IMG/VR virus record: IMGVR_UViG_3300049215_000529
Location: 140,191-204,190 of that record
Strand: one strand, 5' to 3'
DNA length: 64,000 nucleotides
The notes beneath the pieces were generated by a model that worked only from the letters and a program-made list of their open reading frames with translations, was not told where the DNA came from and did not search any database. Shown here in pieces: positions 1-64,000 of the stretch. The position numbers and the translations under genes were made by a program. Every line of letters starts with the position of its first letter. Positions within the stretch are counted from its first letter, which is position 1.

Positions 1-337
1 AATTTCTTTTTTAAGTAGTAGAAGAGAATGTCCACCATTCGCCAAAATTCCTACATTCATAAACTTAATATCACTCACGTGATCGAATTGTAGACAAATT
101 GGATTACTTTCACCGCAGTCTACACACGGATGAGATTTTTTATATTCCCATAAAAACTGTCTCTTCCTGCGACGAGACTTTTCTTTTTGCTTCAATCCAT
201 TTTTCTTGTCGCATTTTTTACAAAGATATTTAGTATAAATACCTTTACCGCCCTTATTTCTATTATCCTTAAAACAATAAAAAATCAGAAACAGATTTTT
301 CCTCTTTGCAGACGCCACATATTTTTGTATTTTTCAT
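1..337 (-). pseudogene. HNH-type endonuclease, frameshifted, runs off the window edge
   Basis: ATG at 337 gives MKNTKICGVCKEEKSVSDF. Removing one base from the A6 run at 279-284 restores YCFKD...KSHPCVDCGESNPICLQFDHV, a phage HNH pattern. Confidence 0.7.
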
Positions 338-375
338 GCCATCATACAGAAGTATTGATAGGCACGTTGATGATA

Positions 376-1608
376 TTAAAACTGATCTTTTTCAGTACTG
401 TCAGGAAGTGCTAAAGTAGAAGAGCTGCCTGAAGAAATTACAGTGGAAATTTGGTCAAAATAATTTGCACCAACCTCGCGTTGGTGTTTTACTGCTGTAT
501 ATCCCGCTGCGACATTTTCGAATTCAGCTTCTTGCAAAGATGAGTAGGCACTCATGCCACTTGTCTTATATGCCTGCGCTAAAGTAAACATTGAATGATT
601 TAGAGCATGAAATCCTGCCAAAGTGACGAATTGGAATTTATATCCTAATGCTCCTAGTTCATCTTGGAAAGAAGCAATTTGAGATTCTGATAAATTCTTT
701 TTCCAATTGAAAGAAGGAGAGCAATTATAAGCCAAGGGCATGTTTGGGAAATTTTTATGAATTTCATCTGCAAACTCTTTAGCTTGACCAATATCGGGCG
801 TAGAAGTTTCCATCCACAACATATCCGCATAAGGCGCATAAGCCAAGCCTCGGGCAATACAATACTCTACACCATTCTTAATTTTGAAAAAACCTTCGTC
901 GGTACGCTCAGAAGATACAATGAAGGGACGATCTCTTTCGTCAGCATCTGTAGTAATTAATTTGGCTGAATCGGCATCTGTACGGGCAATGATAATAGTT
1001 CTGGTACCGCAGATATCGGCAGCTAGGCGAGCAGCGACTAATGATTTTATAAATTGATTCATGGGGACTAATACCTTGCCGCCCATATGACCGCACTTCT
1101 TTTCAGAAGATAATTGATCCTCGAAATGTACGCCAGCAGCTCCCGCCTCAATCATACCCTTCATTAATTCAAAAGAATTAAGAGGTCCACCAAAGCCTGC
1201 CTCGGCATCAGCTACGATAGGAGCAAGCCAATATCTTTGAGGACATCCCTCCGCGCTCTCTATCTGATCAGCCCTAAGAAGTGCTGAGTTAATCTTTTTG
1301 ACAACACTTGGAACGCTATTAGCAGGATACAAAGATTGGTCAGGATACATTTGACCAGCTAGATTAGCATCTGCCGCTACTTGCCAGCCCGAAAGATAAA
1401 TCGCATGGAGCCCAGCTTTTACTTGTTGAACTGCCTGGTTACCAGTTAAAGCTCCCAAAGCTTTTACATATGGATCTACATTAAACAGAGTCCACAATCT
1501 TTCACAACCTAATTTTGCTATTGTATACTCGATTTGAAAGGAACCCCTTAATTTATCCACATCTTGCTTAGAGTAAACACGGAATTCATTAGGCTTATAG
1601 ACACTCAT
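376..1608 (-). CDS. aceA: Isocitrate lyase
   Basis: Catalytic KKCGHMGGK motif, plus [17 protein letters not shown] and YNCSPSFNW. Confidence 0.97.
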
Positions 1609-2079
1609 TTATTCTCCATTAGGGTCGATAAAGATGATTTGCTTACCAATAGATTTCGCATAATTGATACAATTAGCAGTACCACCTGCTGTTCCGTCCC
1701 AAATTGCGATTAAGATATCGCAATGGTCCACCATCCATTGATTGCGAATCTGCATTTTTGCCGCAGAATATCCGCCAGGAGAAACAACAACTTTTTCAAT
1801 TGCGAATCTCAATAACATTCTGTAAATGTATTGTGAATGAAATGGCCAAGCATTATCTTGGTTTTCAAAAGGCACGGCTGCGGTAAAGGGAATATTTAAT
1901 TTAATAGCAATGAAAGCTGCCCATTGATCTATACCTAAAGCCATTCCAGAGATGACTCTATCAGGTTTTAGTTCACGGAGCTTGGCATCAATTTTCTTAC
2001 AAACACGAATATAAGTTGGATTGGGAATCTTATATCCGCCGAGTTTGTCAGGTCGATGTCCAGTAAATGCTATTATCAT
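1609..2079 (-). CDS. YspA/DUF1273-like SLOG family protein
   Basis: AFTGHRP start, SGMALGIDQWAA, RNQWMVD and GGTANCI motifs. Confidence 0.85.
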   Translation of the reverse strand: MIIAFTGHRPDKLGGYKIPNPTYIRVCKKIDAKLRELKPDRVISGMALGIDQWAAFIAIKLNIPFTAAVPFENQDNAWPFHSQYIYRMLLRFAIEKVVVSPGGYSAAKMQIRNQWMVDHCDILIAIWDGTAGGTANCINYAKSIGKQIIFIDPNGE

Positions 2080-2453
2080 TTAGGAGTTCGTTTTCTTGGT
2101 GAATAATCTTTGTATATGTATCGTTTGCAGTAAGACTTATATGATTGGTATGTGCCACCAATTGCCACAACAACTTCTCTCCATTTTTTACCATGATATG
2201 GAATATTATTAGAAGTACAGCTAATAATATGTGCAACCTCATGTAGCAGTGTAAATTTTTCTCTTAATTGCGTTTTACGGCGCAAACATATCCAACCAGG
2301 ATAATCATTATGATTGCAATGTGCATGTGCCGCATGATGCTTATTAATTTCACATTTTTCTACACATTCACCAATACAAATTCCCCTAACTTCTTTGAAG
2401 TGTCGAATACATTTAGGAAATTGTGAGCGTCTTCTAATTTTCACTCCAATCAT
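2076..2453 (-). CDS. SprT-like zinc metallopeptidase
   Basis: LLHEVAH (HExxH) followed by HGKKW. Confidence 0.6.
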   Translation of the reverse strand: MIGVKIRRRSQFPKCIRHFKEVRGICIGECVEKCEINKHHAAHAHCNHNDYPGWICLRRKTQLREKFTLLHEVAHIISCTSNNIPYHGKKWREVVVAIGGTYQSYKSYCKRYIYKDYSPRKRTPK

Positions 2454-2806
2454 TTTTTCGCTCTAAATCCTGGACATTCATCTACGCCACAGTATTTGCA
2501 GCCCACTGGAGCCATTTCATCATAACTATCAAAGTGGCGATAATATGGATGATCGCATTCACATGGAAGCTCATCACCATAGAAGGGATCATATTTGGAA
2601 GATAACTCTTCATCTAGGTTATCTTCCTCATCGTCTGCACCTTCTTCAGGAGGAGGCATACCTAGTTGCTCTTGCTCAATCATTTGCATAAACTGCTCAC
2701 TCAATTCTGTAAATTCGCCATTACGTTGTAGATAGAACATGCCGACAAATTGTCCGCCCAGCGTGCCCAATTCTTCTACTTTGACTCTTACTTTGCCATG
2801 AATCAA
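2450..2806 (-). CDS. Hypothetical acidic protein with C-terminal Cys cluster
   Basis: 118-aa ORF overlapping the downstream gene by ATGA; CECDH and CKYCG motifs. Confidence 0.6.
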   Translation of the reverse strand: MIHGKVRVKVEELGTLGGQFVGMFYLQRNGEFTELSEQFMQMIEQEQLGMPPPEEGADDEEDNLDEELSSKYDPFYGDELPCECDHPYYRHFDSYDEMAPVGCKYCGVDECPGFRAKK

Positions 2807-2814
2807 TGTATTAA

Positions 2815-2872
2815 TGTATTAATGTTCGATGCAAATTCGGCAATTTTGGTACCGTCATCGAACATTAATACA
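2815..2872. repeat. Perfect 17-bp inverted repeat with 24-nt spacer
   Basis: TGTATTAATGTTCGATG (2815-2831) and its reverse complement CATCGAACATTAATACA (2856-2872). Confidence 0.9.
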
Positions 2873-2909
2873 ATTGGAAGATTAAGTAAGACTTCTTTCG
2901 GCTTGACTT

Positions 2910-3059
2910 TCATTCTACATGCTCTCTAGTAGTCAATACTTCTTTGATATTTTTATAAGCTTCCTGCCACGAAGGGTGGGACTTAGTAATCAGCTTATTC
3001 TTATAAGCCAACAATCTTGCAGTAGTAAGTCTTTCCATTTGAAATTTTGTTAAAAACAC
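2910..3059 (-). CDS. Small hypothetical protein
   Basis: Likely GTG start at 3059 just after the upstream stop, with GAGGTG SD; 3' part of the track ORF 2910..3179. Confidence 0.5.
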   Translation of the reverse strand: MFLTKFQMERLTTARLLAYKNKLITKSHPSWQEAYKNIKEVLTTREHVE

Positions 3060-3060
3060 A

Positions 3061-3705
3061 TTACACCTCAATTGTAATCGGAGGGTTAGTTGGAGCATAT
3101 GCTTCGGTACAGCATGATGCATTAACAAATTGCACATTAGCAAGTTGCATTTTGCCATATCCATAGTGAATATGTCCACAGATATGAGCCTTTAGATTAG
3201 GCAACTCTGTAATACGCTTTGCTAACTCTTCACAGCCCACGTGCTCTACGTCAGCAACACCACGTGGAGCTGCATCCAATACATTCATAACTGGACCATG
3301 TGTAATCAGGACATTGGTATCCTCGGGAATCTTTGCCCAATGATGAGCAATATCCTTGCCCCTCATGGCATTGAAAGCCCAGTTATGAAACCAAGGCTGC
3401 CAAGGGCTTCCCCAAAAGTTAATGCCACCAATCTTGACACCACTGTCTTGAAGATAGGTGATTTCATTTTCTTCGCACAATCTGAGCGCAATATTTCGGC
3501 TATTGTTTTGGAAACACCAATCATGATTACCAGAGATGATAATCTTACTTTGGAAGTTTTGGGCACTCATCCAGCGCAAAAATTTGGATAGCTTGCCAAT
3601 ATCACCACGATAGGTAATGTCACCAGCATGAACAAGCACATCGCCTGGCGGCAAAAGAATTTTCTCTTCTTGCTCATGTGTGTCGGAAATACATACTATT
3701 TTCAT
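3061..3705 (-). CDS. Calcineurin-like metallophosphoesterase (MPPED/239FB-like)
   Basis: SDTHE, HAGD, GNHD, ITHGP and GHIH motifs. Confidence 0.92.
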   Translation of the reverse strand: MKIVCISDTHEQEEKILLPPGDVLVHAGDITYRGDIGKLSKFLRWMSAQNFQSKIIISGNHDWCFQNNSRNIALRLCEENEITYLQDSGVKIGGINFWGSPWQPWFHNWAFNAMRGKDIAHHWAKIPEDTNVLITHGPVMNVLDAAPRGVADVEHVGCEELAKRITELPNLKAHICGHIHYGYGKMQLANVQFVNASCCTEAYAPTNPPITIEV

Positions 3706-3710
3706 TTTCG

Positions 3711-3935
3711 TTACCTTTTCATATCATTCTTAACATACGCAACAATACCACCAAACAATGCCATCAAACGGTGTCCAGGTTTGACACAATTGTCAGTATT
3801 GCAGGTTGAACACTGTGCTTGCTTAAAATTGACGCCACGCGGAGTATTGCATGGGCAGCCGTCATCCACATACAAATTTTCTAACAATATAGGCTTTCCA
3901 CAGCCATTGCATTTTTCTGGAATGTTAGGATTCAT
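3711..3935 (-). CDS. Small Cys-rich hypothetical protein
   Basis: CNGC, CPC and CSTC motifs; coupled to neighbours. Confidence 0.55.
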   Translation of the reverse strand: MNPNIPEKCNGCGKPILLENLYVDDGCPCNTPRGVNFKQAQCSTCNTDNCVKPGHRLMALFGGIVAYVKNDMKR

Positions 3936-4135
3936 TCTTGTTCTGTTCTTACACTAATTCCATCAATAACGGGCGGTATAATTTTTCTTGTTTTATTATC
4001 TAGCCGTTTAACTAGCACTACCACAGCATAACCATCATCATCAGAAATGACTGTGCTGGAACTATACCAAGAGTGTACTGAAAGTTGCATTTTAAGTTGC
4101 AAACGAACTTGATTGGCTTCTTTAAAGGTAGACAT
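3932..4135 (-). CDS. Hypothetical protein
   Basis: 67-aa ORF with ATG start and ATGA overlap. Confidence 0.6.
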   Translation of the reverse strand: MSTFKEANQVRLQLKMQLSVHSWYSSSTVISDDDGYAVVVLVKRLDNKTRKIIPPVIDGISVRTEQE

Positions 4136-4142
4136 ATGAACC

Positions 4143-4751
4143 TCAACTAAATACTAACAATGTTTTGATTTTATTAACTACTTTACGTGGCTTTGAATAA
4201 TCAAAAGAAATTATTGGAAGAGTAAATGGTTTATTATCATCTATAATGCCACCATCATCATCTTGATAGCACTGAGAAATAATCATCTCTTTATCGAGAT
4301 ACATTGTGGTAATGTGAAATTTATCTTTTTGATTTAAAAGATAAACGCTATCTCGCTCGATTCCAACATTAGTAATTTTATGGTTTAAGAAATCAAATTC
4401 TAAATCGCCGCTATTCGAATAAGACGAATTGCATTTGCGGCAATCGCTATTGATTATGAAATAAAAATAAGCTGAAGATGCGCGAGTAACACTGCGCTCC
4501 GACAGCTCAGGTTCCGATATATCAAATGTAAAACTGTTATCCAAACAATTAATTTGATATTTGTTGAAAAACTTTCTATTACCCAAATTAAGTTGGCAAT
4601 GTAAGTGCAGGATATGATTATCCTTTTTGAAGGATTGTAGCTCTGTAGCTTCATCGGGACCAACTGAAATATAGATGGATCTCGTAATATCTTGACAGAC
4701 GGGACAGAATAGACAATGTGACCACAATTGTTGTAAAGTCAATATTTTCAT
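4143..4751 (-). CDS. Hypothetical protein with two CxxC pairs
   Basis: CPVC and CRKC in a 202-aa ORF. Confidence 0.65.
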   Translation of the reverse strand: MKILTLQQLWSHCLFCPVCQDITRSIYISVGPDEATELQSFKKDNHILHLHCQLNLGNRKFFNKYQINCLDNSFTFDISEPELSERSVTRASSAYFYFIINSDCRKCNSSYSNSGDLEFDFLNHKITNVGIERDSVYLLNQKDKFHITTMYLDKEMIISQCYQDDDGGIIDDNKPFTLPIISFDYSKPRKVVNKIKTLLVFS

Positions 4752-4760
4752 ATTACTACT

Positions 4761-5360
4761 ATGTCCAGTAAAATCCTGCTCGCCCGAATCAAGAAATTAG
4801 CTGATACTTCTACTTTAGACAGAAACGAACAGTTTCGTCTTCAAAGAGAAAAGCTAGAGCAATTCTATCATGACTTGCACATGAAGTTTAGAGTTATGCT
4901 TAACGAGATGGAGGGAGATCTAAGGACATTAAAAGAGAAAGATTTCCCCAAAAACCTTTTGAAATCTTTCTTTCAAGTTTGGTACGATTTGATCGATATC
5001 TCCAAACAGTTGGATGTAAAAGATCCATATGTCGCCGCCGACAAGTTAGTGCAATATGTCAAGCAGCGCCCGCATCGTTCAATCATAGACAATCTAGATT
5101 TTCTAATCCAACATCATATGCAGAAGAATGAAATAGATACTCAGACCGGATCAATGTTGCAGCAAGTTCAAGTTAAAAGCCTAAAGTTGCTTAAAGAGCT
5201 AGCTAGCAGACTAGAACAGTACATGACGGAAAATCCGCTAATCACTGGACCAAGCGGGATACCAGAAGAACCAAAAGATCTAAAAACAGTTTCTCCTGTT
5301 TTCGTTCCATCGAATATTCCGCCGCAAGAAGACACTTACATTCCTCCGGTCAAAAAATAA
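4761..5360 (+). CDS. Hypothetical helical protein, isolated plus-strand gene
   Basis: 199-aa ORF filling the gap between minus-strand genes. Confidence 0.7.
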   Translation: MSSKILLARIKKLADTSTLDRNEQFRLQREKLEQFYHDLHMKFRVMLNEMEGDLRTLKEKDFPKNLLKSFFQVWYDLIDISKQLDVKDPYVAADKLVQYVKQRPHRSIIDNLDFLIQHHMQKNEIDTQTGSMLQQVQVKSLKLLKELASRLEQYMTENPLITGPSGIPEEPKDLKTVSPVFVPSNIPPQEDTYIPPVKK

Positions 5361-5591
5361 TTACTCTTCGCCTTCAAAAGATTCAGCAAAAGTAACTTCT
5401 ATTTTGATTTTCGAACCCATCCTAACGCCTTGAGCAGCCAATTTTTTGACTGTAAGGGTTCCCTCAATTGCAGCTGATTTAGCTGCAATGTTTTTGGTTT
5501 CTACGCTGCCATCATTGGTTTTGAATTCAATAGTAACGTCGCCACCATTAACTTTAAAGGAGTCAATCTCTCCTTTGAATGTGGCTCTCAT
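5361..5591 (-). CDS. Hypothetical protein, beta-rich
   Basis: 76-aa ORF coupled to the upstream gene. Confidence 0.6.
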   Translation of the reverse strand: MRATFKGEIDSFKVNGGDVTIEFKTNDGSVETKNIAAKSAAIEGTLTVKKLAAQGVRMGSKIKIEVTFAESFEGEE

Positions 5592-6064
5592 TTTCGTGGA
5601 AAGAGAGACGGTTGAGAGTTAAACATTTGATCCCAAAGGTCCTTAGCTGGCATAACAGCCGGTGGAGTAACCGTTGGAGCAGTCATGCTAACTGGAGGGT
5701 TAACACTTACAGTTCCATCAGAAGCAACACTTGCAGGAACTGGAACTGTAATTCTAGCCGAAACTTGAGTTCGTTTTTGGTCATCATATGCCGTATCCAA
5801 ATCCCAAGAGGCAGACAATGGATGATACAATAACGCTTCAACCTGCGAACCATCAGCCAAGGTCACAGTAATGGGACTTCGCGCCCAACCATGTGGCTCA
5901 ATGTGGCTAGTAAATTTGGAACGAACCATGTCTCTAACTTCACGGTGACGCGCATTTGGCATCGCCAGTTTCACTTTATTGCTGACATCCAGCGCAGTGA
6001 ACAAAACCTCATCCTGTACCAAACCTTCGAGCACATCATCAACAATATCTTCCAACGTTTGCAT
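5588..6064 (-). CDS. Hypothetical protein
   Basis: 158-aa ORF downstream of a putative promoter. Confidence 0.7.
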   Translation of the reverse strand: MQTLEDIVDDVLEGLVQDEVLFTALDVSNKVKLAMPNARHREVRDMVRSKFTSHIEPHGWARSPITVTLADGSQVEALLYHPLSASWDLDTAYDDQKRTQVSARITVPVPASVASDGTVSVNPPVSMTAPTVTPPAVMPAKDLWDQMFNSQPSLFPRK

Positions 6065-6087
6065 TTTTCAGATCTCCTGTATTTTGT

Positions 6088-6115
6088 ATAGTAAATTCTT
6101 TGAAATTAAAAGCAA
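6088..6115 (-). promoter_or_regulatory. Sigma70-like promoter
   Basis: TTGCTT-N16-TACTAT on the minus strand upstream of 6064. Confidence 0.4.
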
Positions 6116-6137
6116 GGGGTAGTAATTATAAAAATAA

Positions 6138-6314
6138 TCACAAGTGTTTATTTAGCCAATCAACTGAGAATCCGATTATGGCTATAACCGCAAATATTGG
6201 CCAAATTATGGCTGCCCAAAACATAAACCAAAAATCGTAATAGACACGCAAGAATTTTGTTAAAGCATGTCCCACAAATAATCCAATCAAAAGGTAAAGC
6301 AAGAAATAAATCAT
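6138..6314 (-). CDS. Small membrane protein, 58 aa, not in the ORF track
   Basis: MIYFLLYLLIGLFVGHALTKFLRVYYDFWFMFWAAIIWPIFAVIAIIGFSVDWLNKHL; ATG overlaps the NADAR stop; two hydrophobic segments. Confidence 0.6.
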   Translation of the reverse strand: MIYFLLYLLIGLFVGHALTKFLRVYYDFWFMFWAAIIWPIFAVIAIIGFSVDWLNKHL

Positions 6315-6757
6315 TACTCTCCCTGTAATTCTTTACGGACCCTCATCAAAGTCTTGCCAAGCATATTTTTGCCTGTACCATCTTTGCCACATCCCCAGTA
6401 CCAGTCCACGGGCGAATCTTCAATAAGCTCTTCATTGCCAGTAGCCATTAGTTCGGCGCGCAAGTCTGCATGTTGTAGAAATTTAGCTAGAACACACTGA
6501 TACATAACATCATCTTTGACATGGTTCCAATCACCACGAAGTTTTATTTTCTGTCCAAGATCACGAGCTTCGCGAGGAGTCTTAGCTGCCCAAATCATTT
6601 CTTCGTCTTCTAGGATAACAGTTTTGGCAGCTTGATAAGCCGTTTCAACATTGTCACACCAGCGCCCGCCACCCGGACCAACTATAAACATTCTGGCTTT
6701 CTTGAAGTTATTCAGAAATCCATATGGTTCATTGGTCTTATAAAATTTAATAGCCAT
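6314..6757 (-). CDS. NADAR (YbiA-like) ADP-ribosylhydrolase
   Basis: FLNNF, ETAYQAAK, AKFLQH, LIEDSPVDWYWG and GKNMLGKTLM motifs. Confidence 0.93.
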   Translation of the reverse strand: MAIKFYKTNEPYGFLNNFKKARMFIVGPGGGRWCDNVETAYQAAKTVILEDEEMIWAAKTPREARDLGQKIKLRGDWNHVKDDVMYQCVLAKFLQHADLRAELMATGNEELIEDSPVDWYWGCGKDGTGKNMLGKTLMRVRKELQGE

Positions 6758-7106
6758 CGTATTCCCTGTTAATCAGTTTTGTAAAAGCTTCGTTTTCTTC
6801 AAACCCGCGTGCCAACATATCCTGCCTAATTTCTTCGACAGATCTATCGCCATCATTGTCCCAAACACTTTCCATACACTCAGAAAGATCGTTAGACTGA
6901 TCCCACATATTATTTTCTTTGTGAAAATACAATTTTGGTGTTATGAAAACCATAACAAAATTTTCCGGAGTATCACCTGGAGATTCAACAAACGAACTCT
7001 CGCCTTTAACTAAGAAATAAAAATCTGATGGAGTTGATGTTTCGCATAATTTTTGATATGCGTCTCTGTCGCCATATGGAGGATCTTCCCAAGATACATT
7101 ACTCAT
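6747..7106 (-). CDS. Hypothetical acidic protein
   Basis: 119-aa ORF between the NADAR and macrodomain genes. Confidence 0.65.
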   Translation of the reverse strand: MSNVSWEDPPYGDRDAYQKLCETSTPSDFYFLVKGESSFVESPGDTPENFVMVFITPKLYFHKENNMWDQSNDLSECMESVWDNDGDRSVEEIRQDMLARGFEENEAFTKLINREYDGY

Positions 7107-7597
7107 TCATCACCTTCTCTGCGATAAATTACAACACGAACATTCTTATCTTCAAGATAATTTGCGAAGTTAGTTAGCGTGCCTAAATAGTGTTCCCAAA
7201 TACCACCACCAAGATTGCATCCAATTTTCCATGGGAATGCGATGCTTTCCAAATCAGGAATCTCTGCAATTCGCAACAAACACCTATGGAAACATTTGTC
7301 TCGAACTAATATGCCATCCAAAGTCGATTTGGGATACTTGGGCTTGCCAGGATAGTATTGAGCAAACATGTTGATGACATATCGCTGCTCTTGACCATCA
7401 CCCAATATTTTTATTGTTCCAAGAGCATCTGGTTCAGTCCTTGCGACATAAGTGTTAGCATGAGGAAACTTATCAAAAATAGCTTTGGCTGTTCCAGCAG
7501 AATTCTGTGTCAAACAATTGCATTGATGTGCAATATATTTTTCTTTAGAATTTAGCAAGTCACCTGTAACAATTTCAATCATGTGTCTATCTGTCAT
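7103..7597 (-). CDS. Macrodomain protein (TARG1/Poa1/DarG-like)
   Basis: VTGDLL, AHQCNC, AGTAKAIFDKFP and FPWKIGCNLGGG motifs. Confidence 0.88.
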   Translation of the reverse strand: MTDRHMIEIVTGDLLNSKEKYIAHQCNCLTQNSAGTAKAIFDKFPHANTYVARTEPDALGTIKILGDGQEQRYVINMFAQYYPGKPKYPKSTLDGILVRDKCFHRCLLRIAEIPDLESIAFPWKIGCNLGGGIWEHYLGTLTNFANYLEDKNVRVVIYRREGDE

Positions 7598-8532
7598 TTA
7601 GGAGTATGTATAACTGGTAATCCTCGACCTATTGAGGGTCTTGCAAACTGAGGATTATCTCTCATCCAAGATTGAGTCATCCATAATTGTCCGCACCCAC
7701 TCCCGACATCATCTTGTCCAGCAGGATCAAACATGCGCGTAGAGAAACCACGTTCCAATAATAGACTCTGGAAATTAGCAGCTAATTCACGTTGACGTGC
7801 ATTTGCAGCAGCAACCGTTTCCTCTCGTTCGCAGATAACTGAAATGGTAGCTTGCCAAATGCTTGGATCAAAAAGTTTCATGAGTCTATCAGCATCTTCA
7901 GCCGAAGAGTTTTTCTCATGAGCGCAGTAGTTGAAGAAGGGTTGGCGACCAACTTCCATTGCCCACAGAGTTCCTTGGCGAGCAATCTCTCCCAAAGTTA
8001 ATTTCTTTTGGAACGGAATGAGTTGATTGCGAGCTTCATCCGTGCTTTCATGAACGGAAAACTGCAAACCAACCTTATCCACTTCCTTGGAAATGTCAAT
8101 GACTGGTTGGTAATCGACACGCGGAGCTGAAGTTGAAATCAGCAGTGCGGCTTGTGGATACAATGAATGCAGCTTGCGAATTGCCGGATTCAGCTCCTTA
8201 AGATTGAGCATGGGCTCGCCCATGCTCATGAACATGATTTGCATACGCTGGACCTTGGTAGGGTCAATGCCTTTATCGGCAAACAGGTGTTCCGTTTGCG
8301 AAACAATCTCATCCGCTGTTAAAGAGCGGACGAAACTGTCACCAGCACCACAGAATCGGCATCCAATTGGACAACCGCTTTGAGTGGAACAGCAAACCAC
8401 TGTTCTGGCTTCAAAAGTTGGATATTTGTAGAGGACAGATTCCGCCACAGCATTATCCTTTTCGAAGACATATTTGAAAACATTTTCATCTATGCTAGGA
8501 ATACACCTGGTTTTATTCCATAATTGTTGCAT
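7594..8532 (-). CDS. RlmN/Cfr-family radical SAM RNA methyltransferase
   Basis: STQSGCPIGCRFC (CxxxCxxC), FMSMGEP and C-terminal GCGQL with the mechanistic Cys. Confidence 0.85.
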   Translation of the reverse strand: MQQLWNKTRCIPSIDENVFKYVFEKDNAVAESVLYKYPTFEARTVVCCSTQSGCPIGCRFCGAGDSFVRSLTADEIVSQTEHLFADKGIDPTKVQRMQIMFMSMGEPMLNLKELNPAIRKLHSLYPQAALLISTSAPRVDYQPVIDISKEVDKVGLQFSVHESTDEARNQLIPFQKKLTLGEIARQGTLWAMEVGRQPFFNYCAHEKNSSAEDADRLMKLFDPSIWQATISVICEREETVAAANARQRELAANFQSLLLERGFSTRMFDPAGQDDVGSGCGQLWMTQSWMRDNPQFARPSIGRGLPVIHTPK

Positions 8533-8680
8533 TTATTTCATCTCAATGATTGAAACGGTTTTATTTCTTTGTTGGGCTGCCCATAATCGGGTTGTTCTAA
8601 AAAATACACAAACTCTTGATTGTTAAACATATTTCCTCAAAATCTACTAATTTGGTGATATAGATATACCATCACCATAC

Positions 8681-9562
8681 ATGATCACGGAGCATTATAT
8701 GTCGCGACCAAAACGAATTATCACCGAGCAAGAAAAACAAAAAATTGTGGCAGACTACAAAGCTGGCGTATCACTCAAAAAATTGCAAAAAGAAACGAAG
8801 TTGCAGCAGAAGCAACTGAAATTCATTCTTGACCAATTTGATGTTCCAATTCTAACAGCATATGAAACGCAGAGACGAAAAGCGATGTTAGAAGAACGAA
8901 ACTATTTTGACGAGTTAGACGCGCTTCAATGCTATGTGTTAGGGTTGATATTCGGTGATGGATGCGTTCATTACAATCCTAAAAGATACAAATATGCTAC
9001 AACGATTGTTAGCAATGATATGGATATCTTAGAAAGTGCCAGACATTTATTAGGGACCAACTTTCCTATTACTAAGAGAAAGAAAGCCAAAGCTTATAAC
9101 CTTGTCATCAACTCCAAACATTTATGCCAAGAACTAATCAATAAGTTTCATCTACAAAGTCCCAAGAGTAGTAAATTGATTTTTCCTAACTTACCACAAG
9201 ATATGTATCAGTTCTTCGTTTCGGGACTGTTGAGCACCGATGGGTGTGTCAGAATTGACGACCGCAGAAAAAATCAATCATGTGGTATCGAGTTTTCCTA
9301 TTCTTCTAATTGTTTAGATTTCGTTCAAAAATTGCGTCATTATCTATCTAATACGCTTGATATCGCCGAAGATGGACATATCAAAACGATAAAGCGAAGT
9401 AAGAAACGAAAGAACCCCAACTACTCCTTGCGATACTCGGGAACCAATGCAACTAAGATATTAACTTGGATTTACGAAAATACCTCACCAATAACAAGAT
9501 GTCAAAGAAAATACGATATCTACCGTAATCATTTGGCTTGCGTTTCAAATTCTATAATATAG
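8681..9562 (+). CDS. Free-standing double-motif LAGLIDADG homing endonuclease
   Basis: YVLGLIFGDGC and FVSGLLSTDGC motifs; antisense to neighbours; ends in TAG. Confidence 0.88.
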   Translation: MITEHYMSRPKRIITEQEKQKIVADYKAGVSLKKLQKETKLQQKQLKFILDQFDVPILTAYETQRRKAMLEERNYFDELDALQCYVLGLIFGDGCVHYNPKRYKYATTIVSNDMDILESARHLLGTNFPITKRKKAKAYNLVINSKHLCQELINKFHLQSPKSSKLIFPNLPQDMYQFFVSGLLSTDGCVRIDDRRKNQSCGIEFSYSSNCLDFVQKLRHYLSNTLDIAEDGHIKTIKRSKKRKNPNYSLRYSGTNATKILTWIYENTSPITRCQRKYDIYRNHLACVSNSII

Positions 9563-11013
9563 CGGATACAATGTTGTTGTTCTGGTCCACTTGGCGTATA
9601 TGTAATCAATTCTTCATTATATAGTGACCCGCCTGTTTTAGCCCAAACACTATGTGCTGGGTTAATATTCTTCTTGGTATAGAAGTGAGACTGTTGCGTG
9701 ATCTTTTGATTTCCAAAAGCCACATCTGCTAAAAAGAGATATGCTGTTTTATTTGTTCCTTGAGCCCAGTAGCTACCTCTAACATCACAATAATTCATAC
9801 TCTTGGTAGAATTGGTTGCCCAGTAGATTCCATCCCCAAATGCAGACCCAGCATGGATAACGCCAGAAGGACGAATCAAAAGACCTTTGGTTGTGATACC
9901 AATCATGTTTGCACGACGAGTACCGTGCCATGCAGGAAGAACGTTTGCCTTCTTATAAAGGGCATCCATTTCTTTGGTAATGTCAATACGTTCTTTTACC
10001 CACTTAGCATATACTTCAGAAGGAGTGTATTTGCCACATTCCTTAGCAATCTTCTCGGAAGCTTCCATCCAATGCTTGTCTTCATCGTGACGAGCAACAC
10101 GGAAAACTTTATGAGTCTTTAGTTTGCCCAAGCCACCATGATTGCTTGCACGGGTACCATGTAGCATGTTATCAATCCACTTGAACACCGGATCGGAAGG
10201 ATCAACGTACTCCAAATCAGCTTTCAAAGTCGCATACTGCGAATCTACTGCGCTCTTCTTGGAGATAACTGCTTGAACGTTCTTTGCGTCAGCAAAGACG
10301 TCGAGAATGTCGAAAGCTTTATTGAGCTTATCGTCGTCGTCCAAACGTAATACGTCAGCATCAATCTTACGAGGGAGGACGTGAGGAATGTTAGAGTAGT
10401 ATTGGCTGGTAAGCTTATTCAACTCCTTGACGTCAGGCTTCTTGACGTGGATTTGCTTACGAGCTTCATCCAGAATTTGTTTGGCGAAATCAATTTGGGT
10501 TAACGACAATTGACCCAATGGACACTTGTTGGTATCAAGGTTCAATTCAACGAACTCTTGTGTAACGCCGAACCAAGTACGAACTAAGTCCTGCACTTGC
10601 GCATGAAGTTTACTAGCCGATTCGTCTTTCTCAGTGACAGTTGCGCCCAATCGTTTGAGAGCTTCCACAGAAACGGTAGAGTCTACTTTAGATTTACCCA
10701 TATCAGAGCCAACGTCAGCCTTAACCAACTTGACTTCAACATAGCCCTTTTTGGTTTTGGACTTGATAATCTTCTCGGCTTCTTTTTCGGCATCAGCCTT
10801 ATCTTCGCAGACACGATACTCTTTGGCGCCAGAAACACCAACACGCCCATACTGCGTATAGATATAGTACTTACCATCATTGGATTCAATCAACTCCAAG
10901 TTGTAATACTTGTTATTGTTATTGATGATGTCAGTAAAATTTAGAGTATAACGCTTAAAAACGTCTTTGATGGAAACTTGAAGTTCATCTTCTCTGATAA
11001 CAGGCTTAGCCAT
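9529..11013 (-). CDS. PARP-like ADP-ribosyltransferase (WGR + helical regulatory + catalytic domains)
   Basis: QYGRVG (WGR), LTSQYYSNIPH (regulatory), and WHGT...GDGIYWA...YNEELI (H-Y-E triad). Start taken at MAKPVIR. Confidence 0.92.
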   Translation of the reverse strand: MAKPVIREDELQVSIKDVFKRYTLNFTDIINNNNKYYNLELIESNDGKYYIYTQYGRVGVSGAKEYRVCEDKADAEKEAEKIIKSKTKKGYVEVKLVKADVGSDMGKSKVDSTVSVEALKRLGATVTEKDESASKLHAQVQDLVRTWFGVTQEFVELNLDTNKCPLGQLSLTQIDFAKQILDEARKQIHVKKPDVKELNKLTSQYYSNIPHVLPRKIDADVLRLDDDDKLNKAFDILDVFADAKNVQAVISKKSAVDSQYATLKADLEYVDPSDPVFKWIDNMLHGTRASNHGGLGKLKTHKVFRVARHDEDKHWMEASEKIAKECGKYTPSEVYAKWVKERIDITKEMDALYKKANVLPAWHGTRRANMIGITTKGLLIRPSGVIHAGSAFGDGIYWATNSTKSMNYCDVRGSYWAQGTNKTAYLFLADVAFGNQKITQQSHFYTKKNINPAHSVWAKTGGSLYNEELITYTPSGPEQQHCIRYIIEFETQAK

Positions 11014-11377
11014 TTTTAACCTTGGTTCGTTTACGTGGTTGAGGTGCCTCAAGTGGAGGCTCGGGCTCTGACGCCAGTGGCGCCGTGAGCCTCGTCAAAA
11101 TCAAGTCCATTATAAGGCTGATCATGCCGCCAGCAAGACCCCAGCAAATTAATAAATTGAGGCTCCATATTTTTTCGTGCAATAAATAGACGAACCAACC
11201 ACAATGGAAACCAAGGCAGAAATAACAATCCAGTAATTTATAAAAGAATGTACCCACATGAGGGTTTTTAAAGAGTTCATTACGGGCTCTTGCCATCAAA
11301 CCCCAGGGACCGTCTGATTCTTTAATAAAGAAAGCTAGACCAAAAATGGCACCAACAACAATTATGAAATCCAACAT
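11006..11377 (-). CDS. DUF1360-like membrane protein
   Basis: Hydrophobic segments and an LLDCYFCLGFH motif. Confidence 0.55.
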   Translation of the reverse strand: MLDFIIVVGAIFGLAFFIKESDGPWGLMARARNELFKNPHVGTFFYKLLDCYFCLGFHCGWFVYLLHEKIWSLNLLICWGLAGGMISLIMDLILTRLTAPLASEPEPPLEAPQPRKRTKVKNG

Positions 11378-11380
11378 TTA

Positions 11381-12034
11381 TTACACTCGATTCATGCAGT
11401 CAGTATAATCCAATACAGTGTCACCATATTGAACCTTTTGATACACATTAAAAGACTTCGCCGTGTATCCTCTGCCCTCTTGATCGCGAATAAAACTCCT
11501 CAATCGTGGAGAGGCTTTCATATCATACTTCTTCAATGCAACCAAAGATTTAGAAACACAAAGATACGGGTATGGATTGGGCTCGTAAACAATATCAAGA
11601 ACCCTTGATTCCATTGCTTTAGTAAAGCCTTTGTCCAAAATTGCTTTATCATCTAGGCAATAAGCAACAGCATCTACATTCAAGAAGACTGTCTGTGGAA
11701 TGGTCTCTAATTTTTTAGAGAATTTGGGATCATTTCCAAATGCCCAAGTAGAATCCAGATTCCAAATATCAAATTCAACCTTGTCAAGAGTTAACTTGTA
11801 GCCGCCAAAACGATTCTTTTTGGCTTTGTATTTAATCAAAGCATCTAAAGCCTGAGATGGACAGTCAACTACTACATCAATGTCACGAGGTTGATTACCA
11901 AAAGACCAATCTCTAACCGCACCACCGAAGACTGCTGCCTTCCCCCAACTCTTAACCTCTTCTAACAGCTGAGAAATTTTAGGATTCTCACAAAGCTTTA
12001 CCAAATTTGACTGAGTTGATTCTGCTAAATTCAT
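11381..12034 (-). CDS. Class II nucleotidyltransferase (CCA-adding/poly(A) polymerase head-like)
   Basis: VFGGAVRD...PRDIDVV motif A; short, lacks the long C-terminal region. Confidence 0.8.
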   Translation of the reverse strand: MNLAESTQSNLVKLCENPKISQLLEEVKSWGKAAVFGGAVRDWSFGNQPRDIDVVVDCPSQALDALIKYKAKKNRFGGYKLTLDKVEFDIWNLDSTWAFGNDPKFSKKLETIPQTVFLNVDAVAYCLDDKAILDKGFTKAMESRVLDIVYEPNPYPYLCVSKSLVALKKYDMKASPRLRSFIRDQEGRGYTAKSFNVYQKVQYGDTVLDYTDCMNRV

Positions 12035-12372
12035 CTATGATGCCCTCCATGAAAGTTTCCTCGATATCCTCCACCACTACGACCATACCAACCACGATGA
12101 TAGTATTCGTGATATCTTGGAAAGCCTCCACGATAATAACTACCATGCCACCAATAACCGTGTGGTCCAATCCAAGCACTGAAATGCGTGTCCCAATAAA
12201 CAACTCCATCAGGAGTTTCATAATATTGTACATTACATAATTCGCGGCAACCATAATCATCGCAAATAGTAGTACAACCATATTGATATGCGATGTTTGG
12301 ATTGGATGGATCGATAACGTATTCCGCACATCCAGACAAAATCATAATCAAGCTAAACAAAAAATACTTCAT
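12031..12372 (-). CDS. Putative lipoprotein with Gly/Tyr/His/Arg-rich tail
   Basis: Signal peptide with LSGC lipobox. Confidence 0.65.
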   Translation of the reverse strand: MKYFLFSLIMILSGCAEYVIDPSNPNIAYQYGCTTICDDYGCRELCNVQYYETPDGVVYWDTHFSAWIGPHGYWWHGSYYRGGFPRYHEYYHRGWYGRSGGGYRGNFHGGHHR

Positions 12373-12373
12373 C

Positions 12374-13192
12374 TTAGCTCCCCATAGTAGAAAGAATGAT
12401 TAGTTCATTCTTATGTTTCCAATTTTCTTTCTTACCATTGATGCAATAGCGGGCGGCTAGGTCAATAACTTGCTTTGACTTATACATCTGCCGCGTCTCA
12501 TAACAGTCATCGTAAGAAAGAACCCAATTGGTTCTGTTTTCTAGAATCTTTGCCAGATTTTCATGCTCCTGGGGCTTCATAGTCTCATGATAAAGGATGT
12601 TTCCTTTGACGAAATATGGCGGGTCTAAGTAGACTGGCATGCTCATCTGAGTCAGCACAGGATAAGTCGCCACATCTTGATTGTCAACCGTAGTGCGCCC
12701 TGCTAATAATTTGTGGCAGTGCAGTATTTTTGCCTTTAGTTTCTTGTAGTTATAGCGACAGTCAACTGTATATTTCGATTTTTGATCTTTACCACCGATG
12801 GGTCCGCTATAAAAGATACCTGAAAAGGTGGTTCGATTGAAGAAGATAGCCTTGTAGGCACACTTAATTTCGTCCCGTGTATCCTCTTCACGTAATTTAT
12901 AAAATAGTTCTAGCGTCGGGACAGCCTCCATGAGCTTCAGCAGCTGGTCCAATTTATTGGTATCTGTGTCAGCCACGACCTTCCAGAAGCAATACATCCA
13001 ATAATCTTTGTCATTGGCATACAATTGAACCTTAGGATACTTACGAGCAACCTCTAGAAGTACCGAACCCCCACCCACAAACACATCTGCAAAAGAACTC
13101 TGACCTTCCATCATCTTATCCATATGTTCCATCAGTATCGGCAGTAGCTTATTTTTGGAACCAGGATATCGGAAGGGAGTTATAGTTGCCAT
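12374..13192 (-). CDS. dam: Dam-like N6-adenine DNA methyltransferase (D12 class)
   Basis: FRYPGSK, DVFVGGGSV and YLDPPY motifs. Confidence 0.9.
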   Translation of the reverse strand: MATITPFRYPGSKNKLLPILMEHMDKMMEGQSSFADVFVGGGSVLLEVARKYPKVQLYANDKDYWMYCFWKVVADTDTNKLDQLLKLMEAVPTLELFYKLREEDTRDEIKCAYKAIFFNRTTFSGIFYSGPIGGKDQKSKYTVDCRYNYKKLKAKILHCHKLLAGRTTVDNQDVATYPVLTQMSMPVYLDPPYFVKGNILYHETMKPQEHENLAKILENRTNWVLSYDDCYETRQMYKSKQVIDLAARYCINGKKENWKHKNELIILSTMGS

Positions 13193-13800
13193 AATTCGTT
13201 AGGATGCTTTAATAGGTCGTCGCAATATACGGCGACTTTGTTTCCGCGCAAGGACTGCTTCTTCATTTCTTTGAAAAGCTTCTTATCGTGCAACCATTGC
13301 ACTTTAACAATAGCTCTGATTGTACCAAATCTTTTTGGTACATTCAAAGAAACAAACGCTACATAGTGATTTGGATCAACTTCTTTAAAGACTCCAGTAT
13401 CACAATCATATTTTCCGCCATTACCAAATTGAAAAACCCAAGACTCACCGAAGCTGAGGGCAGATTCAATGTCTTGGGACTTGACAGCAACACGAATAGA
13501 CGAGCCAGTATCACTCAAATCAGGTGACCATGACTTATCTCTCTTATCATAAATGTTATGATCGGGTTTAGATAAGTTGGGAAGCGTAGCTACTAGCTTT
13601 TCGTAGACACCCTCTTCACCAATCTTGCCGTTTCGAATATCTTTGACAATCTTTTCTACATCAAACTGATTGCGTCTAGCATATTTGTCAGCGCTCGTAT
13701 TGACCGAAGCCTTGGCAAAGGTAACACACCTATCATAAACACCAGCATTAATTAAAAATTTTGGATCACTTATCGTCATGGAAACATCCTCTGACGACAT
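13180..13800 (-). CDS. Hypothetical protein, possible PD-(D/E)XK nuclease
   Basis: GKIGEEGVY helix, then PDL...VAVKS pattern; overlaps the MTase. Confidence 0.45.
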   Translation of the reverse strand: MSSEDVSMTISDPKFLINAGVYDRCVTFAKASVNTSADKYARRNQFDVEKIVKDIRNGKIGEEGVYEKLVATLPNLSKPDHNIYDKRDKSWSPDLSDTGSSIRVAVKSQDIESALSFGESWVFQFGNGGKYDCDTGVFKEVDPNHYVAFVSLNVPKRFGTIRAIVKVQWLHDKKLFKEMKKQSLRGNKVAVYCDDLLKHPNELWQL

Positions 13801-13812
13801 ATACCGGCAGTC

Positions 13813-14073
13813 TTAGCCGTATTTTCTACAAGAATAACAAATCATAGAGCCATCTTTTTGATTAGGCTCAGCATATGGGTAAAGCTCTTTGCATTTTTTA
13901 CAAACACAACCTTCAGAATTCTTCTTTGGTTCCAAGTCTTTAATAAAATCAAAATCAAATGACTCTCCAAATGCCCAAGAATCATTGTCATCTTGACATT
14001 TTTGAACGTTCTGATGCATTGAACCAGAGTCAAGATCTATTAAATCCATTCCCATCATACATAAATAACACAT
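13813..14073 (-). CDS. Small Cys-rich, zinc-binding-like protein
   Basis: CYLC, CKKC and CYSC motifs. Confidence 0.55.
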   Translation of the reverse strand: MCYLCMMGMDLIDLDSGSMHQNVQKCQDDNDSWAFGESFDFDFIKDLEPKKNSEGCVCKKCKELYPYAEPNQKDGSMICYSCRKYG

Positions 14074-14115
14074 TAAGTTGTCCTTTGTCTAGGTTTATGT
14101 ATTGTAAGTAGCAGG

Positions 14116-14922
14116 TTAAATAAAGATATGTTCTTCATTCCTTACTGAATCATAGTACTTGGCGTTATTAACCTTGCATTCAATGTTACGAGAGACGTGA
14201 ATCCAGCAATCTGTATGAGTGTGTCCTGCCAAAACTGTAACATTTCTCTTCTTACGCTCACTCATAACCTTCTCAATAGCCTTTCCCAGCCTCAAATTGA
14301 CATTATAAGGCAAGAAATATGGTTCCAGCAACGTTCCTTCATCACGAGTTGCTTCCTTCCAAGGAGGAAAGTGAGTGAGAATGTAGATGGTTTTGTAGTC
14401 TTGCTCTAGAGCTTTCTCTAACTTGTCCGCTAAAATTTCACAGCTTTGGTCTGCAAGGCTGCGAAAACGGTCGATGCAAGCATTAAAATCGGGCAGTTTC
14501 CTAAAATCTTCAGTCAAAAACCAATCAAAAGAGACTCTAAGATAGTTTGGGTTGCCCATTTGGGCATCATACCATCCCTCAGTCCCAATGATTGCGACCT
14601 CTGGTGTCAATGAAATAACGTCAGAGCCGGTTAACCAAACTAGATTAGGATACTTTTTGCACAGCGCTCGGATCTTTTTATGCTGTTTAGAGATACTAGT
14701 GAAGTGATAATCGTGATTGCCAAGTACAAAATAGATTGGACACTTGATAAACCGGGCTAATAACTTCAAATGCCAACATGTTAGGATGCCATTCGAGATA
14801 TCTCCGGTAAGAAAAATTCCTTTGGGCTTTTCTTTCTTAATGTGTCTAATAAATTTAATCAGCGTCCAAGGCGCTACCTTATCAAGATGAGTGTCTGTGT
14901 ACCAAAGATATTTGTCCTTCAT
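14116..14922 (-). CDS. Icc/CpdA-like metallophosphoesterase
   Basis: TDTHL, LTGDI, LGNHD, LTHFPP and AGHTH motifs. Confidence 0.88.
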   Translation of the reverse strand: MKDKYLWYTDTHLDKVAPWTLIKFIRHIKKEKPKGIFLTGDISNGILTCWHLKLLARFIKCPIYFVLGNHDYHFTSISKQHKKIRALCKKYPNLVWLTGSDVISLTPEVAIIGTEGWYDAQMGNPNYLRVSFDWFLTEDFRKLPDFNACIDRFRSLADQSCEILADKLEKALEQDYKTIYILTHFPPWKEATRDEGTLLEPYFLPYNVNLRLGKAIEKVMSERKKRNVTVLAGHTHTDCWIHVSRNIECKVNNAKYYDSVRNEEHIFI

Positions 14923-14975
14923 GCTTACACTCTATGCTGAAAACGGCAGATCACTACAAGAAAGTTACTTATTTG

Positions 14976-16850
14976 TTACTTGACCAAATCCAAAAACTCT
15001 TCTTCCGAAATCAAGTTAGTGCCCAGCTTACGTGCAGCTTGCGCCTTTGAACTTGTGCTGCTAGGGTCAGCAATTACCAAGTAGGTAAGTCCTTTGCCCA
15101 CAGAACTCTTAACATCAGCACCAGCCTCAGCCGCCATCTTCTCCAAGAGTGGGCGCTTGTTCTTCATAGCGCCAGTGAAACAGACTGACTTGCCAGTCAT
15201 ATTACCAATTATTTTGGCTTTGACCTCTACTCCATTGTTAAGTAAGTCCAAAATCAATTTCTGATTGTGTCGCAAACCATCTGCCAAGAACTTTGCCTTG
15301 GTCGGACCAACACCCGGCACTTGTTCAAAGGCTTCGGCATTGAGTTGCCCAAACTTCTCTAGTGTATCACAGCCCGCGTTCATGATTGCCTTGATTGTGC
15401 TTTGACCAATCATCGGAATACTAAGGGCTCCAAGCAAAACTTCCAGACCAATCTCTTTGTTAGCCCATAGAATGTCCAAACACTTCTGCGCGGTCTTGTC
15501 CCCCAAGCGATCTAGCTCAGAGATATCTGTTAGCTTCAAGGTGTATAGGTCAGCAACTGTAGTAACCTTCTTGGCATCCACTAGTTTCTCAACCAAAGAA
15601 TCGCCCCACTCAAGTAGATTAAGCTCTTTGACCCAGTTCTTGATACGACCAATGACCTGTGCACGGCAACGTTTAGTGTTGCCACACATCAAATTCTCAC
15701 CATCCATCTTGGTCAGACCGCCACATTCAGGGCAGAAGTGAGGCGCCTTGGCAACTTTGCCAGTACCCTTGACCAACTCTTCAATGCGAGGGATAACATC
15801 ATTGGCTCGGGCAACCAAAACAGTTGCGCCGATATCCAACTTCAACTCTTCAATGTATGACATATTGTAGATGCTAGCTCGGGTGACTGTCGCGCCCACT
15901 AGTTGCACAGGATCAACCACAGCAACCGGAGTAATACGTCCGCTGTTACCTACTTGCCAAATGATATCACGAATGACTGACTCGCGAGCTTCGTTATCAA
16001 ACTTGAAAGCAATAGCTCCCTTGGGTCGCATATCCTTGTCACCAAGTGCAAGTTGCTTCTCCATGTTGTCAACACGAATTACCAAGCCGTCGATATCGTA
16101 ATCCAACTTGTCACGCTTGTCATCTTGATACTCTCGCCAATGCTTATTGACCATATCAGCATTCTTCATTACCCACCAGTTGGGGGTATCGAGGTCTTGA
16201 TTGACGAGCCATACGAATTGCAACTGCTCATTACCAAAGTCTACATCGCCTAGCACCTGATAGAACATGATGTTGAGCTTATCAACACCTACGCCATCCA
16301 AGCGCTTGCTGGTACCAGAGGCTGCATTACGAGGATTAGCCTTGTCAGCAAAGTATTGCTTGTGGTTGCTCCTGGTCATGATAATTTCGCCACGCAAGGA
16401 ACCAGTAAACTTGTCTTTCAGATGAGACCGAACACCACCCATCTTAACAACGTTGACTGTAATGTCTTCACCAGTCTCGCCATCACCACGAGTAATGGCT
16501 TGTACGAGGCTACCCTTTTCGTAAATCAGCTCGATGGATAGACCGTCAAGCTTCTCAGTAACGAAAAGTTTGCCATCAGGGTAAGTATCTTCAACCCATT
16601 TGGACAGCTCGGCAGGTGTATTGACTTTATCCAATGAGCCCATGGGGATTTGATGCTTGGCTTTCTTCCATTCAGAAGGGACGATAGGAGCACCAATTGC
16701 AGTGACAGCCTTGCTGGTAGGGTCTAAAGTTCGCAATTCATCTACCCAGGCATCGTATACCTTATCCGAAACAGAGGGTTGATGGTTGTAATAATCAGTG
16801 CGGGCTTGGAAAATCTTGTTTTCTAGCTCTTTGATACGATCCTTCGTCAT
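14976..16850 (-). CDS. ligA: NAD+-dependent DNA ligase
   Basis: EKLDG, TRGDG, NPRNAASG, Zn finger, HhH and C-terminal BRCT. Confidence 0.97.
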   Translation of the reverse strand: MTKDRIKELENKIFQARTDYYNHQPSVSDKVYDAWVDELRTLDPTSKAVTAIGAPIVPSEWKKAKHQIPMGSLDKVNTPAELSKWVEDTYPDGKLFVTEKLDGLSIELIYEKGSLVQAITRGDGETGEDITVNVVKMGGVRSHLKDKFTGSLRGEIIMTRSNHKQYFADKANPRNAASGTSKRLDGVGVDKLNIMFYQVLGDVDFGNEQLQFVWLVNQDLDTPNWWVMKNADMVNKHWREYQDDKRDKLDYDIDGLVIRVDNMEKQLALGDKDMRPKGAIAFKFDNEARESVIRDIIWQVGNSGRITPVAVVDPVQLVGATVTRASIYNMSYIEELKLDIGATVLVARANDVIPRIEELVKGTGKVAKAPHFCPECGGLTKMDGENLMCGNTKRCRAQVIGRIKNWVKELNLLEWGDSLVEKLVDAKKVTTVADLYTLKLTDISELDRLGDKTAQKCLDILWANKEIGLEVLLGALSIPMIGQSTIKAIMNAGCDTLEKFGQLNAEAFEQVPGVGPTKAKFLADGLRHNQKLILDLLNNGVEVKAKIIGNMTGKSVCFTGAMKNKRPLLEKMAAEAGADVKSSVGKGLTYLVIADPSSTSSKAQAARKLGTNLISEEEFLDLVK

Positions 16851-16929
16851 TTTCTATCACCTTTTAGAGGCGGGTAAGTGCAATCCAGGTAAAAATCAGG
16901 GCTTCGGATACACCTTCCCTCGCCCATCA

Positions 16930-16958
16930 AATATAGGCATTCGCAGCGTCCATGTCAA
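16930..16958 (-). promoter_or_regulatory. Sigma70-like promoter for ligA
   Basis: TTGACA-N17-TATATT on the minus strand. Confidence 0.65.
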
Positions 16959-16978
16959 GTTGGCACGGATCTTGCCGG

Positions 16979-17518
16979 TTACTTTTCCTTGGGCTGCTTC
17001 ATGTACACGAATGGGGCTGCAACACCTGCACTAAAATGAGCGGCAGCCTCCAAAGCAACCTTCATTCTGTACTTGGGGTCCTTGCCTACAGTAGTATACA
17101 ATGAACCAAGAGCTAAATTAGAGCCACATCCAACTGCGGCATATTGATTGATTGGTTTGCCAACTTGGAAATCACTATCTACAGTATAGAGTGTACCCTT
17201 ATACCCCACTAAAAAGGAACCGCCAGAGGATTCTGTGCCATACCCATTTTCAACGAAACACTTAATGGCAGTATCGATGAAGTCAGTGACCATGTATTTC
17301 ATATCATCCATGTGCACCGTCTGTTTCGGCGGGCTAAGTTTGTATCTCAACAGTTGTCCCATACGAAATGAGGTTGTAAAGCCCATAATGAAAGGACCGT
17401 TGATAAATACCTTTTCGTCCGCTCTAAGAGTAATAGATAGCTCGCTTGCATTAACTCCAGCACTATCACCACCAATATACACGTTGCCTTTGTCTACTAA
17501 CCCAACAATACAAGTCAT
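16979..17518 (-). CDS. Ntn-hydrolase fold peptidase (HslV/proteasome-beta-like)
   Basis: N-terminal M-T-C-I-V-G with GGDS, plus AVGCGS motif. Confidence 0.7.
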   Translation of the reverse strand: MTCIVGLVDKGNVYIGGDSAGVNASELSITLRADEKVFINGPFIMGFTTSFRMGQLLRYKLSPPKQTVHMDDMKYMVTDFIDTAIKCFVENGYGTESSGGSFLVGYKGTLYTVDSDFQVGKPINQYAAVGCGSNLALGSLYTTVGKDPKYRMKVALEAAAHFSAGVAAPFVYMKQPKEK

Positions 17519-17528
17519 GTAATTTCCT

Positions 17529-18164
17529 TTATCCTACGGTCGGCTCCTGTAGCTCGATAATGGTACTATATCGAGTAATCAGGTGCCTTATTTCATCTCT
17601 TACTACAGTGATATTTGACAAATACATCGGAGGACAAATTTGCATCATCTGATCAAACAATGGAAAATACTTTTCCTTGGTTTCTTTAACTTGCTTTTTC
17701 TGGAATTCGGGAGTCGTTCCAGGAATCATTAAAGAACGTAGGTTGTCTAGGCGGTCGCAAGCCTTGAGGGCAAGTGCCTTCCAATTTTTACAGTTGTTTA
17801 GACGGTCAAGATATCCCTCTTTAGGGACCTTGCTCAGGACCTTGACTAAGGATACTACTTCGGTTCCAAAGCAATGCTCTAATAGTTCTGGCGACAGGTC
17901 CTGACAATCCTCGATAGAGTCGTGAAGTAAAGCTGCAATAATCATGTCTTTATCCATGATTTTCATTTCATCCATTAGGACAATGGCAACTCGGCGAACG
18001 TGCTCGAAATATCGAGTAGGTTTTCCGTCCGTAAGTTCTTTTCTAGTCTGGGCACGATGCCCGAATTTGGCTAGAGTATATGCGAGTTTGACGTCAAGCT
18101 GATCCGAAGGGCTAAAGTAAGGTCTAATTCTGGATTGAAACGTTTCTTTATTTTCGGTTGCCAT
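17529..18164 (-). CDS. RelA/SpoT-type HD hydrolase (small alarmone hydrolase, Mesh1-like)
   Basis: [18 protein letters not shown] and [10 protein letters not shown] motifs. Confidence 0.88.
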
Positions 18165-18732
18165 ATAATTCAATTATCTCCTCAGCATATTTTAGTAAAT
18201 CTTCTATTCTTTTACCGCAGGGCTGTTTTGTGCTCCAAAGTTCAAGATTTTCTAGCCTGTTATCATCCCTGTTGCCATTTTTATGATGAACATTCTCACT
18301 TTTTAAAAGAGATCTGCCCAAATATTTTTCCATAACGTATCTGTGTTCAAGAATATATTTACCATCTCTATATACTTTTCGGTAACCACCAGATTTTATT
18401 GAGCCATCTCTACCAGATTTATCAAACCTTTTGGTTCCTCTTAAAGGAATATTGTGCTCTTTTAATACAATGTACAGCTGTTCAGAACAGATTTTGAACT
18501 TGTTTTTGATTTGATTTATAGTATTTTTCTTATCAAGATACAAATTAATCAATTTAGTTTTTTCACCTGGTTTCCACTGCCTTTGATTGTGAGCAATTCT
18601 AGTTGGCTTATCAGTAGTTCCGTGACGTTTCCAGCGCCTATAATGCAAATCACATAAATCTCGCGCTACAACTTTTTTATTACAATCTGGTATATTACAA
18701 AACCTCATACAAGTATGGGGCAATATTACCAT
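18148..18732 (-). CDS. HNH homing endonuclease
   Basis: [12 protein letters not shown]...[19 protein letters not shown]; N-terminal Zn motif. Confidence 0.9.
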
Positions 18733-18795
18733 AATTACGGACTATAATCCAGTCTCCATCTCTAGCCTATTTTTAATATAACCACTGCGCGCCCT

Positions 18796-19131
18796 TTAAT
18801 CAAGCTCGGTGGAGGCATCGCAATCTTTTTCGTCCTGCCATATTTTTAAAGCATCAGCACGTGATATCTTAAAGTGTCTAAGAAGAGCCTCTAATAAAAT
18901 ATAGTCATTTGCCTCTTCTTTACGACAAATACAACAGCTATATCTTGTGTTATCGTAATCATCATCGTTCTCATCATTATTTTCGTCCTCACCCTCTTCT
19001 TCGTCTAAGGGTTGTGGGTCAGCACATTTGTTTGAACAAAATTGATTGGAACATTCTTCGCAGAAATAGTAGTTTCCACAATCAGGAAAGTTACGACTAC
19101 AATTTGCACATGTATAAAAATCAACACCCAT
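18796..19131 (-). CDS. Cys-rich zinc-finger-like protein with acidic linker
   Basis: CANC, CEEC and CCIC motifs. Confidence 0.6.
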   Translation of the reverse strand: MGVDFYTCANCSRNFPDCGNYYFCEECSNQFCSNKCADPQPLDEEEGEDENNDENDDDYDNTRYSCCICRKEEANDYILLEALLRHFKISRADALKIWQDEKDCDASTELD

Positions 19132-20234
19132 TATCTCATCTCCACTTCTAGTTCTGAAACGAGCCTTTTTCTAATGGCTCTTTGTATTTTTTCTACTTCT
19201 GAGTTTTTTAGAGTTGTATCAATAGAACGATAAGTCACTCTGTAGCAATGCGAGGTTTTATCCTTCTTTTTAAACTGATCGATTAGTTCAATGGACTCAA
19301 TGTAGTTGAGCTTATCTTCTTCACGGGCAATGCTACAGAAGTCATTGTATGTGAATTTAGGGCTAAGATAGAATGACACATCCTTATAGCACATCTCATA
19401 CTTAGAATAGGGCTTGAATTTGGTAATCTTGCCAGCCTTGAATTGATCTAAGAAACGCGGGTCAGTGCTCCAGAATAGTCGAATATCAGGGATATCGAAC
19501 ATAACCATTGCCAATCGCTCTAACCCAAGACCAAATGCCCAGGCTTGAGTACCTGGTAAACCAAGGTCTTTCATGATATCGGGGTGAACGGTACCCGCGC
19601 CAAGGATTTCTAGGTCTTTAGTTGACCCATCTTCCATCTTGAACTTGACCTCTACTTCCAAAGAATCAACTGTAAAAGGGAAGTAGATGTTTTTGTGCTC
19701 TGAATCCTCTAAAAATCGGAAGACACACTTATCACCGAATAGGTGTTTTACCAGTCCTGTTAATCTTTTACGCAAATCCTTCTTAACATCAGTGCCAGGA
19801 TCTACGATGTAGAAGGCATCCATCTGATGGAAAGCTGGATAATGGGTCGCATCAATGGCGTCTTTTCGATATACATCACCACAGGTAATATATCGAAGTC
19901 TACTTTGACCACTGTTAGTATGACCAAGTGGATACAAATAGCAAGTCATGTGTGTTCTTAATACAGTCTTTTCATCTAAATAGAATGTATCAGATGGGCT
20001 TCTAGATGGGTGATCTTCGGGAACACGTAATCTATCGAAATTATATTCGATAGGTACATATGGATTGTCAATATCGATTTTGGCTAAATCCGAAAAGTAC
20101 TCAAATACCTTCTCTTTAACAATGGCAATCGGATGATTTGGCTCATTGTACAGATTCTTACCAATTTTTTCGATAATACTGCTAGGGATGTTATTCATAA
20201 CGTACTTTTGACTTTCCAGATTTCCTTTAGCCAT
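19131..20234 (-). CDS. pheS: Phenylalanine-tRNA ligase, single-chain mitochondrial-type (catalytic + C-terminal FDX anticodon-binding domain)
   Basis: VLRTHMT, GDVYRKD, FPFT, AFGLGLERLAM, then KDVSF...CYRVTYRS FDX-ACB domain. Confidence 0.9.
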   Translation of the reverse strand: MAKGNLESQKYVMNNIPSSIIEKIGKNLYNEPNHPIAIVKEKVFEYFSDLAKIDIDNPYVPIEYNFDRLRVPEDHPSRSPSDTFYLDEKTVLRTHMTCYLYPLGHTNSGQSRLRYITCGDVYRKDAIDATHYPAFHQMDAFYIVDPGTDVKKDLRKRLTGLVKHLFGDKCVFRFLEDSEHKNIYFPFTVDSLEVEVKFKMEDGSTKDLEILGAGTVHPDIMKDLGLPGTQAWAFGLGLERLAMVMFDIPDIRLFWSTDPRFLDQFKAGKITKFKPYSKYEMCYKDVSFYLSPKFTYNDFCSIAREEDKLNYIESIELIDQFKKKDKTSHCYRVTYRSIDTTLKNSEVEKIQRAIRKRLVSELEVEMR

Positions 20235-20764
20235 TTGACTGTGCCGTCCGGTGTGGGATGAACTCCATCACCCAGTGGTATGTTCAAGCTCTCTGTATCA
20301 ATGTAAGCACAAGTTGGAGTGACTTTATTTTTTAATAAAGTGTTGATGACATGTTTTTCGCCATGTACGGCGGTTGGTCCCACCCAAATACACTTGAGGT
20401 GACGGGCGGTAACTTCGTTTAATATTCGCTGTACACTTGGTAACCATGGAAAATTGAAATTAACCGTTCCCAAAAAGATGATTACCACATCAGTTCTAGG
20501 AGATTGATTCAGTGCTTCTGTGAAATGACCATCATTCCAATAGGTAATTGGCGTACCACCCTTGTAATGAACTGTAATTGTCTCATTAGGCTGCCTGACG
20601 TCATTAAGTTTCCAGCTGGCATAGCCAGCAGTAGAATCTCCCACTATTGTAATGTTTTGATGTGGAGGAGCAACATCGGTTCCGGCATCTTCTTCTGATA
20701 AATTAGATGAAGAGGCTACTGATTGGCACCCCAAAATCAATGGTAAAAGATAGTACAGTCTCAT
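20195..20764 (-). CDS. SGNH/GDSL hydrolase, putative lipoprotein
   Basis: ILGC lipobox, IVGDS block I and DGVHP block V. Confidence 0.78.
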   Translation of the reverse strand: MRLYYLLPLILGCQSVASSSNLSEEDAGTDVAPPHQNITIVGDSTAGYASWKLNDVRQPNETITVHYKGGTPITYWNDGHFTEALNQSPRTDVVIIFLGTVNFNFPWLPSVQRILNEVTARHLKCIWVGPTAVHGEKHVINTLLKNKVTPTCAYIDTESLNIPLGDGVHPTPDGTVKWLKEIWKVKSTL

Positions 20765-21315
20765 TCTTCACCCTCATCTATTTCAACAGGCGGGAGTGGA
20801 TTACTTGAATGCCATTTCAAGGCACAAGTAATCTTTTGCCTAGATTGCCAACTTTCACGGCAACGACCATCTGTATAACCAGAAAGCTTATCCAAAGGAT
20901 TAATTCTTGGATTTAGACTTGTACACCAATTGAAGCTTCTTTCAACAAAGTTCAAAGCAAACCCTGCTGCATCTGATAAATTATTGCAAGTTTGAGCCTT
21001 GCTGGTATGTGTTTGCCATGGACCAAAGGCGATACCATTATCACCATTTCGTTTACAGGTAACAGCATTTTTCTCGTATCCAGTTTCAGTAGAGGCAATG
21101 GAGGCTAACAGTAAGGCAGTTTTTACCTTTCCATCATCTCCGCTAAACACAGGAGTACGAGATTCGTCTAGGGCGACCGTCGCCATAGCAAGCGCAATTT
21201 CACAATACCTTAGCAAAGTAGAATCTTCTTTTTCATAATACGAGTGTTCTTTGAGTGGCACCCATGAAACCATGGCTGTCAGCAAGTAACTCGCTAACAT
21301 AATAACTTTAATCAT
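20761..21315 (-). CDS. Putative lysozyme-like/lytic transglycosylase-fold protein with N-terminal anchor
   Basis: Hydrophobic N-terminus; ET...GDNGIAFGPWQ pattern. Confidence 0.45.
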   Translation of the reverse strand: MIKVIMLASYLLTAMVSWVPLKEHSYYEKEDSTLLRYCEIALAMATVALDESRTPVFSGDDGKVKTALLLASIASTETGYEKNAVTCKRNGDNGIAFGPWQTHTSKAQTCNNLSDAAGFALNFVERSFNWCTSLNPRINPLDKLSGYTDGRCRESWQSRQKITCALKWHSSNPLPPVEIDEGEE

Positions 21316-21324
21316 GACATGTCC

Positions 21325-22425
21325 TTATTTTCCTGTTCCCAGGAATTTTTTAATGGATGGCAAGATTTCATTTCGGTTGTTAATTTCACTTAAAATCACC
21401 TTATCCTTTTGAGAAGTCCCAAGAAAGGAGGATTCTAATACTTTGAGGAAATTACCAGTTCCCGAATTAACCTGACCATAACAAAATAAATTGGAGTTAG
21501 GGATGATTTTCGACTCTAATAAAGAGACCGCAACTGCATCATCTGAATCTCCCCAATTGTCTCCGTCACTAAAGTGGAATGGATATACATTATATTCAGC
21601 AAATGGATATTCATTTTCCATCATAGTGGCACAGAATTTATACGCAGAAGAAATACTAGTACCACCTGATTCAGAGATAGTGAAAAACTGCTCACGATCT
21701 ACTTCTGATGCTACTGTATCATGGATAATGAATCGGGATTCAATATCCTTGTACTGATATTTCAGCCATAGATCAATCCAAAATACTTCAGATTTAACTA
21801 TGTGCTTTTGTTCGGCTCCCATTGAACCAGATACATCCATCATATAGATAACGACAGTATTGATATTTGGTTCTTCAATAGGAATAGCGGCACGATATCT
21901 CCTATCAGCCTTGATAGGAAACATCCCAGGTTTTCCTGGTTCATAAGTGCCAGAAGCGATATTTCGCTTCAGCATCTCTTTGTAGGTTCTTTTGAAGTGT
22001 TTGAGTCCTTCAGAACCTACCGTTCTAATTCCAGTATATTTGTTTTTACTGGAGGCAATTTTACCTTTGCCCTTCTCATCAACATTTGGAAGAGATAGTT
22101 CTTCGCTCAAAAGTTGAGCTAGTTCATCGGCAGTAAATTCGGCTTGATAGCCATGCTGACCCTCATCATTACCAGCCTTACCTTTTCCTTGACCAGGCTT
22201 GCCTTGACCGTCAATTGGATCACCGTCTTCACCTTCTCCTTGACCTGTACCACCACCATGACTGTGGGTAAAATGGGGCAGGTCAATACTATCAATTGGA
22301 ATTGAAACGCGCTTATTTCCCTGCTGTCCGATTAACTGATCGGAGCTTACATATTTGCCAAGGTTGTGCTTTACCTTATTTCGAACGATGTTTTTAAAAC
22401 GACCAACATCCTGATCTATTTTCAT
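21325..22425 (-). CDS. yeaH: YeaH/YhbH (DUF444) vWA-domain protein
   Basis: MMDVSGSM MIDAS, ESGGT and FHFSDGDNW motifs. Confidence 0.9.
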   Translation of the reverse strand: MKIDQDVGRFKNIVRNKVKHNLGKYVSSDQLIGQQGNKRVSIPIDSIDLPHFTHSHGGGTGQGEGEDGDPIDGQGKPGQGKGKAGNDEGQHGYQAEFTADELAQLLSEELSLPNVDEKGKGKIASSKNKYTGIRTVGSEGLKHFKRTYKEMLKRNIASGTYEPGKPGMFPIKADRRYRAAIPIEEPNINTVVIYMMDVSGSMGAEQKHIVKSEVFWIDLWLKYQYKDIESRFIIHDTVASEVDREQFFTISESGGTSISSAYKFCATMMENEYPFAEYNVYPFHFSDGDNWGDSDDAVAVSLLESKIIPNSNLFCYGQVNSGTGNFLKVLESSFLGTSQKDKVILSEINNRNEILPSIKKFLGTGK

Positions 22426-23306
22426 TTTGGTGGAATCCTTGTAGCAAGTACAGTCGTTTCCAGATCTCCCACAGCTTTCACCATGTCATTAAATCTTTTG
22501 CTTACGTAGACATGCTTTTCAATATAGCTTCTATCCTGTGAAAAGATAGGGATTTCGTTATCTACTACCCACTCAGTACGCTCTGCATTGAATACTTCAC
22601 CAGTTTTGGGGTTAGTGCCCTGTTTCATCACTTTGGTCTTGACAATACAGCGACCACGTTTTTGAGAGGTTGGACAGTCATTCCAGTTGATACCCTTTTG
22701 GAAACATAGTTCTTGTAGCTCAGAATTACCTTTACCCTCTAATTGTTTGTGAGAGTATAGAGTACAAGCTAGCATTTGAACTGAGTTTCGGGTGGCATCC
22801 TGTTGGCGCCATAGAAAATAGTTCACCACTTCTTCTTTCGGAACAATGAAGGCGCGGCTATCGAAATAAGCTGGTCTGTTGAAATCACACTCACTCATAG
22901 GATCGGCACCAGCATCAACTTCAGCGGAAGTTTTGGGCGCCCAAATTTGCCAAGAGTTCATTGTAAACGTAACCGATGCCATTGATGCAGAAATACTAAC
23001 CATCTTCTGTAGGTTATTATCAAACCATGATTGGGTGTCAACGTCTGTATAATTGTTTAGCAGCAATGAAATCTCATCAGATTGCACATAGGCAATTTGA
23101 CAGCCTTGAACATGCTCGCAAAGATACTTTGCGGTTTCGTTCATACAATCGATCAAACCTTGATCTAGAGGTCGCTTACAGCCCTTGGTGTAAGTATGAA
23201 ATGCTTTGCCGTCAATACGAAGAATAACGGGCATTCTAATGGGCAAATGTGTCCTATAAGCATCCTCATAGGATTTCATTCTGTCGCCTAGATTATCATT
23301 GCTCAT
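22422..23306 (-). CDS. tRNA(His) guanylyltransferase-like (Thg1/TLP)
   Basis: RIDGKAFH, YVQSDEISL, FDSR and WRQQDATRNS motifs. Confidence 0.92.
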   Translation of the reverse strand: MSNDNLGDRMKSYEDAYRTHLPIRMPVILRIDGKAFHTYTKGCKRPLDQGLIDCMNETAKYLCEHVQGCQIAYVQSDEISLLLNNYTDVDTQSWFDNNLQKMVSISASMASVTFTMNSWQIWAPKTSAEVDAGADPMSECDFNRPAYFDSRAFIVPKEEVVNYFLWRQQDATRNSVQMLACTLYSHKQLEGKGNSELQELCFQKGINWNDCPTSQKRGRCIVKTKVMKQGTNPKTGEVFNAERTEWVVDNEIPIFSQDRSYIEKHVYVSKRFNDMVKAVGDLETTVLATRIPPK

Positions 23307-23310
23307 AATT

Positions 23311-23619
23311 TCACCACATCTTATCTATACGGGTTTTCATCTTGATACACAAATTGAACTTCTTGTTAAGTAGTACGCGTTCTTTTCTAATTCTTTTTAG
23401 ATACTTCACTCGTTGGCGAGCCTCTGTACCAGCGAAACCATATGTACTATGCGGAGGGTTTTCTTTAGCAAAAACTTGCTCATCCCTAATGGAATTATCT
23501 AATGTTTTTAAATCTTCTTGAAAAGAAAGAAGCAAATAATTTAGTATTTTTTCGTCCCCCAAACTATTAAGCATCTTGACAATTAACAAGTCTGTTTCTG
23601 CAGTTTTCTTATTTTTCAT
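23311..23619 (-). CDS. Hypothetical protein
   Basis: 102-aa coupled ORF. Confidence 0.55.
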   Translation of the reverse strand: MKNKKTAETDLLIVKMLNSLGDEKILNYLLLSFQEDLKTLDNSIRDEQVFAKENPPHSTYGFAGTEARQRVKYLKRIRKERVLLNKKFNLCIKMKTRIDKMW

Positions 23620-24191
23620 AGTGATTGCCTAGTTGAGTGTTCTTTGTGATGATCCCAATTTTGCTGATATGTTTCTGCAATTTTGGCATTAGTTAATTCG
23701 ATACTATTCTCTGCGTTGCTATGCTCGGCAGCATTGGTAAAGTTGAAAGATCCAGTGAAAACAGTCTTCTTGTCAATAATCATAATCTTGTTGTGAGCAA
23801 TAGCGTGCTTGTCATCAATGTAGGTAGTTATACCATGACCCACCAACATTGGCAAAACGCTTCCTTTGCCGGTCCTGTCGCTCTTATCAAGAATCACTTC
23901 GACATGCACACCTCGTTGATGGGCAGCCATCAAAGCTTGAGCAATTGGTACCGAAGTAAATGAATACGCTTGAACATAAACAGATTGTTGCGCTTTACCA
24001 AGTTCCTCCACTACATGAGTGGTGCAGCCACCATTGGGTGAGAAGTGAGCGTTCCACTGGATATCAGACGATTCTTGTACAGTGGTTGGGGCTGTGATAA
24101 CGGGATCACGTTTGATTGGTTTTTCATTGATATTGGGCATGTCATTACAGCCCACTAAAACAAATAGAATGACAAATAAAAGTTTATGCAT
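23616..24191 (-). CDS. PLD-family (Nuc-like) endonuclease, putative lipoprotein
   Basis: Start MHKLLF overlaps the upstream stop; LVGC lipobox; FSPNGG; HNKIMIID...GSFN...NAEN (HKD). Confidence 0.88.
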   Translation of the reverse strand: MHKLLFVILFVLVGCNDMPNINEKPIKRDPVITAPTTVQESSDIQWNAHFSPNGGCTTHVVEELGKAQQSVYVQAYSFTSVPIAQALMAAHQRGVHVEVILDKSDRTGKGSVLPMLVGHGITTYIDDKHAIAHNKIMIIDKKTVFTGSFNFTNAAEHSNAENSIELTNAKIAETYQQNWDHHKEHSTRQSL

Positions 24192-24831
24192 TGTAGTATT
24201 TATTGTAAAGTTCGATAAATGGTTTGTTTTCATTTTTAAGTTTGATATTGAATCCAGCAGGCACTCCAGTAGATAAATAAGCCTGACATTCATCCACGTA
24301 GACATGGGAAGTATATCCGATGCGTTTCAAGACTTTAAACATAGAGTTTCGAAAATTAGGCTTAAGTTCACTGACAAGAGTAGCCATTTCCTTTTTATAT
24401 TTCGGAATCAAATAAAACATACCATGAGCCACTTCATGCTTCATGGTAAATAGATTCTTTGTTTTATTGCCAGTAGAACCAATAAGGTAAAAATCGCCTC
24501 CAGCTTTTTGGCTGCAAGCGGCATGTACATCTAACATGACTTGATCATACTTGTTTTTATCTGGAATTCCCAAGCTATGAACCATGGTAATGACATTGCT
24601 TGGGACATTGAACCCCGCCCAATCTAGTGGATAAGTAAAAGAGCCATTGCCAAAAGTTTCAGAATACCACTCCATAAAATCTACCAAACTAAAAGCGTGA
24701 TTGCGAAATTTAGGATTGGGCGACTCATAATACTCTTGATATCGCAAGAAATGCATGGCGCATTGATATGGGTCTTTGAAATTCAGATGAAAAATCTTTG
24801 GCTTAACTTCTTTAACAGTAAAATGTCTCAT
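24184..24831 (-). CDS. Hypothetical protein
   Basis: 215-aa ORF containing KHEVAH, a possible HExxH. Confidence 0.7.
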   Translation of the reverse strand: MRHFTVKEVKPKIFHLNFKDPYQCAMHFLRYQEYYESPNPKFRNHAFSLVDFMEWYSETFGNGSFTYPLDWAGFNVPSNVITMVHSLGIPDKNKYDQVMLDVHAACSQKAGGDFYLIGSTGNKTKNLFTMKHEVAHGMFYLIPKYKKEMATLVSELKPNFRNSMFKVLKRIGYTSHVYVDECQAYLSTGVPAGFNIKLKNENKPFIELYNKYYNA

Positions 24832-25280
24832 TTTAATACCTGTAGTTTTTTAATAACTTTGGGAACTTGGCTTTTCTTCATTGGCCAAAGTCCAATAACT
24901 GTTTCACTCATAGGAGCAATTTCAGTCAAACCAGCATCCACCACAAGAACAAACTTGTTTGGAAATTCAGCTTTGATCTTGTCCCATTCTTTATCATCAG
25001 CTTTTAAAACAACTTTACGAAAAGATTCATCAAGCCACGCTTTAAAAGACGTAACTAACGAAGGGTCATGCTCTGGCTCCCAACCACACAAATTGTTTGC
25101 TTCATTTTCCGAACGAAAAGTGTCGTACTTTAACTGAAGCATTTGGGAAGCATGCGCACACTGTGCTGCCGTTTTACCTATACCCATGCCTAATGACTCT
25201 CGTACGATTAGGTACATTACAATAGGGTCTTCTTGATTAGCTCGCTTTGCAGCTGCCTCTGATGAATCCAGTGGTTCCAT
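24828..25280 (-). CDS. pth2: Peptidyl-tRNA hydrolase, Pth2 type
   Basis: GKTAAQCAHA, RKVVLK and VDAGLTEI motifs. Confidence 0.92.
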   Translation of the reverse strand: MEPLDSSEAAAKRANQEDPIVMYLIVRESLGMGIGKTAAQCAHASQMLQLKYDTFRSENEANNLCGWEPEHDPSLVTSFKAWLDESFRKVVLKADDKEWDKIKAEFPNKFVLVVDAGLTEIAPMSETVIGLWPMKKSQVPKVIKKLQVLK

Positions 25281-25286
25281 ACAAAT

Positions 25287-25314
25287 ATCTTAATCACTAA
25301 AATAAGGAAGTCAA
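25287..25314 (-). promoter_or_regulatory. Sigma70-like promoter
   Basis: TTGACT-N16-TAAGAT upstream of pth2. Confidence 0.5.
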
Positions 25315-25333
25315 GCCCCGCCAATCTGAAAAA

Positions 25334-26530
25334 TTAGGCGCCGTAATCAGTTTTCCAAGGAGGGAATCCGAGAACTACGAACAAATCCAGTTTGTTAGGA
25401 GTCGCATTGACTTGGGTTCGTGTAACTGAGCCGTAACTGACAGCAATCACATCGTCCAATTTGTATTTCAAAAGAGAATTGTTGGCAAAAACAATAGTAC
25501 TTCCATTGCCACCAAATAAGAATAATCGATCGTAAATAATCGCAAGTTGCGATTGAGAAACTTCTCCAGGAATAGATGTCTTTGTATCTATCCATGAAAA
25601 TGGATTAGACAATTGACATCTTAAGATTCTTGTTGGAGAAACATAACCATCAGTTGGAGTAAATAAAAATCCTTGATTACCTACTGTGGCAAACTGACCA
25701 TAAAAACATGGAAATGGTAAAAAGCTAGTAAAAGACCAAGTAGTTGGTGTATTAATCGGTGCTGAATAAATATTCTTGGTAGTAGTATTATTGGTCGTTA
25801 ATCCGCCAAATAATATCGCATATCCATCTACAATAGCTAGCTGTGAACCATATAAAGGATCTGGTAAAGTCTGTCCGGTATCACTCCACGATAGTGGGCT
25901 GCTAGTTGGGGCGCTTAGAATGGCTTTGCTTGGACCATATCCATCATAGCCGCCAAATAAATACATGTAACCATCAATAATGCCCAATTGGGAATGATGA
26001 AGATTTTTTGGCAGAATATAACCATCATTGGTCCAGTTTAATGGATTAGAGGTTGGAGCCGACAGAACTGCATTGGTTGGTGTTCCAAAGGTAGCATCTG
26101 TAGTTCCACCAAACAAATAGACAGAGTTGTTTACAATAGCTAATTGCGAGCCAGCAAGCGGTATTGGCAATTTAGCGCCAGTATCAGCCCAAACACCCGG
26201 ATTATTAACGGGGGCACGAAGAATCTTGGAACTGTTCTGTCCACCAAATAAATAGACATAACCATCAATAACAGCGGTTTGTGAATCACAGGTGTAGCAT
26301 GGAAGCACTCTTCTGGTAGTAGACCAGTCTTCTGCATTAGGTAAATTGAAATTAGCTACAACACTAGGATCAAGAATTTCATAAGCAGTAACATCCACTA
26401 ACGGACTAGGACCTGATTTATCGCCAGTATATAGCGCACCAGTGAAATCCGGCGTATCATTCACTACCCAAGTTCTATATTGTATTGGAGACGAATCAAC
26501 GTCTCTGCCAAGCATTTTGAAGCATACCAT
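25334..26530 (-). CDS. Kelch-like beta-propeller protein
   Basis: Repeated (I/V)xDGYxYLFGG units with W-terminating blades. Confidence 0.8.
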   Translation of the reverse strand: MVCFKMLGRDVDSSPIQYRTWVVNDTPDFTGALYTGDKSGPSPLVDVTAYEILDPSVVANFNLPNAEDWSTTRRVLPCYTCDSQTAVIDGYVYLFGGQNSSKILRAPVNNPGVWADTGAKLPIPLAGSQLAIVNNSVYLFGGTTDATFGTPTNAVLSAPTSNPLNWTNDGYILPKNLHHSQLGIIDGYMYLFGGYDGYGPSKAILSAPTSSPLSWSDTGQTLPDPLYGSQLAIVDGYAILFGGLTTNNTTTKNIYSAPINTPTTWSFTSFLPFPCFYGQFATVGNQGFLFTPTDGYVSPTRILRCQLSNPFSWIDTKTSIPGEVSQSQLAIIYDRLFLFGGNGSTIVFANNSLLKYKLDDVIAVSYGSVTRTQVNATPNKLDLFVVLGFPPWKTDYGA

Positions 26531-26558
26531 ATCAACATAATGCTACATTATGACGATA

Positions 26559-28049
26559 TTAGATCTTGGCTAGTTTCTTCACCAAATATAGCTCAGATTT
26601 ACTACGAGTTACGGCAACATACCAAAGGTTATCTTCTTCTCCGCCCATTCCGCTTTTTCGATAGGTGCTGGTCAAAATAAAGACACGATCGCGTTCCAAA
26701 CCTTTGGCTTTATGAGTCGTAGAAAACATAACTTTAGCAGCATCATCAACATCATTAAACAGTTTCTCGATAGTCTCTTTGAGATCTTTAATCGTCAAAG
26801 TTCCTTCGCATAGGTTCAATAAACATTCCGCTTTATCGATACATACTGTCGTATCTCTCTTCTCCGACAATAATCTTCTAATTTCTTGCTCTTTCCATTC
26901 AACAACATAAGCAATGAAATCATTAATGGTTTTTGCCTTAGATTTTTTGATGAAGTACAATAGGTTAGCACCAACATCTCGACCCTGAATATTAGCTGGG
27001 ACACCCGCTTTGAGCAAAGCCATGCAGTGTTTTACCAATGGGGCATTAGTTCTTGATAGAACGAAATCTCCTGCCTTAACTGATTTTTGCAAATCTTCCA
27101 CAGGCATTTCAACAACAAATCCATCTGGAGCATTGTCGTGAGCCTGAATATCGGGAACTATCTCTTGTGCCAGTTTCACCACCTTTTTAGGGCAGCGGTA
27201 TGTGACTGAAAGCGGCAACGTCTTAGCTTTCAACTTATTAATGAAATTAGGAATAGCTTCACTGTCGGCTCCGCGAAACTGATAAATGCTTTGAGCAGGG
27301 TCACCTACCGCAATGATTCTACCACCTGGCTTGATTGCCGACATTACCATAGCAATTTGGGCAGCATTCAAATCCTGAGCCTCATCAACGAATACTACAT
27401 CCCATTTGCCAACATTGAGACGATACACGAATGGAAACCAAATCATATCATCAAAGTCCACAACTTGCTTTTGAGACTTGCACAATCCTAGTGTTTTGAT
27501 GACGTACTCAATAAATTTGGGTCGTTCTAAATCTAGAGGATCGATATCAAATCGGTCCATCAACTCATCGATTTTGGTTGGAGTGTCAAATAAAAAGCCT
27601 TTGCATAAAGAAACGCATTTGCAAATACTTTGATTAAGCTCCCACAAATCATAGTCGTCACCAATCAAAGTGGCGACCAATGCTCTGCATTTATCGTTCT
27701 CTAGGATGACATTGCCAAAATTCTGTTTGATGGCGCGAAAGCCCAAACTGTGAAGGGTTAGAGTGTCTACGTAGGATGGTGCTCGTTGCTTTAGCTCTTC
27801 AGCGATGCTTTTGTTGAAAGCAACCATGAGAGTCTTTTTACCTCTCGGAATGTACTTGAATCCCTCTACGATAGTGGATGTTTTACCAGAACCTGCGCGG
27901 GCAATTACCACAGTATGATCTGATGCTTTGGCAATATCTTTGAAGATATTCTTCTGAAAGTCAGACCACTCTCTCTTGGGATTGAACTTGACGAGGTGTG
28001 AATTATCTGGTCTTTTGGGTGGAAACTTACTGACCTTTTTTGAGGACAT
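26559..28049 (-). CDS. UvrD/Rep superfamily 1 helicase
   Basis: ARAGSGKT, VDEAQD, GDPAQSIYQFRGAD, THKAKGLE and YVAVTR motifs. Confidence 0.95.
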   Translation of the reverse strand: MSSKKVSKFPPKRPDNSHLVKFNPKREWSDFQKNIFKDIAKASDHTVVIARAGSGKTSTIVEGFKYIPRGKKTLMVAFNKSIAEELKQRAPSYVDTLTLHSLGFRAIKQNFGNVILENDKCRALVATLIGDDYDLWELNQSICKCVSLCKGFLFDTPTKIDELMDRFDIDPLDLERPKFIEYVIKTLGLCKSQKQVVDFDDMIWFPFVYRLNVGKWDVVFVDEAQDLNAAQIAMVMSAIKPGGRIIAVGDPAQSIYQFRGADSEAIPNFINKLKAKTLPLSVTYRCPKKVVKLAQEIVPDIQAHDNAPDGFVVEMPVEDLQKSVKAGDFVLSRTNAPLVKHCMALLKAGVPANIQGRDVGANLLYFIKKSKAKTINDFIAYVVEWKEQEIRRLLSEKRDTTVCIDKAECLLNLCEGTLTIKDLKETIEKLFNDVDDAAKVMFSTTHKAKGLERDRVFILTSTYRKSGMGGEEDNLWYVAVTRSKSELYLVKKLAKI

Positions 28050-28863
28050 GAGGAAATCTTCTTTCTAAATCAGAAACCACTTGGACGCCAATTTTCCTGT
28101 TTTCTTCCTGGCGAGCGTGATCATCTTCTCCGCTACTATATCGTGATTTGACCTGAGGAACGCCACTTTTATCTCGCAACAATAAGGCAGCTTCATAAGC
28201 TAAAGCTAACCAATCTGGCTTCACATCATCCGGTACCTTGCAAATATCGGAATAATCTTTGGAGACAGGATAAAAGCTATAAACACCAGATGTCCAATAT
28301 TTGGATTGTGGATCGCTATAATCGTCGTATTCGTTTAGAATCTCTTCATATCCATATTTTTTGAGAAGTTTCTTGACCTCTGCGGCTGCCTCAAATACTT
28401 CTTTATTTTCTTCGCGACGAGCTAAAGAATCAAGATAACTATCTGGGCTTGTATTCATAAGGCTACCATCTAACCAATCATATCCATTACCAATAGTAAA
28501 GAACCAATGATCAAGATAGGAAACTCTAGTCGGATAAATGTCTGACCAGTATTTGGCGCAGTACTCAAAAGACTCCTCAACTGTGGGCGGACCTTTCTTT
28601 TTAAACTCATCAATCCAATCAAGACAAGTCTTCATTGCTACGTCACGTGTTTTACCAGGACGTAAACAAATGCCAACGTACGGTCTTGATAATGGAGCAT
28701 CATGAGTTTTTCCGTCAATTTTTAAGTCGTAATCTACCAGAATTTTAGCCTGATGAATAGATCCAAATTTCCAAGTATTAACGACAAATCTGTCAATTGT
28801 AGTGTACCATGTCTCATGATTTTGTTCCCAATCATGACCGAAACAATGTAATTTCTTGGACAT
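28027..28863 (-). CDS. Hypothetical protein
   Basis: 278-aa ORF in the operon. Confidence 0.7.
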   Translation of the reverse strand: MSKKLHCFGHDWEQNHETWYTTIDRFVVNTWKFGSIHQAKILVDYDLKIDGKTHDAPLSRPYVGICLRPGKTRDVAMKTCLDWIDEFKKKGPPTVEESFEYCAKYWSDIYPTRVSYLDHWFFTIGNGYDWLDGSLMNTSPDSYLDSLARREENKEVFEAAAEVKKLLKKYGYEEILNEYDDYSDPQSKYWTSGVYSFYPVSKDYSDICKVPDDVKPDWLALAYEAALLLRDKSGVPQVKSRYSSGEDDHARQEENRKIGVQVVSDLERRFPHVLKKGQ

Positions 28864-28864
28864 G

Positions 28865-29779
28865 TTACCCTCTTGGAAAGAATGAAGAATCAGATCTGTT
28901 GAATAATTGACTGTCTAAAGCAATAAGCTTATCGAAGTCTTCTACCGCATAGAAAGCAGGATCAATGGCTTTCATGCCATATTTTGCGCCAAATAAGGCG
29001 CCGACAATAGCGGCAGTCGTGTCAGTATCTCCACCAGCCTTGATAGCAGTTACCACTGCATCATAGTAGTTATCAAACTTCAAGAAGCAATATAGTGCTG
29101 CTGGAACTGTTTCTTGAACGTTAGCCTTGGTACCAAGTACCTTGAGAGCTTGCCGTGGGCTAATGTGGTCAGAGCTAATCAAAGCATCTAAACTATAGAC
29201 AGTATTCTTTACCTTACTATCTGGCAAGTGAGCCCAAATCTTTTCTAACAAATTGTCAGAATCATCATTGACAGCGTAATAAGCTGCCACTGCAATAGCA
29301 ATCGAACCAGCCTCAGCATCTGGTGATACGTGGGTGATAGCACTATCAACTTTACAGATATCGACTAATGATTTGAGGTCATTGCGGAAATAGACTCCAA
29401 ATGGTGCGGAGCGCATAGCGGTACCATTGCCAAGAGAGCCAACAATACCAGATTCACTCCAATGTTTGCCAGAAGTCAAATTCTGAATTGCCATCAAGGT
29501 AGTTTTGCCCCAACCTCTAGCTCGACCAGAAGTCATCCAATCTACGTACCTAGCAGACAAATCGTCTGGATTGAAACCACGATTCTCAATTAGAGATTCG
29601 GCAACCATCAAACTCATTTGAGTATCATCTGAGTATTGTCCTGGTTGTAGCTTATGGTGTTCACTACCCAAGAAACTTTTGCCATCCCATTCCAATAAGG
29701 CTGGGTTGTTTATTAGCTTAGTTTCAAACGGAACGCCAAGTGCATCTGCAACAGCTGTTCCTAATAGTACGTTACTCAT
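28865..29779 (-). CDS. ADP-ribosylglycohydrolase (ARH/DraG family), copy 1
   Basis: AVADALG, YSDDT, GNGTAMR, TH and GGDTDT motifs. Confidence 0.95.
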   Translation of the reverse strand: MSNVLLGTAVADALGVPFETKLINNPALLEWDGKSFLGSEHHKLQPGQYSDDTQMSLMVAESLIENRGFNPDDLSARYVDWMTSGRARGWGKTTLMAIQNLTSGKHWSESGIVGSLGNGTAMRSAPFGVYFRNDLKSLVDICKVDSAITHVSPDAEAGSIAIAVAAYYAVNDDSDNLLEKIWAHLPDSKVKNTVYSLDALISSDHISPRQALKVLGTKANVQETVPAALYCFLKFDNYYDAVVTAIKAGGDTDTTAAIVGALFGAKYGMKAIDPAFYAVEDFDKLIALDSQLFNRSDSSFFPRG

Positions 29780-30341
29780 GTATTATTCCTTCTAATAGCA
29801 TTGCCAACACATATGCATGTCCCACTTTTAGATTTGGATTGTTAACTAGTTCCCAGTAATCAAACGTACCAGGTTCCAAATTATGCGCATCAAAATCTAA
29901 AAGAAATACTTTTTCGTTAGCTTTAGCTAGATCTTTTAATTTTTCAAAAGCAAACGTTCGCTGTACTGCACGAGCATATAGCGGGATGTATATTTTCTTT
30001 CTTGCTTCTACATAAGAAAATTTTTCACCGTCCCAATAAGAATACAAAGGTTTTGCTTCTTTGCCCATTGGATAACGATCGGCTCTGATTTTGTTCCAAC
30101 CGCTCTATGCCCAATCGAAATATCTTTTGCCCACAGTTCCATTATCTTCTAGATAATATTCATAGACCTTGCTATATTGCCAAGCATTTTCCATATTTTG
30201 GGAAACATAACCATTATACAACTCACATGGTCCACAAAAGAATGGGCTTAAGGACTGGCTCCAATCTTTTGATCGAGAAGTTGCATTGACCACCAAATCA
30301 CCAGGTTGGGACTTGTAGTGGTAGTTGATGACTTTAATCAT
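29772..30341 (-). CDS. Divergent NADAR-like protein interrupted by one in-frame TAG (30105-30107)
   Basis: Track ORFs 30105..30365 and 29772..30068 are in the same frame and join as YFDWA*SGWNKIRADRYPMGK; ENAWQYSK motif. Confidence 0.7.
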
Positions 30342-30463
30342 AAATATCCTTCCAAAATCATACACAAAGCAAATGCTTGTCCTACTGGGCGGTCAGGATC
30401 ATTAACCACCTGATCCCAGGATTTCTCTAGGTAACGATGATTATATCCTTCAAAATCGATCAA
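30338..30463 (-). pseudogene. C-terminal remnant of a paralog of the NADAR-like gene
   Basis: LIDFEGYNHRYLEKSWDQVVNDPDRPVGQAFALCMILEGYL* aligns with LLDFDAHN...LVNNPNLKVGHAYVLAMLLEG; ATGA overlap with 30341. Confidence 0.65.
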
Positions 30464-30508
30464 GTAACACAAGTATGTTTGTATGTCCAATTGCTAATAT
30501 CTTGTTTT

Positions 30509-31909
30509 TTAAGCACCTTCATGACGAACTCTCTTTCTAATTTCTTCGAAATTATCGTCCACCAAAATCTCACCATTCTCATATACCGTCTTCATAACAG
30601 TGCGTTTATGAGAAACCTCATCTTCAAACAAAGGAACGGTTTCATAACCGCCGCGTTCATTGAAGCACAAATCCAAACGTCCTGCTTTGCTTGCCTTGCC
30701 CTTGTCAGTCACTGGATCTTTGAATACATCCACCGATTTGTCTCCGATGAAAATATGGCTGCACTTCATAGCAAATTTTTCAGTATCACGGTTGAGTTGT
30801 TGTAGCAAAGCGCCACCCATACCAAAAGCAATGTTCGTGGCACTGTAACCATTGTCCATCAAAGTGTCTAGGATCAGCTGGATAGACCTTTCATTGATGC
30901 CGTCGCCCTGAATGATACGGACATTTTTCAAGACCTTATAGCCCCTCTTGTTAATGGTCGTTCCAAACTTTTCTTCCAATAGTTTAACGGTCTTTAGCAC
31001 TACCGTAGGAGGATGACCAGAGTCGGGGCGAATGATGACCACTGCACCAGAATCAATCACTTCCTGCTTCAACTGATCACCCCACAAGTGAGAACAAGCA
31101 TTCCACAAGTCGTAAGAGTCCGATACACAGGCAACCAAGGCGCCCGGCTTAGCGAATTGCTTTAGCATATTACGATATGCTTCAACTTCATTTTCTTTGC
31201 CCCAAGAAGTAATGGAGCTATGTTCTGCTGCCGGAATGCTGAATCCAGCCATTGGAATATTGTAGTACTCATTGGCACATAACACTCCCACAACCGTATC
31301 ACTTCCCATAAAATTGACCAAGTGGGCTGCGCCACCAATCATAGCAGACTCTTGGCTACTAACTCCACGCGAGCCAAAGTCATGAAGCTTAAAGCTGATT
31401 TCTGCTTGCGGATCATCCGAAGATGCTTGCAATGCACGCAAAATAATACCACGAATTGTACGACTGCGGCTAGCTACCGTGATAGGATACCAAACCCTAA
31501 GCAACATGGTTTCAATCCAAGAAACAATCCAAAACACTTTCGGATCAGTAGATTCAATACTGACAAGAATATTATGGGTTGGAACCACAGTTCCTTCTGG
31601 TACGGCGCGAATACGAATGGGGAGCTTGCCTTTCAAATCTTTGGCAATGTACATCCAGCCGTCATAGTTGAATGGCTCGCCATGTGCCGCAAAGAGTACC
31701 TTGGCTTTCTCAACCTCTTCTACTGTAACTCGATGAGTCAAATATTCCTTCAAGTAGTATTGCAATCCAAAGAAAACAGTTTCACTGTATTCTCCGCCTC
31801 GGCTTTCGATGTAGGAGAACATACTTGTGGTACCAGGAGGATACTGCAAGTAGTGGGAAACTTTGTAGCTGTCTGTATCAAACAAGTAACTAAAACGATT
31901 GGTTTTCAT
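30509..31909 (-). CDS. nadV: Nicotinamide phosphoribosyltransferase (NAMPT)
   Basis: DTDSYK, HDFGSRG, PAAEHS, VSDSYD and IRPDSG motifs. Confidence 0.96.
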   Translation of the reverse strand: MKTNRFSYLFDTDSYKVSHYLQYPPGTTSMFSYIESRGGEYSETVFFGLQYYLKEYLTHRVTVEEVEKAKVLFAAHGEPFNYDGWMYIAKDLKGKLPIRIRAVPEGTVVPTHNILVSIESTDPKVFWIVSWIETMLLRVWYPITVASRSRTIRGIILRALQASSDDPQAEISFKLHDFGSRGVSSQESAMIGGAAHLVNFMGSDTVVGVLCANEYYNIPMAGFSIPAAEHSSITSWGKENEVEAYRNMLKQFAKPGALVACVSDSYDLWNACSHLWGDQLKQEVIDSGAVVIIRPDSGHPPTVVLKTVKLLEEKFGTTINKRGYKVLKNVRIIQGDGINERSIQLILDTLMDNGYSATNIAFGMGGALLQQLNRDTEKFAMKCSHIFIGDKSVDVFKDPVTDKGKASKAGRLDLCFNERGGYETVPLFEDEVSHKRTVMKTVYENGEILVDDNFEEIRKRVRHEGA

Positions 31910-31956
31910 TATACTCTCCGTATGTTTGCCATTCGTTCTCTCAGTGAGAACTTGGC

Positions 31957-32970
31957 TCAGAACTTGGAAACAAAATACTTTATTATATGGTAGTGGTCCT
32001 CGAAAAATTCATTCTCCATCGAATGAAATTCGCCCAAAGGTAACCAAAACGCTCTCTCTGCATCGTCAGCTCCTTTTACTTGAGGGAGTGGACCTATCCC
32101 CAAATCAATTAGGTATGCATTAGTAATAGTACGACCGCGAGCAGAACGCAAGGGGTCATCAAATACTTTAAAGTCGGCTATCGATTTTTTTAAATCTGGA
32201 GTATTAATTTTGATACCGGTTTCCTCTTTTAATTCTCTGAGGGCGGCGTCTTGCAATTTCTCTTTTTGATTGACGAAACCACCAGGCAGAGCCAGCAAAC
32301 CCTTACCAGGATTAGACCTTCTAGTCACAATCAATACGTGACCAGACTTCACAACTATTGTATCAACAGTTACAAATATGGGTGGAAATGGGGCTCCTCG
32401 CCATTGTTCTTTGTAATTGTCTATAAAATACTTTTCTTGCTTTATGTTCACGAATTCTTTGGTTTGCTTAAAATTTTCTAAATATTCAGCAACACCATTT
32501 GGTACCATTGTTTTGTAAGATGCGTTATGTGAAAAATATAAATCTCTAACTTGGGTGGCATGAAAATTATATTCTGTCCCGCATTGAATATATTTATATT
32601 GGGGAAAAAGTTTCAAATAATATGATGATTCATCACTTTCGTATCCTATTAGGGATACTTTTTCGGAATAATCCGTGGCTTCACTCACTTTTTGTTGAAG
32701 TGTTGATATCCACAAATTATCATTGTAAGTATAATCCTTCATTGAAATAAATATCACTCTATCTTTTTCTTCCGAAGAGAGACACCGCCTAATCATTTCT
32801 TGACGCTCATCGCCAGACCACGGATTTCTTATGGTGCGGGGCGAACCACAACTTCCCACCACCACAATCACCTTTTCTGCTATGGTAAGAGCTTTGTCCA
32901 AAATAAATTTGTGAGCTTTCTGAAGGGGAGAAAAACGCCCAATGAATACACAAAAATCAAATTTTTCCAT
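31957..32970 (-). CDS. Bifunctional NMN adenylyltransferase / ADP-ribose pyrophosphatase (NadM-Nudix)
   Basis: IGRFSPLQKAH and HAT motifs; Nudix box GGFVNQKEKLQDAALRELKEETG; start MEKFDF with GAGGT SD. Confidence 0.93.
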   Translation of the reverse strand: MEKFDFCVFIGRFSPLQKAHKFILDKALTIAEKVIVVVGSCGSPRTIRNPWSGDERQEMIRRCLSSEEKDRVIFISMKDYTYNDNLWISTLQQKVSEATDYSEKVSLIGYESDESSYYLKLFPQYKYIQCGTEYNFHATQVRDLYFSHNASYKTMVPNGVAEYLENFKQTKEFVNIKQEKYFIDNYKEQWRGAPFPPIFVTVDTIVVKSGHVLIVTRRSNPGKGLLALPGGFVNQKEKLQDAALRELKEETGIKINTPDLKKSIADFKVFDDPLRSARGRTITNAYLIDLGIGPLPQVKGADDAERAFWLPLGEFHSMENEFFEDHYHIIKYFVSKF

Positions 32971-33025
32971 ATTAACCTCGCTCTTCTTTAGAGCATGCAT
33001 TCGTCCTCTCAATGAGAACTTGCAT

Positions 33026-33790
33026 TCAAACATATATCACGATATTAGTAGCACAATTGGTTTGAAATTTAATAAGTTGGTCTATCCATTTTACCCACGC
33101 CGAATATGACATATCTAATTTGGCACGATTACAGACCCAGCAACAAGTTACACAATTCTGTATGGTATAATCGCTATTGCTATCCAACCTATCTATGCCA
33201 TTATAATTAAATATGATTGTGTTATCGGTTCTTTTAATAACTACAGTTTTATTGGGAGATACGCCACAATAATGGCAATCTTTAGATATTAGAGATGAGA
33301 ATTCATCATACGATAATTTCCACTCAATATTTCTGCGCTTAGCATTTCTTTTATATGAATTCAAAATTCTTTTGGTTGCTCTATCATCTTCTGATAATAA
33401 ACCAATTGTTGAGTTTTTATTTTGAGCACGCTTGCATCCGCAACTTTTTGATGCACCAGCGATTAAGTTTTTCGAAGGAATATAACAAATTGTTCCACAA
33501 ATACATTTGCATTCCCATATAATTGAGCCATTATTCGATCTTTCATCAGTGATTTTCAATACTGACAAAAATCCAAATCTCATTCCCAAAAGACATGAAT
33601 AATCTGCAAAACATACTCTTTTTCCACAAGAGCGGGAGCGACCTGTTACCAAGTCGGCTGTTCTAATTGATTTTTCAAAACCACAAATACATCTAACTAA
33701 GGTGCGAGATTTTGGCTTATTTATTTCGATTACTGTCCAAGAACCAAATTGATCATTACAAAAAACATGATATTTAGATTTTAAAGGCAT
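33026..33790 (-). CDS. HNH-like homing endonuclease
   Basis: Repeated CICG/RSCG units; CHYCG...GIDRLDS...CCWVCNRAK. Confidence 0.85.
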   Translation of the reverse strand: MPLKSKYHVFCNDQFGSWTVIEINKPKSRTLVRCICGFEKSIRTADLVTGRSRSCGKRVCFADYSCLLGMRFGFLSVLKITDERSNNGSIIWECKCICGTICYIPSKNLIAGASKSCGCKRAQNKNSTIGLLSEDDRATKRILNSYKRNAKRRNIEWKLSYDEFSSLISKDCHYCGVSPNKTVVIKRTDNTIIFNYNGIDRLDSNSDYTIQNCVTCCWVCNRAKLDMSYSAWVKWIDQLIKFQTNCATNIVIYV

Positions 33791-33811
33791 AACTATTCCG
33801 ATAGAAGTTAC

Positions 33812-33853
33812 CTCCTCACCGGAGCATAAGTTTTTGTATTTCCTCTCTGGAAA
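33812..33853. promoter_or_regulatory. Pair of dyad motifs NNCC-TCWCY-GGNN
   Basis: CTCC-TCACC-GGAG (33812-33824) and TTTCC-TCTCT-GGAAA (33839-33853). Confidence 0.5.
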
Positions 33854-33862
33854 CTTTATAGA

Positions 33863-33892
33863 TTTTGATGAAAGAACTAACCTTCATCAAAA
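33863..33892. terminator. Inverted repeat, possible terminator
   Basis: TTTTGATGAA...TTCATCAAAA, 10-bp arms just after the stop at 33901. Confidence 0.45.
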
Positions 33893-33900
33893 TTGACTAA

Positions 33901-34227
33901 TTAATTGGGTTTTGACTCTGGTGGAGTTTGTGGATTGGAGACATCATCTACATGATTTCCGTCCTCATCCATATGAGCCCCACAATCCTTGCAGGTATGT
34001 GGTCTCTTATCCCATTCGTCCCAAAACTCATTCTCTGTCCACCCAACAGAAACCAAAAATAATTTCCAGAAAGATATAAACCTGACATCAAACTCATCAG
34101 GTGACTCATTGGGATGGAAAGTATCATGTAGTACATCAAAAAACGCGTCTATGCGCTCAAAATCCATTCTTTCGATGATAGTTAACCCGGTTGATTGTTC
34201 GTCCAATACAATATTTGCTTTTTTCAT
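33901..34227 (-). CDS. Hypothetical protein
   Basis: 108-aa ORF with GGAG SD and a CKDC motif. Confidence 0.7.
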   Translation of the reverse strand: MKKANIVLDEQSTGLTIIERMDFERIDAFFDVLHDTFHPNESPDEFDVRFISFWKLFLVSVGWTENEFWDEWDKRPHTCKDCGAHMDEDGNHVDDVSNPQTPPESKPN

Positions 34228-34258
34228 AGTATACTCCTATAATTTCGGTCTGTTAAAC

Positions 34259-34305
34259 CTCCTCACCGGAGAACTATGTGAAAAATTAAAATCCCTCACT
34301 GGGAT
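34259..34305. promoter_or_regulatory. Second pair of dyad motifs NNCC-TCWCY-GGNN
   Basis: CTCC-TCACC-GGAG (34259-34271) and ATCCC-TCACT-GGGAT (34291-34305). Confidence 0.5.
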
Positions 34306-34441
34306 ATAAATAATGATTCACTCAAATTGAAATATAACCATGCACTGCGTGATGTCAAACCAACCGTTATTTTTAAATAAAACGAGCAGCCTTGGACCAT
34401 TCCAGACTGCCCGCTTCACTTTGAACGTCATGTCGCGTTGC

Positions 34442-35404
34442 TCAAATCCTACTGTACATTGGTTCAGCCTGCTCTCGTGGGAAAGCTCGACTAAAAGAAC
34501 CAATTCTTGGAGTATTACCCAAGCTCATAATGTGTTGTTTCTTGTCGCCAGGAAAACCGGAAGCATGAGGGGCTGGAACATTGCGTTCCTTCAACTTGGC
34601 AACCAAATCGTCCCACCACATGTAACGGACTCTAACAGTTTCAGATAGAGTTGGCTTAATCAAACCTGTTACATAAGTAATCTTTTGATCAACATGTTCT
34701 CCTGCACCAACTGCAGCTAAACTCTCTAGTTCTTTAGGAGGAGAAGCATCGCATGTATAAATTCCACTAGCATCACCAATATTTATACTATTGGAAACAA
34801 CTGAATCAAAAGATTGACTGTTTCTTAATACATTGGAAGAATTGAAAGTTGCATTGCCTGAACCAAGTCCACCAGTATTGCCGCCGATGGTATTGTACCA
34901 AATGACAGGATAATAAAATGGATTACTATAATGCTTAGGATAGTGATGATGGTGATGCTCTTCAGTAACAATAACAGGAGGGCTCAATCTAACTGGTTCC
35001 ACATGACCTTCTGTAAAAACGGCTGCAGCGATAATTCCTCTGCTAGATAGATCGCCATGAGTATGAACGGCTACACTATTGTTCGCACTAGTAAATATTA
35101 ATTGCGCACCGCCATTACTGGTTTCTGGCCAAGCTTTTATATTTAAGGTGCCATATCCATTTACAACCCACATATCATCGGAGACTTTTGTATCAGCCTT
35201 ATCTCCAGTAAGAATGTCAGTTCCATCAATAGATAATTTTACTTGAACTTTCTGCCAAGAATGATTTTTGAATACAATTTCAAATGGTTCATCTCCCCAA
35301 GCTCCAACAGTATTGATGCCATCTACGTAATATTGACGGAGGCTCTTCTTATCGAACTTTGGGTGGTGTGAAATGATTTCTAGTGTGTAATTTGGGTTAG
35401 ACAT
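34442..35404 (-). CDS. Hypothetical protein with beta-sandwich-like N-terminus and His/Gly/Ser-rich linker
   Basis: 320-aa ORF with strong GGAG SD. Confidence 0.7.
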   Translation of the reverse strand: MSNPNYTLEIISHHPKFDKKSLRQYYVDGINTVGAWGDEPFEIVFKNHSWQKVQVKLSIDGTDILTGDKADTKVSDDMWVVNGYGTLNIKAWPETSNGGAQLIFTSANNSVAVHTHGDLSSRGIIAAAVFTEGHVEPVRLSPPVIVTEEHHHHHYPKHYSNPFYYPVIWYNTIGGNTGGLGSGNATFNSSNVLRNSQSFDSVVSNSINIGDASGIYTCDASPPKELESLAAVGAGEHVDQKITYVTGLIKPTLSETVRVRYMWWDDLVAKLKERNVPAPHASGFPGDKKQHIMSLGNTPRIGSFSRAFPREQAEPMYSRI

Positions 35405-35487
35405 AATATCTCCTGTGTTAGTTAACCTTCAACACCGTATATATCATATCTTTCATAGAAATTATCACTTTTTATCATTAATTTCAG

Positions 35488-36780
35488 TTAGCAACCCATT
35501 TCGAACAATAAAATGTAACGTGAAGCGATATTTTCCCAAGTATTTTCATTTAGGTAATCAATTTGTTTCTTAACTTGAGCTTCACGAGCGGCAGGGTTAG
35601 TAAACAGTTGTTCTAGTGCTTTAGCAATATCTTCAGAGGTATCAGCCTTAATCGTGGGCAAATCTGAGAAGTGATTGACTGAAGATGTAACTACAGGCAA
35701 TGCCTTTGACATTGCAATTCTTGCTGCGCCGGATGCGCCATATACTTCATGGGCAGGATGAGATACATAAGGAAATAAAGTTGCCTGATTCGTTCTCATA
35801 TAGCTATCTAAAGTTTCATCTGACTGAAAACCACGAATCAGCGCCACATTTTCTTGGATATCAAGCTGTTCTATTAGGTCAGTTAGCTCATGGTAATAAA
35901 CATCATGCTCTGTCTTGCTTTGTGCTGACTCGGAAAATAATCCAGTGAAGAAGACATCTGGAAACTTTTTCTTAAGTTCTGCAGTCGCCCGAATTGAATT
36001 TTCCCATCCTTTATATCTAAATCCAAATCCAAACTGCATAAAAGTTCGCTCTGACTTATACATGTTCCAAAGTCGTTCTTTGCTAGTACAAGGGAAACAA
36101 CCATGAGGTATTACATATACTTTGCCAGGAACTTTCTTTTCATTCTTTAAAACTTCATAACCGCCCTGTAAGTGCACCACGATCTCTGGTATAGCAGCTT
36201 CACAAATCGTTTTGTCTTTGTGATGAAAGACTGAGTGCATAGTAACGATGACCCTATAATCTGATAGCTGACTCATCAAAGATAGCCAATGGCGAGCATC
36301 AGGAAATAATCCAAACTCATGCTGAATCCACACGATATCCGGATCATATTCCTTAATAGCTTTAGCCAAATCAGATGTTGGTTGTCCGCGCTTCCAGCAA
36401 ACTTTAACTTTGTCATCTGGAATTATTTGCCCACCAATCTCATTTAGATTTCCAATAACCGAATTATCTTCGATGAATAATTTAAAATCTCCCACATGCT
36501 TTACGACTTCTGGCCATAAATTTTGGGAGTAAGTGGCAATTCCACATTGCATTTTCCAATTTCCAACCAAAGCCACTTTCAAATCTTTAGCTGACTTTTT
36601 GATATGCTTGTATTTAATTTTGCCGTTGCAAACGACGCAAGAAGTAATGAGTTCTGTAGGTGAGACATGTGAAAGCTCGGGCGGGATTTCAATTATCTCC
36701 AAGCCCTCATTGCTAAAACTTTTGTCTGACACCACACATATGCGGTTGTGCCTAACTCCAACAAATCTCGCCATATCCAC
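35488..36780 (-). CDS. GT4-family (GT-B) glycosyltransferase
   Basis: CGIATY, IQHEFG, FGFGFRYKG and LFPY...SGAARIAM motifs. Confidence 0.88.
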   Translation of the reverse strand: MDMARFVGVRHNRICVVSDKSFSNEGLEIIEIPPELSHVSPTELITSCVVCNGKIKYKHIKKSAKDLKVALVGNWKMQCGIATYSQNLWPEVVKHVGDFKLFIEDNSVIGNLNEIGGQIIPDDKVKVCWKRGQPTSDLAKAIKEYDPDIVWIQHEFGLFPDARHWLSLMSQLSDYRVIVTMHSVFHHKDKTICEAAIPEIVVHLQGGYEVLKNEKKVPGKVYVIPHGCFPCTSKERLWNMYKSERTFMQFGFGFRYKGWENSIRATAELKKKFPDVFFTGLFSESAQSKTEHDVYYHELTDLIEQLDIQENVALIRGFQSDETLDSYMRTNQATLFPYVSHPAHEVYGASGAARIAMSKALPVVTSSVNHFSDLPTIKADTSEDIAKALEQLFTNPAAREAQVKKQIDYLNENTWENIASRYILLFEMGC

Positions 36781-36786
36781 CAGCCA

Positions 36787-37752
36787 TTAGGTAAGACTTA
36801 ACACATCTTTACTTAATGCCTCAAATATAGTGGATTCTGTTGGAAAACTATTTTGAAATTTCATTTTCATTGATTGCTCGAAAGAGTCAATCAATTTTCT
36901 CTTGGAACTATTATAGTAGTTTATGAAAACTCCATCGTTTGGCTGTACAAACCTGAGCTTATCATGATGGTGAATAGCTAGGTATGGAGTTCTGGTCATT
37001 TCAGATAGTATGATACCGTGAAATCTTTGTGTAATAACTGTTTCATATTTGGAAACAAGAGCGGTGACTGACCTGATACCTACTGGTAAACCATTTAAGA
37101 TAAAGGTCTTGTCGCCCTTATCCATTGAACTAAGAAGCTCAGCTATTGCCCAATCATCATTATCTTTGTTACCTTGACACATAGACAAAAAGTTAATGCG
37201 ATAACCTTCAGTAACAAGATAATCTAAAAACTGACTAAATTCCGACTTGAAGTAGGTCCAAGCCGCATGTTTCCAGTGCGGTTCAGAATTTTTCGGTACC
37301 ACAGCAATATTAGGCATTATCAAAACTGATTTATTAAATTTTGACAATTTAACCACTTTGGATTGAAGGGAATAAACTAAATCAGGAATCCATCTAGTAT
37401 TAGGATTTATTTCCTTTAACCTATCAACTTGATCAGGAGAACGTGTAGCTATTAGTTTTGCCGCCCTCATTAGGTCAAGATGAGTTGGATGAATGTCAAT
37501 CTCGACACCAACACCAATGTAAAATATTTTTTTAGATTTCAATAGCTGCAATACTTCGGCAGGAATATTTGGCGGGCTGTAAAGAAAAGAGCCGCCTCCA
37601 AAGAAGACGGCATCAATATTTTCTAATTTTTTAGTAGTAATGGCGTCACAAAAAACAAACTGACAGTTGGGAAATAGTTGTTGAAATGCTTCAACAAACA
37701 AATCATCACCAATGTTTGATTGGTTATACCAACCATATACTAAAACTTTCAT
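36787..37752 (-). CDS. Polysaccharide pyruvyl transferase family protein
   Basis: GWYNQSNIGDD, GGGS, IATRS, PDLV and RFHG motifs. Confidence 0.85.
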   Translation of the reverse strand: MKVLVYGWYNQSNIGDDLFVEAFQQLFPNCQFVFCDAITTKKLENIDAVFFGGGSFLYSPPNIPAEVLQLLKSKKIFYIGVGVEIDIHPTHLDLMRAAKLIATRSPDQVDRLKEINPNTRWIPDLVYSLQSKVVKLSKFNKSVLIMPNIAVVPKNSEPHWKHAAWTYFKSEFSQFLDYLVTEGYRINFLSMCQGNKDNDDWAIAELLSSMDKGDKTFILNGLPVGIRSVTALVSKYETVITQRFHGIILSEMTRTPYLAIHHHDKLRFVQPNDGVFINYYNSSKRKLIDSFEQSMKMKFQNSFPTESTIFEALSKDVLSLT

Positions 37753-37757
37753 TTAAC

Positions 37758-38036
37758 TTAATAGATTACAAACCAGTCAATCTCTCTCACACCAAATACT
37801 TCCCATTCTATATATAAGAAGAATTGGCGATCATGATGGTGATGAATAACTTTTCTGTGTTCATGTTGGTCTTCATCCACATGAATAATTTCCCAATCTA
37901 AATGATCGTGGTGATGTGGATTGCAAGGATGAGGTTCTTTTTCATGTCTGAAACGAACACTTACCTCTCTTGGTCTGCCAGATAGGAGAATTCTTGTTGA
38001 ATTTTCTCCAGTTACAGTTAAAGCGCCTGAATGCAT
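37758..38036 (-). CDS. Small His-rich hypothetical protein (tandem paralog A)
   Basis: Shares SGxLxVTG, CNP and WxVxGVREIxW with the next ORF. Confidence 0.7.
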   Translation of the reverse strand: MHSGALTVTGENSTRILLSGRPREVSVRFRHEKEPHPCNPHHHDHLDWEIIHVDEDQHEHRKVIHHHHDRQFFLYIEWEVFGVREIDWFVIY

Positions 38037-38048
38037 GTGCTTATCCTT

Positions 38049-38282
38049 TTAGTAGGCAACATGCCATTTAACTTCACGAACACCAGTTACATTCCAAGTA
38101 ACAACTAAGACTACACCAGTTGCAGTGGTTTGTACCTCATATTCCAAAGTGTCTACATGCTGAGGGTTGCAGGGTACCAGCTCAAGGTCATTTATGAATT
38201 TAACTTTGACTTCTCCTGGGAAGTTGCGCAATTGAATTATTGCTTCACCTGCGCCTGTCACAATTAGTTCACCTGATTGCAT
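38049..38282 (-). CDS. Small hypothetical protein (tandem paralog B)
   Basis: MQSGELIVTG...CNPQH...WNVTGVREVKW. Confidence 0.7.
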   Translation of the reverse strand: MQSGELIVTGAGEAIIQLRNFPGEVKVKFINDLELVPCNPQHVDTLEYEVQTTATGVVLVVTWNVTGVREVKWHVAY

Positions 38283-38308
38283 AGTATCTCCTATGCCCTA
38301 ATGTCTAA

Positions 38309-38926
38309 TTATTCCAGCATTGCATACAGTTTTTCATTGCCATTGCAATATGTTTTTAATTTTTGTAACCATGCTTGCGATTTTATCTTAAACATTACGG
38401 GCATACGAGCTTTACTGTCGGACGCACCCTTACAAACTACACCCTCAAAAGTCATGCCGGGCAAGGTGGATTGCTTGACCTCATCAAACAATTCTGTATT
38501 AACTTTCCCCTCATATAGTACCTTTGGGGTGTCTAGGTGTCCAAAGTATTTAATAAATTCTTTGGGCTCCAGGATGCCCTGTTTATAGGGGTTCACGTCG
38601 ATCAGCGTTACAGTCAAGTTCTCTTGGAAGTTATGGTTGCCTGCAAACGAACTTGGTCCCCACAACTCAAAGAAGCAAATGACGTCACGCCACCTTTGCT
38701 CTTTGAATACCATTTCCAGATCAGCCGCATATTTGTCCCTCAACAAATTAATCGCGCACCCAAATGGTTTATTGGTTTCATCGATTAATTGGTTCTTGGT
38801 TCCGAACTTATAGAAGCCCCTTTTGGCGTTCCACTCGGCACGGATGTTTGACCCATCTAGCTTGTCAAAAGCATAAATGTAAACTCCGTGTCTAACTTCT
38901 TTTGTAATTGATGGATATGATTTCAT
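38309..38926 (-). CDS. RNA ligase-like nucleotidyltransferase (Rnl2-type core)
   Basis: KLDGSN (motif I), FEL, EGVVCK (IV) and FKIK (V). Confidence 0.75.
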   Translation of the reverse strand: MKSYPSITKEVRHGVYIYAFDKLDGSNIRAEWNAKRGFYKFGTKNQLIDETNKPFGCAINLLRDKYAADLEMVFKEQRWRDVICFFELWGPSSFAGNHNFQENLTVTLIDVNPYKQGILEPKEFIKYFGHLDTPKVLYEGKVNTELFDEVKQSTLPGMTFEGVVCKGASDSKARMPVMFKIKSQAWLQKLKTYCNGNEKLYAMLE

Positions 38927-39240
38927 ATAAATGTTTTTAATGTATTAGAAATAAATGGAACTAATCGGGCATTGATTGCCAGTTCTCGGTAAGCTTTGTG
39001 TTCTTCGCAGCAGCATTCTTCACTAAACAGACGCTCTTCACTATAGAGTACAGTGTATTTGGCGTCATTGGGGCAATCTTTACTGGTATTACATTTTTTT
39101 ATTTAAAAAGGCTTGGTGAGCCCCACCATTAGCTACCCATTGATTAAATTCATAGGCGCGGGCGTCACGCTCCCAACTATCTTCTTTTAAAATGCCGCCA
39201 CCCATATTTACCTGAAAAATGTCTGGTTTTATTTTACATT

Positions 39241-39694
39241 GATAGAATATCGAAACAGATTATACAGAGCCTAAACGCTGGCGACACTATTGTTTTGGAA
39301 GACCTTACTGGTATTCGCAATAGGCGCCTACATAAACCACAACGCACTCTCATCAATAGCTGGTCATACTTCCAGCTTGGTCAATTCTTGACCTATAAGG
39401 CAATGATGAAAGGTATCAGTATCGAATACATCGATGCTCGTTATACCAGCCAAAGATGTAGTGAGTGCGGTTGTATATGTCGAAGCAATCGCAAGCAGCA
39501 CTCTTTCGAGTGCAAGCAATGTGGATTTAGGCTCAATTCAGACTTGAATGCAAGTAGAAATATTTGCAACAAGCATCTTGAAAGCTATAAGCTTTCGGAT
39601 CGGGCTGATGTCAATCAGCCTAACGGCAGCAATGCCAATGTAGGAGCAGCAATGCTACTTACAAGCCACCAGCCTCGTGCTGGTGGTAATTGAC
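39241..39694 (+). mobile_element. tnpB: IS200/IS605-family remnant: C-terminal tnpB plus right end
   Basis: ISKQII...VLEDL...WSYFQL...YTSQRCSECG...CKQCG...DLNASRNI; right-end hairpin CCACCAGC-CTCGT-GCTGGTGG followed by TAATTGAC; N-terminal part absent. Confidence 0.85.
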
Positions 39695-39706
39695 AGGAAA
39701 TACAAA

Positions 39707-39734
39707 AGCCGCCTCATCATTACAATGGGCGGCT
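39707..39734. terminator. Bidirectional intrinsic terminator-like hairpin
   Basis: AGCCGCC...GGCGGCT between the convergent tnpB remnant and groES. Confidence 0.6.
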
Positions 39735-39758
39735 AAAAATTGTTTGAGTTTAATTTTT

Positions 39759-40046
39759 TCAGTCTCTGAGAACGCAGGTAACGTTGTCTTCTCTTAAGAC
39801 GAAGACAGTTTCTCCGCCATGAGAAACTTCAGTAGCCATATTCTTGTTAAACTTTACTTCATCGCCAACAACAACATCTAATGGTATAATCGCGCCCTGT
39901 TGTGTAACACGACCAGAGCCAACTCTAACTACCTTACCAGTAACTAGCTTCTCTTCGATAGTATCTGGTCTAATAATAAGTCCCTCTTGCTTCTTAGCAG
40001 TGACAACAGTAACAACAATTTGATCTCTAATTGGATGAACGCTCAT
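39759..40046 (-). CDS. groES: Co-chaperonin GroES
   Basis: HPIRDQIVV, GKVVRVGSG and VVVGDEV motifs; GGAG SD. Confidence 0.92.
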   Translation of the reverse strand: MSVHPIRDQIVVTVVTAKKQEGLIIRPDTIEEKLVTGKVVRVGSGRVTQQGAIIPLDVVVGDEVKFNKNMATEVSHGGETVFVLREDNVTCVLRD

Positions 40047-40070
40047 GTGTAATCTCCTACACAAAATATA

Positions 40071-40589
40071 TCAGCCACAATCAGATTCTATTATTCTAAT
40101 CAATTGCTCGAAACAAAATTTGATGCGACGACGCTCACACATTTCAGTAAAATTAATATCAAACTGATAAATACTCATATAATCGGCAAATGTCATGGGT
40201 CTAATTTTTAGAACTTGGCACGCCTGCTGAATGATGGTATTGGGGACCGCAATGTCGGTTTTAAGACATTCCTCTTTGGCTATATTCAATACTTTGATTC
40301 TAAGATTGTTGTAATATAATTTTTTATATTTTTCAATCTTATCTTCCGAGAAATTAAATTGCTTACAATAATCAAAGAAAGGTTTATTTCCCCTCTTATT
40401 ATTACAATAAGAGCATGATACGGTTAGATTTGTACTATTGAATGTACCCTTCTTACTGTCTGGAACAATATGTTCCATGGTAACAGTTTCGTCTGTTAAT
40501 ACTTTATCACAGTAGCAACAAATCATCCCATCACGATCAATAACATGTTCTTTAATTCTTTTTTGTCGTTTTCTTTCTTGTGCGCCCAT
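40071..40589 (-). CDS. HNH endonuclease
   Basis: CCYC...TMEHIVP...NLTVSCSYCNNKRG. Confidence 0.85.
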   Translation of the reverse strand: MGAQERKRQKRIKEHVIDRDGMICCYCDKVLTDETVTMEHIVPDSKKGTFNSTNLTVSCSYCNNKRGNKPFFDYCKQFNFSEDKIEKYKKLYYNNLRIKVLNIAKEECLKTDIAVPNTIIQQACQVLKIRPMTFADYMSIYQFDINFTEMCERRRIKFCFEQLIRIIESDCG

Positions 40590-40590
40590 A

Positions 40591-41268
40591 TTAACTCTTT
40601 ACTAGTAAGTGAGAACAGTCATTAATACTAATCAGTCTCCAACCTTCTTTTCCAAAAGAAAGCTTTGATACTGAAGTATTGTCTATAGTTACCTTCCAAG
40701 TAAAATTTCTTTCAAAACCCATTACATAATGTAATAGGCACTTTATAGTCATGCCATGACTGAAGCAAGCAATGTTGAGTGGAGGGTGTTCGTTCTCTTT
40801 TTTCCAGGCAGAAAGCTCTGCCATTTCTTTATTGTATAAAATTGTTTCTTCCAACCATCTAGAAGCTCGACGCTCTACCTGAGTCATTGATTCACCACTG
40901 GGTGGCAAGAATCCATGATGAAGGTAGCCCATTCTTAACTTCATTTGGTCATTAAGTGTTTCTTTTCTGCTGGCATTAGTCCAATCGCCCGCGTCATATT
41001 CTCGCAGCGGCTCAGCCAAAATAATTTCTTGGGACGACTCTCCGCGAACAATCTGTGCAGTATTGAGTGCGCGAGTGTAATCAGAAGAATATATTTTATC
41101 GAAATAATTTCCATCCAGCACAAACTTATTATGTAATGCTCTTGCTTGCCGCCTACCTACATCGGTTAACTGGACATCTGCCCGTTGCCCCATAATATCT
41201 GGCTTGATGTTAATCTCAGATTGTCCGTGTCGAATAAGGCTAAGCGTAAATTGAATGTCAGCGAGCAT
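40591..41268 (-). CDS. Histidine phosphatase family protein
   Basis: LIRHGQS, SSDYTRA, LRE, GES and FSHG motifs. Confidence 0.9.
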   Translation of the reverse strand: MLADIQFTLSLIRHGQSEINIKPDIMGQRADVQLTDVGRRQARALHNKFVLDGNYFDKIYSSDYTRALNTAQIVRGESSQEIILAEPLREYDAGDWTNASRKETLNDQMKLRMGYLHHGFLPPSGESMTQVERRASRWLEETILYNKEMAELSAWKKENEHPPLNIACFSHGMTIKCLLHYVMGFERNFTWKVTIDNTSVSKLSFGKEGWRLISINDCSHLLVKS

Positions 41269-41671
41269 CCTCGGTGGTCCTTCCGATAGTTAAGTGGAAT
41301 CCAAAGCGTGGCTCTCTAGATAGTCCATATTTCTCTCTGAGTTCAGAAAGATACGGACATTTAGCTTTGAGCCAATAGTATTCCTTGTTGTCTATAACAC
41401 CACCATCATATTCGAATTCAACAAGTTTATTAGCATCTAAACCCCACAGTTTTATGTTGGGGATGAACTCGCCTCGTATTACGGAGACGTGAGTGCCCCA
41501 TACAGGACGGGTTAATTTACCAATTCGCTCACCGTTTAGGTAAGGGTAATCCTTGGTAAACAGGTGCCTGTAGTATTTGGAAATCTCATCATCGCACATC
41601 AATACTAGCCACTTTTCAGAGGAAGACAAGTGGGTGCGCGGAGAATACACCAATTTACCAACAGACTTCAT
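41258..41671 (-). CDS. 2H phosphoesterase superfamily protein
   Basis: Two HxS/T motifs: THVSV and FHLTI. Confidence 0.72.
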   Translation of the reverse strand: MKSVGKLVYSPRTHLSSSEKWLVLMCDDEISKYYRHLFTKDYPYLNGERIGKLTRPVWGTHVSVIRGEFIPNIKLWGLDANKLVEFEYDGGVIDNKEYYWLKAKCPYLSELREKYGLSREPRFGFHLTIGRTTEDAR

Positions 41672-42072
41672 AAAAATACTTTCAATCGATTAATCTTGTG
41701 AACAACTTTTAGAATGTGACAAATTTTATCAACAATCTCATTAGGAGAGTTAGAGTCAAATGTGGCTTCGTAATGATCAATAACAAATATTTTTTTGATT
41801 TCTTCTATCTCTTGAAACCTGTTATCAATAAGTGGTACAATAGTTTTCTCTGCGATGATTTCGCCCTCTTTGTCACGCGTCAATTCAGTTAGACTAAGTG
41901 TGACAGTGCGCCCGGTTTGGCTTCCTTCCGGTCTAACTACTTCTGCTATGACCTTGTAGTGCGGTAAGACTAGATAGTAATTGACCTGAGGAAGCGTACT
42001 TATATAGAACGCTGCCTGCTTTCTAAACTTAGAAAGGTCTAATTTTTCACCAAAATCTAATCGTAATTTCAT
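41668..42072 (-). CDS. Hypothetical protein
   Basis: Start reassigned to MKLRLDF, directly after the tRNA CCA. Confidence 0.6.
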   Translation of the reverse strand: MKLRLDFGEKLDLSKFRKQAAFYISTLPQVNYYLVLPHYKVIAEVVRPEGSQTGRTVTLSLTELTRDKEGEIIAEKTIVPLIDNRFQEIEEIKKIFVIDHYEATFDSNSPNEIVDKICHILKVVHKINRLKVFL

Positions 42073-42145
42073 GGTTCCGGGGTTGGGGATCGAACCCAAA
42101 TCAGATCATTCGGAATAACCTATCCTGCCATTAGACGAACCCGGA
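42072..42145 (-). tRNA. tRNA with anticodon CCG (Arg) on a Gln-like body
   Basis: Cloverleaf; loop TTCCGAA; U1:A72; D arm nearly identical to the adjacent tRNA-Gln; encoded CCA. Confidence 0.75.
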
Positions 42146-42219
42146 TGGCTGGGATACTAGGATTCGAACCTAGATAAAAGGATTCAGAGACCTTTGTCCT
42201 GCCGTTAGACGATATCCCA
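42146..42219 (-). tRNA. tRNA-Gln(CTG)
   Basis: Cloverleaf; loop CTCTGAA; U1:A72; G73; CCA. Confidence 0.93.
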
Positions 42220-42246
42220 ATCAACATAATGTAAACTTATTACCAG

Positions 42247-42447
42247 TCACTTCTTTAATACAACCGGTTGTCTAGAAGAGCAGTAACGCTTGCAATTTTC
42301 CAAAAACTCTTCTTCTGGAGACAATTTTTTAATCATGTCTCCCGGCTTAGTTTCCACTGTTCCATCACGAACTTTACTTGGCATTTGTCTGCTGAGCCAC
42401 CAATAAGAGGCGTCAACTAGCTTGAGAAAAACATCGACAGCTTTCAT
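42247..42447 (-). CDS. Hypothetical protein
   Basis: 66-aa ORF with ATGA overlap. Confidence 0.5.
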   Translation of the reverse strand: MKAVDVFLKLVDASYWWLSRQMPSKVRDGTVETKPGDMIKKLSPEEEFLENCKRYCSSRQPVVLKK

Positions 42448-42845
42448 TCAGCATAATCCAAGAAGGGATGCCACCCAAGTGTATCCAACCAAAAATTGCA
42501 GAACGTATGGTAATCCTGAGTAACTACGTCTTCAGCGAAAGCTTTCTTTAGTTTGGTAAGCTCATCAAAATAAGTATCCTTATCTTGCCTTAAAACGTCC
42601 ACTTGCTTTGCAAGCATATCAGATGCAACACGCGGCTCCCAATTAATAGCGAGAGCTGTGTTGGTTTTAACCTTACGAAGCTCTATCTCTACTTCATCAA
42701 GACGATCAAATAACAAATCAAATGCATCAACCATCTTTGCAAAGAACTCAATCGGATCTTTATTTCCAATCATGTGCTTCATATCTTTTAATACATCTTC
42801 ACGTTTCATGTTATGCTTTCTCGCTCTCGTTTTGATTTTTCCCAA
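42444..42845 (-). CDS. Hypothetical helical protein
   Basis: 133-aa ORF. Confidence 0.65.
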   Translation of the reverse strand: MGKIKTRARKHNMKREDVLKDMKHMIGNKDPIEFFAKMVDAFDLLFDRLDEVEIELRKVKTNTALAINWEPRVASDMLAKQVDVLRQDKDTYFDELTKLKKAFAEDVVTQDYHTFCNFWLDTLGWHPFLDYAE

Positions 42846-43162
42846 AATTCTTTGTATTCCTTGATATCCCGCTCTAATTCGGAAGGCAGATTATTCATGC
42901 GCAACCAAAACTCTTTAATGAGTGAACCAGACATATCATCTGCATGAGTAAACCCTAAGGAAGTCATTTGGGCGGCTAAGGGTCCACCACTCCAAAGTCC
43001 CCAGTTGTTACGCATCCACCTACCCAAACCATGATGATATCTATACAGATCTTCTCTAGTACCCTTGGTCAACTCAATTTGTTCCTCAGGAGATAATATC
43101 TTGGTTAGAGCCACCATCGCCTCTTCAAAAGTGGTGGGGACTTCAGCATTTTTTGAATTCAT
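42806..43162 (-). CDS. Hypothetical protein (DUF6794-like)
   Basis: HHGLGRWMRNNWGLW and HADDMSG motifs. Confidence 0.65.
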   Translation of the reverse strand: MNSKNAEVPTTFEEAMVALTKILSPEEQIELTKGTREDLYRYHHGLGRWMRNNWGLWSGGPLAAQMTSLGFTHADDMSGSLIKEFWLRMNNLPSELERDIKEYKEFWEKSKRERESIT

Positions 43163-43458
43163 TGGCTAACCAAGTCGCCTAACTCTTGAACTGGATCTTT
43201 TGGTTGCACGGTCATGGCAACAAACTTGTTAGCAAGTTCCTTTAATGCCGAAGGAAGATCGCTTCCCTGAGCCTTGCAAACTACCAACTTATCCTTGGCG
43301 AATGCACCAGTATAACGAACCACAGAGCAATAATAGCCCTTCTTGAGAGCAGAGACTGTAACTCCTGGAGACGTCTTGTCGTCGCGAAACCTAAAGCTAA
43401 CCGCCTTAGTTAGTTTGTCCATCAATTGATCGGTTGTAACATTCATATTCTTCTTCAT
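43159..43458 (-). CDS. Hypothetical protein
   Basis: 99-aa coupled ORF. Confidence 0.65.
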   Translation of the reverse strand: MKKNMNVTTDQLMDKLTKAVSFRFRDDKTSPGVTVSALKKGYYCSVVRYTGAFAKDKLVVCKAQGSDLPSALKELANKFVAMTVQPKDPVQELGDLVSQ

Positions 43459-43473
43459 AGTATACCTTTATTG

Positions 43474-44331
43474 TTATGCACCAACTTGGCAACGGATAAA
43501 TCCAACTACTTGAATGTCTCCGCCCAGTTTGGCGCTCATATTTTTCACGACCTGTTGAACTGAAGTCTTAGGCTGAACCACTGACTCCTGCTCTAACAAA
43601 CAGACTTCAGTATGCCACTTCTTGAACTTTCCTTCTAAAATCTTTGCCCAAGCAGCCTGAGGTTTGTTCATTTCCTTCAGTTGCGCTTCAAAGATTCCCC
43701 TTTGTCTTTCAACTACCTCGGCTGGTAAAGAGTCAACAGAAACTGCAACTGAACTCATGGCTGCCACTTGCATTGCTAATTCCTCTCCAAGAGTTTTGAA
43801 ATCTTCAGTATTAGCCGCCTCTACCGAGGGAGCTACCATGGAAAGCAAGACACCAATCTTATTATTGGAGTGTATGTAGTGACACACTCTGCCAGCCTCT
43901 GGCATCACTTGCTCAACCCACCAACGACGAATGACAATGTTCTCTTTAGTTTTAGAGATTAAGTCCTTTCGTGCATTTTCCAAGACGTCGCAATCATGAT
44001 AGAATGGATTAGACTGAGCTACATCGGATCCAAGTTGGAAAGATACTAGATCCACAAACTTATTAAAGTCAGGACTATTAGCAACAAAATCAGTCTGGCA
44101 ATTGACCTCGACCATACTCTTGGTTCGATTATCTCCAACATGACCAATGCGAACAATACCTTCCGTAGCAACATTATTGCTGGTGCGGGAGACTACATTA
44201 AGACCTTTGATCTTTACGATATCCACTGCCTTTTGCAAGTCCCATGCGGCTTCTTCGAGGGCATCTTTGCAGTCCTTCATGCCAGCTTGAGTAAGTGCTC
44301 GTAACTCTTTGATCAGATCAGTGTTGTTCAT
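43474..44331 (-). CDS. tsf: Translation elongation factor Ts
   Basis: IKELRALTQAGMKDCKDAL, EVNCQTDFVA, YIH and AMQVAA motifs. Confidence 0.96.
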   Translation of the reverse strand: MNNTDLIKELRALTQAGMKDCKDALEEAAWDLQKAVDIVKIKGLNVVSRTSNNVATEGIVRIGHVGDNRTKSMVEVNCQTDFVANSPDFNKFVDLVSFQLGSDVAQSNPFYHDCDVLENARKDLISKTKENIVIRRWWVEQVMPEAGRVCHYIHSNNKIGVLLSMVAPSVEAANTEDFKTLGEELAMQVAAMSSVAVSVDSLPAEVVERQRGIFEAQLKEMNKPQAAWAKILEGKFKKWHTEVCLLEQESVVQPKTSVQQVVKNMSAKLGGDIQVVGFIRCQVGA

Positions 44332-44347
44332 AGTAATACCTTTGCGC

Positions 44348-44375
44348 AAAGTAAATCTTAAAAATTGTAAGTCAA
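44348..44375 (-). promoter_or_regulatory. Sigma70-like promoter for tsf
   Basis: TTGACT-N16-TACTTT. Confidence 0.45.
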
Positions 44376-44508
44376 GGGCGGCAAATTTTTAATATAATCC
44401 AAATATCTTGAGCCGCCTCGACTCATATAACGATTCCTGCCTCTTTTTAATTTATAAACTTAATGTGAATAATAGATCATACTGATAATAGAATTAGAGA
44501 GGAACAAT

Positions 44509-45249
44509 ATGCTTATTGCTGTTATTAATCAATCTACAATGGTAAATAATATTGATGTAAATACCATGTGCCAAGCCATTCAAATTCAGCTTAGTCTGCA
44601 TGTACTACCTGCTTATAATATGAAGGCAGCTACTGTTACTTTCTATGCCGATAAAACTAAAGTCCCAGGCTATGCTTGGGTAATTAGCGTGCTTGATAAC
44701 TCTACACAAGCTGGCGCTCTTGGTTATCACTCCGAAGACAATGATAAGGTTGATGGATACATCTTTGCTCAACCAGTTTTAAGTAATGCTGGGGTGGTAT
44801 TGTATGATACAAACAATCCACAAAATGTCAGCGTTGCTTCTGTATTGAGTCATGAAATTTGTGAAATGGTTGGTGATCGCTTTGCCAATGCATGGGTCGA
44901 TGGTCCAGCCATCGCTCAAGGTAGCGAATATGCTCAAGAATTATGCGATCCAGTAGAAGGCGATTCTTATGCCATTACTGTTAATGGTGCAAAGGTTTCA
45001 GTATCTAACTTCATCTTTCCTTCTTGGTTCAATCCAGAAGCAACGACAGTTAACTTGCCATTTGATTATCTAGGAAAACTCAAAGCACCATTTACCATGA
45101 CTCCTGGCGGCTACATGATCGTTCGTCAGTCTGGTACGGTCTCTCAAGTATTTGGTGAAGAGATGCCAGAATGGAAGAGAGAAGTTAAGCGTGCCAAAGC
45201 AGCTAAGCGTCCTTCTAAGACTAGAAAAAAGTTTCTAGGAATATTCTAA
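44509..45249 (+). CDS. Putative zincin-like metallopeptidase
   Basis: LGYH and SHEICEM (HExxE) motifs, then ELCDPVE. Confidence 0.55.
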   Translation: MLIAVINQSTMVNNIDVNTMCQAIQIQLSLHVLPAYNMKAATVTFYADKTKVPGYAWVISVLDNSTQAGALGYHSEDNDKVDGYIFAQPVLSNAGVVLYDTNNPQNVSVASVLSHEICEMVGDRFANAWVDGPAIAQGSEYAQELCDPVEGDSYAITVNGAKVSVSNFIFPSWFNPEATTVNLPFDYLGKLKAPFTMTPGGYMIVRQSGTVSQVFGEEMPEWKREVKRAKAAKRPSKTRKKFLGIF

Positions 45250-45253
45250 ATAA

Positions 45254-45331
45254 TGGAGCGGGTGATGGGACTCGAACCCATGATGATGTCTGCTTGGAAG
45301 GCAGATGCCGTCGCCACTGAGCCACACCCGC
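45254..45331 (-). tRNA. tRNA-Gly(TCC)
   Basis: GCGGG acceptor; loop CTTCCAA; U73; CCA. Confidence 0.92.
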
Positions 45332-45354
45332 ATTTTAACAGCTTTGCACTTACT

Positions 45355-45428
45355 TGGAGCGGTTAACGAGAATCGAACTCGTGTCCCTAGAATGGCAATC
45401 TAGGATTCTACCATTGGACCATAACCGC
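45355..45428 (-). tRNA. tRNA-Gly(GCC)
   Basis: Loop TTGCCAT; U73; CCA. Confidence 0.92.
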
Positions 45429-45432
45429 TTAA

Positions 45433-45554
45433 TAGACGACTAAAATTGATGAGATCTTTTTCCAATCTCTTACGAGAAAGGTTGATGGGTTTGAACCATC
45501 TATTCTAAAGTTTCCCTTAGAAATTTACCATGTAATCACATCAGCATTCGTCTG
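45433..45554. ncRNA. Possible structured or degenerate tRNA-like element between Gly tRNAs
   Basis: Terminal complementarity TAGACGA/TCGTCTG, inner TGATG/CATCA, and three hairpins including the T-arm-like GATGG-TTCAAAC-CCATC on the minus strand. Confidence 0.35.
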
Positions 45555-45629
45555 TGGAGCGGATGACGGGGCTCGAACCCGTGACATTCTGCTTGGCAAG
45601 CAGACATTCTACCACTGAATTACATCCGC
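45555..45629 (-). tRNA. tRNA-Gly(GCC)
   Basis: Loop TTGCCAA; U73; CCA. Confidence 0.94.
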
Positions 45630-45635
45630 ATGGTA

Positions 45636-45709
45636 TGGAGCGGGCAACCGGAATCGAACCGGTATAGCTAGCTTGGAAGGCTAGAGCACAACCATTATGC
45701 CATGCCCGC
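45636..45709 (-). tRNA. tRNA-Gly(TCC)
   Basis: Loop CTTCCAA; U73; CCA. Confidence 0.93.
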
Positions 45710-45718
45710 GTATTCATT

Positions 45719-45746
45719 ATTATATCACGTTATGCCCTATTGTCAA
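45719..45746 (-). promoter_or_regulatory. Consensus sigma70 promoter for the tRNA-Gly cluster
   Basis: TTGACA-N16-TATAAT with a TG extended -10, 10 nt upstream of the first tRNA. Confidence 0.8.
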
Positions 45747-45832
45747 TCCCGACTATTGTTAAAAATTCTATCACTTATCTGTCATAGAATTAAGTTAAAT
45801 TAAGTTTTGGCTCTACTTAAAAAGAGGATAAT

Positions 45833-46783
45833 ATGACTGCTCACTCACCATTTGCTTGTGCTTTCGCTGGTATGGCACGTTTGCCAGGAGCAACCAATAA
45901 GGTTGTGCTTCTTGATTCAGGATCGTACCCAGCATTTTCTAACTATGTAAATGCAACTTGGACCTGGAACGGTACCGACTGGACTGCCGTTACTACTGCT
46001 GCTAACGGTATTGACTCTGCTGGTCCATTACCTAGCCGCCAAAATTTTGCGATGACTTATGATGGAACTAACATCATGATGTATGGTGGTCAGGCAGGTT
46101 CTGAAACTGGCGGTTCCTTAAATGATACTTGGACTTGGAACGGAACCGTTTGGGCTAAGGCAACAGGTACCGCACCATTCGCACGTACTTATGCTGAAGC
46201 TTGTCAGTTTAATACTGGTGCTACTTCTGCTATTATGTTCGGCGGATTCGGTGGTGGTGGCGGTGGTACGTTCCTAAATGAAACATGGTCTTGGAACGGT
46301 GCATCTAAGCAATGGTCCCAAATAACCACAGCTGCATCTCCTCCTGCTAGAATCGGACACTGTATGGACGGTGGACCTTCTTACACCATTATGTTTGGTG
46401 GTCAAGGAACCAACTCTCTTCTAAACGATACCTGGAAATATGATGGTACCAACTGGACCCAACTAAACCCAGCAACAGTTCCTTCTGTAAGAACTGGCGC
46501 TCAAATGTGTTATGACCAAACTCGTAACGTATGGGTTATGTTCGGCGGACAAAACACCGCAGGTCGTTTGGCAGAAACCTGGATCTTTGACGGAACCAAC
46601 TGGACACTATGTGGTCCTCAAAACTCCCCAGCTGGAGTTACTTGGGGTCAAATGTGCTGGGACGGTCATACAAACAGAGTTATGATGTTTGGTGGCTTTA
46701 ACTCAGGTGACAGTTCAATTTCTACTGGCGCAGTTACATCTCAAACCTGGGCTTGGTCTGGAACTACCTGGTCTCAACTATAA
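45833..46783 (+). CDS. Kelch/galactose-oxidase-like beta-propeller protein
   Basis: Repeated MFGG...TWxWNGxxW units; GAGGA SD. Confidence 0.8.
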   Translation: MTAHSPFACAFAGMARLPGATNKVVLLDSGSYPAFSNYVNATWTWNGTDWTAVTTAANGIDSAGPLPSRQNFAMTYDGTNIMMYGGQAGSETGGSLNDTWTWNGTVWAKATGTAPFARTYAEACQFNTGATSAIMFGGFGGGGGGTFLNETWSWNGASKQWSQITTAASPPARIGHCMDGGPSYTIMFGGQGTNSLLNDTWKYDGTNWTQLNPATVPSVRTGAQMCYDQTRNVWVMFGGQNTAGRLAETWIFDGTNWTLCGPQNSPAGVTWGQMCWDGHTNRVMMFGGFNSGDSSISTGAVTSQTWAWSGTTWSQL

Positions 46784-47043
46784 CCTTTGAGCTTGCCCCA
46801 GGCAAGCCAAATGTTTGCAATGTCTTCGTGAACTCCCCGCGATTCCTCTGGAACGTGGGGATGTTCTTTTGTGGGAACTAAATCAAACAAGAGATGATGA
46901 ATAGTCCAACTAGGATCAATCTTATCTGCCTCTAACAAAAAGCCTACAATTACATCAGGCTCTGCTTTCCCCCCAATGTAACATTGCTTGATAATATGGG
47001 TGTTTTGTTTCAGTGAAGGAAAGAAACTTAGTCTCTTCCTCAA
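46774..47043 (-). CDS. Hypothetical protein
   Basis: 89-aa ORF. Confidence 0.45.
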   Translation of the reverse strand: MRKRLSFFPSLKQNTHIIKQCYIGGKAEPDVIVGFLLEADKIDPSWTIHHLLFDLVPTKEHPHVPEESRGVHEDIANIWLAWGKLKGYS

Positions 47044-47082
47044 ATGAAGAGAGTAGAAATTTGAATATTTCTTTCTTGTTAA

Positions 47083-47358
47083 TCATGGACAAATAGCCTC
47101 ATCGTGCCCACTACAGGCACCAGTAGATGTGCAGTGATCAGTTACCCAATGTACTGTGCATTGTTTGCCGTCCACCATGATATGGCGGACAGGCGCTTTA
47201 GCTTGACCACAAACTACAATTACAAGTACCAGTGCTGCTAATCCTAAAAGGATAAGTGGAACTAACCAGCGATCATCCGTTGGTCGATGACAGTCACATT
47301 TACCTCCGCACGGACAAGGCGGTCCTGGTCGTGAGCGCTTTCTCATTTGACCAAACAT
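47083..47358 (-). CDS. Single-TM Cys-rich hypothetical protein
   Basis: CPCGGKCDCH, a central hydrophobic helix and a Cys-rich C-terminus. Confidence 0.6.
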   Translation of the reverse strand: MFGQMRKRSRPGPPCPCGGKCDCHRPTDDRWLVPLILLGLAALVLVIVVCGQAKAPVRHIMVDGKQCTVHWVTDHCTSTGACSGHDEAICP

Positions 47359-47367
47359 GGGATTACC

Positions 47368-47568
47368 TTAGCAGGTAACGCCCCAACCTTGACCATAGCA
47401 AAAACATGTATTGCCAACTGGTGTCCAGTTCTCTAGAACACAACGGACATTTCCGCCAGCATCACAACACTTACGACTCAATAAAACCTGAGCTTCAGCT
47501 GGTTGAGAAGGAGCCAACACACCAACTAAAATCATACCAACAACTAAAATTGAGATAAATTTCTTCAT
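47368..47568 (-). CDS. Small secreted Cys-rich protein
   Basis: Signal peptide MKKFISILVVG...AEA followed by a six-Cys mature region. Confidence 0.65.
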   Translation of the reverse strand: MKKFISILVVGMILVGVLAPSQPAEAQVLLSRKCCDAGGNVRCVLENWTPVGNTCFCYGQGWGVTC

Positions 47569-47629
47569 AATACTTTCCTTTATTTTTAAATAGTAGGCGA
47601 TTAAGTTTATGAATGATATATAACCTACC

Positions 47630-48112
47630 ATGGAACAAGTGACTAAAAAATGTGAATGGTGCCAAAAAGATTTTAGTGTTGACTCATATACTCATAAAAG
47701 AGGTAATGGCAAATTTTGCTCACTAGTTTGTGTTGGATTTCATACTGCTAATAAAAATAAACCCAAGCCTAATACTTTTTGTGCTTTTTGTAAAAAGGCA
47801 CTTTATAGAAATAAAACGGCTATTAAAAATTCAAAAACAGAACTTTTCTTTTGTTGCATGGAACACAAAGTATTAGCTCAATCTTTCGGTGGTCCATTAT
47901 ACAATGACGTGGTGACGAAAGATCATCGACTCATTGTATTTAGAAGTGGTAGACCTTTAATTTGTGCAAATCCTAACTGCAAAATTGATGACGTAGATCT
48001 ATTAGAAATTCATCACAAAGACATGAATCACTCGAATAATGTGCTTACGAATTTAGAAATACTTTGCGCTAACTGTCATACAAAAGAGCACAGACGCGCT
48101 TGTCTCCAGTGA
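47630..48112 (+). CDS. HNH endonuclease with N-terminal Zn repeats
   Basis: CEWC/FCS repeats; EIHHKD...NLEILCANCH. Confidence 0.85.
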   Translation: MEQVTKKCEWCQKDFSVDSYTHKRGNGKFCSLVCVGFHTANKNKPKPNTFCAFCKKALYRNKTAIKNSKTELFFCCMEHKVLAQSFGGPLYNDVVTKDHRLIVFRSGRPLICANPNCKIDDVDLLEIHHKDMNHSNNVLTNLEILCANCHTKEHRRACLQ

Positions 48113-48173
48113 AAGAATCGAACTTTCATATTCTGCAAGTCAAGCAGATGCTTTACCACCAAGCTAACCAGAG
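48103..48173 (-). tRNA. tRNA-Val(GAC), atypical, no encoded CCA
   Basis: Cloverleaf; loop TTGACTT (pyrimidine at 37); anticodon stem identical to two Gly tRNAs. Confidence 0.65.
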
Positions 48174-48179
48174 ATAGTT

Positions 48180-48253
48180 TGGTAGGCAGTAAGGGAATCG
48201 AACCCCTGAATCCTCGGTGTAAACGAGGTGTTATACCATTTAACTAACCGCCC
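48180..48253 (-). tRNA. tRNA-Val(TAC)
   Basis: Loop TTTACAC; A73; CCA. Confidence 0.93.
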
Positions 48254-48261
48254 ATGGTATC

Positions 48262-48336
48262 TGGTACGCGATGTAGGGCTCGAACCTACGACTTCCAGCT
48301 TGTAAAGCTAGCACTCTACCACTGAGTTAATCGCGC
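48262..48336 (-). tRNA. tRNA-Val(TAC)
   Basis: Loop TTTACAA; A73; CCA. Confidence 0.93.
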
Positions 48337-48374
48337 ATTGGTATTTTATATGCCGCTAAAATCATATATCAGGT

Positions 48375-48797
48375 ATGAAAAAATCTCAACGCCATCTACT
48401 TGTTTTAGCTAAGAAATTCGAAAAGTATGCCAACCGTAATGCCGAAGATTACCGTTCTGAGATTGAATCTGATATCTGGACCAACCTAAGAAACGCTGCA
48501 GGTCAAAGACAATATGGCATCATCCCATTTCCACAAATGGCTACTACTGATGGCATCAATCTATCATTTGATGTTACCAACAATGATAGAACCATTACAG
48601 TTTCCAATTTGAACATTGCTCCAGCAGAGAAAAATAATCTGCTGCCAAAATATCAACCATTAACAACTCAAATCAAAGCCTTCTTAGAAAAGTATTGGGA
48701 AATCTATCCTACCAAAAGAAATGGTGAAGAATTAGATTACAGTAACTTCACCGTTCACTTGAGTTATCCAAACGAACCTCAAGTAGCTCAGAAATAA
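48375..48797 (+). CDS. Hypothetical protein, isolated plus-strand gene
   Basis: 140-aa ORF between tRNA genes. Confidence 0.7.
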   Translation: MKKSQRHLLVLAKKFEKYANRNAEDYRSEIESDIWTNLRNAAGQRQYGIIPFPQMATTDGINLSFDVTNNDRTITVSNLNIAPAEKNNLLPKYQPLTTQIKAFLEKYWEIYPTKRNGEELDYSNFTVHLSYPNEPQVAQK

Positions 48798-48798
48798 G

Positions 48799-48872
48799 TG
48801 GTGGTAATTAAGAGAATCGAACTCTTGTATTCCGCGTATGAAACGGACGTTCTACCATTGAACTAAACTACC
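48799..48872 (-). tRNA. tRNA with CAT anticodon (elongator Met or Ile2)
   Basis: Loop TTCATAC; paired G1:C72, so not initiator-type; CCA. Confidence 0.85.
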
Positions 48873-48969
48873 GTAAACATATGTACTATTATTTGAGTAG
48901 CAGATTGCATTTTCGAAATTTGAAATTCTATGCATACAATTATATATCTGTATTAAACCGCTATTTGAC

Positions 48970-49624
48970 GTGTCCAAAATTAATGAATTCCAAGATAAGA
49001 CATTGCCACTGGAATGTGAATTTTGCCAAAATTCTTTTTATAAAGAAACCAAACAAATTCGAAGTGATCTAAAATTGGGTAAAAATAAATGTCGCTTCTG
49101 CAGCCCAAAATGTTTTAATGCATCAAGAGAGGTAAGAATACTGGCAACCTGTGCTAATTGCGAAAAAACATTTGCCATTAGATTGAGCACTAAAAAACAA
49201 TCAAAAAGTGGAAATAATTTTTGTAGTAAGAGCTGTGCTGGCACCTATAATAACACACATAAAACAAAAGGTAATAGGCGTTCCAAACTAGAAGCATGGC
49301 TTGAAAAACAATTAACTAATAAGTATCCGCTACTGAACATACTTTACAATCATAAAGAAATCATAAATTCTGAACTCGATATCTATATTCCTTCATTGAA
49401 GATTGCTTTTGAGCTAAATGGAATTTTTTCACTACGAACCTATTTTTGGTTCAAAAAAATTATCATCGATCCAAAATAATGATAACAGAAAATTTCAAGC
49501 TTGTTTGGAACGTGGTATTGAATTAGTGATATTAGATGTTTCTGCCCTCAAATATTTCAAACAACAAAATGCTGAAAAATATCTTCGCATTGTTTGTGAA
49601 ATCATTGATCTAAAATTAGAATAG
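48970..49624 (+). pseudogene. Zn-repeat plus PD-(D/E)XK-type endonuclease, frameshifted
   Basis: ELDIYIPSLKIAFELNGIF continues as HYEPIFG...DNRKF if one T is removed from the T6 run at 49424-49429. Confidence 0.78.
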
Positions 49625-49630
49625 ATTTAA

Positions 49631-50233
49631 CTATCTGGTATCTTCAATTTTCATATTCTTCATTGGAGCATAGGACATGCGATGCAAAGGAGAAGGTCCG
49701 AACTTCTCAATGGCAGCCAAGTGATCCTTTGAACCATAACCGGCATTTGAATCCCAACCGTATTCGGGATATTGTTTATGCAATAATTGCATCTTCTTAT
49801 CTCGATACACCTTGGCAAAAATGCTAGCAGCCATCACCGTTGGATACTTGCTATCCGCCTTGATGACGCTCTGGATACGATAATCATCCACGCCCAAGTT
49901 GTCAAACTTTAAAATTCCATCCACAATGATCGTTGACTCTTCGTCGTACAACCGCTTGAAGCATTCTACGTAGCAATCCTTTAAGGCAACAGCTACTCCT
50001 ACCTTATCAATCTGAACGTTGCTTCTTTCAGCAAGAGCGAACCTAATGGATGCATTGGCAATCAAATCGTTCAGCTTGTCACAGACGGATTCCCTTTTCT
50101 TAGCTGACAACTTCTTGCTATCATTGAGTCCATCGATTTTCCAATCGGCAGGAGCACGAATTGCACAAACTACCACGGGTCCAGCTAATGGACCATACCC
50201 TACCTCATCCGCCCCAATAGTATATTGTATCAT
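49631..50233 (-). CDS. rnhB: Ribonuclease HII
   Basis: GADEVGYGPLAGP, DSKKL, IVDG, KADS, AASIFAK and HRMSY motifs; ends in TAG. Confidence 0.95.
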   Translation of the reverse strand: MIQYTIGADEVGYGPLAGPVVVCAIRAPADWKIDGLNDSKKLSAKKRESVCDKLNDLIANASIRFALAERSNVQIDKVGVAVALKDCYVECFKRLYDEESTIIVDGILKFDNLGVDDYRIQSVIKADSKYPTVMAASIFAKVYRDKKMQLLHKQYPEYGWDSNAGYGSKDHLAAIEKFGPSPLHRMSYAPMKNMKIEDTR

Positions 50234-50528
50234 GTTGACCTCTACAGGAATGCCATGTTTTTAACCACTCTATCGCAATAATCACGAACTTCATCTGGAA
50301 CCACTGATTATCTGTAACTCCCCACATAATCTTTTTTTGAATGATTTGTTTACTAAGAAGGGGCAAATGATAATTACCAGTCAAGTCTAATAAAAATTCT
50401 TTAAATGGTTTGCCATATATCTCAATAAAGATATTGGAAATGTTTTTATTCTTTTTGGTAACAAACTCAATTCTATAAGTTAAATCTTCCGGCTTATAAT
50501 GATATTCTAGGGACATATTACTAACCAA
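50205..50528 (-). CDS. Hypothetical protein
   Basis: 107-aa ORF. Confidence 0.45.
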   Translation of the reverse strand: MVSNMSLEYHYKPEDLTYRIEFVTKKNKNISNIFIEIYGKPFKEFLLDLTGNYHLPLLSKQIIQKKIMWGVTDNQWFQMKFVIIAIEWLKTWHSCRGQHDTIYYWGG

Positions 50529-50538
50529 GTATAATGAT

Positions 50539-50877
50539 ATGAGTTTTGATAAAGTAGCCGATCTGGCAGATGATTACCTAGCTAAAATTGCCGCACGTCA
50601 TTATGAGGACAATGCCCCTCTAGATGTGAAGTCTGAAGATTTAACTTGGTTAGACCCAGGTGAGCGCTGGCTTATCAAACAAAATGGTACTAATGATAAG
50701 TACTTGCCTCATAATCCTCCAGGCGTTGTTGCTAGCGAGAAAACCTGGGACAGAGCCAAGAAGTCCGTCAAGAAGTACTGGAAAAAGTATGATGAGCCTT
50801 GGGCAGTTGTCTATGACGTATATCGTAAAATGGGCGGCAAGCTAAAGAAAAAGAAGTCTAAGAAAAAGAAAAAGTAA
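50539..50877 (+). CDS. Hypothetical protein with Lys-rich tail
   Basis: 112-aa ORF containing WDRAKKSVKKYW...YRKMGG. Confidence 0.7.
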   Translation: MSFDKVADLADDYLAKIAARHYEDNAPLDVKSEDLTWLDPGERWLIKQNGTNDKYLPHNPPGVVASEKTWDRAKKSVKKYWKKYDEPWAVVYDVYRKMGGKLKKKKSKKKKK

Positions 50878-51294
50878 TTATTTTAGACTCAGGAGGATAG
50901 CTCCACCAATCATTGCCACTACACCAAGTATTTTGGTGACGGTCATTTGCTCATTCAAAATAAACATAGACAGCATCATTGTGATGACTGGATACAACGA
51001 AATCAACATGGCGGAGGCACCAGAGTTTTGATTTCCCTTCAAACCACTATACAACAGTACGTTGCCACCAATAGAGATGAGAGTAGCAATAGAGGTAAGT
51101 ATAATACTATTGGTGTTCCATTTGGGGCTTGGTCCAGCCAACTTATAAGCAAAGGGGATAAAGAAGACGTAAGCTACTGCCGCCACTATCTGCATTAGGA
51201 ATGGAGATAACTTCTCAGCTGACATCCTTTGGATGAAGGTGCTAACGCCCCAAAACATTACCGCCAATAGAATTAGTAGTGAGCCAGCATTCAC
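50878..51294 (-). CDS. EamA/DMT-family small membrane transporter
   Basis: Five hydrophobic segments; LISLYPVIT...LNEQMT...GVV motif. Confidence 0.85.
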   Translation of the reverse strand: MNAGSLLILLAVMFWGVSTFIQRMSAEKLSPFLMQIVAAVAYVFFIPFAYKLAGPSPKWNTNSIILTSIATLISIGGNVLLYSGLKGNQNSGASAMLISLYPVITMMLSMFILNEQMTVTKILGVVAMIGGAILLSLK

Positions 51295-51818
51295 GGCTTT
51301 GGTCCGCTTAACCAGCCGGGAGCCCCAAAAGCTTTCATATTGTCCCAGTAATTACCAGCTGTACGCCGTCCGGTAACTAGACGAGCAATTCTTTCTTCAG
51401 ATTCGCCCAGCTCTCTAAGACGTGCTTCTATTCGATCACAAAGCCCCGCATGATTTGTAACTTGCTTATCATATTTAAAAGTTTGAGTTATAAACCCAAC
51501 CATGAGAGTTGTATCTATTTGAGTAACATCTAATTTTGCCAGGATATCATTCATAATATCAAAGCGATCATACAACTGCCAGAATACATCAAAGACAAGA
51601 TCTAATCCTTCACCCTCATCTTTTTTCCTTTTTTGTAAAGAATAGACTCGGTTAAGAAATTGATCAACATCCAATCTCAACTCTCCCCCTTTATTGCCAC
51701 AAGAACATTTGCCATTCTCGGCGGGGAACTCAACACCACAATCACATTTGACTGTAAATAATCCGTCTGATAAATCTTCGCACATATTATCCTCACAACT
51801 CTCGCTTGACACCATCAA
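51291..51818 (-). CDS. Hypothetical protein with N-terminal Cys cluster
   Basis: CDCG...CSCG motifs. Confidence 0.6.
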   Translation of the reverse strand: MMVSSESCEDNMCEDLSDGLFTVKCDCGVEFPAENGKCSCGNKGGELRLDVDQFLNRVYSLQKRKKDEGEGLDLVFDVFWQLYDRFDIMNDILAKLDVTQIDTTLMVGFITQTFKYDKQVTNHAGLCDRIEARLRELGESEERIARLVTGRRTAGNYWDNMKAFGAPGWLSGPKP

Positions 51819-52719
51819 AAACGGCTACTGCCGTGGCTAATAGGTTTTCTTTAAGACAAAGCTCGTCACATAGTAGCATGCGACGGAAGCCAATATCATT
51901 TAGCCAAGCAATCTCAATTAGGTCGGCACACGATGGAACTGGGCTATCAATGACTGAAAGCAAGATGCGAGACCCAACACAAGCCTCGGGGTCTGCTTTA
52001 ATAATTGCACGCAAAGCATGAATCATATGGTGTGGTTTGTCAAGCTCAACGAACAAATCTCCACGAGCTGCCACCAAAACCAGGTTGTCTTTCTTCTTAA
52101 ATGTGTTGATGGCATACTTCATGCCAGCAAGGCTTTCAATCTTCAACCAGACCTCAGCATCACGACCAACCAGTTCCAAAAACTGATCCACATCACTTTG
52201 CTGCTCCACATAAGACAGATAGTATTTGTTGAAGCCCGCTGCACGAACCTTCTCAATCTTCTGAATCTCTTGGGGAGTAAAGATGTTTCCTCGAACTTCT
52301 AGGCTCTTATCTCTAATGTGTAGTGACTCTCCAGCAATTACATTGTATCGTGGTCCACCCTCGAAGATAAGCCTTTGACCATCCTCTTCTAGGCGATCCA
52401 ATAAGGCTACGTCAGCCCCAGCCTTGAACAAGACTACGCTAGGCGTCTTAACACTGATAGGATGATTGAGTCTGATATCTAAGTAATCTTTATTAGGGAT
52501 TACCTCAGTTACCCTCAATTGACGTCCTTTAACGTCAAAGAAGAGGGGATTAGAGCTAGTCATGCCTTTAACAATCTCTAGCTCTTTATCCAGCTCAGGA
52601 TTGCTCATCATAGCACTATTGAGTCGAATACCATCCACTCGGCTATCATGAGCAAAACGTTTAAAGTGTGGAAAGCTTGGCCATAATGTAACTGATAGTT
52701 CTGGAACTTTATTTTTCAT
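51793..52719 (-). CDS. Pyruvate-kinase-like barrel protein lacking the C-terminal regulatory domain
   Basis: RLN, DVKGRQLR, LKIE and ARGDL match the PK active-site motifs. Confidence 0.72.
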   Translation of the reverse strand: MKNKVPELSVTLWPSFPHFKRFAHDSRVDGIRLNSAMMSNPELDKELEIVKGMTSSNPLFFDVKGRQLRVTEVIPNKDYLDIRLNHPISVKTPSVVLFKAGADVALLDRLEEDGQRLIFEGGPRYNVIAGESLHIRDKSLEVRGNIFTPQEIQKIEKVRAAGFNKYYLSYVEQQSDVDQFLELVGRDAEVWLKIESLAGMKYAINTFKKKDNLVLVAARGDLFVELDKPHHMIHALRAIIKADPEACVGSRILLSVIDSPVPSCADLIEIAWLNDIGFRRMLLCDELCLKENLLATAVAVFDGVKREL

Positions 52720-53666
52720 GGCAGTAATCGCTTAGTTTTGCTACCTTTCATATGAGTATGTAATACTGATTTGCCACCACTGTCAGTAACCTTAGCAGGA
52801 ATAGCGTGGATGGTCTTAAGAGCCTTGTAAACTGTATCTACTTGGTCTTCACGTTGACGTTCTTCAATTTCTTCCTTGAAGTAATGAACCTTGTTCTTCT
52901 CTTGCGCCAAGATGCCGAAGATGACGTCTACCACTCGATCAGCCGAAGGAAGGATGGCGATGTGCTCTTTGCCCACCAAGTCTTCCCACTTCTTCTGAAT
53001 ATACTTATCATCACCAGAGTCATAAGGTTTGCGGATCAAATAGACCGAAAACTTTTCCTTCAACTCCTTGAAGATGTCTTTGGTAGAAATATCATTGCCT
53101 TCTAACTTGACTTGAGCTAGAGCGGCATGTTTCTTGATGACGTGATCATAATAACCTTCATCACCAATGATAATCATAATAGGACGTTTTGCATTAGGCA
53201 TTTCAGCATTACGAGCATAGTATAAGGCTGTTAGCTCATAGCTCTCATGGCACTGACCACCACCGTTGCCTTCGATGACTAGCTCCTTGAGTTGCTTCTC
53301 CATATCACGACCTTTAGCAAAAGGACGAACTTGAATTGGATATTGATCAGAGTTAGCATCACCAACTGCACCAAAGCTTAGCTCAAAGTTCTCTCCCAAA
53401 TACTCCTTACACTCATTATCCATATAAGGAAGCTTGGAAAACATAACGGCTGGCCAATCTCCCATTGAACCAGTTACGTCAACTAAAATTACTAGAGGAG
53501 CTTCACTCTCAGTCTTAATAGAGGCTGGAACTAAGTCCGCTGTCCTCTTGTTGTCTGCCTTTGCGTCGCTATAGCTGCGCCCTACATGCTTATCGTAGGA
53601 CTTACGAGCTGCGTCGAAGTCATAACCTTTCCAATCGCCGGGACTATAATTTGATGATTCTGACAT
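52716..53666 (-). CDS. vWA (MIDAS) domain protein
   Basis: DVTGSMG, GNGGG..ESY and IGDE motifs. Confidence 0.85.
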   Translation of the reverse strand: MSESSNYSPGDWKGYDFDAARKSYDKHVGRSYSDAKADNKRTADLVPASIKTESEAPLVILVDVTGSMGDWPAVMFSKLPYMDNECKEYLGENFELSFGAVGDANSDQYPIQVRPFAKGRDMEKQLKELVIEGNGGGQCHESYELTALYYARNAEMPNAKRPIMIIIGDEGYYDHVIKKHAALAQVKLEGNDISTKDIFKELKEKFSVYLIRKPYDSGDDKYIQKKWEDLVGKEHIAILPSADRVVDVIFGILAQEKNKVHYFKEEIEERQREDQVDTVYKALKTIHAIPAKVTDSGGKSVLHTHMKGSKTKRLLP

Positions 53667-53679
53667 GATAATTCTCCTG

Positions 53680-54678
53680 TTAACTATTAAACCCTGGGAT
53701 ATTCTTCATTCCTGAACGGGAACGACCGAAAGACTTGTGGCGAACTTCAACGAACTCATCGAAGAGATCGCGTTGCGGTCTTTGTAAGATATCCTTCTTT
53801 GTAATCTTCTGAATGAAATCGCACATGGGATCAGGCACGTTAGATGGTACCTCTTTTTTATCCATACGCTTACCACCATTGAGGGCATATACCATTAGCA
53901 TTCCGAGGCTATAGTAATCGCTCGCTGGTAATAAAGCCTTGCCATCAATTTGCTCGGGGGAGGCAAATACTGGTGTGTATCCTAGTGACTTGTCCGAACT
54001 TCCTGGCTTAACCATTGCTAAACCGAAGTCTACCAAAACTACTGAGTGGGTATCAGGTTGAATGATAACGTTCTGTGGCTTGATATCTCCATGAATAACA
54101 CCATGGTGATGAAGGTAAAGTAGAGCATTAAGGATTCGCTCAACGATCCATGCTGTGCTCTCTGGCTCAATCTTTCCAGCCTTCTCTACAATCTGTTCCA
54201 AGGTAGGACCCTTGATGTAGCTCATAATGAGTGCCAAGCTACCATCATCTAGTCTCTGAAGGTCACGCATTACTGGAAGCGCGTAGTGACGCAAATCCCA
54301 GATGGATTTCATCTCTTGGATGAGAATCTTGTCATGAGCGGCTGATACCATGGAACAGTGCTTGATGCATACTGGATCCTTGGTGATAACATGCTCTCCC
54401 TTGTAGGTAACACCGAAACCACCCTCAGCAATGTCTTCTAGAACCTTATAGTTCCCAATGACAGTTCCACCTTTAGGGTTCTTGGTCTTGTCATATTGCT
54501 TACGCTTGACGGTATCCGAGAGCAATTCGTAAGCTTCGTTCAATTCTTGGGCTTGTTCTTTGGTGCCGCCATGGTCTGGATGATGTTTCTTCATCAGAGC
54601 TTGGTAGGCGGCTTTAATAACTAATTGACTAGCCCTAGAACTAACTTCTAGCGTTTTATACGGATCAAAATCAATCAT
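53680..54678 (-). CDS. J-domain-fused Ser/Thr protein kinase
   Basis: DPYKTL...HHPD (J domain), then EGGFG, K, HGDIKPQN, DFG and GYTP motifs. Confidence 0.9.
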   Translation of the reverse strand: MIDFDPYKTLEVSSRASQLVIKAAYQALMKKHHPDHGGTKEQAQELNEAYELLSDTVKRKQYDKTKNPKGGTVIGNYKVLEDIAEGGFGVTYKGEHVITKDPVCIKHCSMVSAAHDKILIQEMKSIWDLRHYALPVMRDLQRLDDGSLALIMSYIKGPTLEQIVEKAGKIEPESTAWIVERILNALLYLHHHGVIHGDIKPQNVIIQPDTHSVVLVDFGLAMVKPGSSDKSLGYTPVFASPEQIDGKALLPASDYYSLGMLMVYALNGGKRMDKKEVPSNVPDPMCDFIQKITKKDILQRPQRDLFDEFVEVRHKSFGRSRSGMKNIPGFNS

Positions 54679-54700
54679 GAATAAATCTATCTTAGTACTC

Positions 54701-54729
54701 AATGTAACCATTTAGAGGGCTCGTGTCAA
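54701..54729 (-). promoter_or_regulatory. Sigma70-like promoter for the kinase-vWA operon
   Basis: TTGACA-N17-TACATT. Confidence 0.6.
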
Positions 54730-55425
54730 GTGGCGCCCATTATTTCGTCCCATCTTGCCTCAATTATGTCAGTATAAATCAAACTGTTCAAACCATAATT
54801 GCCTAATGCAAAAGCATCATTCACTTCCACTAATAAAGAACGTCCCTTGTCATCAACACCAAAATCAATGGAATAGGCGACTGGGGCGCCCTTATAAGCG
54901 GCGATAGCCTGTTTGATGACCGCCACGTCAGGCACCAAGCCAAAGTCGCCCTTATAGTGTTTTAAGCCCACTAAATCGCCTCGTAGGACGAATCCTCGAT
55001 ACTCTGTTACGAATTCAACGGGCTCGGAGATTTGAATCTCCATATCCATTTTCTGAGATGAGGTTTTGATTAAATCTCGGAACTGGGACACCACATGACC
55101 AACAAATTGCTTCTGAATGTAGCGCGGCTTAATGAAGACAGGCTTAACATCATAGTCTTGCTGGTGAATCTCTGCCAGAGTTCCATACCTAATATGCCTT
55201 CCACAGAAGGGTGATAGCTAGCCTATCAAATACTTTCCTTACAATAGGGATGTAACCACAAACGATATCGTCTTTGGTTAAGGGAATGTTGTCTAATTCT
55301 TCGGATTCAAACTCACCTTCAAAGAAAAGAGTTTGATATCCTTTCAATCGGAAACCTTCCCAGGCATAGTAAGTATTGGTGGTAATCAGCTCGCCATTCT
55401 TCTTTTGGCAATAAACTTTCCTCAT
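54726..55425 (-). pseudogene. ATP-grasp (R2K/DUF4343-like) protein split by a frameshift near 55215
   Basis: N-half ...VRKVFDRLA continues in another frame as SPFCGRHIRYGTL...VFIKP...EYR...DFG...VEVND. Confidence 0.7.
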
Positions 55426-55442
55426 GCTGATATACAACTTTC

Positions 55443-55946
55443 TTATTTAGTGTCTTGAAATGTTTTGAATAAACGGTCCCAGTGGAAGGCGAAGATGCCG
55501 TAGTTCTTGCTCATATCCACATGGTGGATGTAATGGAGCTTGGTCCACCTAGCGAATATAACACGCAGCCCAGGCACGCGGGTCATCCAATGATTGTTAA
55601 TATGGAAGGCATCATGAATACGATCGCTCAATAATCCTATTAGTCCTTCCATAGCCAATACGATTATCACTAAGTGTAATGGTAAGAATCCTAGAATGCC
55701 TAAAACAATTGGAGCTATGATAACTGGTAGGGCAACCAAGGCAAAGTACCTTGGGCTACTGCTAGAACCAGCATGTCTATAAACATCTGAAGTGAAGTCC
55801 TCAGGAGGATACATCTTCAAATGATGTGACATATGGGCTTGATTTAAGAATCCGGTCCAAGACTGATGTAGCGCCCAATGGATGAGATGACCCGTCAGAC
55901 TGGCAACGATGTAACTGATGAGAATTGTAAGAAGAATGGCTACCAT
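55443..55946 (-). CDS. Fatty acid hydroxylase / sterol desaturase family membrane enzyme
   Basis: His boxes HLIHWALH, HMSHH, HDAFH and HYIHH, then NYG...WDRLFKT. Confidence 0.85.
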   Translation of the reverse strand: MVAILLTILISYIVASLTGHLIHWALHQSWTGFLNQAHMSHHLKMYPPEDFTSDVYRHAGSSSSPRYFALVALPVIIAPIVLGILGFLPLHLVIIVLAMEGLIGLLSDRIHDAFHINNHWMTRVPGLRVIFARWTKLHYIHHVDMSKNYGIFAFHWDRLFKTFQDTK

Positions 55947-55978
55947 ACTAATATGCAGTATGATAGCCCTAGTTTATC

Positions 55979-56173
55979 TCACAAAAGTTCCAAGTGATGG
56001 GCGACAATGCTCATTTCTTTTACCATGCCAGACTCCCCAGCATTTAAATCAACTAGCTCATCTATCTGATCATTGATTACTTCGGTTAGTGTGTCTAAGA
56101 CATCCCGAATAGGATAATTCTTTATAATCTCTGCCAATGCCTTTTTGTCTTCTGCGTTCATGATATTCCTCAA
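55979..56173 (-). CDS. Small hypothetical protein
   Basis: 64-aa acidic ORF. Confidence 0.5.
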   Translation of the reverse strand: MRNIMNAEDKKALAEIIKNYPIRDVLDTLTEVINDQIDELVDLNAGESGMVKEMSIVAHHLELL

Positions 56174-56637
56174 AAGAAAACTGCTAGATTAGATAAACGA
56201 TGTAAATACTTAATTAATTCGCACAAGTTGATAATGGGCATGCTATCGCCCGTTCTTGAGCCCCACTTATCGCCATGTTTAATGGGCTCATAGTTACAAA
56301 AACGAGAATCAAAATCCATATTAATGAAAGCCTCATAGACAGTATGTCCGGGACCCTTCTTATTTTCATAAAGCTGAACGTCCACATCTTTGTGTTTCGT
56401 GATGCAATCGTCCAATGACTTATCAACACTATGAGTTCCATCTGGATTAATAATCCAGTTAGACATAATGTCAATGGTGCCAGCTTCTTGAATCTTATGG
56501 GTAAAGATTTTGACAATGAAGCCTCCAACATAGTAATGAAAACAAGAATCCGATTTGTGTTTCTTTAGCTCACCAAGTCTGTGCTTGATAGCATAAATGT
56601 TTTTCGGATTGTCTTCAAATACTTTCATAATTAACAT
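56170..56637 (-). CDS. Hypothetical protein
   Basis: 155-aa ORF. Confidence 0.6.
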   Translation of the reverse strand: MLIMKVFEDNPKNIYAIKHRLGELKKHKSDSCFHYYVGGFIVKIFTHKIQEAGTIDIMSNWIINPDGTHSVDKSLDDCITKHKDVDVQLYENKKGPGHTVYEAFINMDFDSRFCNYEPIKHGDKWGSRTGDSMPIINLCELIKYLHRLSNLAVFF

Positions 56638-57207
56638 TAATAAAGTTGTCGTAAATCTCTTCTATGATAGATTTAAAATCGTTAATGGGCAACTCTCCTT
56701 TAAGATAATTGATGGAGTTACGACATAGAACTACATTATCTCGTGTATACCCTCTTGAAGAATCTAAACGATCAATAGATACTTTATTAGTATTATTAAT
56801 TTCCAATGATAGAGGTTTCTTTGTATAATAACATAATCCATTTTGCTGTTCCCAAAGCTGGAGCAAGAACTGTAAATCAATATCTAATGATAGATTTTTA
56901 TTAGATGCCCTGATCGTAGAAACATATAAACGATCTGCCAACACATCCCTTAAAGATGTTTTAACAAAATGTCTATCATTAAAATGTCTTTTGCTTCGAC
57001 AGCCTTGACATTCTTTGTTGAAAGAAAGATATCCTGCTTGTTCAAACTTTTTAAGGCAAGGAGTAAAATTATCTTTCAAGGGTAAAATTTTGTGACAAAC
57101 TCGACATTCAAGCTCACCACTCTCTACTCTCTACTATTCGTTTCCAGTAGAGTAGTGGCTTTATCTTTTTTATCTTGTTCACGTCTTTGTTGTGCAGGTG
57201 TTAGCAT
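56615..57207 (-). pseudogene. HNH-like endonuclease disrupted by a 14-nt tandem insertion
   Basis: MLTPAQQ...ETN joins SGELECRVCHK...CYYTK...SIDRLDS...NVVLC if (AGTAGAG)x2 within 57119-57135 is removed. Confidence 0.7.
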
Positions 57208-57237
57208 GCATATAATATATTGCATGCTCACAATATT

Positions 57238-57588
57238 TTAGTTTTTAACTGAAAATATTATATCTTTTTCACAATATGAGTTTATTAAAAAGATACATTC
57301 TTTGGCTTGCACAATGGCATCCCCAAAATAAGCGTTCTTGCAAATACTTTCCAAAAAGGACTTGATATGGGGCAATGATTCTCTTTTTACATTACCGCTT
57401 CTAATGGATTCTTCGACGCCGACTTCTAGGATATTTTCGACTTGATTCTGTATTTGCCAGCCAAGCTTATTGAACTCTCTGCAAATTGAAATGATGTCAG
57501 AGATATCTAGGGGGATGCTGTATTCGTCATCCTGGTCGTTAGAGTTTGTTTCGGAAACAGTTAAAACTTCTAAGTCTTGTGCAGTCAT
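57238..57588 (-). CDS. Hypothetical protein
   Basis: 116-aa ORF. Confidence 0.6.
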   Translation of the reverse strand: MTAQDLEVLTVSETNSNDQDDEYSIPLDISDIISICREFNKLGWQIQNQVENILEVGVEESIRSGNVKRESLPHIKSFLESICKNAYFGDAIVQAKECIFLINSYCEKDIIFSVKN

Positions 57589-57724
57589 TGCAACTCCATT
57601 TTATGAAAATCAATCAGTAAGCGGTTTTGGGAAATTCAGAATTCAATTACCTCCTCAAGTTGGTTACATAAGATATTCCATTTTATTAATATCTATCTAC
57701 TATATAACGCCTAAAACAAGGTAT

Positions 57725-58069
57725 TTATTGACTTAATTTCTTACTCGCTTCTACTGCTTTCTCATAATTGGAATTGATCTTTCTGTATAGATCGTCCGGT
57801 GCATATCCGGGGTGAGCCACTCCAGTTGAGTGAAACTCTTCAGCTTTTTTATGGCACTCCTCACACAAGGAGATACCGTTTTCTTTGACGTATCCACCGT
57901 TAGGCATAATCTTTCTGGTCACATGATGAGCGTCAAGCTCCTGCTCCGATTTCTCCTTAGAAGACTTCATGTTACACATGGCGCAACGGAAGCCGTCACG
58001 CTTGTAGCAGGCGTCTCGAAAGGCTTTTCTAATTAGTTTCTTTTCGGAGCCCATAGCGATTTCACACAA
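57725..58069 (-). CDS. HNH endonuclease-like protein
   Basis: RDGFRCAMC...DAHH...NGISLCEECH. Confidence 0.8.
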   Translation of the reverse strand: MCEIAMGSEKKLIRKAFRDACYKRDGFRCAMCNMKSSKEKSEQELDAHHVTRKIMPNGGYVKENGISLCEECHKKAEEFHSTGVAHPGYAPDDLYRKINSNYEKAVEASKKLSQ

Positions 58070-58329
58070 ATAAATTTGGCATTAACAGTGTCAGTGTCAT
58101 GCTGCTCTTCAAAACTTTCTTGCCAATCAATAAACGCGTACTGCTTATCTCGGACTGCGCAAAAATGTTTAACATGAGCTATTACATCATCTCGTACCGC
58201 AATGATTGGATACCCAGATTCTGATATGACAAATGACATATCCTCATAAGAAGCATTAGGTCTGATAGTATAACTCTCTGCGCTACATCCTATAGTCACG
58301 GCGCACATGATCACTAATAGATTTTTCAT
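58033..58329 (-). CDS. Putative lipoprotein
   Basis: Short signal peptide with TIGC lipobox. Confidence 0.55.
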   Translation of the reverse strand: MKNLLVIMCAVTIGCSAESYTIRPNASYEDMSFVISESGYPIIAVRDDVIAHVKHFCAVRDKQYAFIDWQESFEEQHDTDTVNAKFICVKSLWAPKRN

Positions 58330-58332
58330 AGC

Positions 58333-58902
58333 TCAACCGTCCATTTCTTCATAGATGACATCGAAACCGTATTCTTCGTACAACTCTTTCAAAGAATCAC
58401 GAACATCAGTATATCTTGCTGACAGATTGGTGACAGCATTCTTGCCATCATGAATCTCATAAAAAATGTCTTGCAGAATATTGCTGCCGCAAATTCGTTC
58501 CAAGCGATCTAACTCTCTGGCAAGGACGCCAATATCGCTGACCAAGAAGCTAGAGGGCAACTCTTCCAGTTCGTCTTCCTCTTGACCAATGTACTCAGCT
58601 TCCTGAGAAATGTCCACTACCTTGGGAACTTCGCGTTTGACTATCATATAGTCTGGATTCTGAATCACCAACCTGGACGAAGGTGAAGCAACGAAGTCTT
58701 CTTTACGAGCGGTCACGCTGCCAGCAAAGTGAACCAATACTTGAATACCATCGGCTGTATCTGGAATATGACGAATGGTTTCTTCACAGGCGTACTTGAC
58801 GTACACTACCAGTCTTCCATACGGGTCTACTCCAACATCATGGAACCAGTCTTTACCTTTGAACATTTCACTGAGTTGGTGCATGCCTTTAGTCGTATTC
58901 AT
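58333..58902 (-). CDS. Hypothetical protein
   Basis: 189-aa ORF downstream of a putative promoter. Confidence 0.7.
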   Translation of the reverse strand: MNTTKGMHQLSEMFKGKDWFHDVGVDPYGRLVVYVKYACEETIRHIPDTADGIQVLVHFAGSVTARKEDFVASPSSRLVIQNPDYMIVKREVPKVVDISQEAEYIGQEEDELEELPSSFLVSDIGVLARELDRLERICGSNILQDIFYEIHDGKNAVTNLSARYTDVRDSLKELYEEYGFDVIYEEMDG

Positions 58903-58927
58903 TTGATAGCTTCCTCAATTTTGAATC

Positions 58928-58955
58928 AATATAATCATGCCAAATAAAAAGTCAA
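58928..58955 (-). promoter_or_regulatory. Sigma70-like promoter
   Basis: TTGACT-N16-TATATT. Confidence 0.55.
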
Positions 58956-58988
58956 GGCGCCCCGAATCTTAAAGATTGGGAGCGCCTT
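58954..58988 (-). terminator. Intrinsic terminator after tRNA-Trp
   Basis: AAGGCGC...GCGCCTT hairpin followed on the minus strand by GACTTTTTATTT. Confidence 0.65.
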
Positions 58989-58999
58989 ACATTCTACAG

Positions 59000-59073
59000 T
59001 GGCAGGGGCAGTAGGAATCGAACCCACGTAGGAGGTGTTGGAAGCCTCAGTCTTACCATTAGACGATACCCCT
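59000..59073 (-). tRNA. tRNA-Trp(CCA)
   Basis: AGGGG acceptor; loop TTCCAAC; G73; CCA. Confidence 0.9.
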
Positions 59074-59138
59074 GTATCTTATCCTTTTTGTTGATTCCAA
59101 AGCATTGTATAGCTCAACAAGGCGATAATATTCCCAAG

Positions 59139-59230
59139 TGGCGGAAAAGGAAGGATTCGAACCTTCGGACCACCGTTAGGCGGTCTCTTGTTTTAGAGAC
59201 AAGCGGTATAATCCACTCACCCACATTTCC
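59139..59230 (-). tRNA. Amber suppressor tRNA (anticodon CTA), serine-type body
   Basis: Perfect stem CTTGT/ACAAG; loop CTCTAAA; long variable arm GACCGCC-TAAC-GGTGGTC; G73; CCA. Confidence 0.88.
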
Positions 59231-59240
59231 ATCTTACGTG

Positions 59241-59372
59241 TCAGCCAACACAATAGACTATCTCTTTAAAAGCACAACGAGAACAAACACTTTCATAGGT
59301 ACCAGCTCGTTGTATCTTATTGTTGAAGATCAACTTATGATAGCCTAGCCAACACAAAACCTTATCTATCAT
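59241..59372 (-). CDS. Small Zn-binding protein (DUF1660-like), 43 aa, not in the ORF track
   Basis: MIDKVLCWLGYHKL...VCSRC...; fills the gap between two tRNAs exactly. Confidence 0.55.
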   Translation of the reverse strand: MIDKVLCWLGYHKLIFNNKIQRAGTYESVCSRCAFKEIVYCVG

Positions 59373-59464
59373 TGGCGGAAGGTGAGGGATTCGAACCCAC
59401 GGAGGGCTTTTACACCCTCTTCAATTTAGCAAACTGACACGATAAGCCTCTCTGCCAACCTTCC
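59373..59464 (-). tRNA. tRNA-Ser(GCT)
   Basis: Loop TTGCTAA; long variable arm; G73; CCA. Confidence 0.93.
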
Positions 59465-59469
59465 GTATT

Positions 59470-59495
59470 GTATGTATTATATCTCGATATTGATA
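59470..59495 (-). promoter_or_regulatory. 26-bp promoter-like repeat, copy 1
   Basis: GTATGTATTATATCTCGATATTGATA; TATAAT on the minus strand; 25/26 identical to 61461-61486. Confidence 0.65.
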
Positions 59496-60466
59496 AGTTC
59501 GTCAGTCAAATCCTGCAATAATTCGAAGTTTTCAACGCTCTTATACTCTTCTGGAATGCCCTCTAAACCATACAGCGTGCCAGCCATAGCGCCCACTATA
59601 GCAGCCGTTGTGTCCGTATCGCCTCCACCCTTGACTGCCATCACAACACAATCTTTAAAATTATCTGTGGCGGCGAGACAATAGAAAGCGGCGGCTACCG
59701 TCTCAGGAACATAACCCCTGGTCCCGATTTCGGCAAGTGCCTCTTCTGCCGGAACCTCATCTTTCCAAAGTTCATATGCCAATTTCAATTTGGCAACAAC
59801 AATACAATCGTTAACCGAAAGGACATTAATCACTCCCGGAAGAACTCCAAGAGATGAATGTTTGACTGCTGGAACATCTCCCATAGCCAATAAAGCAGTT
59901 CCCAATGCAACTGCAATGGATCCCATTTTAGGTTCATCCGAATTGTGAGTAATGGAAGCATCTTCCACTGCAACCGACAATAGCTTGCTTAAATCATGAC
60001 GATAAGCCAAACCAATTGGTGAAGCTCTCATTGCAGTACCATTGCCACCAACAGGAGTGCCATCATTGTTAAGTGATAATCCACTTTCCAAGTAAGACAT
60101 TCCGTTCTTGATATTATGAAGAGCAGCCGCAGTAGTCCCACCAATACCTCGGGTATTACCAGACTCCATCCAAGCCAAATATCTCTGAGCAACGTCCTCA
60201 GCATTGAAGCCATTGTGTTCTACTAGGCTAGTTGCCAATGCAATACTCATTAGGGTATCGTCGGTGTATTGACCTGGTTCACCAACCCAAAACGTACCAC
60301 CAGCTTGGAACTGCCCATCCCAAGCAACTAGCTTTGGATTGTCAGCAGGCTTTGTTTCAAATGGGTTACCAAGGGCATCACCAATGGCGCAACCAACTAA
60401 TGTAGCAATCTTCTTCATTGAATACCTAATAAAATAACTGGAGGAAGTAGTAGGATTCGAACCCAC
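59477..60466 (-). CDS. ADP-ribosylglycohydrolase (ARH/DraG family), copy 2
   Basis: AIGDALG, YTDDT, GNGTAMR, TH and GGDTDT motifs; true start probably MKKIATL just after tRNA-Ser(TGA). Confidence 0.93.
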   Translation of the reverse strand: MGSNPTTSSSYFIRYSMKKIATLVGCAIGDALGNPFETKPADNPKLVAWDGQFQAGGTFWVGEPGQYTDDTLMSIALATSLVEHNGFNAEDVAQRYLAWMESGNTRGIGGTTAAALHNIKNGMSYLESGLSLNNDGTPVGGNGTAMRASPIGLAYRHDLSKLLSVAVEDASITHNSDEPKMGSIAVALGTALLAMGDVPAVKHSSLGVLPGVINVLSVNDCIVVAKLKLAYELWKDEVPAEEALAEIGTRGYVPETVAAAFYCLAATDNFKDCVVMAVKGGGDTDTTAAIVGAMAGTLYGLEGIPEEYKSVENFELLQDLTDELINIEI

Positions 60467-60529
60467 GGAAGGCTATTAACCCCCTTTCGCTTTCAAGGCG
60501 AACGCGATAAACCACTCTGCCATACTTCC
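60439..60529 (-). tRNA. tRNA-Ser(TGA)
   Basis: Loop CTTGAAA; long variable arm; CCA. Confidence 0.92.
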
Positions 60530-60734
60530 CTAATTGCTTCTACTCTCTTCTTCTCTTTAACCAAAATTTTGTCGTATTTCTTTACAAGATCCGCCATACA
60601 ACTAAGTAACCTACTTTAATGATTCATCTTCATCCACTTTCTTGAAAAGCTTTTCAACCTTAAGTTGGACATCAAGAATCTCACGACCAACTGCTCTTTT
60701 AATGCACTTATCACACATTGTTAACTCTTAATAT

Positions 60735-60822
60735 TGGAGGAAATGGTGGGATTCGAACCCACGGAACCTTTCGGTTCTCTTGTTTAGTAGACAAGCCTTA
60801 TAAACCACTCTAGCACATTTCC
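60735..60822 (-). tRNA. tRNA-Ser(ACT), rare A34 anticodon
   Basis: Stem CTTGT/ACAAG; loop CTACTAA; long variable arm; CCA. Confidence 0.85.
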
Positions 60823-60825
60823 ACT

Positions 60826-60915
60826 TGGAGGAATGGGAGGGATTCGAACCCTCGGACGTCTTGCGACGCCACAACCTTTCCAGGGTTGCCAGTTAAGCCA
60901 CTCCTGCACCATTCC
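60826..60915 (-). tRNA. tRNA-Ser(GGA)
   Basis: Loop CTGGAAA; long variable arm; CCA. Confidence 0.93.
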
Positions 60916-61378
60916 CTATTCTCCTTAAGTAATGCTCTTCCGCATGACATAAGGGGCATATTAATTCTAGATTATTGATATCGTCCGGACCACCTTTTGA
61001 TTTTTCTATTATATGATGAATGTGTAATATTGGATACTTATTGTATCCGCATCTTTTACATTCATTACCATGTAATGAAATTAGCCTATTTCTAAGAGCT
61101 TCTAAATCTTTTACCTTATCTTTTACTGGTCTACCAAGCTGTTTATATCTCAAACCAATTTTTTGTTTATTGGCACATTTTCGACTACATGTCTTTTTAT
61201 GTTGACGTGACAAAATCATATTGTCACACATAGTACATTTATTAAGCTTCTGTTGCGACTTTCCTTTGCATTCATGTGAACAAAAGATTACTGTCGTTTT
61301 TGCTAACTGAGCAGGTCGTCTATAGATTGGTTTATTGCAAATCGAACCTGGAATATATGCCAAATTCATCTTACTCAT
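60893..61378 (-). CDS. HNH endonuclease inserted in the tRNA array
   Basis: FCS/TCS Zn repeats; CKRCG...HIHHI...NNLELICPLCH; 3' end overlaps tRNA-Ser(GGA). Confidence 0.85.
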   Translation of the reverse strand: MSKMNLAYIPGSICNKPIYRRPAQLAKTTVIFCSHECKGKSQQKLNKCTMCDNMILSRQHKKTCSRKCANKQKIGLRYKQLGRPVKDKVKDLEALRNRLISLHGNECKRCGYNKYPILHIHHIIEKSKGGPDDINNLELICPLCHAEEHYLRRIGNGAGVA

Positions 61379-61455
61379 TGGAGTCGTAGGCGAGATTCGA
61401 ACTCGCAACCAACAGTTTTGCAGACTGTGCCCAATTCCAATATGGGATCTACGAC
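61379..61455 (-). tRNA. tRNA-Cys(GCA)
   Basis: Loop CTGCAAA; U73; CCA. Confidence 0.92.
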
Positions 61456-61460
61456 TTAGT

Positions 61461-61486
61461 GTATGTATTATATCGCGATATTGATA
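61461..61486 (-). promoter_or_regulatory. 26-bp promoter-like repeat, copy 2
   Basis: GTATGTATTATATCGCGATATTGATA, immediately upstream of tRNA-Cys. Confidence 0.65.
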
Positions 61487-61488
61487 GC

Positions 61489-61794
61489 TTAAATGAATGC
61501 TTTTAGCTTGATAATTTTAAGCATTTCTTCTTCTGTAACCCACTTATCCACGCCCCAATATAACCATTTGTCAGGAGGACAATTTTCCCATAATTTGGCG
61601 TAAACTCTCGGTTCATCTTCGAGCCATTTGAGTTCTGCCGCACTTATAGCTATGCTATGACCATGAATATCACCATTAGGTGTGAGGAAAACCATTTCAG
61701 GAGTTTCTTCGTCATCCAATTTAAGCTTCCCCGCTCTTTCAAAGAAAGCCCTAATTTTAGGATGCATATCTTCAATTCTGAGATATTTTATCAT
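61489..61794 (-). CDS. Hypothetical protein
   Basis: 101-aa coupled ORF. Confidence 0.6.
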   Translation of the reverse strand: MIKYLRIEDMHPKIRAFFERAGKLKLDDEETPEMVFLTPNGDIHGHSIAISAAELKWLEDEPRVYAKLWENCPPDKWLYWGVDKWVTEEEMLKIIKLKAFI

Positions 61795-62327
61795 TCCTTG
61801 AGGACTTTATCCGCCAAACTGAAATTGGTAAATCTTTTATCTTTTGTTACTTCCTTCATGACTTTGAGGAACGGAGGTAACTCCACAGTGTCATCCTTGT
61901 CCTTCAATTCAATCTCAAGAATAGCCAAGCCTCTTAGATGTTCTTTGAACAAATCTAACTCAAATATCTGATCATGGTAATTGAAAACGAATCTGGTCTT
62001 ACTTATGGTACACTTGGATGGATTTGATTTCTTCAAGAATTTCTCATATTCTTTTTCGGAAATCTCGTGCTCCGTCTCTTCATGAACTCCGGTATCGCCA
62101 GTCGGCTTCTTCTGATTGAAATGGAAAACCGTATCGGTATCTCCACTCAAACCCTCAACTGTCTTCCTAACACGAGCGGCTGGCTCATCCCCTTTGGGAG
62201 TTAGATAGGTTTGACTGATTCGTTTGACATCCACGATTCCATCAAAAAGTTCGGCTAATGCTGACCACGACTTTGGAAATTTTACTAAGAATTTACGCTC
62301 AATTTCTAGCTTAGTACTCATTGCCAA
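61791..62327 (-). CDS. CYTH-domain (triphosphate tunnel) protein
   Basis: EIERKF, QTYL, RVR, KTR, ELD and EIEL motifs. Confidence 0.9.
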   Translation of the reverse strand: MAMSTKLEIERKFLVKFPKSWSALAELFDGIVDVKRISQTYLTPKGDEPAARVRKTVEGLSGDTDTVFHFNQKKPTGDTGVHEETEHEISEKEYEKFLKKSNPSKCTISKTRFVFNYHDQIFELDLFKEHLRGLAILEIELKDKDDTVELPPFLKVMKEVTKDKRFTNFSLADKVLKE

Positions 62328-62850
62328 GCCTGATCTTTTACGATCTCAAATATAGTGGAAATTCCTACATCATATTTTTTAGATAACATTGTTATCGCTC
62401 CATATTTTGAGCCAGTCTTAGGGTTTTTGAAATCATTATATTCTGTTCTAATTTGATTAACTTGCCATAGTGTTAAAACAGAATTAGCATTACCGCCACC
62501 CCTACGACTAACGGACATATGCTTTTTAGTTTTAGAAGAATGTTTGGTTCCTTTTCGAGAAAATCCTCCACCTTCTAATGTATTGTAACCATGTTTTATG
62601 CTATCAAACTTATGTATAAAGTAAGTTTCCCAATAATCAGACTTCTCTTGAGTATGACAAATGGTTAGTAGCTCAATCCAAAAATTTTCACTACCATACT
62701 TTTTAAGTGCTCTTCTTAGTTTTATGCAGTGATTATATGTACTAGGCAGCAAGTGGGCGTGCCATCTAACGGCAAGTGAACGCCAAGTTTGTCCAACATA
62801 GACTTTGTTGTTGATAGTATTTTAACCACATAGATAAGACAGAAAGTCAT
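62318..62850 (-). pseudogene. GIY-YIG homing endonuclease with NUMOD3-like tail, frameshifted
   Basis: MTFCLIYVVK joins NTINNKVYVGQTW...RW..H if one A is added to the A4 run (forward T4 at 62820-62823). Confidence 0.8.
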
Positions 62851-62875
62851 ATTTGACTATATAACTTTCGTTCAA

Positions 62876-63199
62876 TCACTCTATTGGCATGGGAATGGTG
62901 GCATTGTGAATTTTGATGCCAAGGGAGGGCAAATGTAACCACGATAGCAGCTGCATCAAGGGGTGACCGACCAAATTGTGGACCGCCCATCGATGACGAA
63001 GGTACTTCATTCGCTTACCTTCCAAAGCCTCTGGGCACAGCCTCATGACCAAATTTAACGCCTCTACCCCACTAACAACCTCGTCTACATGCCCAATTCT
63101 TTTAACCACAACTCTACCTTTAGTAGGTAAATCTTCATAAGAAACTAAGGTAATGTCTTGGCTGTTAACTATATTTCCATTATAATGTACAAAAGTCAT
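62876..63199 (-). CDS. Hypothetical protein
   Basis: 107-aa ORF containing HNLVGHP. Confidence 0.65.
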   Translation of the reverse strand: MTFVHYNGNIVNSQDITLVSYEDLPTKGRVVVKRIGHVDEVVSGVEALNLVMRLCPEALEGKRMKYLRHRWAVHNLVGHPLMQLLSWLHLPSLGIKIHNATIPMPIE

Positions 63200-64000
63200 T
63201 TGACTTCCACCACATTACGATTTACTTGGTCAGTAGACTTGGACAGATCAAAATTTCTCTCAATGAAGTCAATTACCTTCTTAGGATCGATGCTATGATT
63301 GAAAACGATGTTTGGTCCATGCTGGTCTAGAAAGACGCATTTGACACCCGGAACCTCTTCCCTAAGACCAATGCTAGTGTTCTTTCCACACTCATGACTA
63401 CCACACTCGAAATACTTCTGTTCCCTAACTGACAGCTTAGCTTCTGGCTTAGGCGGGCAATGGAAGTGAACAATGCAGTCTGTTTCAGGATGATCCTTGA
63501 ATACAATCCTTTGAGACTGTCCACCAACAGATGGCTTGGCTCCATGGGCAATCACCGAATTATCGCCATCAGCTTCACACAAAACCACTCCAACCTTGCT
63601 TAGGTTGTTGAAGTCTGTCTTACGCATAGACGTAATGAACTTAGAGTCACTGACCTTGAATGCGAAGTGACCAACGGTAGATCCATTGAAAGGTTTGTAT
63701 GCTCCCTTGGCAATGCAGTGATCAACAACCGCCTTCAAAGAATGGGGAATGTTGTCCATATCCCATGGAACTAGGTAGCCGGGAACCACAGTAGAGCGAG
63801 TAAACTTAGCATCTGCTCTATGGATTGTCATCTTAGCCAAATTCTCAAGAGCTTCCTTGCGATTAGTGGTAACACAGTAGCGAGCCTGCTCAGGAGTAAT
63901 GATCATGTTGACGCGAGTCTTAGTATCATTAGCCAAAACAAGGTTACAGCTGGAGGATTTGAGCAAGTGCAATCCAGTTAAAAACTGCTCATCTGCTGTA
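63196..64000 (-). CDS. Class II aldolase/adducin-like domain protein, 5'-truncated by the window edge
   Basis: Frame open to the window end; GHFAFK...KPS...IVHFH motif; N-terminal CNLVLAND resembles the CoaB/DFP C-terminal motif. Confidence 0.6.
   Translation of the reverse strand, partial: TADEQFLTGLHLLKSSSCNLVLANDTKTRVNMIITPEQARYCVTTNRKEALENLAKMTIHRADAKFTRSTVVPGYLVPWDMDNIPHSLKAVVDHCIAKGAYKPFNGSTVGHFAFKVSDSKFITSMRKTDFNNLSKVGVVLCEADGDNSVIAHGAKPSVGGQSQRIVFKDHPETDCIVHFHCPPKPEAKLSVREQKYFECGSHECGKNTSIGLREEVPGVKCVFLDQHGPNIVFNHSIDPKKVIDFIERNFDLSKSTDQVNRNVVEVK

What the first reader, a model, noticed from the sequence alone, without database searches (positions are those of the whole stretch)
29772..30341. 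In-frame amber codon inside a NADAR-like gene, a candidate substrate for the encoded suppressor tRNA
The two track ORFs are one gene split only by TAG at 30105-30107 (YFDWA*SGWNKIRADRYPMGK). The 12 codons after the stop stay in frame and look coding. Read-through would give a 189-aa protein, so expression may depend on the phage's own CUA tRNA, acting as a timing or host-gating switch. Caveat: a truncated paralog lies immediately upstream, so simple decay (CAG to TAG) is also plausible.
Basis: partly seen in the sequence, partly recalled or inferred. Interest (0 to 1): 0.68.

Follow-up and report, generated by a model that had tools for sequence, protein, structure and literature searches.

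The report
Amber codon plus home-made serine suppressor
A huge phage from moss metagenomes has one conserved NADAR-like gene interrupted by a single TAG codon and carries a serine tRNA whose anticodon has mutated to read TAG, so the gene is probably still read through; this looks like the first step of a stop codon becoming a sense codon, not a dedicated switch.

Summary
The minus-strand gene 29772..30341 is one 189-codon DUF6939 gene with a NADAR-like fold, interrupted only by TAG at 30105-30107. Over 1,200 homologues are uninterrupted, and 43 relatives checked at DNA level have a sense codon there, mostly CAA.

The tRNA-CUA at 59139..59230 is an intact serine-type tRNA. It sits where relatives carry tRNA-Ser(CGA), one anticodon base away, as in E. 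coli supD.

The standard code fits the genome. No other gene in about 220 kb is split by TAG, including portal, terminase and protease. TAG ends only 1 of 204 confident genes. Close relatives without the suppressor are also depleted (4/187), against 16% in a GC-matched distant huge phage. So the depletion came before the suppressor.

The 110 codons after TAG keep 34 of 34 highly conserved positions. The adjacent 43-codon paralogue remnant has lost 5 of 12.

Best reading (about 0.55): a lineage-specific amber mutation decoded as serine by the phage's own suppressor, an early stage of the proposed route to stop-codon recoding. A plain, recent pseudogene remains plausible (about 0.3), because this family is also broken in other phages. 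Nothing supports a timing or host-gating switch. No expression or protein data exist.

The parts
29772..30341 (-). DUF6939 / NADAR-fold gene, 189 codons with one in-frame TAG; ATG at 30341, TAA at 29772-29774
   Evidence: The Pfam DUF6939 match spans the stop. An AlphaFold model of a 70%-identical intact homologue (pLDDT 96.8) hits NADAR structures 8bat, 8bau and 2b3w.
30105..30107 (-). In-frame amber codon (TAG, followed by A), codon 79
   Evidence: The column in 120 homologues reads Q71 K30 E9 N3 T3 S1 C1 R1 I1. 43 DNA-level relatives have sense codons here, mostly CAA, and no in-frame stop anywhere in the gene.
59139..59230 (-). Serine-type amber suppressor tRNA, anticodon CUA, 92 nt, long variable arm, G73, encoded CCA. 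ARAGORN labels it 'Pyl' only because of the anticodon.
   Evidence: Rfam tRNA 55.6 bits, the best of the cluster. It is the positional and reciprocal-best orthologue of tRNA-Ser(CGA) in relatives.
30341..30469 (-). 43-codon remnant of a second DUF6939 paralogue (C-terminus only), inside ORF 30338..30490; its TGA overlaps the ATG of the TAG gene
   Evidence: 62% identical to the C-terminus of P0096. Relatives L003/L004/L005/L008 have an intact tandem paralogue. It deviates at 5 of 12 columns conserved at >=95%, including the invariant D and H.
28865..29779 (-). Context: ADP-ribosylglycohydrolase directly downstream
   Evidence: Pfam PF03747, E 2e-72; same synteny in relatives.
30509..33033 (-). 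Context: NAMPT (30509..31909) and NMNAT-Nudix (31957..33033) directly upstream; an NAD salvage pair
   Evidence: same order in relatives.

Best explanation
A lineage-specific nonsense mutation changed codon 79 of a conserved NADAR-fold (DUF6939) gene to TAG. The ancestral codon was most likely CAG, AAG or GAG. The same phage carries a tRNA-Ser whose anticodon changed from CGA to CUA by one base. Seryl-tRNA synthetase ignores the anticodon, so this tRNA should be charged with serine and insert Ser at UAG in competition with the host's release factor 1. That would give a full-length 189-aa protein with Ser79 at reduced yield, plus a 78-aa truncated product.

The cost of such a suppressor is low here, because the whole clade had already almost stopped using TAG as a terminator. 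The few TAG terminators left are followed by another stop within 1-27 codons. The result is a minimal TAG=Ser 'recoding' of a single gene. It fits the proposed path: stop-codon depletion, then a suppressor tRNA, then the first in-frame stops.

Shown: the gene's anatomy, the tRNA's type and ancestry, the TAG depletion, and the lack of decay downstream of TAG.

Inferred: expression and charging of the tRNA, actual read-through, and the order of the two mutations.
For: - One gene, one TAG, with family homology on both sides.
- The tRNA-CUA is the best-scoring tRNA of its cluster. It has G1-C72, G2-C71, G73, a long variable arm and encoded CCA.
- In relatives G009, L158/L159 and L160, the slot between tRNA-Ser(GCU) and tRNA-Trp holds tRNA-Ser(CGA). 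In this phage it holds the CUA tRNA, and there is no Ser(CGA). The two are reciprocal best matches at 78.3%, comparable to the other Ser orthologue pairs at 75-82%.
- TAG terminators among confident genes: own 1/204, close relatives 4/187, further relatives 3/86. By contrast, GC-matched distant huge phage G002 has 55/349 (Fisher p 6e-11) and G005 has 30/349.
- After TAG, 34 of 34 columns conserved at >=95% are kept. The neighbouring remnant has lost 5 of 12, which serves as an internal control for what decay looks like at this locus.
- The TAG column is a variable polar position where S and T occur naturally.
- TAG is followed by A, a context known to favour amber suppression in E. coli (my own knowledge, not tested here).
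- Borges et al. describe exactly this order of events as the route to recoding (bioRxiv 10.1101/2021.08.26.457843).
Against: - There are no RNA, tRNA-charging or peptide data. The one RNA contig found lies in NAMPT, not in this gene.
- Only one genotype is known (two near-identical contigs), so the age of the TAG and of the anticodon change cannot be set. A very recent nonsense mutation would also leave the downstream part intact.
- UCG codon use has not dropped relative to G009 (7.1% vs 6.1%). This fits a recent anticodon change.
- The closest relative found (L157, 83% nt identity) has simply lost this tRNA gene, which shows the gene is dispensable rather than selected.
- DUF6939 genes are broken by frameshifts in other phages (L161, L163), and a paralogue has decayed at this very locus. 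The phage also has a canonical NADAR gene that could make this one redundant.
- About half of the genome is missing (CheckV completeness 47%).
Confidence: 0.55

Rival explanations
1. Plain pseudogene. A recent nonsense mutation inactivated a dispensable accessory gene. The suppressor tRNA is unrelated to it, and any read-through is incidental and not under selection.
For: A paralogue has already decayed to a 43-codon remnant next door. Orthologues in L161 (seen on 14 contigs) and L163 are broken by single-base insertions. The phage has a canonical NADAR at 6314..6757 that may cover the function. No relative has a stop at this codon, so the TAG is not a conserved feature. The age of the TAG cannot be determined.
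Against: The break is exactly the one codon the phage's own derived tRNA reads. There is no second lesion in 189 codons. All 34 highly conserved downstream positions are intact, while the neighbouring remnant lost 5 of 12. If the tRNA is functional, some full-length protein is made whether or not it is selected for.
Confidence: 0.3
2. Programmed regulatory switch. The TAG makes expression of this gene depend on accumulation of the phage suppressor tRNA, which delays or gates its production.
For: A cognate suppressor is encoded in the same genome. Recoded phages are proposed to use in-frame stops for timing.
Against: It is one gene among about 276. It sits in an NAD/ADP-ribose island rather than among late or lysis genes. 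Portal, terminase and protease carry no TAG. None of 43 DNA-level relatives and none of more than 1,200 protein homologues shows a stop here. The suppressor is confined to this genotype.
Confidence: 0.1
3. Genome-wide alternative code (TAG reassigned, as in code 15), or an assembly or sequencing error at the TAG.
For: Distant relatives are huge phages, a group in which TAG recoding is known. Only contig-level read evidence is available.
Against: Reading TAG as sense does not lengthen the long ORFs. No other gene is split by TAG. Real genes still end in TAG, for example RNase HII at 49631..50233. No RF1/RF2 gene is present in the 204 kb. The same TAG appears in two assemblies and two Logan data sets at ~11x.
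Confidence: 0.04

Closest known systems
E. coli supD (serU) and phage T4 psu1: amber suppressors made by an anticodon mutation in a tRNA-Ser (from my own knowledge of classical genetics)
   Same: The tRNA is serine-type, the anticodon is CUA, and it is one base from CGA. Charging does not depend on the anticodon. It would rescue an amber mutation elsewhere in the same genome.
   Different: This one was found in a wild, uncultivated huge phage rather than selected in the laboratory. Its function here is inferred, not tested.
Stop-codon-recoded phages (TAG to Gln, 'code 15': crAss-like, Lak and others) and their standard-code relatives that carry suppressor tRNAs (Borges et al., bioRxiv 10.1101/2021.08.26.457843)
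   Same: A phage-encoded tRNA-CUA, depleted TAG terminators, and an in-frame TAG in a phage that otherwise uses the standard code. It fits their proposed order: depletion, then suppressor, then in-frame stops.
   Different: One interrupted gene rather than tens, and it is not in structural or lysis genes. The predicted amino acid is Ser rather than Gln. GC content is about 40%, not low. The suppressor arose from a resident tRNA by one substitution. No release factor gene was found.
NADAR superfamily ADP-ribosylglycohydrolases (DarG1, YbiA, phage AdfN)
   Same: The fold: Z 9.4, 7.3 and 7.2 to 8bat, 8bau and 2b3w, well above the next hit. An 'NVE-x-A-(W/Y)-Q-x-x-K' motif aligns with the phage's own canonical NADAR. 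The family has an invariant His; phage NADARs are reported to have His at a catalytic position, but the correspondence of positions was not tested. The genomic company is NAD and ADP-ribose genes.
   Different: There is no match to Pfam NADAR PF08719 at E<=1. Profile similarity to a true NADAR is weak (hhalign E 0.0033 over 26 columns). No activity has been tested. Pfam treats the family as a separate entry of unknown function, DUF6939.

Membership tests
Serine-type amber suppressor tRNA (supD-like) | Canonical cloverleaf with a 7-nt anticodon loop, U33, anticodon CUA and a purine at position 37 | tested here: met
   ARAGORN and the Rfam tRNA model (55.6 bits); loop C-U-CUA-A-A.
Serine-type amber suppressor tRNA (supD-like) | Serine identity set: long variable arm, G1-C72, G2-C71, G73 | tested here: met
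   The alignment with four neighbouring tRNA-Ser genes and the Rfam alignment show all of these. The identity rules come from PMC9976931.
Serine-type amber suppressor tRNA (supD-like) | Descent from a sense-reading tRNA-Ser by an anticodon change | tested here: met
   Same slot as tRNA-Ser(CGA) in G009, L158/L159 and L160; reciprocal best match at 78.3%.
Serine-type amber suppressor tRNA (supD-like) | Expressed, serylated, and inserts Ser at UAG in vivo | not testable with these tools
   No tRNA or peptide data were available. The only RNA contig found lies in NAMPT.
Stop-codon-recoded phage (TAG reassigned, code-15-like) | Many genes with in-frame TAG; coding density rises when TAG is read as sense | tested here: not met
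   Long ORFs are unchanged when TAG is read as sense. One interrupted gene among about 276.
Stop-codon-recoded phage (TAG reassigned, code-15-like) | TAG rare or absent as a true terminator | tested here: met
   1/204 confident genes, against 55/349 in GC-matched G002. Close relatives without the suppressor show the same depletion.
Stop-codon-recoded phage (TAG reassigned, code-15-like) | In-frame stops concentrated in late, structural or lysis genes; often a phage RF2 | tested here: not met
   Portal, terminase and protease carry no TAG. No RF family hit. Half of the genome has not been seen.
NADAR superfamily | YbiA-like fold | tested here: met
   VIA-align Z 9.4 (153 residues aligned, rmsd 4.0) to 8bat; 7.3 to 8bau; 7.2 to 2b3w; next hit 4.7. 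Foldseek probability 0.99 and 0.91. The model is of the intact homologue P0005, 70% identical to the window's gene.
NADAR superfamily | Sequence match to the Pfam NADAR model PF08719 | tested here: not met
   Only DUF6939 is reported at E<=1. hhalign against the phage's own PF08719 protein aligns 26 columns, E 0.0033.
NADAR superfamily | Conserved catalytic Glu and Lys in the helix motif, and an acidic or His residue at the second catalytic site | tested here: inconclusive
   E51, K58, D149, D151 and H175 are invariant in the family, and E51..K58 aligns with the NADAR motif. Equivalence of the second site was not checked residue by residue. The residue roles come from PMC11543638.
NADAR superfamily | ADP-ribosyl-nucleobase glycohydrolase activity | not testable with these tools
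   Needs a biochemical assay.

The most novel reading that the evidence does not exclude
This phage is caught at the very start of a genetic-code change that is in no NCBI table (TAG = Ser). Its clade first purged TAG terminators. A resident tRNA-Ser(CGA) then became a CUA suppressor by one base change, and the first sense-TAG has appeared in a conserved gene that stays functional only through that tRNA. This would be a natural, fixed case of intergenic (informational) suppression in a wild virus.
Probability: 0.3. Interest if true: 0.7.

Novelty: new member of a known kind. Interest (0 to 1): 0.5.

Why it matters
Models of how stop codons become sense codons (codon capture versus an ambiguous intermediate) rest mostly on end states. 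This genome shows the inferred order of events in one lineage and its relatives. TAG terminators are nearly gone across the clade, the suppressor was created from a resident tRNA by one substitution, and exactly one in-frame TAG exists.

That makes the early stage directly testable with a two-gene reporter (gene plus tRNA). It also has an annotation consequence: standard-code gene callers split this gene into two hypothetical ORFs. The interrupted gene belongs to a large uncharacterised phage family (DUF6939). This work links the family by fold to NADAR ADP-ribosylglycohydrolases, which are known phage counter-defence enzymes.

Tried and rejected
- Genome-wide TAG, TGA or TAA reassignment: rejected. 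The standard code gives full coding density and TAG-as-sense adds nothing to long ORFs.
- More TAG-split genes: none found, either from downstream extensions of TAG-ending genes or from upstream segments bounded by TAG.
- Suppressor as the cause of TAG depletion: I first took G002 as a 'relative without suppressor'. That was wrong. Its last 76 kb holds a 75-nt tRNA-CUA, and G002 shares only 26 of 276 proteins with this phage. Closer relatives without a CUA tRNA are equally TAG-poor, so the depletion predates the suppressor.
- The same suppressor in other phages: the exact anticodon stem-loop occurs in no other IMG/VR tRNA. A 3'-end pattern picked up mostly unrelated tRNAs.
- Closer relatives for dating: the IMG/VR and JGI metagenome scans gave nothing above 62% for this protein, apart from the same-phage contig. 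A fragment-size search for TAG-split orthologues found only distant fragments, and two that I checked are frameshifts.
- Release factor and seryl-tRNA synthetase genes: none in the 204 kb.
- Reads: only contig-level data, with no variant at the TAG. One G/A variant lies at 30638 in NAMPT. RNA contigs do not cover the gene.
- Sequence-level search of solved structures: chance hits only. No paper mentions DUF6939.
I repeated it from files.
- I read the gene through only with X at the TAG. I folded an intact homologue rather than a read-through version.

Full report
**What is there**

The window is the right-hand 64 kb of a 204,190-bp IMG/VR virus contig (GC 39.5%, CheckV completeness 47%). The contig comes from moss metagenomes.

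On the minus strand, ATG at 30341 opens a frame ending at TAA 29772-29774. It holds a single in-frame TAG at 30105-30107. Pfam DUF6939 matches across the stop (36.4 bits). More than 1,200 database proteins of 185-200 aa align end to end at up to 70% identity.

A second IMG/VR contig differs by 1 base in 114,531 bp, and Logan contigs of two data sets at ~11x carry the same TAG. This rules out a one-off assembly error. These may be the source samples, so they are not independent evolutionary evidence.

**What the gene is**

An AlphaFold model of an intact homologue (P0005, 70% identical, pLDDT 96.8) hits only NADAR/YbiA structures clearly:
- 8bat, Z 9.4
- 8bau, Z 7.3
- 2b3w, Z 7.2
- next hit, Z 4.7 (Foldseek agrees)

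The family's invariant 'NVENAWQxxK' motif aligns with the corresponding motif of the phage's own canonical NADAR gene at 6314..6757. NADAR enzymes remove ADP-ribose from nucleobases, and phage versions (AdfN) defeat the DarTG1 defence system (PMC11543638, PMC11825919).

The gene sits in a conserved island: NMNAT-Nudix, NAMPT, DUF6939, ADP-ribosylglycohydrolase, UvrD helicase. 'NADAR-like' is therefore fair at the level of fold. Membership by sequence model is not met, and activity is untested.

**The tRNA**

ARAGORN calls the 92-nt gene at 59139..59230 'Pyl' only because of its CUA anticodon. It is the best-scoring tRNA of its cluster (Rfam 55.6 bits). It has a long variable arm, G1-C72, G2-C71, G73 and an encoded CCA, and it lies among four tRNA-Ser genes. 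[quoted passage not shown]

Three relatives hold tRNA-Ser(CGA) in the slot between tRNA-Ser(GCU) and tRNA-Trp:
- G009
- L158/L159, 77% identical in the flanking ADP-ribosylglycohydrolase
- L160, 74% identical, on a 467-kb NCBI contig

This phage has the CUA tRNA in that slot and no Ser(CGA). The two are reciprocal best matches at 78.3%. CGA to CUA is one base, the same change as in E. coli supD (my own knowledge).

The closest relative found (L157, 83% nt identity) lacks the 188-nt segment that holds this tRNA. The gene is therefore dispensable in this sub-lineage.

**Genome-wide view**

The standard code fits. Reading TAG as sense does not lengthen long ORFs.

With a simple codon-usage gene finder I found no other gene split by TAG. 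This covers 204 kb plus the extra 15.8 kb from the second contig. That sequence includes a protease-domain head protein, portal, large terminase and DNA polymerase.

TAG as a terminator among confident genes:

| Genome set | TAG terminators |
|---|---|
| This phage | 1 of 204 (RNase HII, with TAA four codons later) |
| Close relatives G007-G009 (53-61% aa identity, GC 30-48%) | 4 of 187 |
| Further relatives | 3 of 86 |
| G002, distant huge phage, GC-matched | 55 of 349 |
| G005, distant huge phage | 30 of 349 |

The scarcity of TAG terminators is thus a clade trait that predates the suppressor. It lowers the cost of having one. G002 and G005 each carry an unrelated 74-75-nt tRNA-CUA and still use TAG normally. 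Mere presence of a tRNA-CUA therefore does not predict depletion.

**Is the gene decaying?**

The TAG column is a variable polar position: Q71, K30, E9, N3, T3, S1, C1, R1, I1 in 120 homologues. All 43 relatives inspected at DNA level have a sense codon there, mostly CAA, and no stop anywhere in the gene.

Downstream of TAG, the gene keeps 34 of 34 columns conserved at >=95%. That is as good as or better than intact homologues.

The 43-codon remnant just upstream (30341..30469) is the C-terminus of a second paralogue, which relatives keep intact. It deviates at 5 of 12 such columns, including an invariant Asp and the invariant His. So decay does occur at this locus, but it is not yet visible in the TAG gene. 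This means either continued selection through read-through or a very recent mutation.

Two points argue against over-reading this. DUF6939 orthologues in two other phages carry single-base insertions. UCG usage has not shifted after the loss of tRNA-Ser(CGA).

**Verdict**

The most likely account (about 0.55) is a lineage-specific amber mutation read as serine by the phage's own supD-like tRNA. This would yield full-length protein at reduced level. It matches the early stage of the path proposed by Borges et al.: stop-codon depletion, then a suppressor tRNA, then in-frame stops.

A plain recent pseudogene is the main rival (about 0.3). A dedicated timing or host-gating switch has no support (about 0.1). 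Genome-wide recoding and assembly error are essentially excluded.

The order of the two mutations, expression and charging of the tRNA, and actual read-through are all inferred. About half of the genome is unseen.

Noticed in passing
window 60735..60822 (-): A tRNA-Ser with the unusual anticodon ACU (A34). It shares its 5' half and anticodon stem with the suppressor (78% identity) and is also present in the closest relative L157. It is absent from G009, L160 and L158.
   Followed up: partly
window 6314..6757 (-): A canonical NADAR gene (Pfam PF08719, 122.8 bits) in the same phage. It is a possible functional back-up for the TAG-interrupted NADAR-like gene.
   Followed up: partly
window 59477..60466 (-): A second ADP-ribosylglycohydrolase (PF03747) sits inside the tRNA-Ser cluster. 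It is conserved at 63-90% identity in relatives in the same position, so the phage has two ARH genes plus the NAMPT/NMNAT pair.
   Followed up: partly
L161:2730-3288 and L163:9874-10459 (also L163:10778-11334): DUF6939 orthologues in two low-GC relatives are each broken by a one-base insertion a few codons apart, next to the ENxWQ motif. The L161 form was seen on 14 contigs. In L163 the tandem paralogue is also broken, and the gene calls for ARH, NAMPT and UvrD are short. These could be pseudogenes, assembly errors or frameshifting; I did not resolve which.
   Followed up: partly
G002:C1:409748-409822 (-) and G005:C1:353926-353999 (-): Two distantly related complete huge phages (476 kb and 405 kb) each carry a short-arm tRNA-CUA of another type. 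Both still end 8-16% of genes with TAG, and in G005 I found no TAG-split gene; G002 was checked only over its first 400 kb, where the seven TAG-bounded in-frame pairs matched the rate seen at TAA and TGA. The role of these tRNAs is unexplained.
   Followed up: partly
L157:1190-1324 versus window 59078..59265: The closest relative (83% nt identity) lacks the 188-nt segment that holds the Ser(CGA)/CUA tRNA gene. Only 24 nt separate the flanking homologous blocks.
   Followed up: yes
window 30638: A G/A polymorphism inside NAMPT in one moss data set (two 61-nt contigs at ~3.6x each). It is the only variant seen in the 4 kb laid. A 151-nt RNA contig identical to 30757-30907 occurs in moss/plant metatranscriptomes.
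   Followed up: no
G000:C1:133422-134624 (-), outside the window: The phage encodes a tyrosyl-tRNA synthetase (PHROG 9270, E 1e-125) and at least 32 tRNAs in the half-genome. Relatives encode PheRS and class-II synthetase fragments near the same clusters.
   Followed up: no
L032:717-1190 (-) (second contig, beyond the window's right end): An HNH-type endonuclease ORF lies on the opposite strand directly after a gene that ends in TAG. Several HNH and LAGLIDADG genes interrupt the synteny in relatives.
   Followed up: no

What the first reader, a model, noticed from the sequence alone, without database searches (positions are those of the whole stretch)
59139..59230. Serine-type amber suppressor tRNA in a region that almost never stops at TAG
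It is a well-formed type II tRNA (long variable arm, G73, encoded CCA) with anticodon CUA. SerRS does not read the anticodon, so it should be charged with Ser. Reading terminal codons by hand for roughly 90 ORFs, I found only three TAG ends: the LAGLIDADG, the frameshifted nuclease and RNase HII, the last with TAA four codons later. All others are TAA or TGA. No widespread in-frame TAG was seen, so the code is not reassigned. This looks like a pre-recoding or conditional read-through state with at least one candidate dependent gene (30105). It could also disrupt host TAG-terminated genes or rescue amber-inactivated ones.
Basis: partly seen in the sequence, partly recalled or inferred. Interest (0 to 1): 0.8.

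Follow-up and report, generated by a model that had tools for sequence, protein, structure and literature searches.

The report
Serine amber-suppressor tRNA in huge phage
A very large phage from moss metagenomes carries a serine tRNA whose anticodon has mutated from CGA to CUA, so it should read the UAG stop codon as serine, in a phage group that already avoids UAG stops and normally carries other UAG-reading tRNAs.

Summary
The tRNA is real and lies exactly where reported (window 59139-59230, minus strand). It has a long variable arm, G1-C72, G2-C71, G73, an encoded CCA and anticodon CUA.

It sits in a conserved tRNA block. In eight related huge phages the same slot holds tRNA-Ser(CGA). It is therefore a one-base (G35 to U) derivative, a natural counterpart of E. 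coli supD. Two independent read-set assemblies show no difference across it.

The code is not reassigned. In 324 kb of this phage only one conserved gene has an in-frame TAG. This gene is a NADAR-like DUF6939 gene. It is not frameshifted and not a recognised nuclease.

TAG ends about 2% of genes, against 36% for TGA. The closest relatives that still have Ser(CGA) are equally TAG-poor, so the depletion predates this tRNA.

Every relative sampled at a second locus carries one or two short CUA tRNAs with strong covariation. This phage has lost that segment.

The best reading is suppressor turnover in a standard-code, TAG-poor phage clade. Function, the inserted residue and dependence of the TAG gene are untested. 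It is a new variant of a known kind, of moderate interest.

The parts
59139..59230 (-). tRNA-Ser-type amber suppressor, anticodon CUA, class II, G73, encoded CCA
   Evidence: ARAGORN. Rfam RF00005 scores 55.6 bits. It aligns with the Ser(CGA) orthologues of relatives. Two read-set assemblies show zero differences across it.
59194..59196 (-). Anticodon CUA (reads TAG on the + strand). The middle base, 59195, is the one that differs from the CGA of the orthologues.
   Evidence: Sequence. The orthologues carry CTCGAAA where this tRNA has CTCTAAA.
59373..59464 (-). tRNA-Ser(GCU), the upstream neighbour and a synteny anchor
59000..59073 (-). tRNA-Trp(CCA), the downstream neighbour and a synteny anchor
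59477..60466 (-). ADP-ribosylglycohydrolase gene embedded in the Ser tRNA block. It was used to fetch the syntenic loci.
   Evidence: Pfam PF03747, E = 6.6e-71. Orthologues at 55-73% identity in 20 or more IMG/VR contigs.
60439..60915 (-). Paralogous tRNA-Ser genes: UGA (60439-60529), ACU (60735-60822) and GGA (60826-60915)
29772..30365 (-). DUF6939 gene with a NADAR-like fold, interrupted by a single in-frame TAG. The likely start is the ATG at 30341. It is the candidate suppression-dependent gene.
   Evidence: Translation. Both halves hit PF22075. Homologues are single ORFs of about 190 aa. The C-terminal half is not decayed. Fold match to NADAR structures 8bat and 2b3w.
30105..30107 (-). 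The in-frame TAG codon, in the context GCA TAG AGC. The aligned residue in homologues is variable: Q, T, I, L, E or M.
49616..50233 (-). RNase HII gene ending in TAG (49631-49633), with a TAA four codons downstream
   Evidence: Pfam PF01351. Read-through extension LNLF then stop. Orthologues in G006 and G007 end in TAA.
55189..55437 (-). Hypothetical 82-aa ORF ending in TAG. The next stop is 12 codons on.
   Evidence: No Pfam hit.
8681..9562 (+). LAGLIDADG homing endonuclease ORF ending in TAG, on the minor strand
   Evidence: Pfam PF14528 and PF00961..

Best explanation
The gene encodes a phage tRNA-Ser whose anticodon changed from CGA to CUA by one base, a natural counterpart of the E. coli supD suppressor.

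Shown:
- It is a sound class II tRNA with the bacterial serine identity set.
- It occupies the slot that holds tRNA-Ser(CGA) in related huge phages.
- The CUA anticodon is the consensus in two read sets.
- The phage uses the standard code.
- TAG ends only about 2% of its genes.
- One conserved gene carries an in-frame TAG.
- This phage lacks the short CUA tRNAs that its relatives keep at another locus.

Inferred:
- The host SerRS, which ignores the anticodon, charges it with serine.
- During infection it competes with RF1 at UAG.
- Read-through costs the phage little, because its few TAG-terminated genes gain only 4-26 residues before the next stop.
- Read-through allows full-length synthesis of the TAG-interrupted NADAR-like protein, at a position where homologues tolerate many residues.
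- It took over the amber-suppressing role that the ancestral short CUA tRNAs play in this clade. What that role is remains unknown. Candidates are read-through of host or competitor TAG stops, buffering of amber mutations, or gating of accessory genes.
For: tRNA quality:
-.
[quoted passage not shown] Serine identity is independent of the anticodon (PMC9976931).

Orthology to Ser(CGA):
- The same slot, Ser(GCU)-X-Trp(CCA) next to the ARH gene, holds CGA in L034/L050, L035, L039, L041, L042, L043, L044 and L053.
- The first 20 nt are identical to the L044 CGA tRNA. The T arm and G73 are as in L034.

Consensus in reads.

Standard code:
- Coding density is 93.3% with code 11 and 92.6% with TAG read as sense.
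- There is one homology-supported in-frame TAG in 324 kb.

Selection specifically against TAG: TGA ends 36% of genes and TAG about 2%, although the two codons have the same base composition.

Clade-wide suppressors:
- Short CUA tRNAs are present in L119-L127, L129, G006-G009 and G011.
- In one family of these, 12 of 19 pairs show compensatory changes while the CUA loop stays conserved.

Loss in this phage:
- The roughly 3.2-kb segment between the tmRNA and the next conserved gene is absent.
- No tRNA remnant is left there.
- No other stop-anticodon tRNA occurs in 324 kb.

The interrupted gene:
- The C-terminal half of DUF6939 keeps all family motifs.
- It is as similar to homologues as the N-terminal half.
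Against: - There is no functional evidence of any kind. Aminoacylation, expression and suppression are untested, and no RNA run was listed.
- The acceptor stem has a derived U6-U67 mismatch.
- The contigs examined drop rare variants, so a minority CGA allele cannot be excluded.
- The TAG depletion predates the mutation, so it says nothing about how old or how useful this tRNA is.
- TAG stops are not conserved among orthologues, and no conserved read-through target exists in relatives that carry suppressors.
- One interrupted gene is weak evidence. A relative has an in-frame TGA in a conserved PTH2-like gene without a matching suppressor.
- That the loss of the old suppressors and the gain of the new one fall in the same lineage has roughly a 1 in 6 to 1 in 11 chance under independence.
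- About a quarter of the genome is unsampled. CheckV rates the 204-kb record as 47% complete.
Confidence: 0.6

Rival explanations
1. Neutral or mildly harmful accident. A recent anticodon mutation hit a redundant tRNA gene, since UCG can be read by the phage tRNA-Ser(UGA). It persists only because this TAG-poor lytic phage tolerates it. On this view the TAG in DUF6939 is an unrelated fresh nonsense mutation, the gene is a pseudogene, and the loss of the old suppressors is coincidental.
For: - The change is unique to one lineage among about 20 sampled.
- The stem has a derived U6-U67 mismatch.
- The UCG share of Ser codons is unchanged at 6%.
- TAG paucity predates the change.
- Nonsense-interrupted conserved genes occur in relatives without a matching suppressor.
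- Relatives have no conserved TAG targets.
Against: - Rfam scores this tRNA highest among the window's long-arm tRNAs, so it shows no decay.
- CUA is the consensus in two read sets.
- The clade conserves amber suppressors under clear structural constraint, so suppression seems to be wanted.
- The only nonsense-interrupted conserved gene in 324 kb carries exactly the codon this tRNA reads, and its downstream half is intact.
Confidence: 0.3
2. Real code change. TAG is a serine sense codon used widely in the part of the genome not yet sampled, for example in late or lysis genes, as in recoded crAss-like and Lak phages.
For: - About a quarter of the expected genome of roughly 430 kb is missing.
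- Recoded phages concentrate in-frame stops in late genes (bioRxiv 10.1101/2021.08.26.457843).
Against: - Portal, large terminase, a protease-like protein and DNA polymerase are all intact under code 11.
- Coding density is 93% with code 11 and is no better with TAG read as sense.
- There is one in-frame TAG in 387 ORFs.
- The complete relatives G007 and G011 carry CUA tRNAs and are not recoded either.
Confidence: 0.04
3. Artefact. The CUA is an assembly or sequencing error, or a rare variant of a CGA gene.
For: - All IMG/VR copies are identical and probably come from one data source.
- Contigs hide minor variants.
Against: Two different read sets, assembled independently by Logan at about 12x, give the same base with no differences over 3.5-5 kb.
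Confidence: 0.03
4. A role outside translation. The molecule would act as a decoy or substrate for a host tRNA-targeting defence, or in some other RNA role, and would not decode UAG appreciably.
For: - Neither this phage nor its relatives show a conserved UAG target.
- The clade keeps CUA tRNAs without using TAG as a sense codon.
Against: - It has the full canonical tRNA architecture, with an encoded CCA and an intact T loop for EF-Tu and ribosome use.
- It derives from an ordinary decoding tRNA.
- The specific depletion of TAG stops, but not of TGA, is what real suppression would select for.
Confidence: 0.03

Closest known systems
E. coli/Salmonella supD (serU) amber suppressor, tRNA-Ser(CGA) to CUA. 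The attribution is from my own knowledge. A Salmonella 'serine suppressor' strain is mentioned in PMC5571418.
   Same: The same isoacceptor type and the same single anticodon change (G35 to U). Serine is the expected residue, because SerRS ignores the anticodon (PMC9976931).
   Different: supD was selected in the laboratory in a cellular chromosome. This one is phage-encoded, is the consensus allele in wild moss-associated populations, and sits in a genome with almost no TAG stops.
Phage T4 psu1+ serine-inserting suppressor, derived from the T4 tRNA-Ser gene (from my own knowledge, not checked here)
   Same: A phage-borne tRNA-Ser converted into a nonsense suppressor by anticodon mutation.
   Different: The T4 suppressor was a laboratory-selected mutant, whereas this one arose in nature. 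T4 does not belong to a clade that carries suppressors as standard equipment.
Suppressor tRNAs of stop-codon-recoded phages: crAss-like, Lak and jumbo phages, code 15 (bioRxiv 10.1101/2021.08.26.457843; PMC9523058; PMC13037316)
   Same: A phage-encoded CUA tRNA. TAG is depleted as a stop. The proposed route is stop depletion, then suppressor tRNA, then in-frame stops.
   Different: Those genomes have many in-frame TAGs, read as Gln, and some encode RF2. Here there is one in-frame TAG, the tRNA is serine-type, and no release-factor gene was found in 324 kb.
Standard-code phages with a predicted suppressor tRNA and no known target, for example Stenotrophomonas phage Summit (PMC9022506) and the standard-code Agate relative with a TGA suppressor
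   Same: A suppressor tRNA in a genome that uses the standard code, with targets unclear.
   Different: Here the precursor tRNA (Ser-CGA) is identified by synteny. A candidate target gene exists. The clade context shows that older suppressors were replaced.
The short (73-76 nt) CUA tRNAs at the Thr-tmRNA-Arg(CCU) locus of this phage's relatives
   Same: The same anticodon and the same clade. Presumably the same role.
   Different: They differ in tRNA class, amino-acid identity is unknown, and they lie at another locus. They are conserved across at least 10 relatives with covariation. They are absent from this phage.

Membership tests
tRNA (Rfam RF00005) | Cloverleaf that scores above the family's gathering threshold | tested here: met
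   55.6 bits against a threshold of 29. ARAGORN cloverleaf.
Bacterial class II tRNA-Ser | Long variable arm with a stem | tested here: met
   A variable stem of about 7 bp, and 92 nt in total.
Bacterial class II tRNA-Ser | G1-C72 and G2-C71, with G73 as discriminator (A73 would point to Leu or Tyr) | tested here: met
   Sequence. Criteria from PMC9976931.
Bacterial class II tRNA-Ser | Orthology to a tRNA-Ser gene | tested here: met
   The syntenic slot holds Ser(CGA) in eight relatives. The sequence mosaic matches the CGA tRNAs of L044 and L034.
Bacterial class II tRNA-Ser | Charged with serine by SerRS | not testable with these tools
   Inferred from the identity elements only.
Amber suppressor tRNA (supD-like) | Anticodon CUA in a canonical 7-nt loop with U33 and a purine at position 37 | tested here: met
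   The loop is C-U-CUA-A-A.
Amber suppressor tRNA (supD-like) | Inserts an amino acid at UAG in vivo | not testable with these tools
   No RNA run was listed. No proteomics is available.
Stop-codon-recoded phage (TAG as a sense codon) | Many conserved genes with in-frame TAG, and better coding density when TAG is read as sense | tested here: not met
   One such gene in 387 ORFs. Density is 93.3% with code 11 and 92.6% with TAG as sense.
Stop-codon-recoded phage (TAG as a sense codon) | Phage-encoded RF2 or a code-change module | tested here: not met
   PF00472 is absent from G000, G013 and G014. The genome is incomplete.
tRNA-Pyl (ARAGORN's label) | Short variable loop and a compact D loop typical of tRNA-Pyl | tested here: not met
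   It is a class II tRNA with a long variable arm. The label follows from the anticodon alone.
tRNA-Sec | Anticodon UCA and an 8/5 acceptor/T-stem arrangement | tested here: not met
   The anticodon is CUA and the stems are 7/5.
NADAR/YbiA-like fold (for the TAG-interrupted DUF6939 gene) | Fold similarity to solved NADAR proteins | tested here: inconclusive
   The model of the G004 orthologue has pLDDT 98. Foldseek matches 8bat at probability 0.99 with TM 0.42, and 2b3w at probability 0.96. The profile search against PDB sequences gives only E = 0.23.

The most novel reading that the evidence does not exclude
Amber suppression is a selected, long-maintained trait of a clade of huge phages (about 430-480 kb) that nevertheless use the standard code. 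When one lineage lost the ancestral suppressor tRNAs, a tRNA-Ser(CGA) was recruited by a single anticodon change. On this reading the suppressors, which in relatives sit next to a phage tmRNA, form a termination-manipulating module. The module would act on host or competitor UAG stops, or gate accessory genes such as the TAG-interrupted NADAR-like gene in the NAD+/ADP-ribose cluster. It would be a stable alternative to full recoding rather than a step towards it.
Probability: 0.3. Interest if true: 0.75.

Novelty: new variant of a known kind. Interest (0 to 1): 0.55.

Why it matters
Phage suppressor tRNAs are known mainly from genomes that have already reassigned TAG or TGA, and there the inferred residues are Gln and Trp. 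This case differs in three ways.

- **The origin is visible.** The precursor, tRNA-Ser(CGA), is identified by synteny, and the change is a single base.
- **The predicted residue is unusual.** Serine has not been reported for phage stop-codon reading.
- **The setting is informative.** The clade is TAG-poor, uses the standard code and keeps amber suppressors under clear structural constraint without obvious in-frame targets.

This makes two questions directly testable. What are suppressor tRNAs for in phages that are not recoded? And is the state 'rare stop plus suppressor' a stable strategy or a step towards recoding?

It also matters for annotation. One gene in an NAD+/ADP-ribose cluster that looks like a counter-defence module would be miscalled as two fragments or as a pseudogene.

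Tried and rejected
- **GenBank phage records.** Megablast and tblastn found no close relatives. I used IMG/VR instead.
- **Loose screen for in-frame stops.** Requiring a homologue alignment to span the stop by at least 15 aa gave many false positives for all three stops: antisense ORFs, upstream extensions and tRNA DNA. After inspection and a stricter screen only the DUF6939 TAG survived in this phage, plus one TGA in G006.
- **TAG-joined same-frame ORF pairs in relatives.** These turned out to be ordinary adjacent genes, each with its own start.
- **Conserved TAG-terminated genes or read-through extensions across orthologues.** None were found. TAG stops are sporadic.
- **Release factor (PF00472) and class II aaRS (PF00587) genes.** None were found.
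- **Amino-acid identity of the relatives' short CUA tRNAs.** I compared them with the paralogues in their own genomes and found no clear parent.
- **A shift in UCG codon usage after the loss of Ser(CGA).** There was no signal.
- **Remnant of the old suppressor in the 258-nt interval.** None was found.
- **RNA runs.** None was listed.
- **Promoter scan.** One 10/12 match lies upstream of tRNA-Ser(GCU), but the number of sites is no higher than in shuffles.
- **Origin from the neighbouring tRNA-Ser(ACU).** I considered this because the two share the 5' acceptor strand and the anticodon stem. I rejected it in favour of the CGA slot on synteny and on the matches to L044 and L034.
- **Host identification.** I did not attempt it beyond noting the tmRNA tag.

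Full report
**What the window is.** The window is the last 64 kb of a 204,190-bp IMG/VR virus record (G000). It has 39.5% GC, about 86% of its ORFs lie on the minus strand, and it carries 32 tRNA genes. Portal, large terminase, a protease-like protein and a DNA polymerase identify it as a tailed phage. GenBank phages hold no close relative. Public runs that contain it are moss metagenomes. CheckV rates the record 47% complete. Two further IMG/VR contigs of the same phage overlap it perfectly. For counting purposes I joined the three into 323,761 bp. Related contigs reach 447-481 kb and are rated complete, so this is a huge phage of roughly 430-480 kb.

- ARAGORN and Rfam both find a tRNA at 59139-59230 on the minus strand. 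The Rfam score is 55.6 bits, the best among the five long-arm tRNAs in the window.
- The cloverleaf has a 7-bp acceptor stem with one U6-U67 mismatch, the anticodon loop C-U-CUA-A-A, a variable arm of about 7 bp, a canonical T arm, G73 and an encoded CCA.
- ARAGORN's label 'Pyl' reflects only the anticodon. The class II shape excludes tRNA-Pyl, and the 7/5 stems and the anticodon exclude tRNA-Sec.
- G1-C72, G2-C71, the long arm and G73 form the bacterial serine identity set. [quoted passage not shown]
- Logan assemblies of two different read sets span the gene at about 12x with no differences. Contigs cannot exclude a minority allele.

**Where the tRNA came from.** The ADP-ribosylglycohydrolase gene embedded in the tRNA block (59477-60466) retrieved more than 20 syntenic loci. 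The conserved order is Cys(GCA), Ser(GGA), Ser(UGA), the hydrolase gene, Ser(GCU), then a variable slot, then Trp(CCA). In eight distinct relatives that slot holds tRNA-Ser(CGA) (L034/L050, L035, L039, L041, L042, L043, L044, L053). In several others the slot is empty. Only this phage has CUA there. The suppressor's first 20 nt equal those of the CGA tRNA in L044. Its T arm and G73 match the one in L034. It is therefore a derived G35-to-U mutant of the phage's own tRNA-Ser(CGA), the same change as in the classical supD suppressor (the supD attribution is from my own knowledge). The U6-U67 mismatch is also derived.

**The code and stop usage.** Over 324 kb, code 11 gives 387 ORFs at 93.3% density. 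Reading TAG as sense gives 92.6%.
- On the major strand, stops are TAA 204, TGA 119 and TAG 7 (2.1%). TAG makes up 23% of the out-of-frame stop triplets.
- The contrast between TGA and TAG, two codons of the same base composition, points to selection specifically against TAG.
- The depletion is not particular to this phage. The closest relatives, G004 and G005, keep Ser(CGA) and have 1.9% and 1.7% TAG stops. G006 and G007 have 3.3%, G011 has 6.0%, and two small fragments have about 10%. The depletion therefore predates the CGA-to-CUA change.
- TAG stops are not conserved between orthologues.
- In this phage the TAG-terminated genes would gain only 4 to 26 residues on read-through.

**In-frame TAG.** One case is solid. 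The ORFs at 30105-30365 and 29772-30068 lie in the same frame and are separated by a single TAG. The gene is not frameshifted.
- Eleven viral homologues and hundreds of database relatives are single proteins of about 190 aa that align across the TAG.
- The aligned position is variable (Q, T, I, L, E or M). The closest relative has CAA there, so serine should be tolerated.
- The downstream half keeps every family motif and is as similar to homologues as the upstream half.
- The family is DUF6939. A confident model of the G004 orthologue (pLDDT 98) resembles NADAR and YbiA proteins, with Foldseek probabilities of 0.99 and 0.96 but a TM-score of only about 0.42.
- The gene lies between NAMPT with an NMNAT-Nudix gene on one side and an ADP-ribosylglycohydrolase on the other. 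This is a cluster of NAD+ and ADP-ribose genes.
- One caution applies. Relative G006 has an in-frame TGA in a conserved PTH2-like gene and no TCA tRNA. Nonsense-interrupted genes therefore occur without suppressors, and this single gene does not prove dependence.

**The clade context changes the interpretation.**
- Relatives G006, G007, G008 and G009 each carry two short (73-74 nt) CUA tRNAs. G011 has one, and G007 also has a UUA tRNA.
- I used the gene next to tRNA-Arg(CCU) as an anchor. Every one of ten relatives that holds this second locus has one or two CUA tRNAs. They lie between a phage tmRNA and that gene.
- One family of these tRNAs shows compensatory changes in 12 of 19 pairs while the CUA loop stays fixed. 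They are functional tRNAs under selection.
- None of these relatives is recoded.
- In this phage the locus is collinear with L119 except that the 3.2-kb segment carrying the CUA tRNA is missing. Only 258 nt separate the tmRNA (G000 89921-90277) from the next conserved gene, and no tRNA remnant is left.
- No other stop-anticodon tRNA occurs in the 324 kb.

**Most likely explanation.** This is a natural serine-inserting amber suppressor, made by one base change in a phage tRNA-Ser(CGA). It sits in a lineage of a TAG-poor, standard-code clade of huge phages that normally carries other amber suppressors and has lost them here. In short, this is suppressor turnover.
- The tRNA's structure, origin, genomic setting and consensus status are shown.
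- Charging with serine, decoding of UAG, rescue of the NADAR-like gene and selection for replacement are inferred.
- That the loss and the gain fall in the same lineage is only mildly improbable by chance, roughly 1 in 6 to 1 in 11.
- The main rival is a recent neutral or slightly harmful mutation in a redundant tRNA gene, with an unrelated pseudogene.
- Artefact, full recoding and a non-translational role are unlikely, for the reasons given under the rival explanations.

**Relation to what is known.** Borges et al. proposed a route of stop-codon depletion, then a suppressor tRNA, then in-frame stops. They noted one standard-code phage with a TGA suppressor, and they saw only TAG-to-Gln and TGA-to-Trp (bioRxiv 10.1101/2021.08.26.457843). 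Huge phages are known to carry tmRNAs and release factors (PMC7162821). Cultured standard-code phages with a predicted suppressor and no target have been reported (PMC9022506).

A pattern scan of IMG/VR for long-arm CUA tRNAs with this T loop found 70. Most look Gln-like and a few have A73. None is serine-like apart from this one. The scan required exact loop motifs and so is not exhaustive. The finding is thus a new variant of a known kind. It shows a serine-type suppressor with an identifiable precursor. It also shows amber suppressors being maintained, and replaced, in a clade that does not use TAG as a sense codon.

Noticed in passing
Outside the window: G000 89921-90277 (-) = L005 9921-10277. 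Also L005 10446-10738, 10776-10847 and 11657-11728.: A phage-encoded tmRNA (Rfam 96 bits; the tag, read by eye, is ANDNAFESFALAA). Beside it lie a second partial tmRNA-like copy and two degenerate tRNA-Thr genes. ARAGORN missed all of these. In relatives the tmRNA lies next to the short CUA suppressor tRNAs.
   Followed up: partly
window 60735-60822 (-); G000 137976-138061: tRNAs with A at position 34, which is unusual for bacterial systems: Ser(ACU), conserved in L038 and L039, and Leu(AAG). Relatives also have Ser(AGA), Thr(AGU) and Phe(AAA).
   Followed up: no
window 9529-11052 (-), 28865-29779, 30509-31909, 31957-33033, 59477-60466: A rich set of NAD+/ADP-ribose genes: a PARP-like protein with WGR, regulatory and catalytic domains; NAMPT; an NMNAT-Nudix fusion; and two ADP-ribosylglycohydrolases. 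With the NADAR-like DUF6939 gene, this looks like an NAD+ salvage or ADP-ribosylation-reversal module.
   Followed up: partly
window 376-1608 (-), 25334-26530 (-), 14976-16850 (-): Isocitrate lyase, a Kelch-repeat beta-propeller protein and an NAD-dependent DNA ligase, all encoded by the phage.
   Followed up: no
G006 89653-90156 (L106 9653-10156): A conserved PTH2-like gene in a relative is interrupted by one in-frame TGA (...GKA*AQSGHA...). No TCA-anticodon tRNA was found in that 268-kb contig.
   Followed up: partly
G007 50073-50149 (L071 10073-10149): A tRNA with anticodon UUA (ochre) sits between tRNA-Ala(GGC) and tRNA-Gln(UUG) in the complete 481-kb relative. This phage has no counterpart at that spot.
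   Followed up: no
L160-L238 (IMG/VR, many from metagenome 3300045988): Dozens of CUA tRNAs of about 90 nt have a type-I-like D arm, U1 or A1, G73 and a long insert containing a conserved CTGA(A/G)GG motif in the variable region. A few A73 class II CUA tRNAs occur in contigs of 130-412 kb (L170, L177, L205).
   Followed up: no
window 8681-9562 (+) against 9529-11052 (-): A LAGLIDADG homing endonuclease ORF on the minor strand overlaps the 3' end of the PARP-like gene by 34 nt. It is one of the few TAG-terminated ORFs.
   Followed up: no
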